Shown: one piece after another, positions 1-7,330 of the stretch
Layout of the letters: the number at the start of each line of letters is the position of its first letter
Position numbering within the stretch: the first letter of the stretch is position 1
Source of the DNA: a virus
Taxonomy: Duplodnaviria; Heunggongvirae; Uroviricota; Caudoviricetes
Virus record (IMG/VR): IMGVR_UViG_2531839195_000014
Direction: 5' to 3' (one strand)
Length of the DNA: 7,330 bases
Program-made: the position numbers and the translations under genes
The notes under the pieces: model-generated
Told to the model about the DNA's origin: nothing
Database searches by the model: none
The model's input: the letters and a program-made list of their open reading frames with translations, nothing else

Positions 1-190
1 CGGCGGCCACAGCAGTAAGACTTCCTTCCTGGTATTGCTTACGCCAGAGAAATAACTGGCTGGCTGCTACACCATGTTGCCGGGCAACGAGGGAGACCGT
101 CATCCCCGGTTCAAAGCTCTGCTGAACAATTGCGATCTTTTCCTGTGTGGTACGCCGTCTGCGTTTCTCCGGCCCTAAGACATCAATCAT
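1..190 (-). CDS. insC: IS2 OrfA (InsC) N-terminal 63 codons, partial (C-terminus outside window)
   Basis: Minus-strand translation from ATG (rc of 188-190) gives [63 protein letters not shown], matching the IS2 InsC N-terminus as I remember it. Frame is open to the window edge. Confidence 0.8.
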
Positions 191-281
191 CTGTTCTCCA
201 ATGACTAGTCTAAAAACTAGTATTAAGACTATCACTTAAATAAGTGATACTGGTTGTCTGGAGATTCAGGGGGCCAGTCTA
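1..281 (-). mobile_element. IS2 (IS3 family) left-end fragment; element continues beyond the window start
   Basis: Reverse complement of 251-281 reads TAGACTGGCCCCCTGAATCTCCAGACAACC, which I recognise as the IS2 terminal inverted repeat; the IS2 orfA start lies about 90 bp inside. The outer boundary at 281/282 is set by the terminal TAGACT. Confidence 0.85.
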
Positions 282-737
282 CTCAGCATTATATAGTTCT
301 ACTCTGGCGAGATACGTTGGCATATTCATTTCCTTACTGGTTGTGTGAGAACTTCAGTAAAGATACCACCAAAGCCCGGAAGTGGTGAAATAAAACCGGG
401 CACAACACGAAGGCGCATTTCCGGTATCCATAAAGAGTCGGTCTTGTCTGTGAAATTTAAATGGTGGGAGTGCGCTTCCGGTTGTAAATAACGACATTGC
501 TGTGTGAAGTACCAGTTGGCGGCATCGGTTTAATTGCTGGCTGATGTCCGCCCTTTTTAAAGTGAATTTTGTGATGCGGTGAATGCGGCTATGCGCACGC
601 GGCACAGTTAAAAGTCATGTTAGTCCTTATTGGTTTGGGTGGGAAAGCCAACTGTAATTGTTAACTGGTTAACGTCACCTGGAGGCACCAGGCACCGCAT
701 CAACAAAGTTCACTTCGGTGATGAAAGGAAAGAGAAA

Positions 738-938
738 ATGTTGAATGTAGCTATTGAAAACCAGAACGGGTGGAATTATAGTGCACCTGCACCTCATAAA
801 ACGGGTGCCGGGATTGCTACCCCGACGATGACTACTGCGCATAACCGCGCTCAGGCGGTTTTTTATGCGTCAAGCACAGCCACATTCAGATTATGGTGGG
901 GCGTGCAGGGCAGCCGCAAGGCTGGCCGGTTTCGGTAG
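738..938 (+). CDS. small hypothetical ORF (66 aa), coding status uncertain
   Basis: ATG at 738 preceded by AAGGAAAG; same frame as the listed 630-938 ORF, which uses a TTG start. No recognisable motif. Its 3' end overlaps, in another frame, an open stretch leading into the Rha gene. Confidence 0.25.
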   Translation: MLNVAIENQNGWNYSAPAPHKTGAGIATPTMTTAHNRAQAVFYASSTATFRLWWGVQGSRKAGRFR

Positions 939-1030
939 TCACCGGTTGTAGCAACCCTGTGCGTCTCACCACCCATGAGATTGCTACCTCTGGTGGTGAG
1001 TCATTTAAACTGACTATCGAGGCTGCCATC

Positions 1031-1585
1031 ATGGCTACTATCCTTACCCTTTCTCACCCTGACGCAACCATCGAAAATGGTCGCGCTGTCACTACGTCTG
1101 TTGCGGTTGCGGAGTTCTTCCGGAAAATGCACAAAAACGTTATTCAGAAGATCGAAACTCTCGAATGCTCGCCGGAGTTTAACCGGCTTAATTTTAAGCC
1201 CGTCACCTATACCGACGCCAAAGGCGAAAAACGCCCAATGTACCAAATCACCAAAAACGGCTTCGTTTTCCTGGTGATGGGCTTCACTGGCAAAAAAGCC
1301 GCCGCATTCAAGGAAGCCTACATTGCTGAGTTCGACCGCATGGAGGCCGAACTGCGCCAGAATAACACCCCACCTGCAGACAAGATGATTCCGGGTGATG
1401 GTCGCACTCTGGTTGTTCACTTCGACAAATTCGGCAATGTCGAATTCACCGAAACCGTTCCTGATGGCGCACTGGTCTGTACCCTGGAGACTTTCCGGTT
1501 TTATCTGGAAAAACAGGGATGGACTCTTGTTAACCGGGGCGCAATTAAAAATATGACTGTGGAACAATTACTTTCTTTAAAATAA
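1031..1585 (+). CDS. Rha-family phage regulatory protein (antirepressor-like), 184 aa from ATG 1031
   Basis: Protein MATILTLSHPDATIENGRAVTTSVAVAEFFRKMHKNVIQKIETLECSPEFNRLNFKPVTYTDAKGEKRPMYQITKNGFVFLVMGFTGKKAAAFKEAYIAEFDRMEAELRQ has the hallmark Rha-domain pattern (TTS..VAE.F.K.H.NV, LNF, PMY..TK.GF..LVMG.TGKKA..FK.AYI..F..ME) recalled from memory. GAGG lies 9 nt upstream of ATG 1031. The frame is also open from ATG 893, which has no RBS, so the start is uncertain. Confidence 0.75.
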   Translation: MATILTLSHPDATIENGRAVTTSVAVAEFFRKMHKNVIQKIETLECSPEFNRLNFKPVTYTDAKGEKRPMYQITKNGFVFLVMGFTGKKAAAFKEAYIAEFDRMEAELRQNNTPPADKMIPGDGRTLVVHFDKFGNVEFTETVPDGALVCTLETFRFYLEKQGWTLVNRGAIKNMTVEQLLSLK

Positions 1586-1956
1586 AAATGGAGCTACGGA
1601 TATGAACCCTATGCTTGATTATTGTTTTACCTCTGCACCTCAGCAGACCATAACACACACCGGAATCAAAAATTTGTTATGGATAATCAAAAAAACCTCC
1701 AGTAGAAAGGTGATCCCGATTTAATTCCCTGTGCTTATGGCCTGTGTGACAGACAAGTAAGCCCTGATAAGGCTTACACTGCTGAACTTATTTACATGCA
1801 CGGAACCATGATGAGGAAAAAGAAACGCAAATATTGTAGTGAAATCTGCGCCGAAAAAGACCAGATGGCACACGAACTTTAATTAACTGACTATTCGAAA
1901 CTGAATTTATGCCAGCAATGGCAGGGATTCGCTCAACCTTAATTAAGGAGAAAAAC

Positions 1957-2033
1957 ATGAACACCAATTATGAAGCCACTGTTGCAACTACTGATAACAT
2001 TGTTCACGAGGTTTACCTGGAAGGAAAGCATAT
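1957..2033 (+). pseudogene. 5' fragment (first 25 codons) of an 81-codon gene of unknown function, interrupted by IS600-like copy 1
   Basis: Strong RBS AAGGAG (1945-1950), 6-nt spacer, ATG 1957; reads MNTNYEATVATTDNIVHEVYLEGKH and then runs into the IS terminus at 2034. The in-frame continuation is found on the minus strand at 4194-4023. Confidence 0.6.
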
Positions 2034-2097
2034 TGAGGTAGCCTGAGTTTAACGGACACTCCTTCCTGAAATAGAATGGCATCAGAAGGAGCTAATA

Positions 2098-2385
2098 ATG
2101 AGCAGAAAAACCCAACGTTACTCTAAAGAGTTCAAAGCCGAAGCTGTCAGAACGGTTCTTGAAAATCAACTTTCGATCAGTGAAGGCGCTTCCCGATTAT
2201 CCCTTCCTGAAGGCACTTTAGGACAATGGGTTACCGCCGCCAGAAAAGGGCTCGGTACTCCTGGTTCCCGCACGCTGGCTGAACTGGAATCTGAAATTCT
2301 GCAACTGCGTAAGGCGTTAAATGAAGCTCGCCTTGAGCGCGATATATTAAAAAAGCAACAGCGTATTTTGCACAGGAGTCGCTGA
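2098..2385 (+). CDS. IS600-like OrfA (helix-turn-helix transposase subunit), 95 aa
   Basis: Product MSRKTQRYSKEFKAEAVRTVLENQLSISEGASRLSLPEGTLGQWVTAARKG... then a leucine-zipper-like ILQLRKALNEARLERDILKK; RBS GGAG upstream. I recognise this as IS600 ORF1-like. Confidence 0.85.
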   Translation: MSRKTQRYSKEFKAEAVRTVLENQLSISEGASRLSLPEGTLGQWVTAARKGLGTPGSRTLAELESEILQLRKALNEARLERDILKKQQRILHRSR

Positions 2386-2434
2386 AAAATACGCGTTAAT
2401 CGAACAATGGCGACAACAATTTCCCATTGAAGCG

Positions 2435-3226
2435 ATGTGTCAGGTATTTGGTGTATCCAGGAGCGGTTATTACAACTGGGTACAGCATGAACCCTCAGAC
2501 AGAAAACAAAGTGATGAGCGGCTAAAACTGGAGATTAAGGTGGCACATATCCGCACTCGCGAAACATATGGAACCCGGCGGCTCCAGACGGAGCTGGCAG
2601 AGAATGGCATCATCGTTGGTCGTGACCGACTGGCACGTCTTCGTAAGGAGCTGAGGCTACGCTGTAAGCAGAAACGCAAGTTCAGAGCGACTACGAACCC
2701 GAACCACAATCTGCCAGTTGCGCCAAATCTGCTGAACCAGACGTTCGCTCCTACAGCACCAAATCAGGTCTGGGTGGCGGACCTGACGTATGTTGCTGGC
2801 ATCAAAGATGTTTATACGTGCGAAATTGTCGGCTACGCCATGGGAGAGCGCATGACAAAAGAGCTGACAGGTAAAGCCCTGTTTATGGCGCTCAGGAGCC
2901 AGCGCCCACCTGCCGGGCTAATCCACCACTCTGATCGAGGTTCACAGTACTGCGCATACGATTACCGGGTCATACAGGAGCAGTCTGGTCTGAAAACATC
3001 AATGTCGCGTAAAGGTAACTGTTACGACAACGCTCCGATGGAAAGCTTCTGGGGAACGCTGAAAAATGAGAGCCTGAGCCACTATCGTTTTAATAACCGG
3101 GATGAAGCCATCTCAGTAATACGGGAATACATTGAGATTTTCTACAATCGTCAGCGTCGTCACTCTCGTCTGGGGAATATCTCCCCGGCAGCCTTCAGGG
3201 AAAAATATCATCAGATAGCTGCTTAA
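2435..3226 (+). CDS. IS600-like OrfB (DDE transposase catalytic domain), carrying a 27-bp in-frame deletion
   Basis: ATG-initiated ORF; the frame is open from 2351 and is +1 relative to orfA. Contains WVADLTYV...HHSDRGSQY...NAPMESFWGTLKNE, typical of IS3-family DDE/RNase H fold transposases. Lacks the 9 codons TQEGWLYLA that are present in copies 2 and 3. Confidence 0.8.
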   Translation: MCQVFGVSRSGYYNWVQHEPSDRKQSDERLKLEIKVAHIRTRETYGTRRLQTELAENGIIVGRDRLARLRKELRLRCKQKRKFRATTNPNHNLPVAPNLLNQTFAPTAPNQVWVADLTYVAGIKDVYTCEIVGYAMGERMTKELTGKALFMALRSQRPPAGLIHHSDRGSQYCAYDYRVIQEQSGLKTSMSRKGNCYDNAPMESFWGTLKNESLSHYRFNNRDEAISVIREYIEIFYNRQRRHSRLGNISPAAFREKYHQIAA

Positions 3227-3250
3227 AAAAAGAACAAATGGTAGTGTCCG

Positions 3251-3895
3251 CTATTGCCAGTACACCTCAGCCTTAATTGCATCAGTCAGGCGGAGCAGGG
3301 CGGCATTATCCAGAGTTGTCGGTTCTGCCATGCCGCGTATGGCCAACAGCAGATTCTGGACATAGCTGTTTTCCTGATCCATCTCAAGAGCAGTAATGTG
3401 TTTGCGTTGTTCACGGGTGGCATGATGCAGGTATTTCAGATCCCCGGCAGCATACGTAAAAATGTGCAGAAGACGCTGTGTGAACCGCAAAGTGGCTACA
3501 GAGACTTCGCAATCCTGGCAATCCTCGTGGGCGTCTGCCTGCGCGTTTTCTTCCTGGCCTCCCGCCAGTTCTTTGGTTTCTTGAGCATTATCCTGGTGGT
3601 GAACGTCGTCTGGCGCTGCTCCCGGTTTTAGTTCCCATGTCATGGAGTCTTTGCTGAGTTGATAGCGTTCACTCCAGGTAAAATCGATCTCACCTTCAGG
3701 GGGAAGGTCATTAACGACAGGAAAATTTGTGGCAACAGCTTTAAAATAGTTGCTCAGTTTTTTACCTGACTTAACGAGCAGATAGTCCAGAGTGGTGCTG
3801 GTCGATTCAAAATCGTCGCTTGCCCACAGGACGACGTCAGGTTCACCGGATGATTTTTTCGCTTTCCGTAACAGGAAGAGTGGTTTTGTGCTCAT
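3251..3895 (-). CDS. hypothetical protein, about 208 native codons, 3'-truncated and fused to 5 IS-derived codons plus stop
   Basis: Long minus-strand ORF; ATG at rc 3893-3895 with GAGG 9 nt upstream (the listed ORF starts at TTG 3910). The protein has an N-terminal region, an acidic D/E/Q-rich linker ([32 protein letters not shown]) and a C-terminal region. The frame runs through the IS copy 1 junction at 3269/3270, so the last codons (EVYWQ, stop at 3251-3253) are IS sequence. I do not recognise a family. Confidence 0.5.
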
Positions 3896-3964
3896 TGTTT
3901 TTAACCTCAACTCAGATTAAAATTACTGCGAGTGATGAATAAATGTCCCAGGTTCTTCACTCAG

Positions 3965-3995
3965 GCCTGCACACTGTGCAGGCTTTCTTTTTTTC
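3965..3995 (+). terminator. Rho-independent terminator-like hairpin (plus strand)
   Basis: GCCTGCAC (3965-3972), loop ACT, GTGCAGGC (3976-3983), followed by TTTCTTTTTTTC (3984-3995). On the minus strand the stem is followed by no U-tract, so it is directional. Confidence 0.5.
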
Positions 3996-4022
3996 AGATT
4001 TCACCTTTTAATTTCATTGCAA

Positions 4023-4194
4023 TCAGATTTGCCAGAAATTCGGCTTTTTTTCTGCGGGCAGATTATTTCCGATGTAAACTAGGCACATTTTTGTGGCACC
4101 TTCAACAAGAGTTTTAAAGTTTCCTGATAGACCGTCGATATCAACTACAGTGAATGGGGTTTCTTTATTTTCTGTTTTAATTACGTAGCCAATA
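4023..4194 (-). pseudogene. 3' fragment (last 56 codons plus stop) of the 81-codon gene begun at 1957-2033
   Basis: Minus-strand frame reads (H)IGYVIKTENKETPFTVVDIDGLSGNFKTLVEGATKMCLVYIGNNLPAEKKPNFWQI then stop. Joining 1957-2033 to rc(4194-4023) restores an uninterrupted frame (…AAG CAT ATT GGC TAC…) with a shared TAT triplet at both junctions. The listed ORF 4023-4226 owes its first 11 codons to the IS terminus. Confidence 0.6.
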
Positions 4195-4237
4195 TGAGGT
4201 GTACTGGCAATAGCGGACACTACCATTTGTTCTTTTT

Positions 4238-5055
4238 TTAAGCAGCCATCTGATGATATTTTTCCCTGAAGGCTGCCGGGGAGATATTCCCCAGACGAGA
4301 GTGACGACGCTGACGATTGTAGAAAATCTCAATGTATTCCCGTATTACTGAGATGGCTTCATCCCGGTTATTAAAACGATAGTGGCTCAGGCTCTCATTT
4401 TTCAGCGTTCCCCAGAAGCTTTCCATCGGAGCGTTGTCGTAACAGTTACCTTTACGCGACATTGATGTTTTCAGACCAGACTGCTCCTGTATGACCCGGT
4501 AATCGTATGCGCAGTACTGTGAACCTCGATCAGAGTGGTGGATTAGCCCGGCAGGTGGGCGCTGGCTCCTGAGCGCCTTAAACAGGGCTTTACCTGTCAG
4601 CTCTTTTGTCATGCGCTCTCCCATGGCGTAGCCGACAATTTCGCACGTATAAACATCTTTGATGCCAGCGAGGTACAACCATCCCTCCTGTGTGGCAACA
4701 TACGTCAGGTCCGCCACCCAGACCTGATTTGGTGCTGTAGGAGCGAACGTCTGGTTCAGCAGATTTGGCGCAACTGGCAGATTGTGGTTCGGGTTCGTAG
4801 TCGCTCTGAACTTGCGTTTCTGCTTACAGCGTAGCCTCAGCTCCTTACGAAGACGTGCCAGTCGGTCACGACCAACGATGATGCCATTCTCTGCCAGCTC
4901 CGTCTGGAGCCGCCGGGTTCCATATGTTTCGCGAGTGCGGATATGTGCCACCTTAATCTCCAGTTTTAGCCGCTCATCACTTGTTTTCTGTCTGAGGGTT
5001 CATGCTGTACCCAGTTGTAATAACCGCTCCTGGATACACCAAATACCTGACACAT
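4238..5055 (-). pseudogene. IS600-like orfB, copy 2, frameshifted by a 1-bp deletion
   Basis: Copy 2 has TT at 4981-4982 where copies 1 and 3 have TTT (sense strand AAA to AA). Sense reading becomes ...RKQVMSG-stop shortly after the orfB start; the downstream catalytic region (4238-4951) is intact but out of frame. Confidence 0.8.
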
Positions 5056-5104
5056 CGCTTCAATGGGAAATTGTTGTCGCCATTGTTCGATTAACGCGTA
5101 TTTT

Positions 5105-5392
5105 TCAGCGACTCCTGTGCAAAATACGCTGTTGCTTTTTTAATATATCGCGCTCAAGGCGAGCTTCATTTAACGCCTTACGCAGTTGCAGAATTTCAGA
5201 TTCCAGTTCAGCCACCGTGCGGGAACCAGGAGTACCGAGCCCTTTTCTGGCGGCGGTAACCCATTGTCCTAAAGTGCCTTCAGGAAGGGATAATCGGGAA
5301 GCGCCTTCACTGATCGAAAGTTGATTTTCAAGAACCGTTCTGACAGCTTCGGCTTTGAACTCTTTAGAGTAACGTTGGGTTTTTCTGCTCAT
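5105..5392 (-). CDS. IS600-like OrfA, copy 2 (95 aa)
   Basis: Identical to copy 1 OrfA except L60V (…GSRTVAELE…). Confidence 0.85.
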   Translation of the reverse strand: MSRKTQRYSKEFKAEAVRTVLENQLSISEGASRLSLPEGTLGQWVTAARKGLGTPGSRTVAELESEILQLRKALNEARLERDILKKQQRILHRSR

Positions 5393-5456
5393 TATTAGCT
5401 CCTTCTGATGCCATTCTATTTCAGGAAGGAGTGTCCGTTAAACTCAGGCTACCTCA

Positions 5457-6228
5457 ATTCCCCAGACGAGAGTGACGACGCTGACGATTGTAGAAAATCT
5501 CAATGTATTCCCGTATTACTGAGATGGCTTCATCCCGGTTATTAAAACGATAGTGGCTCAGGCTCTCATTTTTCAGCGTTCCCCAGAAGCTTTCCATCGG
5601 AGCGTTGTCGTAACAGTTACCTTTACGCGACATTGATGTTTTCAGACCAGACTGCTCCTGTATGACCCGGTAATCGTATGCGCAGTACTGTGAACCTCGA
5701 TCAGAGTGGTGGATTAGCCCGGCAGGTGGGCGCTGGCTCCTGAGCGCCATAAACAGGGCTTTACCTGTCAGCTCTTTTGTCATGCGCTCTCCCATGGCGT
5801 AGCCGACAATTTCGCACGTATAAACATCTTTGATGCCAGCGAGGTACAACCATCCCTCCTGTGTGGCAACATACGTCAGGTCCGCCACCCAGACCTGATT
5901 TGGTGCTGTAGGAGCGAACGTCTGGTTCAGCAGATTTGGCGCAACTGGCAGATTGTGTGTTCGGGTTCGTAGTCGCTCTGAACTTGCGTTTCTGCTTACA
6001 GCGTAGCCTCAGCTCCTTACGAAGACGTGCCAGTCGGTCACGACCAACGATGATGCCATTCTCTGCCAGCTCCGTCTGGAGCCGCCGGGTTCCATATGTT
6101 TCGCGAGTGCGGATATGTGCCACCTTAATCTCCAGTTTTAACCGCTCATCACTTTGTTTTCTGTCTGAGGGTTCATGCTGTACCCAGTTGTAATAACCGC
6201 TCCTGGATACACCAAATACCTGACACAT
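5457..6228 (-). pseudogene. IS600-like orfB, copy 3, 1-bp insertion frameshift and 3' truncation
   Basis: Extra T at 5958 (GATTGTGTGTTCGGG versus GATTGTGGTTCGGG in copy 2) shifts the frame after ...RATTNPN. The 3' end is cut at 5457, and the listed ORF 5454-5888 terminates in copy 2 IRL sequence. Confidence 0.8.
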
Positions 6229-6277
6229 CGCTTCAATGGGAAATTGTTGTCGCCATTGTTCGATTAACGCGTATTTT

Positions 6278-6565
6278 TCAGCGACTCCTGTGCAAAATAC
6301 GCTGTTGCTTTTTTAATATATCGCGCTCAAGGCGAGCTTCATTTAACGCCTTACGCAGTTGCAGAATTTCAGATTCCAGTTCAGCCACCGTGCGGGAACC
6401 AGGAGTACCGAGCCCTTTTCTGGCGGCGGTAACCCATTGTCCTAAAGTGCCTTCAGGAAGGGATAATCGGGAAGCGCCTTCACTGATCGAAAGTTGATTT
6501 TCAAGAACCGTTCTGACAGCTTCGGCTTTGAACTCTTTAGAGTAACGTTGGGTTTTTCTGCTCAT
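6278..6565 (-). CDS. IS600-like OrfA, copy 3 (95 aa)
   Basis: Protein identical to copy 2 OrfA. Confidence 0.85.
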   Translation of the reverse strand: MSRKTQRYSKEFKAEAVRTVLENQLSISEGASRLSLPEGTLGQWVTAARKGLGTPGSRTVAELESEILQLRKALNEARLERDILKKQQRILHRSR

Positions 6566-6869
6566 TATTAGCTCCTTCTGATGCCATTTTATTTCAGGAA
6601 GGAGTGTCCGTTAAACTCAGGCTACCTCACATGTCTCTGGCGCAATGCCCGGGCTTTTTATTCGCACATCGTGAGGAATGCACCGTGGAAATTAAAAAAT
6701 CATTAATCCCCGTTATACCGAAAGTGGCGCAGTAGACTGTGACGTTTTTTTTGACGACAGGGACCAGGCAGTCCCCTACACAGCCACCGCTGATGATGTC
6801 GCACCGACGGGTCAGCGAATCTGGCAGGAACTGCAAAGTGGCAAATGGGGTGAGATAGCCCCATTCACT

Positions 6870-7247
6870 GTGACACCAGAAATGCTGGAAGCGGCCAGAG
6901 AGGCCAGACGTCAGGAAATTGAAGCATGGCGCACAGAACAGGAGGCGAAGCCGTTCACGTTTGAATGGAACGGTCGTATCTGGAATGCTGGCCCCAACTC
7001 ACTGGGCCGCCTTTATCCGGTGGTAATGGCTGCGAAATCCGACATTGTACGGGACGTGATGACGTGGGGTGATGCCGATAATCAGCAGGTGAAACTGTCG
7101 ATGCCGGAACTGGAAGAACTGGCGGCAGCAATGGTGCAGGCGCAGGTCGATCGCAACGATGAGATTTATCGCCGTCAGCGTGAAATGAAAGAGGAGCTGA
7201 GCGGTCTGGATGATTTGGCTTCAATTCGGGCGTTTGACGTTGAGTAA
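6870..7247 (+). CDS. phage tail-associated DUF4376-like protein (tail-fibre-assembly-like region); 5' end disrupted or uncertain
   Basis: Product …EMLEAAREARRQEIEAWRTEQEA…MTWGDADNQQVKLSMPELEELAAAMVQAQVDRNDEIYRRQREMKEELSGLDDLASIRAFDVE resembles, from memory, the DUF4376 family found beside prophage tail-fibre genes. The frame is open upstream to 6696 with coding-like sequence but no start codon or RBS before GTG 6870 / ATG 6882. The stop overlaps the next start (TAATG). Confidence 0.45.
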   Translation: MTPEMLEAAREARRQEIEAWRTEQEAKPFTFEWNGRIWNAGPNSLGRLYPVVMAAKSDIVRDVMTWGDADNQQVKLSMPELEELAAAMVQAQVDRNDEIYRRQREMKEELSGLDDLASIRAFDVE

Positions 7248-7330
7248 TGAATAAGCCGCAACTGGCGGAATCACAGAAGACCGCTTTGCTTACCGAAGCG
7301 GAGTCTGTCATCCGGCCGCCGGGGCGTGCT
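7247..7330 (+). CDS. hypothetical protein, N-terminal 28 codons, partial (continues beyond the window)
   Basis: ATG 7247 overlaps the upstream stop codon (TAATG), suggesting translational coupling; reads MNKPQLAESQKTALLTEAESVIRPPGRA to the window edge. Not in the ORF track because of the window end. Confidence 0.3.
   Translation, partial: MNKPQLAESQKTALLTEAESVIRPPGRA

Follow-up and report, generated by a model that had tools for sequence, protein, structure and literature searches.

Insertion sequences of the IS3 family, such as IS911, IS3 and IS150, use a programmed -1 ribosomal frameshift. The reference IS600 follows this plan: the A-run at the overlap of orfA and orfB reads A AAA AAA G (A7G), orfA encodes 100 aa, orfB lies in the -1 frame, and OrfAB has 385 aa. 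Another source of apparent frameshifts is the sequencing itself. Errors of flow-based (454/Ion Torrent type) and early nanopore reads are confined to homopolymer runs, rise with run length, are mostly deletions, occur sporadically and also fall in non-coding DNA. True slippage during replication likewise depends on run length, and it may favour deletions. In work on homopolymeric tracts, changes that were consistent within a clade were treated as real and sporadic ones as error (PMC4746626).

The locus described here is like all of these systems in part. Its likeness to the reductive evolution of Shigella genomes lies in a layer of real damage, made up of insertions of IS600 and of an IS2-like element, an inversion bounded by IS600, a RecE gene cut short, a nonsense codon in YdaE and a 27-bp deletion in one IS600 copy, to which a polymorphic Rha gene can be added, and all of these features are found in independent assemblies. 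It departs from reductive evolution in that its bias towards 1-nt deletions is, apart from the Rha deletion, confined to one contig and its sister drafts. The one-base changes instead share the properties of flow-based error listed above, the differences being a shortened AAA and a 1-nt insertion in two IS600 copies, which lie outside long runs and fit repeat-consensus errors better. Finally, the IS600 copies are unlike the IS3-family model in reading A6G, with orfA ending at 95 aa and orfB in the +1 frame. We therefore read the draft contig, with good but not complete confidence, as a truly decayed prophage remnant overlaid by homopolymer under-calls and a probable IS600 mis-join. No new biology is involved: the IS600 -1 site, IS-driven prophage decay and the polymorphic Rha frameshift are already known.

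The contig and its one-base differences

The stretch of DNA analysed, hereafter the window, is 7,330 bp long and identical in sequence to the whole of contig AKMZ01000023.1 from the draft genome of Shigella flexneri K-404. What it contains is the remnant of a Rac-like prophage with IS2-like and IS600 insertions (Table 1). At the left end, a 63-aa HTH_Tnp_1 product is called at positions 1-190 of the truncated IS3-family element, which we take to be IS2; NCTC1 carries a full pair of IS ORFs there, of 121 and 301 aa. The RecE remnant has the opposite orientation to its counterpart in E. coli, with window positions 3270-4196 matching positions 5668-4741 of locus L003 on the opposite strand. A short target-site duplication, of 3 bp, would be expected of IS600. 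Once the inversion is undone, the left flank of IS600 copy 1 and the IRR-side flank of copy 2 have 2-3 bp of GCATATTGGCTACG, the uninterrupted FDAARGOS_944 sequence, in common, the exact length of the overlap being ambiguous because a terminal T is shared.

Table 1. Features of the window and one-base differences from S. flexneri NCTC1
Feature	Coordinates	Strand	Description	One-base difference (window vs NCTC1)
IS3-family element end	1..281	-	Contig begins inside element; homology to uninterrupted E. coli locus starts at 282	
Rha-family phage regulator	738..1585	+	Cut into ORFs of 66 aa and 230 aa by the T-run change	859-864, T6 vs T7
YdaE-family pseudogene	1602..1883	+	Nonsense change CAG to TAG at 1703-1705, plus the A-run change	1689-1695, A7 vs A8
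IS600 copy 1	2034..3269	+	In-frame 27-bp deletion in orfB, junction 2795/2796	Slippery run 2349-2354, A6 vs A7
RecE (Exonuc_VIII) remnant	3251..3895	-	Pfam PF06630; between inverted IS600 copies	
Intergenic T-run	3898..3902		T6 in L003, L005, L006, L008 and L009	3898-3902, T5 vs T6
IS600 copy 2	4195..5456	-	Full length	Slippery run 5136-5141, T6 vs T7 (+ strand letters); orfB 4981-4982, TT vs TTT (AAA to AA on coding side)
IS600 copy 3	5457..6629	-	IS positions 1-1173; adjoins IRL end of copy 2	Slippery run 6309-6314, T6 vs T7; orfB 5958, one base extra in window
DUF4376 gene	6631..7247	+	Broken by the A-run change	6694-6699, A6 vs A7

When the window is compared with the orthologous locus of the complete NCTC1 genome (L006), it lacks one base at each of eight sites and has one base extra at a single site, a deletion bias that exceeds chance (sign test, p = 0.039). 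Such a bias had been claimed in an earlier note on this DNA, and the claim stands, as do the base reported missing from copy 2 orfB and the statement that copy 3 orfB holds the sole insertion; the placement of the sites was less successful, two of the five proposed being at the wrong run. Seven of the eight deletions fall in runs of at least six bases. In the comparison of window and NCTC1, 7 of the 15 runs of this length are shortened and none is lengthened, while all 103 runs of 4-5 bases are unaltered (Fisher p = 1.2e-7). The deletion in the intergenic T-run, which the earlier note overlooked, is seen in no other assembly compared and is private to the window. Its intergenic position means that selection on genes is not involved.

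Comparison with other assemblies separates the lesions into two sets. The Rha T6, the YdaE TAG codon, the 27-bp deletion and the sites of IS insertion are shared with independent assemblies of related strains. This is not so for the copy 3 insertion or for the remaining seven 1-nt deletions, none of which is seen in NCTC1, in AWOX or in the short-contig and Logan assemblies where these cover the site. The indels rise with run length, are not, apart from Rha T6, reproduced in independent assemblies of near-identical strains, and are sporadic within the batch of drafts. Under-calling is supported for most sites because the changes are private to the draft or its series, depend on run length, include a non-coding site and are homoplasious among the sister drafts. 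From the sequence comparisons, the changes in the YdaE A-run, DUF4376, the three IS600 slippery runs and copy 2 orfB and the extra base of copy 3 orfB are most likely artefacts, and the intergenic change from T6 to T5 is probably also an error. The earlier note had asked whether decay or under-calling was at work; both appear to be, with decay accounting for one indel (Rha T6) and for the lesions that are not indels.

The mechanism that best explains this distribution is that roughly half of the runs of six bases or more were systematically called or assembled one base short, and that reads from the IS600 repeats were probably mis-joined into a spurious partial tandem copy. Both kinds of error are typical of flow-based (pyrosequencing-type) reads and collapsed multi-copy repeats. 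What the comparisons show directly is which bases differ, how this varies with run length and in which assemblies it occurs, and from this we infer sequencing chemistry as the cause; literature searches on how K-404 and its sister drafts had been sequenced yielded strain tables only.

Frameshifts in the Rha, YdaE and DUF4376 genes

The intact Rha gene is a CDS of 849 nt, found in FDAARGOS_944 and FDAARGOS_943, and the addition of one T to the window gives a protein of 282 aa identical to that of locus L009. The ORF beginning at 738 does fuse to the Rha frame, as previously proposed, but through the T-run and not through the GGGG at 897-900. Similarly, the proposed break at the CCC of positions 1715-1717 proved to be misplaced, the break being the A-run in YdaE. 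Both GGGG and CCC were rejected as indel sites, as each is identical to the intact homologue. The Rha T6 is found in loci L010 and L012-L016, which come from independent short-contig and Logan assemblies, and is the only one of the eight deletions to recur in assemblies of this kind. Its presence in several independent assemblies identifies it as a real S. flexneri allele, and at least one of the listed sites is truly polymorphic. In K-404 itself the T6 is only probably real, and could be an error there.

In the case of YdaE, the run is A8 in all ten S. flexneri loci other than the window; every locus with Rha T6 has A8, and A7 is private to the contig. The TAG codon is common to nine other loci, including those of NCTC1, AWOX and short-contig drafts, and because of it the addition of one base to the A-run yields only 34 aa. 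The DUF4376 gene was correctly reported as one base short in its A6 run. One added A gives a protein of 205 aa identical to that of NCTC1, and this intact protein is present in 597 contigs. Single-base repairs of Rha and DUF4376 both give proteins identical to common intact ones, and four or five of the broken genes of the contig are intact or canonical in other strains.

The only other assemblies with the DUF4376 A6 run are sister drafts from the accession series to which the contig belongs. The resulting 125-aa fragment is limited to seven contigs from seven strains, all belonging to the AF-prefixed, AGRC and AKMZ draft series of 2011-12. Against NCTC1, 31.7 kb of the sister drafts shows 26 one-base deletions along with 7 insertions, whereas the short-contig and Logan assemblies show a single indel, the shared Rha T6, over 15.4 kb. 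Downstream, NCTC1 has an intact ipaH gene of 603 aa, which in the sister drafts is broken up at points that differ from one draft to the next, and the IS600 breakpoints likewise vary within the series.

Recurrence of this sort could in principle mark a clade, given that the 125-aa DUF4376 product is found in seven strains and the 40-aa YdaE product in three further strains. Besides Rha T6, the DUF4376 A6 and YdaE A7 would then be real, as markers of a S. flexneri sub-lineage seen only in the 2011-12 drafts, and only the changes internal to IS600 would be collapsed-repeat artefacts. The interiors of insertion sequences are the hardest parts to assemble, and at IS position 323 copy 1 is unlike its orthologues and closer to the general consensus of IS600, as such a division would have it. 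However, the DUF4376 A-run and a T-run about 50 nt away occur in all four states (A7T8, A6T8, A6T7 and A7T7) among the sister drafts, a pattern incompatible with simple descent. The partial DUF4376 products (P0031) of many other S. flexneri assemblies also read through the A-run in frame, and neither the 597 contigs with the intact protein nor the private intergenic T5 agrees with a sub-lineage. We regard this explanation as unlikely.

An explanation that we hold to be quite improbable is that all of the 1-nt deletions are real, K-404 or its sister strains having passed through a mismatch-repair-deficient (mutator) phase, in which runs of six bases or more would lose a base very frequently and the prophage and IS genes would have been truly pseudogenised. 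Indels restricted to runs and dependent on run length are an established part of the spectrum of mismatch-repair-deficient strains, the Rha T6 is a real polymorphism, and IS600 copies with A6 exist in other genomes. Mutators also raise the rate of transitions, though, and about 3.66 kb of unique sequence shows no substitution from NCTC1 beside four indels. In addition, mutator status would be needed in several different strains of one series, among which the A-run and the T-run, some 50 nt apart, occur in all four combinations, and the assemblies of other sources that share the Rha T6 show none of the other deletions over the part that they cover. Three independent changes from A7 to A6 would be required as well, because the orthologous IS600 copies elsewhere have A7.

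Under the preferred reading, that of under-calls laid over a decayed remnant, most of the one-base breaks are probably sequencing errors, and so should not be counted as pseudogenes. Artificial frameshifts would inflate any pseudogene counts and reductive-evolution statistics taken from this and the sister Shigella drafts. Real frameshifts can be told from artificial ones, without recourse to reads, by combining a table of run lengths against a finished relative with look-ups of exact products in independent assemblies.

IS600 copies and the slippery run

The three copies align to IS600 positions 1-1264, 1-1264 and 1-1173, with 99.6-99.7% identity to the NCTC1 reference copy and 99.4-99.5% to those of pCP301 and other Shigella and E. 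coli. Their assignment to IS600 is based on the length of 1264 bp, the TGAGG...CCTCA ends and near-identity to the reference over its length, and Pfam hits among the genes called in the contig (PF01527, PF13276, PF00665 and PF13683) identify orfA (HTH_Tnp_1) followed by orfB (rve, the DDE integrase core). The 27-bp deletion in copy 1 is common to NCTC1, AGRC, AWOX and strain 2002017, and its 263-aa orfB product occurs in 11 contigs, including complete genomes. The 237-aa product of copy 2 and the 155-aa product of copy 3 are each found in this contig only, and the A6 slippery runs, the AA of copy 2 and the extra base of copy 3 are in no orthologous copy of other assemblies.

NCTC1, AGRC and AWOX carry a single IS600 at the site of copies 2 and 3. 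The junction between the two copies, sought as a possible real site of insertion of one IS into another, was never found contiguous in GTDB species representatives, plasmids or E. coli complete genomes. A single element in three other strains, and a junction absent from these collections, point to mis-assembly, and copy 3 is probably a spurious partial duplication of the one IS600 present in other strains.

The A-run common to the three copies is the programmed -1 ribosomal frameshift site of IS600, one A short. The possibility that it is simply an intact site was dropped, since the window reads A6G and the reference copies A7G. As written, the A6G run means that OrfAB cannot be produced by a -1 slip. 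One added A gives a 100-aa orfA with orfB in the -1 frame, the layout that in the NCTC1 reference copy yields an OrfAB of 385 aa after a -1 slip. The expectation in the earlier note that an added base would restore a long ORF was therefore not borne out, the base restoring the native two-ORF layout instead, although the comparison with a reference IS that it recommended did show the run to be one A short. Fusing the orfA and orfB of the window would take one base fewer or two more. The non-canonical frame layout is attributed to base-calling error, and not to a different element.

The change from A7 to A6 occurs, or is at least recorded, outside the draft series, for instance in the good-looking assemblies FDAARGOS_944 and RM12581. 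It is very improbable that A6G is a real functional recoding variant on active, spreading elements, using +1 or -2 frameshifting or A-adding transcriptional slippage, in which case the A6 run would be biology and not error, both in these three copies and in the many of other genomes: A AAA AAG reads as a canonical slippery heptamer in phase in the window orfA, the 95-aa OrfA is in 236 protein-collection blocks, often with an intact orfB of 272 aa beside it and with several copies in one genome, and PGAP calls A6 copies 'programmed frameshift' with a CDS of 1156 nt, but a -1 slip reaches only the normal OrfA C-terminus and stop, orfB being in the +1 frame, and the PGAP label, given equally to IS600 with a joined CDS of 1157 nt, is driven by homology and is no evidence of recoding. 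Many multi-copy A6 assemblies are also short one base in a second A7 run, at IS position 1220, which marks such assemblies as error-prone. When E. coli complete genomes were queried with 69-nt and 70-nt sequences, a comparison that is qualitative as a nearby SNP blurs the identity bands, a handful of A6-length copies were recorded against several hundred of A7 length, and the orthologous copies at the insertion sites of the window are A7.

Run length and the direction of the single-nucleotide changes

By exact-product look-ups, the window was identified as the full 7,330-bp contig AKMZ01000023.1 of draft assembly GCA_000268025.1 (Shigella flexneri K-404; locus L007 has the identical sequence). 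It is collinear with its orthologous locus in the complete S. flexneri genome NCTC1 (LM651928.1; L006), from which it differs by nine 1-nt indels (eight deletions and one insertion) and by six substitutions (Table). When all homopolymers of the NCTC1 segment were compared with the window, seven of the 15 runs of six or more bases lacked one base in the window and none had gained any, whereas all 103 runs of 4-5 bases had the same length (Fisher p = 1.2e-7). The run-associated, directional deletion bias described in an earlier note is thus present in the sequence as written, and is stronger than was then apparent (7/15 versus 0/103). The list of sites on which that note relied stands in part: two sites have been relocated and another added, and one claim has been corrected.

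Features of the window and 1-nt differences from NCTC1
Feature	Position	Strand	Window versus NCTC1
End of IS3-family element, which we take to be IS2 (putative)	1-281		
Rha-family regulator gene	738-1585		
Deletion, Rha	859-864		T6 versus T7
YdaE-family gene	1602-1883		
Deletion, YdaE	1689-1695		A7 versus A8
IS600 copy 1	2034-3269	+	
Deletion, IS600 copy 1	2349-2354		A6 versus A7
RecE (Exonuc_VIII) remnant, inverted	3251-3895	-	
Deletion, intergenic	3898-3902		T5 versus T6
IS600 copy 2	4195-5456	-	
Deletion, IS600 copy 2 orfB	4981-4982		TT versus TTT
Deletion, IS600 copy 2	5136-5141		T6 versus T7
IS600 copy 3, partial	5457-6629	-	
Insertion, IS600 copy 3 orfB	5958		one extra base
Deletion, IS600 copy 3	6309-6314		T6 versus T7
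DUF4376 gene	6631-7247		
Deletion, DUF4376	6694-6699		A6 versus A7

Two causes had been proposed for these breaks, homopolymer under-calling in the assembly and genuine reductive decay. Under-calling is quite probably the best explanation at most sites, judging from the dependence on run length and from the sporadic occurrence of deletions other than that in Rha, which are absent from independent assemblies; decay accounts for the Rha T6 allele and probably not for the other deletions. By a published criterion, in which a clade-consistent run length is real and a sporadic one an error (PMC4746626), the remaining deletions behave as errors. The bias is a matter of data quality at a locus whose biology is well known, with nothing biologically new, and a warning that pseudogene calls in the K-404 contig and its sister drafts are not to be taken at face value.

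Shared decay and sporadic frame breaks

Decay common to independent assemblies comprises the IS insertions, the RecE inversion, the truncated RecE, the YdaE nonsense codon and a 27-bp deletion in IS600 copy 1. In the case of RecE, window positions 3270-4196 match E. coli FDAARGOS_944 in reverse and are flanked by the inverted IS600 copies 1 and 2, an arrangement that fits an IS600-mediated inversion. The inversion is real, since the inverted segment is found in the same arrangement in NCTC1.

The shortened T-run of Rha is found in only part of S. flexneri, independent assemblies included. The intact gene of FDAARGOS_944 and FDAARGOS_943 is one CDS of 849 nt, whose start codon corresponds to the ATG at window position 738, and with one T added the window gene encodes 282 aa, identical to the protein at locus L009. 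The suggestion that the 738 ORF be fused to the Rha frame was therefore right, but the break lies in the T-run and not at GGGG. The GGGG at 897-900 is the same in the window and the intact homologue, and is ruled out as the break. The 230-aa Rha fragment was found in eight contigs, with T6 carried by AFGV (L010), by three 2-kb contigs (BSBX, BSBW and BSCB, one of them in at least 20 samples) and by two Logan assemblies (ERR591018 and SRR15328297); the other two contigs begin downstream of the run, where its length is unreadable. Thus, T6 is a real allele of Rha, carried by a minority; at least 1000 contigs have the intact 282-aa protein. The break may not abolish function, since the 230-aa fragment retains both Pfam domains (Phage_ASH and Phage_pRha).

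For YdaE, the break had been placed at CCC 1715-1717; the base is instead lost from the upstream A-run. Because a CAG to TAG change is also present at 1703-1705, adding one base yields only 34 aa, and the 93-aa protein requires both changes to be reverted. The run is A8 in NCTC1, AWOX and all readable Rha-T6 loci, and among the loci compared is A7 in the window only. Elsewhere, the 40-aa product of the window occurs only in K-304, 2930-71 and one more EJL-series draft. In one Logan assembly, another 40-aa YdaE product (P0018, on a 2484-bp contig) shares this frameshifted tail but differs by N to K; the A/C-run may thus have lost a base independently, in a different lineage or data set.

The intergenic run is T5 in the window only, and T6 in five other loci. 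In the DUF4376 gene the A-run is one base short, as the note had it. The resulting 125-aa fragment is confined to seven contigs of the AF-prefixed, AGRC and AKMZ drafts of 2011-12, a series that was presumably pyrosequenced; the intact 205-aa protein is found in 597 contigs, and partial products of other S. flexneri assemblies (P0031) cross the run in frame. Four combinations of the A-run with a T-run that lies ~50 nt downstream are seen among these drafts (A7T8, A6T8, A6T7 and A7T7), and this four-state pattern cannot be obtained by simple descent. Pooled, these drafts differ from NCTC1 by 26 one-base deletions and seven insertions in 31.7 kb, and the short-contig and Logan assemblies by a sole indel, the common T6, in 15.4 kb. 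Further evidence for assembly-specific indels comes from the ipaH (LRR/NEL) gene downstream of DUF4376, 603 aa in NCTC1, which is broken at different points in each 2011-12 draft (L008, L018-L021), with fragments of 116 + 176, 113 + 291 and 161 + 92 aa. In principle, a mutator history could also confine deletions to runs, but several strains of one batch would all need to be mutators, the four-state pattern speaks against it, and all six substitutions lie within IS600 copies, with none in ~3.66 kb of unique sequence.

The IS600 recoding site

The IS copies of the window share 99.4-99.5% identity with the IS600 elements of pCP301 and of many other Shigella and E. coli records. Reference copies read TTA AAA AAA GCA (A7G); orfA encodes 100 aa and orfB lies in the -1 frame, and when a -1 slip is simulated the two yield an OrfAB of 385 aa. 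For such copies PGAP gives a joined 1157-nt CDS with a 'programmed frameshift'. In all three window copies the site is A6G, orfA stops after 95 aa and orfB lies in the +1 frame, such that a -1 slip reaches only the normal OrfA C-terminus. Thus, an extra base restores the native recoding layout, and not the long ORF that had been expected.

Orthologous elements at the same insertion sites (NCTC1, AGRC, AWOX and AFGV) are A7. The 95-aa OrfA is nevertheless recorded in 236 blocks of the protein collection, and one A6G copy each is found in FDAARGOS_944 (L047, 1831891-1833046) and RM12581 (L048, 2373470-2374625); A7 to A6 may thus also arise in nature. In many multi-copy A6 assemblies a second A7 run of IS600, at position 1220, is also one base short, which points to error-prone assemblies. 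For the L047 and L048 copies PGAP still reports a 'programmed frameshift', with a joined CDS of 1156 rather than 1157 nt, the missing base of the slippery run being absorbed silently via a shift of opposite sign.

Lesions and arrangement of the IS600 copies

The AAA to AA change in copy 2 orfB and the insertion in copy 3 orfB were confirmed; both are found in no other copy compared, and their products (237 and 155 aa, respectively) are confined to this contig. In locus L020 (AFHC 4343-70), a ~25-nt deletion in IS600 orfB (at ~496-498 of the locus) accompanies run-length changes.

In NCTC1, AGRC and AWOX the RecE remnant and DUF4376 are separated by a single IS600, onto which window segments 1-5456 and 5457-7330 both map. 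At junction 5456/5457 the IRL end of copy 2 meets an internal orfB position of copy 3 (IS position 1173), and the far side does not carry the second half of an interrupted copy. The contiguous junction was not found in GTDB species representatives, 72,556 plasmids or 5,426 E. coli genomes. On this arrangement, copy 3 is probably a repeat mis-join, and its two frame breaks may therefore correspond to no real DNA.

In copy 1, a 27-bp in-frame orfB deletion (junction 2795/2796) removes TQEGWLYLA directly after the transposase ADLTY motif. It is common to NCTC1, AGRC, AWOX and strain 2002017, and its 263-aa product is found in 11 contigs, complete genomes included; the lesion is real and is probably inactivating. 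Copy 1 and its orthologues have in common an A at IS position 1212. At IS position 323 (window 2355), copy 1 has the G of generic IS600 where the orthologues have T, the slippery site reading A6G in the window versus A7T in the orthologues (L006 5921, L009 2521, L010). A G would be expected here if reads from many IS600 copies fed the consensus. The T variant is also found in the IS adjoining DUF4376 in 4343-70, 2930-71 and K-671, and the T/G distribution suggests either exchange between inverted copies or consensus contamination.

Follow-up and report, generated by a model that had tools for sequence, protein, structure and literature searches.

The question raised by this locus is how an 81-codon gene came to lie in two parts on opposite strands, each part ending at a copy of the insertion sequence IS600. 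In the stretch of DNA analyzed (7,330 nt; hereafter the window), the two parts of the gene and the IS600 copies that adjoin them are arranged as follows:

1957–2033, plus strand: 5′ fragment of racC, 77 nt (25 codons and 2 nt); bases 2031–2033 are TAT, one copy of the target duplication.
2034–3269, plus strand: IS600 copy 1, IRL to IRR, 1236 bp; matches NCBIfam transpos_IS3 and the RefSeq "IS3-like element IS600 family transposase".
4023–4194, minus strand: 3′ fragment of racC, 56 codons and a stop; bases 4192–4194 are ATA, the second TAT copy.
4195–5456, minus strand: full-length IS600 copy 2 (1262 bp; 1264 bp in other assemblies); its IRR adjoins the racC 3′ fragment.

An earlier note on this DNA had proposed that an open reading frame starting at 1957 is cut after codon 25, that its other 56 codons lie on the opposite strand, and that the two parts rejoin in a clean frame. 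The ATG at 1957 does follow a strong ribosome-binding site (AAGGAG), and the reverse complement of 4023–4194 holds the 56 codons and a stop; the cut itself falls inside codon 26 rather than after codon 25. Joining 1957–2033 to the reverse complement of 4023–4191 yields 246 nt with no internal stop, encoding 81 residues as claimed. IS600 copy 1 begins with TGAGGTAGCC at 2034, and the minus-strand copy 2 begins at 4195. The shared triplet that the note reported is present, as TAT at 2031–2033 and as its reverse complement ATA at 4192–4194, and the flank triplets bear out that neither copy has matching ends of its own: copy 1 lies between TAT and GCC, and copy 2 between AAT and TAT in the window, or ATG and TAT in all other assemblies.

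A lone 3-bp match has a 1/64 chance, and the fragments might be regarded as unrelated short open reading frames whose in-frame join and shared TAT are coincidental. We consider this vanishingly improbable, since the join aligns in one piece to intact genomes and the full-length protein has exact matches. A reconstruction composed of 1500–2033 and the reverse complement of 3270–4191 (1456 nt) aligns in a single piece and over its full length (100% coverage) to the enteroinvasive-type E. coli FDAARGOS_944, at 99.5% identity; window positions 282–2035 are colinear with 7783–9537 of that locus (L001; 99.0%), and 3270–4196 correspond, reversed, to 10458–9531 (99.5%). In more than 1800 E. coli genomes racC and recE are colinear. 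The exact 81-residue protein is called uninterrupted on 149 public contigs, where it is named "rac prophage; predicted protein"; its records include EGJ01465.1 (S. dysenteriae 155-74), STH03166.1 and VDG91537.1, and its cluster representative (P0123) points to a further E. coli prophage that is intact and colinear (L025). The open reading frame across the 3′ junction (4023–4226) has exact matches in many S. flexneri-type chromosomes. Both fragments are one gene in related genomes, which disposes of the refutation foreseen in the note, that they might belong to different, unlinked genes. As judged by these comparisons, the rejoining of racC is exact and far beyond chance, and the colinear arrangement is the ancestral one.

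On gene order and annotation, the split gene is racC of a Rac-like prophage, located between ydaE and recE. The order in FDAARGOS_944 is Rha – YdaE – racC – recE, and phage records with the gene in this same position annotate it as "protein RacC". Two features on the segment between the IS600 copies define the alleles involved:

4045–4051, minus strand: run of seven A (A7) in racC, a −1 frameshift that shortens RacC from 91 to 81 residues; compare L001 (A7) and phage L002 (A8, 91 residues).
3270–3895, minus strand: recE (exodeoxyribonuclease VIII), codons 1–209; Pfam PF06630 Exonuc_VIII, E=3e-67.

Canonical RacC has 91 residues, and the 81-codon frame results from A7 in place of the A8 of the 91-residue form. 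The run near the racC 3′ end occurs in three states, A6 (88 residues), A7 (81 residues, divergent alleles included) and A8 (91 residues), with A7 in 18/18 S. flexneri-type loci; the 81-codon racC is a true lineage allele. Against the NCBIfam profile of RacC (NF007306, PRK09790; 91 positions, cutoff 171 bits), the 81-residue form scores 140 bits over positions 1–78, below the cutoff, and the frame-corrected 91-residue form 169.7 bits over positions 1–91, just below it. Judged by its sequence, the racC studied here is a divergent, frameshifted allele and no separate family. The 925-bp segment holds recE codons 1–209 besides the 3′ part of racC, and recE is truncated by the IRR of IS600 copy 1, with GCC at 3270–3272 as the flank. 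The outcome of the rearrangement is that racC, which beforehand carried the A7 frameshift, and recE are both lost.

The account of two IS600 copies given in the note is correct for both but overlooked a third, partial copy abutting copy 2:

5457–6629, minus strand: IS600 partial copy 3, IS positions 1–1173, ending 91 bp short and thus without an IRR; adjoins copy 2 at the IRL of the latter.

IS600 copies in seven related loci and in two sister prophages (L014 and L025) measure 1264 bp between TGAGGT...ACCTCA ends; the window copies measure 1236, 1262 and 1173 bp, their shorter lengths reflecting a 27-bp deletion, miscalled homopolymers and truncation. The deletion, internal to copy 1 and in frame, is common to a subset of S. 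flexneri assemblies. The element scores 300 bits against NCBIfam transpos_IS3 (cutoff 160), and RefSeq names it IS600 with a programmed frameshift. Copy 1 lacks one A at the frameshift site, where the run is A6 in 3/3 window copies vs A7 in 14 compared IS600 copies from related loci, and A6 puts orfB out of frame. The A6 is probably a sequencing error, since all window indels but one relative to the S. flexneri locus L003 are deletions in homopolymers; a 95-residue OrfA variant with A6 is present in many assemblies. Simple insertions in the sister prophages have 3-bp target duplications, TTG in L014 and TAG in L025. Comparison of the IS600 copies revealed no polymorphism that marks a crossover within them, and the variable sites considered as such markers are all strain polymorphisms that arose after the rearrangement.

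Collapsed or misjoined IS600 repeats could have produced chimeric junctions during assembly, as the note had anticipated, and the window assembly is error-prone: it carries eight single-base homopolymer deletions relative to L003, a pattern typical of sequencing error, and one junction unique to it (J4, 5456/5457, between copy 2 and partial copy 3), which occurs in 0/18 related loci and whose spanning open reading frame has no match on record. The remaining junctions (J1, the racC/IS600 junction, and J2, J3 and J5), together with marker order and orientation, are nevertheless identical in 18 loci from 15 independent assemblies, including S. flexneri 2457T (AE014073, where the locus lies at 904,640–917,284). 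Short-read drafts, moreover, yield ~940-bp contigs that carry the racC fragment, the size to be expected if a unique segment of 925 bp lies between repeats. By these comparisons a chimeric origin of the racC split is refuted, its probability being close to nil, and survives only for J4. The same four junctions in the same orientation in 15 assemblies indicate instead a rearrangement that is fixed and old, neither a chimera nor a switch. A reversible switch was considered and rejected: a single orientation prevails across the 15 assemblies, and a flip would leave racC interrupted and so could not restore it. J1 was absent from 5,426 complete E. coli genomes.

In its wider context, the window belongs to a Rac-like prophage in decay, which carries ipaH and lies between ybhA and pgl on a chromosome of the Shigella flexneri type. 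Two features lie at its ends:

1–282, minus strand: left end of an IS2 that is truncated where the window begins; 100% match to "IS3-like element IS2 family transposase".
6630–7247, plus strand: tail-fibre assembly gene (Pfam DUF4376), located at that prophage's right end.

At L003 the IS2 is a 1331-bp insert whose flanks overlap by 5 bp relative to FDAARGOS_944; it entered upstream of the Rha gene by a simple insertion of its own. The DUF4376 gene is followed, outside the window, by ipaH and then pgl. The flank CAT at 6630–6632, close to where the tail-fibre gene ends, marks the third target of IS600; the intact target is found in L012 and L013 (...GGATGCA CAT GTCTCTGG...), and the intact recE target is also observed. 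Relative to FDAARGOS_944, the block from QueH to the racC 5′ part is inverted in L003, and the blocks [recE 1–209 + racC 3′] and [tfa..ybhI] keep the ancestral orientation (blocks 98.5–99.6% identical). The note had put forward an inversion of 3270–4194; measured against the chromosome backbone (pgl), that block has the ancestral orientation, and the inverted portion is the left part of the window.

We propose, with high confidence, that an IS600 insertion in racC and subsequent recombination among three near-identical IS600 copies rearranged the prophage. IS600 (IS3 family, 1264 bp, 3-bp target duplication) would have entered racC inside codon 26 and duplicated TAT; a second copy would have lain in recE after codon 209 (flank GGC), and a further one (flank CAT) at the point where the tail-fibre gene ends and the DUF4376 assembly gene has just begun. 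The near-identical inverted copies would then have undergone homologous recombination and so reshuffled the prophage. With the blocks defined as D (distal recE), b (recE 1–209 and racC 3′), a (racC 5′ to QueH and beyond) and T (tfa, ipaH, pgl), the ancestral order D – b – a – late genes – T would have become the present D – late′ – a′ – IS – b – IS – T, a net change of two nested inversions, of 925 bp and ~34 kb, in either order. Inverted IS600 copies do bracket a segment reversed relative to the outgroup, and the TAT duplication pairs across copies 1 and 2. Since IS600 makes 3-bp duplications (TTG, TAG), the TAT at the copy 1 IRL and at the inverted copy 2 IRR would stem from one insertion followed by exchange within the IS. 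Exchanges that fell inside the IS would leave all IS/flank junctions intact, so that the two TAT copies now sit on different IS copies and the gene rejoins exactly. One insertion followed by recombination of inverted copies, as the note had suggested, is supported, but the small inversion alone does not explain the other two flanks; on synteny, the 925-bp inversion is half of a larger rearrangement requiring two more IS600 sites and the ~34-kb inversion.

GCC (recE) and CAT (tail fibre) would be expected to have their partners outside the window, on a predicted third, hybrid IS600 copy with GAGAAAACTGCC next to its IRL and ATGTGCATCCGGCACC next to its IRR. The model would place this copy towards ybhA within the prophage, with distal recE, gam and int to one side of it and the reversed tail-fibre and late genes to the other. 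The corresponding junctions (IRL with GGC-distal recE, and tail-fibre-CAT with IRR) had no match in genome, metagenome and E. coli sets almost certainly devoid of S. flexneri chromosomes; the genome sets probably lack S. flexneri because GTDB keeps one genome per species. A protein search with distal RecE returned no cluster representative starting at the predicted junction, and its S. flexneri-labelled matches (P0015, P0019) belong to another recE allele. We infer the third copy, the order of events and RecA-type homologous recombination as the mode of exchange.

A single transposase event would produce the same four junctions, and the junction and synteny data fit it equally well: the racC IS600 would attack recE by replicative intramolecular transposition, making an inverted copy and flipping the 925 bp, to give racC 5′-TAT – IRL..IRR – GCC-recE′...racC 3′-ATA – IRR′..IRL′ – GGC-distal recE, and a later exchange would involve the tail-fibre copy. 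IS3-family elements (IS911, IS2, IS3, IS150) move by copy-out/paste-in via a circular intermediate and, to our knowledge, do not use Shapiro-type replicative cointegration. Adjacent inversion-duplication is not an expected product of this family, and because of the IS3-family mechanism host recombination is favored over transposase.

FDAARGOS_943 (L014), whose prophage at ybhA is the same one and 99.8–100% identical to that of FDAARGOS_944, provides a natural analogue: its racC contains one IS600, and the 5′ part of its recE contains another in inverted orientation. Its racC copy is independent, lies 28 bp upstream of the flexneri site and retains its own TTG duplication; its recE copy lies 90 bp upstream of the flexneri site and is tied to a deletion reaching into int. 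The 866-bp segment between the two copies is uninverted, and the configuration therefore shows the proposed pre-inversion state, although the exact intermediate (IS600 at the TAT site, segment uninverted) was not found among the genomes examined. An inverted pair that brackets the same genes uninverted, with the racC duplication intact, indicates that independent IS600 insertions into the region do occur and also speaks against the transposase route, which we regard as quite unlikely.

According to the block map, the arrangement D – late′ – a′ – IS – b – IS – T and the same junctions would also arise if the IS600 copies in racC and in the tail-fibre gene, being directly oriented, recombined to release the ~34-kb a–late segment as a circle, which then reintegrated by recombination at the recE IS600. 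Such a route requires that a circle unable to replicate persist and then reintegrate, whereas two intramolecular inversions are simpler and of a kind common in Shigella (PMC8072062); we consider it unlikely, and prefer the nested inversions.

Recombination between inverted IS copies drives Shigella inversions (Seferbekova et al. 2021, PMC8072062), and IS600 has expanded in Shigella (Hawkey et al. 2020, PMC7373316). It is one of five ISs common to all Shigella, and 103/114 reconstructed inversions fall on Shigella branches (PMC8072062/PMC7373316). The prophage studied here resembles the cases in those surveys, in which an expanded IS enters genes and inverted copies recombine into inversions; the surveys relied on short-read mapping of insertion sites or on synteny blocks no shorter than 5 kb, and a 925-bp inversion nested in one of ~34 kb falls below their resolution. 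No description of this specific inversion was found in the literature searched. IS–IS recombination on the Shigella virulence plasmid pINV likewise remodels the DNA between copies intramolecularly (Pilla et al. 2017, PMC5629016), but the outcomes there are deletions and integrations that have a virulence phenotype; here a cryptic prophage in the chromosome has undergone an inversion, and no phenotype is evident.

The K-12 Rac prophage has the same racC–recE pair in the same order downstream of ydaE, and in K-12 the 91-residue RacC blocks the retron toxin RcaT, whereas the retron toxin/antitoxin system is set off by RecE through its degradation of msDNA (Bobonis et al., bioRxiv 10.1101/2020.06.22.160242). 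By comparison, the racC allele here is ~78% identical to the 91-residue RacC cluster, A7-frameshifted (81 residues) and IS600-split, beside a recE cut at codon 209; its prophage is integrated at ybhA/pgl and carries ipaH, and is therefore Rac-like and not Rac itself. The independent IS600 insertions in S. flexneri and FDAARGOS_943 lie ~30 bp apart in racC and ~90 bp apart in recE, and the racC A-run separately varies between A6, A7 and A8; these observations hint, though we think it improbable, that the pair is a recurrent target rather than a random casualty. Such recurrence could mean a strong local target preference of IS600, or could mean selection in Shigella/EIEC to silence, or toggle by slipped strands, a retron-blocker/retron-trigger pair.

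The mechanism is textbook, and this locus is a clean but ordinary case of IS scrambling of Shigella genomes, of little import beyond annotation and implying no new mechanism or function. Sub-kilobase inversions nested in larger ones are invisible to synteny surveys with blocks of at least 5 kb. For S. flexneri genomes, the finding means that two orphan open reading frames and a "RecE fragment" are the remains of one racC–recE module, and the base-exact history of the prophage can help to annotate pseudogenes and supplies an IS600 lineage marker, with a subclade set apart by the 27-bp deletion of copy 1.

Repeat and ORF scans of the window gave the following feature map.

1-282, minus strand: IS2 left end
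283-2033, plus strand: prophage early-left genes (Rha/Ash regulator, YdaE, and an ORF start at 1957 with 25 codons + 2 nt)
2034-3269, plus strand: IS600 copy 1
3270-4194, minus strand: unique 925-bp segment with recE codons 1-209 (recE by Pfam Exonuc_VIII) and the small ORF's final 56 codons
4195-5456, minus strand: IS600 copy 2
5457-6629, minus strand: partial IS600 copy 3 (IS positions 1-1173), adjoining the copy 2 IRL
6630 onward, plus strand: DUF4376 tail-fibre assembly gene

In IS orientation, the flanks read TAT/copy 1/GCC, AAT/copy 2/TAT and ATG/copy 3. IS2, whose left end is 1-282, lies 5' of the Rha gene; related loci show it as a simple insertion of 1331 bp that duplicates 5 bp.

When 1957-2033 is fused with 4023-4191 in reverse complement, the 246-nt frame of 81 codons given in the earlier note is restored. 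A 1456-nt reconstruction (1500-2033 followed by 3270-4191 in reverse complement) aligns in one piece with E. coli FDAARGOS_944 (100% coverage, 99.5% identity), where the annotated order is Rha - YdaE - (small gene) - RecE. In ~1850 other E. coli genomes, along with several phage records of Rac type, the small gene is likewise colinear with recE, and 149 public contigs carry a called protein with exactly the 81-aa sequence, recorded as 'rac prophage; predicted protein [Shigella dysenteriae 155-74]'. Based on the one-piece alignment and the exact protein matches, the uninterrupted ORF anticipated in related genomes exists, and the two halves do not belong to different, unlinked genes.

In phage records, the homologue is annotated 'protein RacC' and has 91 residues. 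Alignment reveals A7 in the window, in FDAARGOS_944 and in every S. flexneri-type locus, as opposed to A8 in the 91-aa form; A7 shifts the frame 13 codons ahead of the normal end, yielding 81 aa. The 91-position NCBIfam model NF007306 is covered from 1 to 78 by the 81-aa form and from 1 to 91 by the frame-corrected form, and the 91-aa cluster has 1448 members versus 19 for the 81-aa cluster. The A7/A8 alignment, model coverage and cluster sizes identify the 81-codon gene of the earlier note as a frameshift allele of racC: the frame exists, but canonical RacC has 91 residues. The allele is real: the S. flexneri 2457T reference contains it, and RefSeq marks it 'frameshifted' in FDAARGOS_944. Near the racC 3' end (window 4045-4051; protein records P0123, P0151, P0156, P0158), the A-run occurs as A6 (88 aa), A7 (81 aa) and A8 (91 aa), with A7 found also in racC alleles only ~80% identical. 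As judged from the alleles compared, the length variants point to repeated slippage at a single racC site, reflecting either biological phase variation or, in part, sequencing error. RacC of K-12 blocks RcaT, a retron toxin whose system is triggered by the neighbouring RecE (bioRxiv 10.1101/2020.06.22.160242).

Exact look-up of both junction ORFs retrieved 18 loci, spread over 15 assemblies, among them AE014073 (2457T). Four IS/flank junctions (J1, J2, J3 and J5) are identical in sequence in 18/18 loci, where four unique markers also keep one order and one orientation, and in draft assemblies the racC fragment lies on contigs of ~940 bp, as expected for a 925-bp unique stretch flanked by repeats. 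Chimeric assembly is rejected for the racC split, as 15 assemblies agree on these four junctions. The identical junctions, uniform marker orientation and ~940-bp contigs show that the rearrangement is old and fixed in the lineage. We also considered a reversible switch and rejected it, since the 18 loci present a single orientation and re-flipping 3270-4194 keeps IS600 within racC.

Simple IS600 insertions in sister prophages measure 1264 bp and carry 3-bp duplications (TTG, TAG). The proposed IS600 insertion with a 3-bp duplication, followed by recombination between inverted copies, is supported, the split TAT being the expected residue of intra-IS exchange. One-step replicative inversion by IS600 would produce identical junctions, but is not expected of IS3-family elements, which are copy-out/paste-in. 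Crossover markers were sought by comparing the IS600 copies, and none survive. The accepted explanation for inversions in Shigella is homologous recombination between IS copies in inverted orientation (PMC8072062), and IS600 belongs to the five IS that have expanded throughout Shigella (PMC7373316). E. coli FDAARGOS_943 carries an independent racC insertion of IS600, located 28 bp upstream of that in S. flexneri and with its TTG duplication intact. A second, inverted IS600 in its recE lies 90 bp upstream of the S. flexneri counterpart, and the 866-bp segment between the two keeps its native orientation. This strain is a natural analogue of the pre-inversion state (double IS600 region at L014 2886-6279). 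Such nearby independent insertions in racC and recE may mark a regional IS600 hot spot.

The single inversion of the earlier note accounts for both TAT flanks but leaves GCC and ATG unexplained. In FDAARGOS_944, the intact prophage lies between ybhA and pgl in the order ybhA - int ... gam - recE - racC - ydaE - Rha ... cI/cro ... lysis, head, tail, tail fibre - DUF4376 - ipaH - pgl; the ipaH genes indicate that this strain is of enteroinvasive type. Block synteny between S. flexneri locus L003 and FDAARGOS_944 comprises three blocks.

QueH to racC 5': 99.1-99.3% identity, inverted
recE 1-209 + racC 3': 99.6% identity, ancestral orientation
DUF4376 to ybhI: 98.5% identity, ancestral orientation

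We propose that an ancestral order D-b-a-late-T (D, distal recE; b, recE 1-209 + racC 3'; a, racC 5' to QueH and beyond; T, tfa, ipaH, pgl) has become D-late'-a'-IS-b-IS-T. IS600 would have entered (i) racC (TAT), (ii) recE past codon 209 (GGC) and (iii) the tail-fibre gene 3' end (CAT); the GGC and CAT targets are seen intact in related sequences. A pair of nested inversions, whichever came first, or an equivalent excision and reintegration would also be required, and a third hybrid IS600 with flanks GAGAAAACTGCC/IRL and IRR/ATGTGCATCCGGCACC is predicted. Two flips have returned 3270-4194 to its original orientation relative to the chromosome, and it is the left part of the window that is inverted. 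To the right of the window (L003 1-8768, L013 24739-30464), an ipaH T3SS effector gene lies directly 3' of the DUF4376 gene, beside pgl; in FDAARGOS_944, as many as seven homologous tail-fibre/DUF4376 modules occur, and an ipaH gene follows at least two of them.

At 5456/5457, the partial IS600 (positions 1-1173) is joined exactly to the copy 2 IRL terminus, a tandem junction not found in any of the 18 related loci. Copy 3 has the substitutions of the single L003 copy, and copy 2 differs from both at three positions. The arrangement fits insertion of a second IS600 into the first with subsequent deletion across a 91-bp direct repeat, or else is an assembly misjoin at the repeat boundary. Copy 1 has a 27-bp in-frame transposase deletion between 2796 and 2797 (376 versus 385 aa); shared by a subset of assemblies (L003, L007, L015, L019, L022), it serves as a subclade marker. 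A 34-nt near-palindrome, GCGTATTTTGCACAGGAGTCGCTGAAAAATACGC, just 3' of the A-run in every IS600 copy (2361-2394, 5096-5129, 6269-6302), is possibly a frameshift-stimulating hairpin of the orfA/orfB overlap.

Relative to L003, the window has nine indels: eight single-base homopolymer deletions (858, 1688, 2355, 3897, 4980, 5135, 6308, 6693) and one extra base at 5958. At the IS600 A7 frameshift site, one A is missing in 3/3 window copies, versus a complete run in 14 copies compared from related loci. Based on these deletions and the missing A, the frameshifts that appear in Rha, YdaE, DUF4376 and each of the three IS600 transposases are probably sequencing errors, in a pattern typical for uncorrected long-read or flow-based sequencing.

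The original observation is confirmed and its interpretation supported, refined in three points by the gene's identity with its frameshift, by a third IS copy and by a larger, nested inversion. The locus is already contained in the S. flexneri 2457T reference genome, and the phenomenon is a textbook outcome of IS expansion in Shigella.

Follow-up and report, generated by a model that had tools for sequence, protein, structure and literature searches.

An undercalled adenine very probably accounts for the missing -1 frameshift arrangement of three IS600 copies in a Shigella flexneri draft contig

IS600 is an insertion sequence of the IS3 group of the IS3 family, and its recoding signal has already been catalogued. 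Sharma et al. (2014, NAR, PMC4066793) placed it in the cluster A_AAA_AAA_1, comprising 517 genes, in which the shift occurs at codon 86, OrfA is 100 aa long and the fusion product is 385 aa long. A hairpin is conserved in the cluster but an SD is not, and the cluster is marked as a true case. IS600 is described in the same paper, on unpublished data, as a proven example of -1 frameshifting stimulated by a stem-loop.

The window analysed here, the whole stretch of 7,330 bp, is the entire contig AKMZ01000023.1 of GCA_000268025.1, a draft WGS assembly that is named Shigella flexneri K-404 in a published table (PMC6397287). It is a short, repeat-rich contig of that assembly and contains three IS600 copies, delimited by alignment to IS600 of pCP301, pWR501 and E. 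coli. Copy 1 lies on the + strand at 2034-3269 (1236 bp), copy 2 on the - strand at 4195-5456 (1262 bp) and copy 3, also on the - strand, at 5457-6629. Copy 3 consists of IS positions 1-1173 only and directly adjoins the left end of copy 2. The non-IS remainder of the window is decayed prophage DNA. It includes a DUF4376 gene, an antirepressor gene with the isrK and C4 RNAs ahead of it, and a fragment of a RecE/Exonuc_VIII gene that is cut off by IS600 copy 1. The Rfam scan revealed no frameshift-element family at the frameshift site, and its matches were only to unrelated prophage sRNAs. These were isrK at 789-865 (+, 56.6 bits) and the C4 antisense RNA at 889-976 (+, 75.7 bits), both above the gathering score; they lie immediately upstream of the antirepressor gene and extend over its start. 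Collectively, isrK, C4 and the antirepressor look like a P1/P7-type immunity module within the prophage remnant.

As deposited, all three IS600 copies read TT-A6-GC at the frameshift run, and AAAAAAG is present where a sequence-only reading of this DNA had placed it, at 2349-2355 (+), 5135-5141 (-) and 6308-6314 (-). The motif has 8 matches in the whole window against 2.25 expected by chance, and the three that matter here are one and the same site, repeated with each copy of the element. In copy 1, orfA as written extends from 2098 to 2385 (+) and encodes 95 aa with a Pfam HTH_Tnp_1 domain and an aberrant tail, QQRILHRSR. Its 0 frame passes through the site as TTA AAA AAG and reads LKKQQRILHRSR before the stop. 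Read in the -1 frame from 2349, the sequence gives KKATAYFAQESLKNTR up to a stop codon at 2397-2399, and the orfB frame is open in +1 from 2351 (KSNSVFCTGVAEKYALIEQWRQQFPIEAMCQ...) to 3226 (+); both had been noted before and were reproduced here. This frame encodes the DDE/rve part of the transposase (Pfam HTH_21, rve, rve_3 and rve_2). In each of the three copies, a -1 shift simulated on the deposited sequence gave a product of just 100 aa. The earlier description is thus accurate for the sequence as deposited, and the doubtful point is the true length of the run.

The window copies were compared with IS600 elsewhere. Copy 2 matched IS600 on Shigella virulence plasmids (pINV) with 99.4-99.7% identity over 100% of its length, and most of these matches spanned 1264 bp where copy 2 has 1262. 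When the window copies were aligned with those of pCP301, pWR501 and an E. coli chromosome, mean column identity was 98%, and the ends were identical in the window and reference copies (TGAGGTAGCC... and ...GTACACCTCA). The sequence-only reading had proposed such an alignment as a check, and it revealed A7 in the references rather than the A6 of the window: the pCP301, pWR501 and E. coli elements are all 1264 bp long with TT-A7-GC (3/3), and the window copies are exactly one A short. In the PGAP-annotated E. coli chromosome record, A7 copies are joined as a 'programmed frameshift' transposase. A phased slippery heptamer with orfB at -1 is absent from the window as written but present in the reference and orthologous copies, and we attribute the missing -1 arrangement to an error in the sequence rather than to the element.

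Insertion of one A produced a 100-aa OrfA ending in ILKKATAYFAQESLKNTR in all three copies and moved orfB from +1 to -1 relative to orfA. This is what the sequence-only reading had predicted for an extra base giving A7G, and the repair and the references agree on it; the true OrfA is 100 aa long and ends in ATAYFAQESLKNTR. Its other suggestion, an IS911-like AAAAAAGG variant, is not the sequence of IS600, as the references and orthologues have A7G. With the A restored, a -1 shift on A_AAA_AAA reads ...ILKKSNSVFCTGVAEKYALIEQW... into orfB. The repaired copy 1 encodes a 376-aa OrfAB, which is the length of the fused product called in three orthologous loci (L014, L018 and L021). Copies 2 and 3 are still broken after the repair, by further single-base indels.

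A predicted hairpin, GCGUAUUUU...AAAAUACGC at 2361-2394 (+), begins 6 nt past the run and is probably the stimulator of -1 frameshifting, a role assigned from the folds and from the conserved hairpin published for the IS600 cluster. It has a 9-bp stem with a predicted energy of -13 to -14 kcal/mol, and in its 81-nt context it does not fold significantly better than shuffled sequences (z = -1.3). The hairpin was for this reason dropped as independent evidence.

To compare the same locus in other strains, we used as a marker the 214-aa RecE-fragment gene, which runs into the right end of copy 1, terminates there and so is specific to this insertion. Exact look-up found this gene in many assemblies, and ten other S. 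flexneri loci were compared, including that of the Sanger-finished 2457T chromosome (AE014073). The frameshift site was A7 in 19/19 IS600 copies at these ten loci. Among them are the copy 1 orthologues of L014, L018 and L021, which share with copy 1 a 27-bp in-frame deletion in orfB. Since it is common to these three, the deletion is real and serves as a lineage marker, and it probably inactivates copy 1. It lies at window position 2796/2797 and removes TQEGWLYLA just past the ADLTYV motif. Copy 1 is the 1264-bp reference minus these 27 bp and minus one A at the frameshift run (2349-2355, +), written as A6G in the window and as A7G in every reference and orthologous copy. Separately, in the copy 1 orthologue of five assemblies, including 2457T (L014, L015, L021, L022 and L023, at ~5565-5592 on the - strand), the base 3' of the A7 run is T rather than the G of the window (A7-TCAACAG). 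This is a real SNP directly 3' of the slippery site.

The unique DNA around the elements serves as the decisive control. The three non-IS segments of the window, 3.66 kb in total, were compared with their orthologues. There were 0 substitutions (one in L019, which matches only in part), and the only other differences on the window side were contractions of runs by one base, four relative to most orthologues and three relative to L018. They are at 859-864 (T6 in the window and T7 in 9/10 orthologues, L018 also having T6), 1689-1695 (A7 for A8), 3898-3902 (T5 for T6) and 6694-6699 (A6 for A7). Over the whole window, 0/28 runs of 5 were changed relative to the orthologues, and among the runs of 6 or more 7/15 were contracted and 0 expanded. 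Two of the contractions break genes that are annotated as intact in the orthologues. Restoring T7 at 859 recovers the full 282-aa ORF of the Phage_ASH/pRha antirepressor, and restoring A7 at 6694 recovers the full 205-aa ORF of the DUF4376 gene. A pattern that consists of contractions only, depends on run length, is free of substitutions and breaks genes is of the kind that homopolymer undercalling yields, and a living genome could not sustain contractions of this kind at this density. The contraction at 859 also falls within the isrK match.

The window has other peculiarities of structure. As written, copy 2 lacks a further base in a short run (AAAACAAAG to AAAACAAG) adjoining position 4983, and copy 3, besides its 3' truncation, carries one extra base at 5958 (GAACCACAA to GAACACACAA). 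Both indels are absent from the orthologous element, and neither is a long-homopolymer error. The stretch of IS600 sequence that separates the RecE fragment from the DUF4376 gene is 2435 bp long in the window (4195-6629). The nine measurable orthologous S. flexneri loci have a single IS600 of 1264-1265 bp there, and the extra length of copy 3 is missing from them. The junction of copies 3 and 2 is probably a repeat misassembly, or possibly a strain-specific partial tandem. Copy 3 carries locus-specific SNPs (A at IS position 41 and T at 490), and copy 2 carries generic alleles.

Reading the flanks directly, we found no 3-bp target-site duplications beside the IS600 copies of the window. In IS orientation, copy 1 is flanked by TAT and GCC (2031-2033 and 3270-3272) and the block of copies 3 and 2 by ATG and TAT (6630-6632 and 4192-4194). 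Such an absence would be in keeping with rearrangement by IS elements in a prophage that has decayed, and it does not count against the identity of the elements as IS600. TAT is common to opposite ends of the two inverted elements, which hints at an inversion of the intervening RecE fragment between IS600 copies.

Collectively, these results suggest that the K-404 draft assembly has undercalled the homopolymer length where the three IS600 copies read A6, a reading to which we give a probability of about 0.9, and that the element is an ordinary IS600. That sequencing or assembly was the cause we infer from three observations: the window differs in run length, it does so only at long runs, and the orthologous copies have A7. 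The sequence-only reading had offered an undercall, a shared 1-nt deletion and a non-canonical mechanism side by side; the evidence favours the undercall and lends no support to the other two. On the preferred reading, the real element would carry A7G, with an OrfA of 100 aa and orfB in the -1 frame, and OrfAB (385 aa in a full copy) would be made by canonical -1 frameshifting on A_AAA_AAA at codons 85-86, presumably aided by the hairpin 6 nt downstream. One error could appear in all three copies because the same sequence context was put to the base-caller and assembler each time, and pooling of reads from a multi-copy repeat probably contributed to the identical call. A search of the literature for the platform or genome announcement of K-404 (AKMZ, GCA_000268025) recovered only the strain name; we take drafts of this series and date to have been pyrosequenced. 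Against the undercall stand the records of A6 described below and the 3' A7 run of IS600, which keeps its full length at both of its occurrences in the window (3225-3231 and 4233-4239) and shows that undercalling did not strike every such run. This last objection is not strong, as about half of the long runs were affected and such errors depend on context.

The better of the two remaining explanations is that the slippery run has really lost 1 nt, in a deletion that the three copies inherited in common or acquired by gene conversion. This would leave them as non-autonomous pseudo-elements with a 95-aa variant of OrfA, making no OrfAB and mobile only in trans. The intact 3' A7 run suits this reading, A7 runs are mutational hot spots, and the copies bear other lesions, real or apparent, such as the 27-bp deletion and the further indels. 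There are also A6 copies on record. We searched the 85-nt site in 5,426 complete RefSeq E. coli genomes and used the ranked full-length rows; only 6 records among these genomes had the exact A6 site, RM13514 and RM12581 among them with A6 at the same locus, and the next-ranked matches all showed a single gap, as expected of A7. This rarity of A6 speaks for the undercall. Counts of A6 against A7 by identity band were confounded by partial alignments and were set aside. The 95-aa OrfA itself is recorded from 184 contigs in its V form and 25 contigs in its L form, with Logan assemblies among the sources; most of the L-form loci that were fetched belong to WGS draft records. The second A7 run of IS600 likewise varies between 6 and 7 in some draft assemblies that yield a 95-aa OrfA, which again favours the undercall. 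Strains other than K-404 may nevertheless harbour genuine A6 mutants. At the K-404 locus itself, a real deletion is improbable: the orthologous copies have A7 in 10 other strains, and up to 4 like contractions, two of them gene-breaking, occur in 3.66 kb of unique DNA with 0 substitutions, a density that, taken at face value, would put frameshifts in the genome by the thousand.

Two further lines on the A6 copies were considered. PGAP labels the A6 copies of L025 (E. coli RM13514) and L026 (FDAARGOS_944) as 'programmed frameshift', and their joined CDSs (1258-2413) are 1156 nt long, one below normal. This label is applied automatically whatever the frame relationship and says nothing on mechanism. 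An attempt to define a real A6 lineage by linked SNPs (C/T at IS column 169, and G/C at column 242, the V/L change) was rejected because the loci had been retrieved via the A6-specific 95-aa protein, a biased sample, and because A6 occurs on several haplotypes.

Less likely still, and in our view hardly credible, is that A6G is real and that OrfAB is made from it by a -2 ribosomal shift on UUA_AAA_AAG or by transcriptional slippage from A6 to A5 or A8 in the mRNA. These routes would enter the orfB frame, giving ...ILKKSNSVF... or a product one Lys shorter. By inspection, a -2 shift from AAA_AAG brings the codon at 2354 (AGC) next, which is in the orfB frame, and transcriptional realignment is known in IS3-family elements. 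However, every argument for an artefact applies here as well, A6 is very rare in finished genomes, there was no sign that an A6 lineage is conserved, and the documented signal of IS600 is A_AAA_AAA with orfB at -1. If this explanation were true, the A6G sub-lineage of K-404 would be an IS3-family element with a switched mode of recoding. A mismatch-repair-deficient strain as the source of the indels was discarded, as there are 0 substitutions, every change is a contraction, and a density of 7 per 7.3 kb is incompatible with a viable genome.

Taken as an undercall, the run holds no new biology, the A_AAA_AAA -1 frameshift of IS600 having been catalogued already, but it does offer a caution. When a single base is missing from the run, a textbook -1 site takes on the look of a +1 arrangement. 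The same kind of error breaks neighbouring genes and has given rise to a spurious 95-aa 'transposase' that is now widespread in protein databases. When IS elements are mined for unusual recoding, run lengths should first be compared with independent assemblies of the locus.

Over their full length the window copies are ~99.5% identical in nucleotides to IS600 of Shigella and E. coli (IS3 family, IS3 group, 1264 bp). They share with it the ends, orfA with HTH_Tnp_1, orfB with HTH_21 and rve, and the predicted hairpin after the run, and they differ from it in a slippery run that is one A shorter in all three. The differences from the orthologues resemble the homopolymer-length errors of draft assemblies: only runs of 6 or more are affected, always by contraction by one base, independent assemblies of the locus do not show the changes, and otherwise intact genes acquire spurious frameshifts. 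With the -1 programmed frameshifting of the IS911, IS150 and IS3 type, IS600 has in common the overlapping orfA and orfB, a slippery heptamer of Lys codons and a predicted stem-loop 4-10 nt past the motif, a trait of the IS3 family. That type uses A_AAA_AAG. The window had been read as having the same heptamer because one A is missing from it; the true phased heptamer of IS600, in contrast, is A_AAA_AAA.

Follow-up and report, generated by a model that had tools for sequence, protein, structure and literature searches.

One of the three IS600 copies in a decayed prophage of Shigella flexneri lacks 27 bp of its transposase gene, and the same shortened gene occurs at further loci of this species. 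The deletion is in frame and removes nine residues from the catalytic domain of an IS3-family DDE transposase. We consider it probable (roughly 70%) that the shortened element is a catalytically dead, non-autonomous derivative of IS600 that has been spread by trans-mobilisation or gene conversion. The deleted form is a recurrent S. flexneri variant present at three loci and is not private to the copy (copy 1) described here. It is also an allele already known, having been in public genomes for years under an annotation label of its own, and the finding is one of ordinary mobile-element decay.

The IS600 copies of the prophage locus and the deletion junction

The window, i.e. the whole stretch of DNA analysed, is the complete 7,330-bp draft contig AKMZ01000023.1 (assembly GCA_000268025.1) of S. 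flexneri, probably K-404. Its three IS600 copies are surrounded by the remains of a lambdoid prophage, with a Rha/Ash regulator gene and a DUF4376 tail-fibre-assembly-like gene (both by Pfam), and an N-terminal RecE-type (Exonuc_VIII) fragment lies between the inverted copies 1 and 2; in longer assemblies, an ipaH-type effector gene and pgl are found beyond the prophage genes. Copy 1 (2034–3269, plus strand) is the deletion variant and measures 1236 bp here; it is 1237 bp (1264 minus 27) in every other assembly of the prophage locus that contains both ends. It begins with TGAGGTAGCC at 2034 and ends with TACACCTCA at 3269, and so has the TG...CA ends of the IS3 family. The left terminal inverted repeat (2034–2060, plus strand; imperfect, about 27 bp, starting with 5'-TG) is kept in all copies and the right one (3243–3269, plus strand, ending with CA-3') is intact, so the element could remain a substrate for transposase supplied in trans. 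Copy 2 (4195–5456, minus strand) has the opposite orientation to copy 1 and retains the 27 bp. Its orfB is frameshifted in this contig by the lack of one A near 4981–4987, and is intact (272 aa) in two other assemblies (L001 and L003). Copy 3 (5457–6629, minus strand) consists only of the IRL-proximal 1173 bp, abuts the left end of copy 2 and has an extra A near 5958; this partial tandem copy was not found in other assemblies of the prophage locus. Outside the deletion, the identity of copy 1 with the other two copies, and with elements named IS600 by NCBI, exceeds 99%.

Alignment of the three copies with MAFFT placed a single clean 27-column gap in copy 1, with no other gap nearby. The junction (2794–2797, plus strand) has its break between 2796 and 2797 and reads GACGTATGTTGC followed directly by TGGCATC, with TGTTGC at 2791–2796 before the break and T at 2797 after it; the left side can equally be written as GTATGTTGC, again followed by TGGCATC. 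Across the same site, copies 2 and 3 read GACGTATGTTGC, CACACAGGAGGGATGGTTGTACCTCGC and TGGCATC in succession, and the 27 bp missing from copy 1 correspond in the alignment to 4668–4694 of copy 2 and 5839–5865 of copy 3, both on the minus strand. The encoded junction peptides are WVADLTYVAGIKDVYTCEIV in copy 1 and WVADLTYVATQEGWLYLAGIKDVYTCEIV in copies 2 and 3. As the copies compared are paralogues with over 99% identity, chance is irrelevant to the deletion call. Both edges of the deletion carry GC (2795–2796 in copy 1), so that three registers of the break are equivalent and the exact microhomology is 2 bp; around it lies a looser 9-nt repeat (GTAtgTtGC and GTAccTcGC, 6 of 9 positions matching). 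The initial annotation had described the missing segment, its location in copy 2 and a GC microhomology as all that flanks it; the alignment and independent assemblies bear this out, and the imperfect 9-nt repeat is to be added.

At the prophage locus, copy 1 is flanked by TAT on the left and GCC on the right, and thus lacks a 3-bp target-site duplication of its own. A TAT matching its left flank was found beside the inverted copy 2, at the right end of that copy. The two IS copies also divide a small prophage ORF: the 5' half adjoins copy 1 on its left, the 3' half adjoins copy 2 on its right, and each half ends in TAT. In 1,707 E. coli genomes the rejoined target is uninterrupted. The split TAT duplication together with the empty site in E. 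coli indicates that the duplication of copy 1 was separated by an inversion between IS copies, and the possibility that copy 1 is not a true insertion, as the lack of a target duplication might imply, was therefore ruled out. Copy 1 is thus itself a recombinant from such an inversion, and recombination between IS600 copies clearly occurs at this locus.

In copy 1, orfA (2098–2385, plus strand) encodes an HTH_Tnp_1 domain (PF01527, 74.6 bits) and is 95 aa long here and 100 aa in other assemblies. The programmed-frameshift region (2349–2394, plus strand) consists of an A run followed by a 34-nt hairpin (2361–2394). The run is A6G in all three copies of the window; in every other assembly it is A7G, or A7T in copy 1 of the prophage locus. 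With the run one base shorter, orfA ends early and the phase of orfB (start at 2435) relative to orfA (start at 2098) is +1, not the canonical -1 given by the A7 of other assemblies; an OrfAB fusion can consequently not be modelled for the window copy. The A6 runs, the single-base shifts of copies 2 and 3 and the partial copy 3 look like homopolymer and repeat-assembly errors of the draft contig, which leave the 27-bp deletion unaffected. Both inverted repeats are kept in the window copy, and in other assemblies orfA and the frameshift signals are kept as well.

The orfB of copy 1 (2435–3226, plus strand), which carries the deletion in its DDE (rve) domain, is open and encodes 263 aa against 272 aa in the undeleted form, with HTH_21, rve and rve_3/rve_2 domains (Pfam) and the sequence WVADLTYVAGIKDV at the junction. 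Exact matches to the 263-aa protein are ADA73232.1, EIQ31638.1, CDX06143.1 and EJL17225.1, with S. flexneri 2002017 among the names; EIQ31638.1 appears together with the strain name K-404, on which the probable strain assignment of the contig is based. Three catalytic codons could be read from the sequence, all on the plus strand: the first Asp (OrfB D116) at 2780–2782, four codons upstream of the junction; the second Asp (in HHSD; D176 in undeleted numbering) at 2933–2935; and the Glu (in APMESF) at 3041–3043. The translation of copy 1 thus has the D, D and E of the IS3 family and the K seven residues past the E (ESFWGTLK). The deleted protein scores 68.2 bits with Pfam rve (cut-off 32.6), compared with 91.5 bits for the undeleted ORF of copy 2. 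It scores 300 bits with NCBIfam transpos_IS3 (cut-off 160), a model whose score is lowered from 411 to 377 bits by the deletion.

Conservation and predicted structure of the lost segment

The deletion removes OrfB T122–A130 (TQEGWLYLA), which are residues 87–95 in the numbering of the 237-aa ORF and start six residues after the first catalytic Asp. Conservation was assessed on 107 representatives of 50%-identity clusters that are 41–66% identical to IS600 OrfB. All 107 keep all nine residues without a gap, and few stretches of the domain are as well conserved as the motif T-x-E-G-W-L-Y-L-A, whose residues are found in 95 (T), 83 (E), 100 (G), 93 (W), 83 (L), 101 (Y), 95 (L) and 92 (A) of the 107 proteins. 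For comparison, the first catalytic Asp (D81 in the 237-aa ORF) is kept in 106 of the 107, and in the family alignment D141 is invariant and E177 nearly invariant (same numbering).

The undeleted domain was modelled with AlphaFold2. An alignment limited to 22 sequences closely related to IS600 gave a pLDDT of 37.7 and was discarded in favour of an alignment of 93 sequences, with which a pLDDT of 95.0 and a pTM of 0.89 were obtained. In this model (237-aa ORF), strand β1 (77–87) carries D81 and is followed by a turn (88–89), β2 (90–99), β3 (104–111), helix α1 (116–130) and β4 (137–140), directly after which comes D141; E177 lies on the helix 174–186. β2 ends at D99, an invariant but non-catalytic residue, and the second catalytic Asp is the one in HHSD, 60 residues past the first, and not the Asp of IKD. 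The segment lost from copy 1 comprises the last residue of β1, the whole two-residue turn and 6 of the 10 residues of β2, so that the antiparallel β1-β2-β3 meander of the undeleted model is incomplete in copy 1, where residues 87–95 are gone.

The assignment of the motif to β2 agrees with more distant relatives. The undeleted model superposes on HTLV-2 integrase (6qbt) with a TM score of 0.81 and an rmsd of 2.6 Å, and also on TnsB and IstA. A profile built from the 93 representatives matches the integrases of STLV, HTLV-2 and RSV/ASV in the PDB with expected values of 3e-4 to 1e-2, and aligns D-x-T with integrase β1 and the motif with strand β2 of the STLV and RSV enzymes, after the strand that bears the Asp; a search of the PDB with the single sequence of the undeleted domain returned chance matches only (Nop56, E about 0.08). 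Given that β2 is the central partner of the strand carrying the first catalytic Asp, and that the family keeps the motif throughout, OrfAB in its shortened form is most likely catalytically dead, as far as sequence and a predicted fold can tell.

The initial annotation had likewise located the deletion, in frame, between the first two catalytic Asp residues, and had proposed that orfB stays open while a conserved EGWLYLA strand is lost. The first two points stand as described, with a 263-aa orfB that keeps the D, D and E codons; on the third, the conservation in all 107 representatives is as expected, and the model with a pLDDT of 95 allows the motif to be placed more precisely, at the turn and β2. 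Its conclusion that the catalytic core is probably non-functional is thus well founded as a prediction.

Distribution and spread of the deleted allele

At the same prophage locus, the identical junction was found in five other assemblies, comprising the complete genome LM651928.1, the drafts AGRC01000018.1 and AWOX01000040.1, and two IMG/VR contigs. A second locus came from a scan of species-representative genomes: in CP182556.1 and CP178302.1 the 1237-bp element interrupts shiA, a shikimate transporter gene that neighbours amn, and is flanked by a perfect 3-bp target duplication (ATG/ATG). The OrfB of this locus is identical to AAN43594.1/NP_707887.1, which is recorded as S. flexneri IS600 ORF2 and which, from the accession, we take to come from the reference strain S. 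flexneri 2a 301. The third locus, represented by eight retrieved loci from nine or more contigs, lies between phage lysozyme and IS66 remnants on one side and a truncated int beside ybhC on the other. The shiA and int-ybhC junctions together occur in more than ten complete genomes, and none of the three S. flexneri loci differs from the others in the 43-nt junction. As the deleted form is present at several loci, the element itself has been copied.

The variant was not detected elsewhere: a 42-mer specific to the junction had no match in 5,426 complete E. coli genomes or in the plasmids of PLSDB, and the 43-nt junction pattern had none in JGI metagenome contigs. The undeleted form occurs in 3,269 E. 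coli records, and over the 120 bp around the junction these are 100% identical to copy 1, the 27-bp gap excepted. S. flexneri 301 contains 35 chromosomal IS600 copies (PMC7373316, S1 Table). A survey of other genomic copies for the same allele had been suggested by the initial annotation, whose reading would have been refuted by the shorter form being the common, transposition-competent one. The survey found the allele at three S. flexneri loci, annotated as ISSfl10 family; with no occurrence among the 5,426 E. coli genomes, and three loci against 35 copies, it is not the common form of IS600.

The reading that we prefer is that the deletion arose once, probably by replication slippage or by microhomology-mediated joining at the GC inside the imperfect 9-nt repeat. 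With the greater part of β2 gone, the partner of the strand that bears the first catalytic Asp, catalysis or folding of the core would be abolished; the shortened OrfAB would keep its N-terminal DNA-binding and multimerisation parts. The element would have persisted as a non-autonomous IS600, copied to at least three chromosomal sites either through transposase from other copies of IS600, about 35 in number, or through gene conversion between IS copies. Of the features expected of a non-autonomous derivative, intact ends, three loci, one target duplication and undeleted copies alongside were observed; a defective transposase and mobilisation in trans are presumed. IS3-family transposases act preferentially in cis, as known from work on IS911, so mobilisation in trans would be inefficient. 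In a sparse table of SNPs covering all deleted and undeleted copies, with few synonymous and non-synonymous differences, no SNP besides the deletion unites the deleted ones, and polymorphisms such as R68C and the C-terminal MTA, MAA or IAA are shared mosaically by deleted and undeleted copies; descent by transposition is for this reason not separable from gene conversion.

The three loci, the clean target duplication at one of them and an open orfAB in many complete genomes are also what an active element would show, and they speak against the derivative being dead. It might thus be supposed that the shortened transposase still works and that ISSfl10 is an autonomous IS; the β1-β2 hairpin would then re-form, with VAG as a tight turn and IKDVY as a short β2. 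All three catalytic residues are retained, at least nine complete genomes have an orfAB that is not otherwise disrupted, and the NCBI annotation is that of an intact transposase. Against this, none of the 107 diverse representatives lacks even one of the nine residues, 6 of 10 residues are gone from the strand that pairs with the one bearing the first Asp, the family scores drop by 23 to 34 bits, and three loci compare with 35 IS600 copies per genome and with none of the deleted form in E. coli. Activity is accordingly improbable in our view. Still less probable, and argued from analogy with the KP derivative of the P element and the Tn5 inhibitor protein, is that the deleted OrfAB acts as a trans-dominant inhibitor that damps IS600 and is retained at several sites for this reason; its kept helix-turn-helix, leucine zipper and end-binding parts might poison mixed multimers or occupy IS600 ends.

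The presence of the allele at several loci may also reflect gene conversion or recombination among IS600 copies, or recurrence at a deletion hotspot, and not transposition of the deleted element. We regard this as a serious but rather unlikely alternative. Conversion would fit the mosaic sharing of polymorphisms and the origin of copy 1 as a recombinant of an IS-IS inversion, as well as two further observations: in one assembly (L008), copy 2 has the A7T mark of copy 1 and a 25-bp deletion at the same place, and the two genomes that have the element in shiA do not differ from each other as far as its right end, with a divergence of about 4% directly past that point. However, the L008 case may be a draft-assembly artefact, and an undeleted IS600 at the shiA or int-ybhC site was not found among the very few genomes available. 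As for recurrence, the 43-nt junction is identical at three loci despite an exact microhomology of only 2 bp, which makes independent recurrence unlikely. That the deletion itself is a sequencing or assembly artefact of a short, IS-rich draft contig can practically be dismissed: the contig does have probable errors (A6 for A7, single-base frameshifts in copies 2 and 3, and copy 3 as a partial tandem repeat), but the same junction recurs at this locus in five independent assemblies, one of them a complete genome, and more than ten complete genomes have it at the two other loci; the exact protein has several GenBank accessions. The identity of the 43-nt junction in independent assemblies thus excludes an assembly origin. 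A dead, non-autonomous derivative remains the explanation that we favour.

ISSfl10, IS600 and related systems

Four 376-aa OrfAB proteins (P0124–P0127), all of which carry the deletion, are named "IS3-like element ISSfl10 family transposase" by NCBI, whereas the 385-aa OrfAB proteins are all labelled IS600 family; the two lengths differ by exactly nine. The ISSfl10 name derives from an ISfinder entry for S. flexneri and is used here in the sense of the NCBI annotation label, not of the ISfinder reference sequence. The proteins that bear it have the WVADLTYVAGIKDV junction exactly as in copy 1, and their genes are on 1237-bp elements. They derive from the int-ybhC locus, whereas the window copy lies elsewhere and differs by few substitutions (M270I; R68 and not C68). 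E. coli elements matching copy 1 are annotated as "IS3-like element IS600 family transposase". Copy 1 differs from an undeleted 1264-bp copy by 3 to 8 substitutions, a near-identity that makes it an isoform of IS600, belonging to a small sub-lineage of this IS3-family element that is restricted to S. flexneri. What carries the ISSfl10 label is therefore most likely IS600 with a crippled catalytic core, and not a distinct IS. In the literature, ISSfl10 appears only in lists of software matches.

The finding matters little beyond the bookkeeping of IS copies. Reading ISSfl10 as an IS600 variant should be useful when potentially active IS600 copies are counted or when insertion sites are used as markers of S. 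flexneri lineages, and the three fixed sites are potential phylogenetic markers. Were the shortened protein active or inhibitory, it would provide a natural probe of the need for β2 in a DDE core, or a case of IS self-regulation; current evidence points to neither role. The mapping of the deletion to strand β2 and the multi-locus distribution are small additions to what the public annotation already held.

The closest known system is IS600 itself, an element of the IS3 group, 1264 bp long and found in Shigella and E. coli. The deleted element has the same inverted repeats and more than 99% nucleotide identity outside the deletion, and both have 3-bp target duplications (in the shiA copy for the deleted one). 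IS600 contains orfA (100 aa) and orfB (272 aa) in 0/-1 phase, and an A7G slippery run that is followed by a hairpin; as read from other assemblies, the deleted element is alike in these respects, except for the length of orfB. It differs in lacking the 27 bp for OrfB T122–A130, which reduces the element to 1237 bp, OrfB to 263 aa and OrfAB to 376 aa.

Among other members of the IS3 family, IS911, IS2 and IS3 share with IS600 the order of helix-turn-helix, leucine zipper and DDE domain, the production of OrfAB by -1 frameshifting and the TG...CA ends. These studied members transpose by a copy-out-paste-in pathway via a figure-eight and a circle, and the mechanism of intact IS600 is presumed to be the same. 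Their catalytic cores are complete, whereas copy 1 is without most of strand β2. The same comparison can be extended to the retroviral integrase cores (HTLV-2, RSV and HIV; Pfam rve), on which the model of the undeleted IS600 domain superposes at an identity of about 16–20%. The integrases have a shorter β1-β2 turn than IS600, and none has a β2 of half length.

Non-autonomous, internally deleted derivatives are known for other transposons, the KP form of the P element being an example. Compared with KP-type derivatives, the deleted IS600 has been found at three loci only, and an inhibitor role would be hypothetical here. What copy 1 has in common with them is an internal in-frame deletion of the transposase, intact ends, presence in multiple copies and the coexistence of autonomous copies.

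Inversion between IS600 copies and the split prophage ORF

An 81-aa ORF of the prophage was found in two halves on opposite strands of the window, at 1957–2033 (+) and 4023–4194 (-). Copy 1 has the 5' half directly beside its left end, and copy 2, which is inverted, has the 3' half beside its right end; the trinucleotide TAT is present on both halves at the IS600 borders. When the halves are rejoined, the resulting 217 bp are uninterrupted in 1,707 E. coli genomes, with a best match of 99.1%. This arrangement shows that a single IS600 inserted at TAT and that inverted copies of IS600 subsequently recombined to produce an inversion. The two inverted copies enclose a prophage remnant at 3251–3910 (-), an N-terminal fragment of a RecE-type protein (Exonuc_VIII).

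An IS600 end also marks a boundary in the two genomes carrying the deleted element within shiA. When positions 1–6446 of one (L005) are compared with 1586–8000 of the other (L006), the left flank and the entire IS are identical, and from the first base past the right end of the IS the two diverge by roughly 4%, amounting to 163 differences over 3.6 kb. Since the identity ends at this point, a recombination boundary coincides with the IS end. The ATG duplication at the insertion is kept in both genomes despite the divergence of the right flank.

Reading frames of the IS600 copies

The orfB genes of copies 2 and 3 are both frameshifted, the former by an AAA run one A short (4981–4987) and the latter by an A added at about 5958 (CC to CAC), leaving the window, as assembled, with no intact transposase gene in any of its three copies. 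In two other assemblies of the locus (L001 and L003), orfB of copy 2 is intact and encodes 272 aa.

The programmed-frameshift site reads A6G in all three copies of the window (copy 1, 2349–2355; copy 2, about 5140–5146; copy 3, about 6313–6319), compared with A7G in every other assembly, or A7T for copy 1 of this locus. As a consequence of A6G, orfA terminates early at ...KKQQRILHRSR* (95 aa), and the phase of orfB relative to orfA becomes +1 instead of -1. The missing A is probably a homopolymer under-call of the draft contig. The A7T form, seen in copy 1 of L001 (5599–6835), L004, L007 and L008, is a G to T substitution directly after the slippery run; it changes orfA by A87S and may also affect the efficiency of frameshifting.

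Variant copies and the surroundings of the locus

Of IS600, copy 3 (5457–6629) retains no more than the left 1173 bp, which run straight into copy 2 at its left end. The partial tandem copy was not found in L001, L003, L007 or L008, and it stems from either a misassembly or a rearrangement specific to the strain.

In L008, the IMG/VR contig UViG_2537561618_000015, copy 2 (11306–12543) has lost 25 bp, out of frame, precisely where copy 1 has its deletion (junction GTATGTTG-TAC-TGGC), and it bears the A7T substitution that is otherwise characteristic of copy 1. Three sources would each account for this copy: gene conversion with copy 1 as donor, a local hotspot of deletion, or a chimera of the draft assembly.

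Other prophage remnants in the window are a Rha/Ash regulator ORF (893–1585, +) and an ORF resembling DUF4376 tail-fibre-assembly proteins (6870–7247, +). Longer assemblies continue with an ipaH-type effector (LRR_TTSS and NEL) and pgl. The contig begins within a further IS3-family element (1–281, -), which we take to resemble IS2 by its terminal sequence and by 121-aa and 301-aa ORFs in L001.

Follow-up and report, generated by a model that had tools for sequence, protein, structure and literature searches.

The closest described systems are the Rac prophage of Escherichia coli K-12, with the gene order kilR-ydaE-racC-recE-recT-ralR-...-xisR-intR, and the corresponding locus of E. coli A30, with the order sieB-Rha-YdaE-RacC(91 aa)-recE(1047 aa)-recT-ralR-xis-int. 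Full-length RecE of both K-12 and A30 combines an N-terminal PF06630 region with a C-terminal PDDEXK nuclease domain (PF12684). The protein is known from the literature as a 5'->3' dsDNA exonuclease that acts in recombination with its partner, the annealase RecT, and its C-terminal domain (residues 564-866) is reported to be genetically sufficient; the N-terminal domain boosts linear-linear recombination (PMC11611040). RecE also degrades mature retron msDNA and thereby frees the toxin RcaT (Bobonis et al., bioRxiv 10.1101/2020.06.22.160242). It thus triggers the retron-Sen2/Eco9 toxin-antitoxin systems, and RacC blocks the toxin RcaT (bioRxiv 10.1101/2020.06.22.160242; PMC11951105). RacC of K-12 was the strongest RcaT blocker and was active on retron-Eco9 too (bioRxiv 10.1101/2020.06.22.160242). 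The retron trigger and blocker work is summarised with a 2022 citation in PMC11951105.

The window analysed here is a stretch of 7,330 nucleotides. We are highly confident that its central region is the decayed early (recombination) operon of a Rac-like lambdoid prophage from a genome of the Shigella flexneri type, broken by IS600 and by an inversion. Shigella genomes are characterised by inversions flanked by insertion sequences (IS) and by IS-driven formation of pseudogenes. An earlier note on this DNA had read the two genes concerned as a disrupted accessory cassette of unknown function, composed of an 81-codon gene and a gene of roughly 208 codons.

Insertion sequences, namely the end of an IS2 and three copies of IS600, make up the bulk of the window. 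The IS2 end (1 to ~282, minus strand) was recognised from the first 63 codons of orfA, which match 'IS2 repressor TnpA' (E=1e-40). IS600 copy A (2034-3269, plus strand), a member of the IS3 family, was delimited from the inverted-repeat map and the NCBIfam transpos_IS3 match. Copy B (4195-5456, minus strand) is inverted relative to copy A and is its partner in the inversion; between the two lies a unique segment of 925 bp (3270-4194). The feature described in the earlier note had been started at position 3251, 19 nt within copy A; the segment itself begins at 3270. A partial copy C (5457-6629, minus strand) is short of 91 nt at the IRR end and adjoins the left end of copy B without a gap. The elements match NCBIfam transpos_IS3 with 293 bits, have the ends TGAGGTAGCC... 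and TGAGGTGTAC..., and show the two-ORF IS3-type transposase, the terminal inverted repeats and the 3-bp target duplication of IS600. The same element is labelled 'IS3-like element IS600 family transposase' by PGAP in the relatives. The transposase ORF of copy A carries a 27-nt in-frame deletion (2788-2796) with loss of 'TQEGWLYLA', which is present neither in copies B and C nor in copy A of S. flexneri SFBU1023.

Beyond the last IS600 lies a prophage tail-fibre N-terminal domain / DUF4376 region (6630-7330, plus strand; PF14301 E=8e-17). The best match of this right flank in E. coli FDAARGOS_944 is located ~3.8 Mb from the racC-recE prophage of that genome; pieces of two separate prophage regions have thus been brought together by IS600, and the tail-fibre flank points to a further IS600-mediated rearrangement. 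A tRNA scan of the window yielded no tRNA.

The larger ORF of the unique segment (3270-3895, minus strand; 208 codons plus 2 nt) starts with an ATG at 3895 and is interrupted at 3269/3270 by the end of IS600. The frame continues into IS600 for five IS-encoded codons and ends with a stop at 3251-3253 (213 aa). Its product matched Pfam PF06630 over the whole profile (residues 2-182 vs 1-203/203; E=2.8e-67; 227 bits, cutoff 25), phrog_607 (E=7e-75, positions 7-213 of 883) and NCBIfam PRK09709 (E=6e-58, 196.7 bits, profile positions 1-188 of 877), all of which are RecE families. The score of a full-length RecE equivalog was not reached (196.7 bits vs the PRK09709 cutoff of 1269). Regarding the comparison with K-12 RecE, the identity was 83% over residues 1-117 (BLASTP), whereas residues 118-208 do not align. 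They form a variable segment, still within the PF06630 profile, which also occurs in RecE of FDAARGOS_944 and E. coli A30; over its 208 aa the fragment differs by a single residue from the start of the 652-aa ORF of FDAARGOS_944. On the strength of these matches, the 208-codon ORF is best taken as the 5' end of recE (exodeoxyribonuclease VIII), that is, as a gene fragment and not as a functional family member. Measured against the RecE ORFs of the relatives (1047, 866 and 652 aa) it amounts to 20-32%, so that a gene of about 208 codons, as proposed in the earlier note, does not exist at this place.

The catalytic part of RecE, the C-terminal PD-(D/E)XK domain (PF12684; K-12 residues ~564-866), is absent from the fragment, and in all ~75% of the recE length is missing, catalytic domain included. 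A search for the remainder throughout the window, including the part beyond the last IS600, gave no further RecE sequence and found the tail-fibre/DUF4376 region instead. There is likewise no recT in the window: the end of the recE fragment abuts IS600, whereas recT follows recE in K-12 and A30. The strongly acidic linker that had been described for the larger protein is present (12 acidic residues and one basic residue between positions 93 and 130), and the 'two-part architecture' built on it consists of the conserved first ~100 residues of RecE and the start of its variable middle region.

The smaller gene is now found in two pieces. Its 5' part (1957-2033, plus strand; codons 1-25 plus 2 nt), placed by reconstruction, ends with one copy of the IS600 target duplication (TAT, 2031-2033), and its 3' part (3994-4194, minus strand), placed by alignment with K-12 and FDAARGOS_944, carries the second copy at 4192-4194. 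The left flank ends in ...GCATAT at 2033, and the reverse complement of the right end of the segment starts with TATTGGC..., the 3' part of the small ORF being read 4194->4023 on the minus strand. When positions 1957-2033 are joined to the reverse complement of 4191->4023, with one TAT dropped, an in-frame ORF of 81 codons results. Its product has 81% identity to K-12 RacC over 79 residues (BLASTP) and matches phrog_4778 (E=2.8e-42). In the DNA alignment a run of seven A (4045-4051) corresponds to a run of eight in K-12; the frame of racC is therefore shifted, and the stop is located at 4023-4025 (81 codons) and not at ~3994 (91 codons). The frameshift is common to FDAARGOS_944, and PGAP marks the homologue as 'frameshifted'. 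Against NF007306 (PRK09790), a profile of the 91-aa family with a curated cutoff of 171 bits, the 81-aa ORF as encoded scored 140 bits and K-12 RacC 206 bits. The frameshift-repaired protein of 91 aa covered the profile completely (1-91/91, E=1.2e-50) with 169.7 bits, which is 1.3 under the cutoff and marks it as a slightly divergent member of the family. After reconstruction the gene order is ydaE-racC-recE as in K-12, A30 and FDAARGOS_944. By homology and position, the 81-codon ORF is thus identified as racC. Of the 81-codon gene postulated earlier, the in-frame ORF could be restored as such; what it represents is a frameshifted racC of 91 codons. The gene is split by IS600 at codon 26, and its halves now lie on opposite strands, ~2.2 kb apart.

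Between racC and recE there is a spacer (3896-3993, minus strand), the K-12 counterpart of which has 101 nt. From the stop of the 81-codon ORF to the next ATG (3895) the distance is 127 nt, in good agreement with the 130 bp estimated before. The spacer holds a GC-rich hairpin of 10 bp followed by a T-run (3963-3985), as read on the plus strand. In the native orientation of the operon, this structure would be a terminator antisense to racC-recE and not one of the operon itself.

Flipping of the segment and removal of one IS600 together with 3 bp (TAT) restored the 81-codon ORF followed by the truncated ORF. The rebuilt DNA (window positions 283-2033 plus the flipped segment) was compared with E. 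coli FDAARGOS_944 and matched in a single collinear piece with about 99.2-99.4% identity. Only 22 positions differ, none of them at the join, and the inversion and the IS insertion are therefore real. The earlier suggestion that the two genes had been co-directional neighbours before the inversion is borne out by the reconstruction and by this collinear match. One TAT (2031-2033) flanks copy A on its outer side and the other (4192-4194) flanks copy B on its inner side, as predicted for an inversion. In the complete chromosomes of S. flexneri SFBU1023 and of ECMA0423, the latter being recorded as an E. coli strain, the IS600/recE' junction is exactly the same and the order is likewise inverted. 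The arrangement is therefore fixed in a Shigella lineage and does not result from faulty assembly.

Directly upstream of the Rha-family gene (1031-1585, plus strand; PF09669 E=3e-31) two RNAs lie back to back, isrK (789-865, plus strand; Rfam 56.6 bits, gathering score 50) and a C4 antisense RNA (889-976, plus strand; Rfam 75.7 bits, gathering score 45). The setting on which the earlier note had relied, in a prophage and downstream of a Rha-family regulator, is real. We take the isrK-C4-Rha layout to resemble immI of P1 (c4-icd-ant) and isrK-anrP of Gifsy-1; if this likeness holds, the 'Rha regulator' would be an RNA-controlled antirepressor. In the relatives, the 'Rha' CDS annotated by PGAP has 849 nt and spans both the isrK and the C4 RNA; in the window, a 1-nt indel at 858, within isrK, closes this long ORF. 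The next gene, ydaE, is a pseudogene (1602-1882, plus strand). Its 3' part matches NCBIfam NF041288 (YdaE_coli, E=2.6e-25), both halves match phrog_6751, and compared with the intact 93-aa gene of FDAARGOS_944 it has lost 1 nt near 1695 and carries TAG instead of CAG at 1703.

Further to the left, a weak DicF-like match (503-553, plus strand) reached 28.6 bits, the gathering score being 48. In E. coli A30 a dicB fragment is annotated upstream of Rha (4626-4700 of the A30 locus), at the place corresponding to this match. The DicF-like sequence may stem from the decay of dicF-dicB; to its left, the prophage region is cut off by the IS2 end. An Rfam match to snoZ221 (3731-3824, minus strand) was rejected as a chance hit, as its 26 bits fall short of the gathering score (44), the family is one of eukaryotic snoRNAs and the match lies inside the recE coding sequence.

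The gene order of A30 is kept in the window as far as codon 208 of recE, and Rha-ydaE-racC-recE(-recT) is an early operon of the Rac type. The gene racC was present in 1724 of 5426 complete E. coli genomes, and in 1674 of these 1724 it was collinear with the spacer and the 5' part of recE; since the surveyed genomes are closely related, these counts stand for stable linkage and not for independent co-evolution. Conserved co-occurrence of the two genes, a matter that the earlier note had left to gene-neighbourhood analysis, is thereby confirmed. Regarding phages, racC occurred in six records, four of which annotate 'protein RacC'. In FDAARGOS_944 (region 7330-9562 of the locus) the recE ORF encodes 652 aa with PF06630 and without the PF12684 nuclease domain; it overlaps the start of a Gam-family gene, which is followed by an AAA ATPase. 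The recE/gam boundary of that genome is a mosaic junction, by which the nuclease-recT portion has been replaced. Because recE of FDAARGOS_944 is already nuclease-less, the ancestor of the window may never have had a functional RecE/RecT pair, and RecE function may have been gone from the lineage by the time IS600 arrived.

For the decay of this Rac-type operon we infer the following order of events. A 1-nt deletion in the A8 run of racC, the lesion common to the closest E. coli relative, would have come first. IS600 would then have inserted into codon 26 of racC with duplication of 3 bp (TAT), and a second IS600, in opposite orientation, would have come to lie in recE after codon 208; everything downstream, including the PDDEXK nuclease domain and recT, would have been lost. 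Finally, homologous recombination between the two inverted IS600 copies would have flipped the 925-bp segment. Intramolecular transposition could in principle have produced the inversion instead of homologous recombination, and the flanks do not discriminate between these mechanisms.

Judging from the reading frames, the locus is non-functional, since racC is split and frameshifted and recE is without its catalytic domain; neither RacC nor RecE can be made intact in the window. In this respect the earlier note, which held both genes to be broken, was right. Blocking of RcaT by the racC copy of the window is not expected, because this copy is split and frameshifted.

It might be argued that the N-terminal PF06630 region of RecE forms a nuclease-independent module with RacC, and that the 213-aa product keeps some activity, perhaps via outward transcription from IS600. 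The PF06630 domain is indeed highly conserved (83% to K-12 over residues 1-117), the N-terminal domain enhances linear-linear recombination (PMC11611040), and a nuclease-less RecE ORF of 652 aa is still open in FDAARGOS_944. Against this, the pair cannot act together here with racC split and frameshifted, no sigma-70-like promoter was predicted in the segment 3270-4194, the fragment ends inside the variable region, ~440 residues short of the nuclease-less relative, and PGAP treats such copies as pseudogenes. The adjoining ydaE is decayed too, which fits a general erosion of the region, and we regard retained activity of the product as very unlikely. Little more than a slim chance is given to the broader proposal that the PF06630 region is a separable module which takes part, with RacC, in phage counter-defence, and that nuclease-less RecE ORFs, perhaps including the 213-aa stub, have been retained for this purpose.

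Still less probable, to the point of being scarcely tenable, is the original proposal of an undescribed two-gene prophage accessory system (defence, exclusion or toxin-antitoxin) made of proteins of 81 aa and ~208 aa. The prophage setting downstream of the antirepressor module is real and the pair is tightly linked across genomes. A PDB sequence search with the repaired RacC and the recE fragment gave matches at chance level (E at least 0.26), so that neither part has a homologue of solved structure. However, the larger ORF is the 5' fragment of a recombination exonuclease of 866-1047 aa, and both proteins belong to named families (PF06630, phrog_607 and PRK09709 for RecE; NF007306 and phrog_4778 for RacC), contrary to the statement that neither matched a family that could be named. 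Confident homology of both to ordinary prophage proteins, which the earlier note itself had counted as evidence against a new system, is thus what was found. A PADLOC scan (PADLOC-DB) of both proteins returned no matches at E<=1, and a role as components of a known defence system was accordingly rejected as well. Moreover, publications already exist on the racC-recE pair and its connection with retron defence, the two genes having been described as linked retron blocker and trigger, and there is nothing new in this. The terms 'unknown function' and 'undescribed system' do not apply to this known pair. What holds of the idea of an accessory defence pair is the linkage and the published retron role; the pair had already been named and studied, and in the window it is non-functional.

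That the arrangement is an assembly artefact of collapsed or misjoined IS600 repeats is suggested by three near-identical IS600 copies within 4.6 kb and by the odd partial tandem copy C (5457-6629), which is missing from two other genomes, but it can practically be dismissed in view of the same IS600/recE' junction and order in two independent complete chromosomes (SFBU1023 and ECMA0423) and of the TAT duplication placed as an inversion predicts. At the place of copies B and C, both S. flexneri SFBU1023 and ECMA0423 have a single IS600 and no copy C. The partial tandem copy of 1173 nt is specific to the strain and stems either from an insertion of IS into IS followed by a deletion or from an assembly problem, and doubt about the assembly is confined to this extra copy.

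The analysis of the decayed Rac-type operon removes a false lead, as the supposed undescribed system is the textbook racC-recE locus, wrecked by IS600 in the manner typical for Shigella. It adds a further case of a prophage eroded by insertion sequences, here with four separate lesions within ~2 kb of native DNA, and illustrates that the 5' fragment of a gene can pass for a small two-domain gene if it is read without homology tools.

Among the known systems, the Rac prophage of K-12 has racC (b1351, 91 aa) in the same place between ydaE and recE; the copy in the window differs from it in being frameshifted, with an altered and shorter C-terminus, and in being split by IS600. The recE gene of K-12 (b1350, 866 aa) likewise occupies the same place directly 3' of racC, with a spacer of ~100 nt, whereas the copy in the window comprises codons 1-208 only, is inverted and is fused to an IS600 end. 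The closest intact relative is the Rac-like prophage of E. coli FDAARGOS_944 (NZ_CP065613.1) at ybhA/modC, which has the identical order Rha-ydaE-racC-recE'; it differs from the window in having no IS600 in racC or recE, no inversion and an intact ydaE. The IS-flanked inversions of Shigella show the same inverted IS600 pair, the same redistributed target duplication and the decay of several neighbouring prophage genes. Compared with this general pattern, nothing in the window is unusual except the extra partial tandem copy C, which is strain-specific.

Follow-up and report, generated by a model that had tools for sequence, protein, structure and literature searches.

The window, the whole stretch of 7,330 nt of viral DNA analysed here, matches chromosomes of Shigella flexneri and E. 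coli, and the region under study is identified by homology as the spacer between racC and recE in a Rac-like prophage. The prophage relic measures 925 bp and is bounded by inverted IS600 copies. The spacer extends from 3896 to 3993, and it is exactly this stretch that the motifs of the initial annotation of this DNA cover. Both flanking genes are read from the minus strand. The first, recE' (3272..3895), comprises the N-terminal 208 codons of exodeoxyribonuclease VIII, and its start codon appears as CAT at 3893-3895 when read on the plus strand. In a Pfam search the product scored 227 bits against PF06630 (Exonuc_VIII; cut-off 25, E = 2.7e-67); RecE is the annotation given to this ORF in homologous loci, and protein identity with the matching chromosomes is 100%. 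The initial annotation had treated it as a 208-codon gene. The ORF is there, but it is not a whole gene: only the first 208 codons of recE are present, without the C-terminal nuclease part, IS600 having cut the gene at 3269/3270. The second gene, racC' (3994..4194), is the 3' part of racC with the stop TGA at 3996..3994, and it has been damaged twice, by a frameshift and by an IS600 cut at 4195.

The IS600 copy on the recE side occupies 2032..3269 on the plus strand, and its transposase genes (2098-3226) point toward the spacer and its terminator. The copy on the racC side (4195..5458) is on the minus strand, with a further copy next to it (5457-6629). The IS600 ORFs in the window bear transposase domains, as found by Pfam. 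Since both neighbouring genes are wrecked by IS600, the proposed antisense module described below, itself intact in the window, is a relic here.

Of the 5,426 complete E. coli genomes, 1,783 contain the spacer, and many phage contigs have it as well. It occurs as two main alleles, A (the window, with a variant A' in locus L135) and B (K-12), besides about 30 minor variants. RacC homologues are restricted to Escherichia and Shigella. The scan of genome contigs gave three loci, and that of viral contigs with a RecE profile gave close relatives only.

The terminator between racC and recE

A Rho-independent terminator lies on the plus strand at 3963..3993. Its stem (3963-3972/3976-3985) has 10 pairs, 6 of them G-C, closed by a 3-nt loop (ACT) and followed by the tail TCTTTTTTT. 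The end of the T-tract adjoins the racC stop codon. This is the top-ranked terminator-like site of the whole window in a terminator scan, and the isolated hairpin (-15.5 kcal/mol) was not equalled in stability by any of 1000 shuffles. The strong plus-strand terminator claimed earlier is in this respect confirmed, as a stem-loop at 3963-3985 with a T-tract reaching 3993. A terminator is present in every racC-recE locus examined, and in every allele the T-tract stands 3' of the hairpin on the plus strand only. Loci with another neighbour upstream of recE (L009, L157/L158) have no terminator.

Pairing of the stem has been maintained across its variants. In an alignment of 19 of them, 90.9% of the stem cells are paired, as against 16-42% in a control in which the partner strand was slid, and three pairs are altered on both sides, by exchanges between AU and UA and between AU and GC. 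This covariation derives mostly from one split, that of alleles A and B, and changes within an allele are mostly in the loop or yield G:U pairs. Because of the narrow range of homologues, in essence two or three alleles underlie the covariation.

Use of the terminator in vivo is documented in E. coli K-12. A curated Term-seq 3' end of strain MG1655, at NC_000913.3:1417486(+), is classed as 'antisense racC' (Adams et al. 2021, PMC7815308, Supplementary file 1). The position is entered three times, once per growth condition and each time with a high score, the values being 185,664 and 146,140 (PMC7815308); as a yardstick, the primary terminator of uspF scores 112,770-347,680 in the same source. 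The sequence of the entry maps exactly to the K-12 allele, with the 3' end 4 nt beyond the stem, in the U-tract. The Term-seq tables of PMC7815308 hold no 3' ends for ralA, ralR, kilR or sieB, and no other plus-strand 3' end across recE. The end at 1417486(+) goes undiscussed in the main text of that paper. This evidence concerns the K-12 allele, which is 82% identical to the window over 201 nt, and not the window's own strain. The terminator is genuine and conserved, and it is used in vivo in the K-12 homologue.

One reason offered for the terminator in the initial annotation was insulation from read-out of the adjacent IS. That proposal fails, as the same terminator recurs in E. coli (about 1,780 genomes) and in phage contigs with no IS600 close by. 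Insulation from IS600 is not the origin of the terminator because it predates the IS600 insertions; stopping IS600 read-out in this window may be incidental at most.

The hairpin could also be read from the other strand. It starts 8-10 nt past the racC stop and folds equally well in sense RNA, where its main task might be to stabilise the 3' end of a processed racC mRNA, or to serve as a site for RNase III or other processing that uncouples racC from recE, plus-strand termination being a side effect. A published account of retron defence presents the two genes as a linked pair, with RacC the blocker and RecE the trigger, and such opposed roles make differential expression plausible. However, the U-run is found on the plus strand only, in all alleles, and in K-12 the sense operon is silent while the plus-strand 3' end is abundant, so that a primary function in the sense mRNA appears unlikely.

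A further reading starts from the loop, which flips to its reverse complement among the terminator variants (ACT to AGT and CCATA to TATGG, or the reverse). Such flips are typical of palindrome-driven template switching. Together with the cassette-like reassortment of the two alleles (see below), they would suit a quasi-palindrome at a mosaic joint of phage modules, a product of chance or a relic with no present function. We find this quite unlikely, because the stem has been held through compensatory and wobble changes, the orientation of the T-tract is constant, and the terminator is used in vivo in K-12.

The putative promoter and the predicted RNA

The promoter-like motifs reported for the plus strand are all at their positions: TTGTTT (3895-3900), a 17-nt spacer and TAAAAT (3918-3923). 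The putative -35 matches the consensus at 3/6 positions (the TTG) and overlaps the recE start codon. The putative -10 matches at 5/6 positions, with A2 and T6 present. In total 8/12 sigma-70 consensus positions are matched, and the site is absent from the output of a 9-of-12 scan. With a rough home-made sigma-70 weight matrix the candidate scored 11.5, which places it among the top 7 of the 14,598 positions in the window. By the same matrix no other plus-strand site within 600 nt upstream of the terminator comes close to it, in the window as in K-12, where the homologous promoter scored 10.8 with an 18-nt spacer. The run of T after the TTG varies in length among related loci (5, 6 or 7 T), and the spacer with it (17, 18 or 19 nt). 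TAAAAT is unchanged in all racC-recE loci bearing the terminator. It is missing in L157/L158, where recE has a different upstream neighbour and no terminator, and L009 retains most of the start/promoter segment, yet without the terminator. Conservation of the promoter is confounded, however, because the same 31 nt are the translation start region of recE. The supplements of Cappable-seq and SMRT-Cappable-seq studies have no entries near 14154xx or 14174xx, and the table of Kim 2012 has no match at the locus among the rows listed. A sigma-70-type promoter is a plausible candidate here, judged from its sequence.

From this promoter to the terminator, the predicted antisense RNA would run from 3930 to 3993 on the plus strand, wholly within the spacer of the co-directional racC-recE operon and on the opposite strand, so that it is complementary to the racC-recE intercistronic mRNA. 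It would measure 60-65 nt in the window; the K-12 form would be 63-66 nt long. The small transcript of about 65 nt that had been proposed at this place is supported at its 3' end, by the Term-seq signal of the K-12 homologue, and its 5' end is placed from the position of the -10 only. We lean, with modest confidence, towards an unnamed cis-antisense sRNA that faces the recE leader, is ~60-66 nt long and has a promoter and a terminator to itself.

An alternative is a real terminator with no dedicated promoter, an orientation-specific insulator that would halt antisense transcripts arising in recE or beyond, and in this window IS600 read-out too, before they meet racC, ydaE, kilR and the early operon head-on. 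Spurious antisense starts are common in AT-rich foreign DNA such as the Rac region. Term-seq defines the 3' end alone, the promoter candidate is below the scan threshold, and the IS600 transposase genes of the window (2098-3226) read toward the terminator. On the other hand, long untranslated antisense RNAs are normally halted earlier by Rho, and the score of the 3' end is very high for a by-product, with no other plus-strand 3' end across recE to go with it. The 600 nt upstream hold no better promoter. The IS600 insertions are recent and the terminator is widespread without them, and an insulator leaves unexplained an island of 49% identity amid conserved flanks (see below). An insulator is a possible explanation to which we give fairly low confidence.

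If the antisense RNA is made as predicted, it should fold into two adjacent hairpins, of which the terminator is the second. The whole RNA of the window has a predicted folding energy of -26.8 kcal/mol (z = -4.6 to about -4.7), and the K-12 allele, also with two adjacent hairpins, one of -24.7 kcal/mol (z about -4.7). The two hairpins directly adjoin each other, leaving no unpaired stretch between them, and the K-12 tail is UAUUUCU only; an Hfq-dependent trans-acting sRNA would be marked by a long 3' U tail and an A/U-rich single strand. The 5' hairpin of the window (3930..3962, 33 nt) consists of the 6-bp stem and an inner 4-bp stem. Its stability is -9.1 kcal/mol, a value matched by 1.5% of shuffles. 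The equivalent hairpins of alleles B and A' are no better than chance (19% and 38% of shuffles), and the A' hairpin, that of L135, is weakened by a G.G mismatch. The 6-bp stem pointed out earlier, GAGTGA (3930-3935) with TCACTC (3957-3962), is indeed present, but it is not robust in other alleles, and as a feature it is marginal.

Covariance across homologous loci had been suggested in the initial annotation as a check on the hairpins. The outcome is favourable for the terminator, with its compensatory changes, and unfavourable for the 6-bp stem, as the 5' hairpins of A and B are out of register in the MAFFT alignment. Only a hand-shifted alignment yields a single swap between G:C and C:G, and covariation as backing for this stem was rejected.

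The plus-strand transcript might instead code for a small protein, from the ORF at 3932-4117 or from an ATG at 3944. The former has a GTG start and is, as had been noted, the only plus-strand ORF here, reading through the terminator hairpin. An RNA ended at the terminator would therefore have no stop codon. In addition there is no evident Shine-Dalgarno, the K-12 allele has only a 9-codon ORF of unrelated sequence, and no conserved plus-strand ORF was found among the alleles compared. A plus-strand protein gene, whose ORF crosses the terminator and is not conserved, was rejected as scarcely credible.

The RNA was also sought among described families and in published sRNA sets. An Rfam 15 scan of the whole window gave no match to the spacer RNA at E <= 1. 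In permissive scans the best hits were OmrA-B for the window (19.9 bits, threshold 40) and Phe_leader for K-12 (18.9 bits, threshold 55). Membership of an Rfam family was rejected, all scores being under the gathering thresholds. The spacer RNA is not in the supplementary tables of a paper on sRNA prediction based on Hfq RIL-seq. In RefSeq, K-12 has RalA and KilS annotated and nothing at the position of the antisense RNA, and searches of the literature on racC, recE, antisense, terminator or the hairpin sequence found no paper naming an RNA here.

The sense strand and the spacer alleles

The predicted RNA does not reach the recE ribosome-binding site. Part of the recE Shine-Dalgarno (GAGG, 3908..3905) is held in a weak hairpin of the sense mRNA, UUUUAAUCU/AGGUUAAAA (3899..3922, minus strand), whose DNA overlaps the putative -10. 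In context the hairpin folds at -6.3 kcal/mol, a stability reached by 8% of shuffles. Pairing with the antisense RNA would end about 7 nt upstream of this hairpin. As the predicted RNA misses both the recE Shine-Dalgarno and the start codon, it would not be expected simply to keep ribosomes from binding.

A possible upstream ORF of 17 codons occupies 3907..3960 on the minus strand, with a GTG start just past the hairpin and its TGA inside the recE Shine-Dalgarno region. Both the window and K-12 have such an ORF, with unrelated peptides (the 17-residue peptide of the window versus VCIRQDHSLNKTNFNLS). Elsewhere it has an ATG start (L017/L141) or a frameshift (L142), or its start is lost (L135). 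All seven alleles of the racC-recE spacer that were checked have an ORF whose end precedes the recE AUG by 11-27 nt, but the frames differ and the starts are weak, and by a rough estimate an upstream ORF of this kind would be expected by chance with a probability of more than 50%. Its status as a real gene is speculative. A type I toxin-antitoxin pair was considered and rejected, the sole sense ORF being one of 17 codons with unrelated peptides, and no toxin-like gene being present.

The spacer alleles differ mainly where the RNA is predicted to be. Between the window and K-12, identity is 95% over the first 300 nt of recE and 97% over the segment of the translation start and promoter. It falls to 49% in the RNA body and 68% in the terminator hairpin, and is 90.5% over the last 198 nt of racC. 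By sequence comparison the RNA body is a sharp island of divergence inside conserved flanks. The two alleles are about equally frequent (39 versus 38) beside nearly identical RecE N-termini, from which it follows that the spacer reassorts as a cassette.

Relation to known antisense RNAs and possible role

The closest analogues of the spacer RNA appear to be the sar RNA of phage P22 and the OOP RNA of lambda; it fits no described RNA family. In P22, sar is a cis-antisense RNA of ~68 nt to ant, with a promoter in the arc-ant intercistronic spacer and an intrinsic terminator. It is known from the literature to inhibit anti-repression. The likeness lies in a short antisense RNA that comes from an intercistronic spacer and is directed against an operon of a temperate phage. 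However, sar covers the ribosome-binding site of ant, whereas the spacer RNA would stop short of the recE Shine-Dalgarno, and the start codon here is overlapped by the putative promoter rather than by the RNA. The targets also differ, a recombination exonuclease here and an antirepressor gene in P22, and there is no sequence relationship. In lambda, OOP is an antisense RNA of 77 nt with its own promoter and terminator, whose duplex with the sense mRNA leads to cleavage by RNase III. OOP, too, is listed among phage antisense RNAs in the literature. Like the spacer RNA as predicted, OOP is short, belongs to a lambdoid early operon and has a terminator and a promoter to itself. Unlike OOP, which overlaps the 3' end of the cII coding region, the spacer RNA faces an untranslated spacer with at most a possible upstream ORF.

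The other systems compared are more distant. CopA/CopT with tap and hok/mok/Sok are Hfq-independent systems, in which the antisense RNA pairs with a leader ahead of the ribosome-binding site of the main gene, and a short leader ORF is translationally coupled to a structurally masked downstream start. CopA of plasmid R1 is a cis-antisense RNA in the literature. The possible 17-codon ORF recalls tap in that it ends in the recE Shine-Dalgarno region, near a weak hairpin that could mask this region, and in that the predicted RNA covers all of it. It differs in that its frame and start are not conserved and its presence is expected by chance, and the masking hairpin (-6.3 kcal/mol) is weak. The relation to CopA/tap would be one of resemblance and not of membership. 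In the same leftward Rac operon, RalA is an opposite-strand small RNA annotated in K-12. It is the type I antitoxin of RalR, about 179 nt long, overlaps rcbA and requires Hfq to repress the toxin. The spacer RNA differs from it in having no toxin-like ORF opposite; moreover, its 3' end is in the Term-seq list, from which that of RalA is absent. The C4 antisense RNA of phages P1 and P7 exists in sequence alleles that set its specificity, as seen in the heteroimmunity of P1 and P7, and the strong divergence of the RNA body between the two spacer alleles may be a parallel. Unlike the spacer RNA, which would be read from the opposite strand, C4 is processed out of the sense transcript, and it acts on ant/icd. 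At another place (889-976) the window has an RNA of the C4 family, which is unrelated to the racC-recE spacer RNA.

If the spacer does encode a cis-antisense sRNA, its expression would proceed as follows. A sigma-70-type promoter (TTGTTT-17/18-TAAAAT), overlapping the start codon and the ribosome-binding region of recE, would start transcription near 3930, and RNA polymerase would stop ~60-66 nt later at the terminator adjoining the racC stop. The product would be a non-coding RNA of two hairpins, fully complementary to the racC-recE intercistronic mRNA. Its most likely role, we infer, would be to keep recE low relative to racC when the prophage operon is transcribed leakily. RacC blocks and RecE triggers retron toxin systems, so holding recE below racC would make biological sense. 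An effect of the antisense RNA on recE might be exerted by any of three routes. A duplex of about 63 bp could be cut by RNase III, splitting recE from racC. The RNA could block the short upstream ORF, if this is translationally coupled to recE. Finally, RNA polymerases could collide, the antisense promoter sitting on the recE start.

A bolder version of this proposal combines the upstream ORF with the alleles. Rac-like prophages, present in about a third of complete E. coli genomes, would constitutively make the antisense RNA, which would gate RecE versus RacC by blocking an upstream ORF whose translation makes the recE ribosome-binding site accessible. Each allele of the RNA body would then stand for a specificity type, and a resident prophage would silence an incoming recE only if it carried the same allele. 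We regard this version as distinctly doubtful.

For this window the consequences are small, as it holds a well-preserved relic whose neighbours are destroyed. The interest lies with Rac prophages at large. In wild-type K-12 the recE/recT genes of Rac are silent; they are switched on by sbcA mutations and are the basis of RecET recombineering. The small RNA predicted from the racC-recE spacer, with its abundant 3' end in K-12, is unnamed in RefSeq K-12, in Rfam and in the papers searched. Should this RNA act on the operon, racC and recE would be under post-transcriptional control as well. If the allele-specific version should be true, superinfection would be controlled at the level of RNA, and this control would be part of why recE of K-12 is silent without sbcA mutations.

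Divergence of the spacer between recE and racC

The putative RNA body and its terminator on the plus strand (3924-3985) form an island of divergence when compared with the K-12-type locus L002 (8417-8483), with 49% and 68% identity, while the sequences flanking the island are 90-97% identical between the two. The two spacer types, allele A of the window and allele B of K-12, are found about equally often next to near-identical RecE N-termini. The pattern suggests cassette exchange or diversifying selection. In L017, L026 and viral contigs like them, the same A-type spacer stands in front of a RecE variant whose N-terminus is different (MNTDKQVYPLYYEAK...). The variant returns to K-12-like RecE sequence further along, and the mosaic joint in these contigs lies at the recE start codon.

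The terminator loop (3973-3975) varies too. Among related loci, some variants carry the exact reverse complement of the loop on an unaltered stem; the flip is between ACT and AGT in allele A and between CCATA and TATGG in allele B, the latter in L161 and seven other loci. Flips of this kind are characteristic of quasi-palindromes at which template switching has taken place.

Variation at the start of recE

In the stretch that separates the Shine-Dalgarno sequence of recE from the start codon there is a run of T residues (3896-3902), whose length is polymorphic among homologous loci. Most loci have six T residues; there are five in the window and in the related loci L135, L141 and L009, and seven in L004 and L008. 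The length of the run alters the spacing from the recE Shine-Dalgarno sequence to the AUG, and also the spacer between the -35 and -10 elements of the putative antisense promoter, which is 17, 18 or 19 nt long. On the sense mRNA, a 17-codon ORF (3907-3960, minus strand) begins with GTG just past the hairpin, and its TGA stop codon falls within the recE Shine-Dalgarno region. Its K-12 counterpart is of equal length but encodes a different peptide. Elsewhere the ORF starts with ATG (two loci), is frameshifted (one) or has lost its start (one).

IS600 copies and the surrounding prophage

Three copies of IS600 are present, at 2032-3269, 4195-5458 and 5457-6629. The last two adjoin head-to-tail, their boundaries sharing 2 nt. 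The first has the opposite orientation, so that the recE'-racC' relic (3270-4194) is flanked by inverted copies. In all three, a 34-nt imperfect palindrome, GCGTATTTTGCACAGGAGTCGCTGAAAAATACGC (2361-2394, 5096-5129 and 6269-6302), lies at the end of the first IS600 ORF, a position in which a frameshift signal of the IS3-family type would be expected. Past the last copy, an ORF on the plus strand (6870-7247) with a DUF4376 domain (E = 8e-17) is probably a further prophage fragment.

On the other side, an Ash/Rha-family gene (ORF 893-1585, plus strand; PF10554 and PF09669) has a cluster of plus-strand Rfam matches just upstream of it and over its start (503-976). Those to isrK (789-865, 56.6 bits) and C4 antisense RNA (889-976, 75.7 bits) are above threshold; those to DicF (503-553) and STnc100 (565-707) are sub-threshold. 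The cluster looks like an RNA control region of the immunity or antirepressor type.

The Rha gene in E. coli FDAARGOS_944 (L001) shares its strand with recE and is located upstream of ydaE-racC, whereas in the window it lies (within 1-2031) on the strand opposite to recE, with IS600 between it and the relic. The arrangement in the window implies that the prophage was inverted or otherwise rearranged through IS600.

Follow-up and report, generated by a model that had tools for sequence, protein, structure and literature searches.

A head-to-tail IS600 pair in a Shigella flexneri draft contig is probably an assembly artefact around a genuine junction from ygbK

The window analyzed here (the whole stretch of DNA under study, 7,330 bp) is the entire contig AKMZ01000023.1 of draft assembly GCA_000268025.1 from S. 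flexneri K-404, a strain for which a literature search found nothing. It consists of prophage DNA broken up by three copies of an insertion sequence (IS), with the end of another element at its left border (Table 1). We take this bordering element to be IS2 from its terminal sequence; an ORF with an HTH_Tnp_1 domain lies at this contig end, where sibling genomes hold ORFs of 121 and 301 aa. The segment between copies 1 and 2 also holds the 3' part of the hypothetical gene and, when compared with FDAARGOS_944, runs in the orientation opposite to that of 282-2033. The contig ends about 97 bp past the 3' end of the ipaH gene.

Table 1. Features of the 7,330-bp window. A slash marks a joint; IS positions count from the left end (IRL) of the element.
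Feature	Position	Strand	Basis or remark
End of an IS3-family element (IS2-like), cut by the contig end	1..281	-	Homology to the prophage of locus L001 begins at 282
Prophage segment: Rha-family regulator, YdaE, 5' part of a small hypothetical gene	282..2033	+	Collinear with EIEC FDAARGOS_944 (L001)
TAT, one copy of a 3-bp target duplication, closing the segment 282..2033	2031-2033		
IS600 copy 1	2034..3269	+	Repeat scan, alignment of copies
Inverted segment between copies 1 and 2	3270..4194	-	99.5% identity, hypothetical-gene/RecE region of FDAARGOS_944
RecE N-terminal fragment, reading through into the IS	3251-3895		Within the inverted segment
IS600 copy 2, complete from IRR to IRL, 1,262 bp	4195..5456	-	Alignment of three copies
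IS600 copy 3, IS positions 1-1173 only	5457..6629	-	Alignment of three copies
Junction GGGGAAT/TGAGGTAGCC (IS strand)	5447..5466	-	Same as the left junction of the ygbK nested insertion
End of tail-fibre gene and DUF4376 gene, ipaH-carrying prophage	6630..7330	+	Sibling comparison

All three copies are at least 99% identical, indels aside, to DNA annotated as IS600, and the RefSeq label on the matching DNA (99-100% identity) is 'IS3-like element IS600 family transposase'. The Pfam families recorded for the genes of the contig are HTH_Tnp_1, HTH_21, rve, rve_3 and rve_2, and the element has a two-ORF layout in which OrfA carries the HTH domain and OrfB the DDE (rve) domain. The ends, as seen in copies 1 and 2, are imperfect inverted repeats with TG...CA tips, the left one (IRL) beginning TGAGGTAGCC... 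and the right one (IRR) finishing in ...GTACACCTCA. Target duplications of 3 bp were found for IS600 in two cases described below, TAT (restored by flipping a segment) and AAT (at a nested insertion). By sequence comparison the element is IS600, of the IS3 family.

A sequence-only reading of the window had described copies 2 and 3 as a full element joined head to tail to a truncated one, and a repeat scan together with the alignment of the three copies confirms that description. Copy 2 ends in its IRL tip (TGAGGT..., last base 5456), which abuts IS position 1173 of copy 3 directly, and the joint reads ...CTGGGGAAT/TGAGGTAGCC... on the IS strand. The alignment likewise bears out that copy 3 is truncated by 91 bp at its IRR end. 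The flanks are also as had been claimed: the outer ones, ATA at 4192-4194 (reverse complement TAT) versus CAT at 6630-6632, are unmatched and form no 3-bp duplication, while the inverted segment has GCC at 3270-3272 at its other end and copy 1 is preceded by TAT. Copies 2 and 3 are ∼99.6% identical over 1,173 bp, far above chance, with five differences. No record of the 144-aa ORF that spans the junction was found in a protein look-up.

Nine large or complete S. flexneri chromosomes, 2457T included, are collinear with the window and proved informative in the sibling comparison that the earlier reading had called for. At this locus the structure is absent from 9/9 of them, and one IS600 of 1,264 bp stands in place of the pair, flanked by CAT and ATA as in the window. 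The reverse complement of the window aligns to a sibling locus in two blocks (1-1874 to 7735-9609, and 1875-7330 to 8437-13898), from which it follows that the window has an excess of exactly 1,173 bases. The tandem arrangement was seen in no other assembly, and an intermediate in which a nested insertion retains its remainder was not seen at the window's locus in any genome examined.

The same junction, GGGGAAT/TGAGGTAGCC, is found elsewhere on the chromosome. It is present at ygbK in five complete chromosomes (CP034931, LR213455, CP012735, CP044152 and CP001383) and in two drafts (AFGZ01000054 and AWOX01000109), and every junction whose genomic context was resolved, among the junction-bearing loci L024, L028, L030, L031, L034, L035, L036, L038 and L039, leads to ygbK. 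In the complete chromosomes ygbK carries IS positions 1-1173, 1-1264 and 1171-1264 in succession, with AAT as the duplication. This is a full nested insertion (L028, L030, L031, L034 and L035), in which a second junction, IRR/AATATCTCC, and a 94-bp remainder accompany the first. The second junction reads ACACCTCA/AATATCTCC, also written ACACCTCA/AATATCTCCCC. In the window only the first junction is present, and both the second junction and the 94-bp remainder are absent.

At ygbK, for example in strain 2002017 (CP001383, SFxv_3022/3023), the left junction is identical to that of the window and the copies have the same orientation. The two loci differ in what follows the inner copy, as ygbK continues into AAT and then the outer copy's final 91 bp whereas the window passes directly into its local ATA flank, and the flanks of the pair are those of a different locus. 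One chromosome, LR213455, resolves both sites and is nested at ygbK (L030) with a single IS600 at the window's locus (L005). The claim that the joint is no product of simple insertion is thus borne out, since it is the left end of an IS600-in-IS600 insertion. Insertion of one copy into another, which had been proposed, did make the junction, as the AAT duplication in complete genomes attests, but the intact nested structure sits at ygbK instead of in the window. The "missing" 91-bp IRR segment is located there as well, after AAT.

Broader searches returned little. A 160-bp junction query gave only two-piece, non-contiguous matches in E. coli complete genomes and PLSDB plasmids, the exact 30-nt junction had no match in GTDB species representatives, and the exact 24-nt junction had none in JGI metagenomes or IMG/VR. 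The IS-truncated form of ygbK was not returned by a homology search with the ygbK fragment but was recovered by exact look-up.

The earlier reading had tied the missing target duplication to the tandem. This link does not hold, as the single copy in siblings carries identical CAT/ATA flanks. When 3270-4194 is flipped a TAT...TAT duplication is restored, and window positions 2004-2033 joined to the reverse complement of 4165-4191 give an exact 57-nt match to the empty site in the uninterrupted prophage (L001). Judged from this sequence match, TAT and ATA are the two members of a true duplication that an IS600-IS600 inversion has separated. An IS600 inserted in the hypothetical gene with duplication of TAT; its later recombination with an oppositely oriented IS600, which lay between recE and the tail-fibre/DUF4376 region, turned 3270-4194 around and exchanged the flanks. 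An older inversion in this prophage, again mediated by IS600, would be the source of the CAT/GCC pair of that partner copy. The flank mismatch is real and ancestral and is separate from the tandem; inversions common to the sibling S. flexneri genomes examined explain the missing duplications.

The sole witness of the tandem is a short-read draft contig, and its error profile bears on how the copies are to be read. Relative to the closest complete relatives, most differences in the window are 1-nt undercalls in runs of at least six identical bases, and these make up all of its indels but two. They affect both unique DNA (865, 1696, 3903 and 6700) and the IS copies (the A7 run in each of the three). 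Such a profile is the typical signature of flow-type reads, whose length falls short of a 1.26-kb repeat. Elsewhere in the project, long contigs do hold correctly placed IS copies, which indicates that the pipeline did not always fail at repeats.

Set against reference IS600, all three window copies appear defective, with A6 for A7, a 27-bp deletion and single-base indels. The slippery run of the -1 frameshift signal that would join OrfA and OrfB is, in the sibling copies compared, A7-G followed by a 34-nt hairpin; five sibling copies were missed by a scan for this motif because of a nearby substitution, and the extra A is visible in their alignment. All three window copies read A6, which would break the frameshift signal, in a contig that undercalls other long homopolymers too. 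A look-up of the 95-aa OrfA of copy 1 gave matches at unrelated IS600 loci in other drafts and plasmids, showing that A6 variants exist elsewhere, and a reconstructed fused transposase of 370 aa is absent from the protein collection. Copy 1 combines its A6 run with an in-frame deletion of 27 bp (IS positions 763-789) that is shared with sibling loci L003, L007 and L010. For the most part the defects look like sequencing errors.

Single-base markers further distinguish the two copies of the pair. Copy 2, at 1,262 bp compared with 1,264 bp for IS600 in complete sibling genomes, has two private changes (an A missing at IS position 476 and an A at 881), and copy 3 has one (an extra A at 672). Near their respective flanks, copy 3 carries A41 and T490, alleles of the single resident copy in siblings, and copy 2 carries G1212, the allele of the resident sibling copy. 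The interior of copy 2 carries G41, C307, C490 and G621, which are common to most of the IS600 copies compared, and lacks both the markers of the ygbK inner copy (A307, A621 and A1213) and the resident T490. Common alleles are as expected if unanchored repeat reads filled the interior. The private changes of copies 2 and 3 are unlike a purely collapsed high-coverage consensus and imply either low-coverage read placement or real mutations.

How a junction at ygbK could come to stand in this contig is suggested by assembly graphs. The Logan-assembly contig L038 measures 1,203 bp, or 1,173 + 30, beginning 21 nt before the junction and ending at IS position 1173, and several further contigs also stop exactly at position 1173. 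These contigs show that in collapsed graphs the junction forms a 1,173-bp cycle or a branch point. The extra DNA of the window equals exactly one turn of that cycle. In the proposed sequence of events, IS600 transposed into a resident IS600 at ygbK, 91 bp from its IRR end, in many S. flexneri strains; once a short-read graph has collapsed all IS600 copies into one, the left junction (1173/1) closes the cycle. The K-404 assembler, on crossing the single IS600 between the DUF4376 gene and the hypothetical/RecE segment, would have circled once and written CAT, IS 1-1173, the junction, IS 1-1264 and ATA. This account supposes that K-404 itself carries the ygbK nested insertion and that its assembler took the loop, both of which we infer. 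With the junction found elsewhere in five complete genomes and two drafts, and an excess length equal to the cycle, we consider it likely that the tandem is an assembly artefact around a real junction borrowed from another chromosomal site. An assembly problem, which the sequence-only reading had itself named as the outcome that would undo it, is accordingly the explanation that we judge most likely.

The case resembles repeat-induced misassembly in that the excess equals the cycle period and in that a short-read draft alone shows the structure, against one copy in complete genomes. It differs in that the two copies are not identical, and their five differences indicate that reads were partly partitioned between them. 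A real tandem could have arisen if the ygbK junction was transferred to the resident IS600 by ectopic homologous recombination, through a gene conversion or two successive reciprocal crossovers, one exchange falling before the junction, within IS 1-1173, and the other beyond it, in the inner copy. Such an event would account exactly for the 1,173-bp excess, keep the flanks on both sides as they are and reproduce the ygbK junction, and the flanks and flank-proximal markers A41, T490 and G1212 do belong to the resident copy. IS-mediated rearrangement is documented in S. flexneri, with IS600 among the elements involved, and IS-mediated recombination is frequent in Shigella genomes, so that a real transfer of the junction is possible (PMC1550401). 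Copy 2 is nevertheless no simple mosaic, as its lack of ygbK A307 and A621 and of resident T490 would require extra events, and the nine single-copy siblings, the absence of the arrangement from every other assembly and the reliance on one short-read contig weigh further against this route, which we regard as unlikely.

An independent insertion of a second IS600 into the resident copy may instead have hit the site used at ygbK, with matching orientation, and the resulting 94-bp tandem direct repeat (1171-1264) would afterwards have been lost by slippage or recombination. The palindrome GGGGAAT/ATCTCCCC would then contain an insertion hot spot. Tandem repeats of 94 bp are readily lost, and the markers of copy 2 fit a donor with the alleles common to most IS600 copies. 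In S. sonnei a graph branch at IS position 1175, 2 bp from the joint, occurs in at least 20 samples and may point to a favoured site. Against this, the insertion would have to strike the same base and orientation among ∼2,500 possibilities and be followed by a precise deletion, and all context-resolved junctions lie at ygbK with no nested intermediate at the window's locus in any genome. We hold an independent second hit to be improbable, and give equally little credence to the idea that IS600 has a self-insertion hot spot lying 91 bp inside its IRR end, struck on separate occasions at ygbK and the DUF4376/RecE locus and, in S. sonnei, at a point 2 bp off. Aberrant one-ended transposition, whether by attack of the IRL 3'-OH on position 1173/1174 in a sister copy or by homologous recombination of a 1,173-bp autointegration circle into the resident copy, would account for a joint at the exact IRL tip, and by analogy with the IS911/IS3 mechanism the strand-transfer geometry of IS3-family copy-out transposition would give such a product. 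A normal two-ended insertion with AAT at ygbK, however, fully explains the joint, no data demand an aberrant event and the doubtful reliability of the contig would be unchanged, which makes this route very improbable. The suggestion that the end of a resident copy was targeted does not apply, as the insertion point lies 91 bp inside the element. The pair shares with the (IS)2 dimers and circle junctions of IS911, IS2, IS3 and IS150 the head-to-tail orientation of two copies and nothing else. IS3-family dimers abut IRR and IRL across about 3 bp, whereas in the window IRL abuts an internal position and IRR is absent. An active (IS)2 dimer of the IS3- or IS30-family kind, with abutted ends forming a junction promoter, is contradicted by the sequence, as the upstream copy lacks IRR and 91 bp and no IRR-spacer-IRL junction can form; we all but dismiss it, and the tandem dimer that had been suggested is likewise not applicable.

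Three smaller candidates were set aside. A pseudo-IRR at 1139-1170 that might serve as a surrogate end bears no resemblance to IRR by eye, a microhomology-mediated duplication does not suit a joint at the exact IS tip with no shared microhomology, and the S. sonnei contigs of 329/330 bp that encode the same 109-aa product are normal IS600 (positions 846-1175) and not the junction.

An ordinary nested insertion elsewhere, at ygbK, explains both the puzzling junction and the 91 bp that had seemed to be missing. The tandem itself is probably not real, and the underlying biology is ordinary. As a short contig made up mostly of repeat copies, the window illustrates why odd IS junctions in short, repeat-rich draft contigs call for comparison with finished genomes before anyone invokes unusual transposition chemistry. 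The finding carries little biological weight, as Shigella routinely shows IS600 copies, nested IS insertions and inversions mediated by IS elements.

By exact-protein look-up, the window is all of contig AKMZ01000023.1 (7,330 bp) from draft assembly GCA_000268025.1 of Shigella flexneri K-404, and it carries three copies of one insertion sequence. We identify the element as IS600 of the IS3 family; matching DNA is annotated as IS600-family transposase in RefSeq, the IS600 ORFs of the contig contain HTH_Tnp_1 and rve domains, and the termini are TG...CA. The left inverted-repeat (IRL) tip of copy 2 is fused directly to position 1173 of copy 3, with no spacer between, and on the IS strand the copy 3/copy 2 joint reads CTGGGGAAT/TGAGGTAGCC. 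Both the coordinates and the joint agree with the sequence-only reading, which had described a complete and a truncated IS in head-to-tail tandem, and the flanks are also as it gave them, with TAT and GCC on either side of copy 1 and with ATA beside copy 2 and CAT beside copy 3. A 34-nt hairpin, GCGTATTTT...AAAATACGC, lies at 2361-2394 and, on the other strand, at 5096-5129 and 6269-6302, in each case 6 nt after the IS600 slippery run; it is probably the structure that stimulates frameshifting, of the kind typical of the IS3 family.

IS600 copies in the window, with IS positions numbered on the 1,264-bp element
Feature	Window position	Strand	Extent	Basis
IS600 copy 1	2034-3269	plus		alignment of copies and repeat scan
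IS600 copy 2	4195-5456	minus	complete, IRR to IRL	alignment and repeat scan
IS600 copy 3	5457-6629	minus	IS positions 1-1173; the terminal 91 bp on the IRR side are missing	

The RecE fragment whose reading frame runs on into copy 1 (window 3251-3895, minus strand) served to look up sibling loci and retrieved the window's locus in S. flexneri chromosomes, 2457T among them. For nine of these the alignment could be carried across the IS copies, and all nine are collinear with the window and have one 1,264-bp IS600 in place of the pair. The reverse complement of window 1-1874 aligns to 7735-9609 of the sibling locus and that of 1875-7330 to 8437-13898; the excess in the window is therefore exactly 1,173 bp. 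The single sibling IS600 is flanked by CAT and ATA like the pair, and thus the missing target duplication predates the tandem and is independent of it. Copy 1 has a 27-bp in-frame deletion in OrfB (IS positions 763-789, window 2796/2797) that is shared by three large or complete S. flexneri sequences (L003, L007 and L010) and absent from six others, and is therefore a real lineage marker.

EIEC strain FDAARGOS_944 has the prophage in uninterrupted form, with genes in the order Rha, YdaE, hypothetical, RecE, and window 282-2033 and 3270-4194 match it in opposite orientations. Window 2004-2033 joined to the reverse complement of 4165-4191 is an exact 57-nt match to the empty site, indicating that IS600 inserted in the hypothetical gene with duplication of TAT and then recombined. 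The partner was an inverted IS600, and the exchange flipped 3270-4194 and swapped the flanks; of the partner flanks, GCC comes from recE and CAT from the tail-fibre/DUF4376 region adjoining ipaH. From the sibling gene order we infer an earlier IS600-mediated inversion in the same prophage. For S. flexneri, IS-mediated inversions are on record, some of them ascribed to IS600 (PMC1550401). With the inversion undone and the IS removed (1957-2033 plus the reverse complement of 4023-4191), the small hypothetical gene lying between ydaE and recE appears rejoined on manual reading; the annotation of FDAARGOS_944 gives this gene as frameshifted.

Contig AFGZ01000054, from a different S. flexneri draft, also encodes the 109-aa ORF ending at the junction; in that contig an IS600 is inserted in ygbK, near mutS, and the identical junction comes after it. 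Complete genomes searched with the ygbK fragment showed one of two states, a single IS600 (loci L027, L029, L032 and L033) or a nested one (L028, CP034931; L030, LR213455; L031, CP012735; L034, CP044152). The nested structure comprises IS positions 1-1173, 1-1264 and 1171-1264 in succession, with a 3-bp duplication AAT and an intact 94-bp remainder, and is a textbook insertion of IS600 into IS600. The "missing 91-bp IRR segment" that the sequence-only reading had proposed to seek beside CAT or GCC was thus located, at ygbK and with the AAT duplication. The same ygbK junction occurs in strain 2002017 (CP001383) and in draft AWOX01000109, and in LR213455 both loci are resolved, the ygbK one being nested and the window's (L005) having a lone IS600. 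All context-resolved junctions map to ygbK, the sole exception being the K-404 contig. The resident ygbK IS600 (L027 4222-5485) likewise has no matching duplication, being flanked by GCA on the left and AAC on the right, and it adjoins a Mu-like transposase gene; it is thus probably a recombinant copy too.

The left end of the K-404 contig falls inside another IS3-family element (window 1-281), which we take to be IS2-like, and the right end lies ~97 bp (7234-7330) past the multicopy ipaH gene. Despite such ends the contig crosses three IS600 copies, something a short-read contig does not usually do. Compared with the closest finished relatives, one-base undercalls in 6-8-nt homopolymers make up most differences and all indels but two. 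They occur in unique DNA at 865, 1696, 3903 and 6700, and A6 replaces A7 at the slippery run in all three IS600 copies (2349-2354, 5136-5141 and 6309-6314); these appear to be sequencing errors and not biological changes, and the undercall at 865 may account for a Rha ORF called shorter than in siblings. Short reads of the flow type leave this signature. They are too short to span a 1.26-kb IS, still less the 2.4-kb pair, and the tandem arrangement therefore depends on how the assembler resolved the repeats. At the contig end in draft AFGZ01000054, the inner IS600 (L024 8328-9193) is poor, with 98.4% identity and 5 gaps in 869 bp, an example of low-coverage read placement within the repeats of such drafts.

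We consider it likely that the tandem arose by mis-threading in assembly. With the IS600 copies collapsed, the joining of position 1173 to position 1 closes a 1,173-bp cycle, and the extra DNA in the window amounts to one turn of it. A Logan-assembly contig (L038) of 1,203 bp, that is 1,173 + 30, starts 21 nt before the junction and stops at IS position 1173, where several other short contigs also stop exactly. The marker alleles fit this reading. Beside the CAT flank copy 3 carries alleles A41 and T490 of the resident copy, the single IS600 of the siblings at this locus, and beside the ATA flank copy 2 carries the resident G1212. Inside copy 2 there are neither A307, A621 and A1213 of the inner ygbK copy nor the resident T490; its alleles there are those common to most IS600 copies, as would be expected had the middle been filled by unanchored repeat reads. 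Private changes nevertheless separate the pair, copy 2 lacking an A at 476 and having A881 and copy 3 having an extra A at 672, and these argue against mis-threading in that a deep collapsed consensus would not produce them. Mis-threading moreover presumes that K-404 carries the nested ygbK insertion, so there is room for a real origin of the tandem.

Among real origins, ectopic recombination (gene conversion or double crossover), by which the resident copy would have acquired the ygbK junction, is unlikely, as it needs extra events to fit the copy markers. More doubtful still is a second independent insertion at the same site, after which the 94-bp tandem repeat was lost; this requires a coincidence or a hot spot, and a weak hint of the latter comes from S. 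sonnei, where contigs from at least 20 samples break at IS position 1175, in the palindrome GGGGAATATCTCCCC. The break at 1175 suggests a further insertion, 2 bp away from the nested site of S. flexneri, and the palindrome is possibly an insertion hot spot. Aberrant one-ended transposition is very improbable, and an (IS)2 dimer is excluded by the lack of an IRR at the joint. Many short-read assemblies break IS600 at 1173 or 1175, inside this palindrome (L025, L026, L037, L040 and L041, the first two being S. sonnei contigs of 329/330 bp).

The sequence-only reading held that at least two events beyond simple insertion were needed; the tandem itself is confirmed as an observation, and that interpretation is supported in part. 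The tandem holds no new biology: even were it real, known routes acting on a known element would have produced it, as a rearrangement private to the strain.

Follow-up and report, generated by a model that had tools for sequence, protein, structure and literature searches.

We found that the reading frame of a prophage DUF4376 gene, which appears broken in a draft assembly of Shigella flexneri, is very probably not broken biologically, a run of seven A's having been undercalled as six. The stretch of DNA analysed here (hereafter the window) is the complete 7330-bp draft contig (GCA_000268025.1, AKMZ01000023.1). Taken as a whole, the best explanation, which we hold with high confidence, is a sequencing or assembly artefact, whereby the A7 tract at codons 4-6 would have been read as A6 in a lineage with an intact DUF4376 locus. 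The record does contain the frame break; the faulty step is to take the record for a true image of the genome. An earlier note on this DNA had offered a choice between a frameshift pseudogene and a miscalled homopolymer; the latter is strongly supported by the A7 of the reference genomes and the short runs across the contig, and the former is unsupported for this allele and lineage.

Reading frames at the A run in the record and in relatives

Table 1. Features of the DUF4376 locus and its surroundings, in window coordinates
Feature	Position	Strand	Remarks
Partial IS600 ('copy 3')	5457-6629	-	Left terminal repeat ends at 6629 (...GGCTACCTCA)
Tail-fibre 3' remnant	6630-6674	+	Last 14 codons HVSGAMPGLFIRTS plus TGA 6672-6674; severed by IS600
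ATG	6631-6633	+	Start in many Shigella annotations (205-aa form); overlaps fibre remnant
GAGG, Shine-Dalgarno-like	6673-6676	+	8 nt upstream of GTG 6685; overlaps fibre-gene stop codon
DUF4376 tail-fibre chaperone homologue	6685-7247	+	187 codons with A restored: MEIKKIINPRY...AFDVE, then stop
A6 run	6694-6699	+	A7 in every reference genome; apparent -1 frameshift, codons 4-6 (ATT AAA AAA ATC)
T8 run	6745-6752	+	Correct in window; T7 in four sister draft assemblies
ORF of 125 aa	6870-7247	+	Mechanical listing from GTG 6870; covers just the C-terminal two thirds
Start of 59-codon ORF	7247-7330	+	Overlaps DUF4376 stop (TAATG); runs off contig end

The letters of the window at the start of the gene read GTG GAA ATT AAA AAA TCA, and the frame from GTG 6685 yields, as written, MEIKKSLIPVIPKVAQ followed by a stop. 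The frame of the 125-aa ORF is open back to AAA 6696, immediately past a TAA at 6693-6695, with no ATG, GTG or TTG between 6696 and GTG 6870, and a separate 34-codon frame starts from ATG 6631 and stops at 6733-6735. The earlier note had described both frames correctly, as our frame scan bears out, and had rightly placed the ATG beside the end of the insertion sequence, only the single base 6630 lying between it and the IS600 repeat. It had also noted that one added A would join the two frames into an ORF of about 205 codons: this repaired 205-aa protein is present letter for letter on 597 contigs, with 91 index blocks holding contigs longer than 1 Mb, and the exact 187-aa form is annotated on 151 contigs. 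The 125-aa product, on the other hand, is recorded for only seven draft contigs (GCA_0002134xx-GCA_0002817xx), the window's among them, whose ORFs carry the source names S. flexneri strains K-404, K-227 and 4343-70.

The IS600 junction is identical in nine complete S. flexneri chromosomes (CP001383.1, CP020339.1, CP026788.1 and six others), and downstream of it all nine have A7 and T8 with the frame open. When 6630-7330 is set against three complete genomes, the A run is the sole difference. The complete S. flexneri 2002017 genome has a 214-aa form, the first nine residues of which (MSVKLRLPH) derive from the IS600 end and the junction. The identical allele on seven independent short contigs of other assemblies likewise has A7/T8. 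Relatives uninterrupted by IS600, namely ten enteroinvasive-type E. coli (EIEC) genomes with 95-98% identity to 6630-7330, are each one base longer, and the extra base aligns in the A run, which is A7 there. A 181-aa product (P0127, with an MNPRY start) was considered as evidence for A6 in later assemblies and rejected: its contigs begin inside the gene and carry A7.

Homopolymer lengths and the competing readings of the A run

A comparison of homopolymers along the whole length of the window, with the complete chromosome CP020339.1 as the reference, showed that runs short by one base number 0/28 among those of five, 1/4 among those of six, 5/9 among those of seven and 1/2 among those of eight; in total, 7/15 homopolymers of at least six bases are short by one, and none is long by one. 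The errors across the contig are, in other words, length-dependent and deletion-only. By comparison, four complete genomes agree with CP020339.1 at 41 of 41 long runs, with none shortened. The pattern is also incongruent among related assemblies of the same batch: seven sister drafts, otherwise near-identical, present A6/A7 and T7/T8 in all four combinations, and AFGY01000005.1 (L008) and AFGX01000005.1 (L011), which have a common derived SNP, are yet unlike at both the A and the T runs. Elsewhere, the sister drafts are shortened at differing runs (6/19, 6/18, 4/10, 3/4 and 2/3). Length-dependent, deletion-only and phylogenetically incongruent differences of this kind are the signature of flow-based sequencing errors; accordingly, we infer that the sequencing platform caused the shortened runs. 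The assemblies of this group are presumably 454-based. As in the window, the undercalls of flow-based platforms (pyrosequencing or ion semiconductor) are single-base deletions restricted to runs of at least six bases, come without insertions and scatter among sister assemblies, and homopolymer undercalling has been described as a general phenomenon of flow-based sequencing (PMC5822529). Since the T8 run 50 nt downstream of the A run is correctly called in the window, the undercalling is stochastic and not universal.

Several further observations concern the same class of error. Outside the IS copies, a T7 is read as T6 at 858-864, an A8 as A7 at 1689-1695 and a T6 as T5 at 3898-3902; the ORFs across these three sites (the Rha/Ash region and the start of the exonuclease VIII fragment) may be distorted. 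The three IS600 copies of the window, when compared mutually, differ by few indels, some of which fall outside long runs. Four complete chromosomes (CP182555.1, CP049606.1, CP182546.1 and CP178302.1) have 2-5 shortened homopolymers relative to CP020339.1 in a 16-kb region, which are probably errors of a long-read-only consensus; the DUF4376 A7 and T8 runs are unaffected in these four.

Alternatively, the A6 could be a strain-private -1 deletion in the A7 tract, making the gene a true frameshift pseudogene that specifies MEIKKSLIPVIPKVAQ and a stop from GTG 6685. Several points speak for it: the record itself reads A6, homopolymers are natural slippage hotspots, the prior loss of the client fibre gene would render inactivation neutral, and a real nonsense substitution is found in the same gene of sister strains. 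Nevertheless, we regard such a deletion as distinctly improbable, because the indel does not stand alone but is one among many short runs with no long ones to balance them, including the functionally required A7G tract in three copies of IS600; because the near-identical sister drafts combine the lengths of the A and T runs in every possible way; and because the break is not reproduced in independent sequences of the allele and lineage, every complete genome and every later assembly having A7. The nonsense substitution is a C-to-T change in AFGY01000005.1 and AFGX01000005.1 at the equivalent of 6765, which converts CAG (Gln27 counted from GTG 6685) to TAG. Being a substitution, it is unlikely to be a homopolymer artefact, and the DUF4376 gene may be a true pseudogene in the sub-lineage of these two assemblies. 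Upstream of IS600, the same two assemblies have phage capsid genes instead of the exonuclease VIII fragment.

A different proposal would make the A tract a functional switch, in one version as a contingency site for phase variation, in the other as a point where slippage in transcription or translation brings an A6 template back into frame. The tract does occupy codons 4-6, a typical place for on/off control, its length differs among drafts, and SE11 has A8 at the same place. However, the ORF is continuous with A7 in all references, making slippage unnecessary, and A6 is short for efficient slippage; the length variation is limited to one draft batch and mirrors that of unrelated homopolymers, with the four complete genomes in agreement at all of their long runs; and the cq9 homologue breaks the run (AAAAGAG) with its ORF unaffected. 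With A7 in frame everywhere, we rejected both programmed slippage and phase variation, the probability of which we consider next to nil. Very improbable, too, is a reading in which the strain truly has A6 and the A7 tract, at codons 4-6 of an orphaned tail-fibre-chaperone gene, serves as a mutable on/off site; were it true, S. flexneri would otherwise be keeping the gene intact beside ipaH long after IS600 destroyed its client, a hint of retained or co-opted function under selection.

The severed fibre gene and the start codon

The third IS600 copy was delimited by the analysis of inverted and direct repeats combined with an alignment of the three copies, and the name was taken from the RefSeq annotation of 99.5% identical copies. 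In the EIEC genome RMDEC364, a 470-aa gene annotated as 'prophage tail fiber N-terminal domain' ends in ...AHVSGAMPGLFIRTS and a stop over the DNA equivalent to 6630-6674; this 470-aa fibre gene of EIEC genomes matches Pfam phage_tail_N. The 6630-6674 segment is thus read in a third frame as a conserved fibre C-terminus, whose motif (GLFIR/SLFVR) is kept in divergent fibre genes. As this segment encodes the end of the fibre in EIEC genomes, IS600 interrupts the fibre gene 45 nt short of the stop codon, and a tblastn search with the 470-aa fibre detected none of it in the window beyond residues 456-470. The insertion did not replace a promoter, as the earlier note had suggested within its pseudogene alternative, but severed the fibre gene. 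A crude promoter scan of 6450-7330 turned up no sigma-70-like site for the + strand from the IS end to the gene; its one match, on the - strand, is the promoter of IS600 itself, leaving an outward promoter borne by the IS unsupported.

Copy 3 stands in a head-to-tail tandem with copy 2 (4195-5458). In the nine complete chromosomes and the sister drafts, by comparison, just one IS600 separates the exonuclease VIII fragment from the DUF4376 gene; the extra tandem copy is probably a repeat-induced misassembly and possibly a duplication private to the strain. In all three IS600 copies (2349-2354, 5136-5141 and 6309-6314), the A7G tract (T7 on the opposite strand) is one base shorter than in finished genomes. 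We take this tract to be the programmed -1 frameshift site of this IS3-family element, needed for the OrfAB transposase. The broken-looking transposase ORFs are the same homopolymer artefact.

The A run falls within the early codons of the DUF4376 gene whichever start is taken. The PGAP model in Shigella and EIEC extends over 205-207 aa from the equivalent of ATG 6631 or from two codons upstream and overlaps the fibre gene by 50 nt. In contrast, the homologues from SE11, cq9 and ETEC4090 (~75-80% identical, 187-188 aa) have an ATG exactly at the position of the window's GTG 6685, with their frames closed by in-frame stops 2-14 codons upstream. Among the best 120 cluster representatives, the start lies 8-9 residues before a conserved PRY motif in 77, and the N-terminal extension is found only in those from Shigella/EIEC. 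The phage homologues phiP27 L57, Rac-SA53 and P-Eib ORF-191 also align from the first residue of MEIKK. Beneath the supposed extension, the frame in which the DNA is conserved is that of the fibre, as seen from the C-termini GLFIRTS, GLFIRVY, SLFVRVA and SLFVRAT, and the GAGG is invariant in an alignment of the window, RMDEC364, SE11, cq9 and ETEC4090. Given the absence of the extension elsewhere, the conservation of the fibre frame and the GAGG, we predict that the native start is GTG 6685, a prediction that we consider likely to be correct and under which the conserved ATG has turned into GTG in the Shigella/EIEC clade. By the same reasoning from comparative data, GTG 6685 would be the start used in vivo, and ATG 6631 is probably neither the native nor the ancestral one.

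The competing view is that the genuine start of the Shigella/EIEC gene is ATG 6631, or an ATG two codons further up in the uninterrupted loci, which would give a 205-207-aa product with an 18-20-residue N-terminal extension over the 3' end of the fibre gene. Its merits are that the frame is open, that PGAP calls the 205- or 207-aa form in many Shigella and EIEC genomes and that the conserved ATG is now a GTG in this clade. The listed homologues outside Shigella/EIEC, however, are without the extension and have frames closed shortly upstream; the overlapped DNA retains the GLFIR motif of the fibre; the conserved GAGG is 8 nt before GTG 6685; and the stretch between the IS end and the gene has no promoter-like site on the + strand. 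This upstream start is hence unlikely, and we retain GTG 6685. The earlier note had suggested that homologues might match 6631-6695 in the other frame, or else begin at 6870 or 6882. The homologues outside the clade do neither and begin at the equivalent of GTG 6685; a match over the extension is confined to Shigella and EIEC.

The DUF4376 family, the corrected locus and known counterparts

The earlier note's assignment of the gene to a DUF4376-like family is upheld by a Pfam DUF4376 (PF14301) match of 60.1 bits against a cut-off of 25 (E 3.4e-16; residues 66-171 of the 183-aa frame), a score above the gathering threshold, and by a full-length match to PHROG 1141 (3.3e-88). In EIEC, SE11, cq9, ETEC4090 and phage phiP27, the gene is positioned directly downstream of the tail-fibre gene, and in every intact locus examined it abuts or overlaps the 3' end of the fibre gene and is the final tail gene, with cargo or the end of the prophage coming next. 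No match to Caudo_TAP (PF02413) was found at E <= 0.1, nor did we obtain a PDB sequence match or a sequence or fold match to TfaMu; accordingly, the gene should be filed as DUF4376 and not as a Tfa of the lambda/Mu type. Alteromonas phage V22 gp27, a DUF4376 protein, is required for a functional fibre (PMC7289586, PMC10579305), as is the DUF4376 gene downstream of the Campylobacter CJIE1 H-fibre (PMC7882524), and DUF4376 is said to resemble the C-terminus of TfaMu (PMC7882524). Based on homology to these distant family members and on gene position, the DUF4376 protein is predicted to be an intermolecular chaperone for the folding and trimerisation of the upstream fibre.

In the complete genomes, the gene order is Rha/Ash regulator, IS600, exonuclease VIII fragment, IS600 and DUF4376, followed by a 59-aa Tfa-like fragment, a convergent 608-aa ipaH (LRR_TTSS plus NEL domains) and then chromosomal genes. 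The 59-aa gene is called in complete genomes, and in L023 (8618-8797) its end meets that of ipaH back to back. Its match to the middle of Caudo_TAP scores 17.5 bits, below the cut-off of 22.1; the ORF is probably what remains of a tail-fibre assembly gene at the joint formed by recombination with the ipaH cargo. The position of ipaH fits the usual layout, in which an effector 'moron' lies downstream of the tail-fibre module. We propose that the real locus would read, 5' to 3', as the IS600 left end, the final 45 nt of the severed side tail-fibre gene, an intact 187-codon DUF4376 gene from GTG 6685, 8 nt after the GAGG that overlaps the fibre stop, the short Tfa-like fragment and the convergent ipaH effector gene. 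As the client fibre gene is gone in S. flexneri, the intact DUF4376 ORF would be an orphan remnant in a decayed prophage.

The gene is a member of a known family, and the frame break is very probably not a real feature of it. The corrected locus is an ordinary one, a lambdoid prophage remnant in which a side tail fibre truncated by IS600 leaves DUF4376 and the ipaH cargo. The wider implication is that apparent frameshift pseudogenes at homopolymers of 6-8 bases in drafts of this kind are not to be counted as gene decay, a caution relevant to Shigella, where pseudogene counts serve arguments for reductive evolution. Because of the same artefact, the A7G frameshift site seems to be missing from all three IS600 copies of the contig. 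Further, the 205- and 207-aa gene models of Shigella and EIEC probably run 18-20 residues too far at the N-terminus, into the fibre gene.

The closest counterparts of the gene are in E. coli prophages and phages: phiP27 L57, 'tail4' of Rac-SA53, ORF-191 of P-Eib and the RefSeq proteins of SE11, ETEC and EIEC are 40-98% identical to it over the full length from residue 1, begin with M(E/Q)IK(K/E)I and are likewise the last tail gene before 'moron' cargo or the prophage end. Unlike these orthologues, the window copy has one A fewer in the record, starts with GTG in place of ATG and is followed by ipaH, whereas theirs are followed by eib or attR. In the P-Eib prophages (AF151674-6, AF151091), ORF-191 immediately precedes the immunoglobulin-binding eib genes, and L57 (NC_003356.1 41678-42244) is the last tail gene of the Stx2e phage phiP27; both have the layout of chaperone then cargo, as with ipaH here. 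The chaperones V22 gp27, A5 gp9 and that of CJIE1, for all of which experiments showed a need in making functional fibres (PMC7289586, PMC10579305, PMC7882524), resemble the window gene in having a C-terminal DUF4376 domain, in their size (~190 aa) and in directly following a tail-fibre gene to which they are translationally coupled, though they are distant from it, with the likeness at the level of the Pfam domain only. They also differ from the lineage of the window, in which IS600 has removed the client fibre gene and orphaned the chaperone homologue. Finally, the Caudo_TAP proteins (e.g., lambda Tfa and Mu U/TfaMu) occupy the same genomic slot and have the same presumed role as fibre chaperones, but no match to the window gene was found, either in the Caudo_TAP profile comparison at E <= 0.1 or in the search of PDB sequences.
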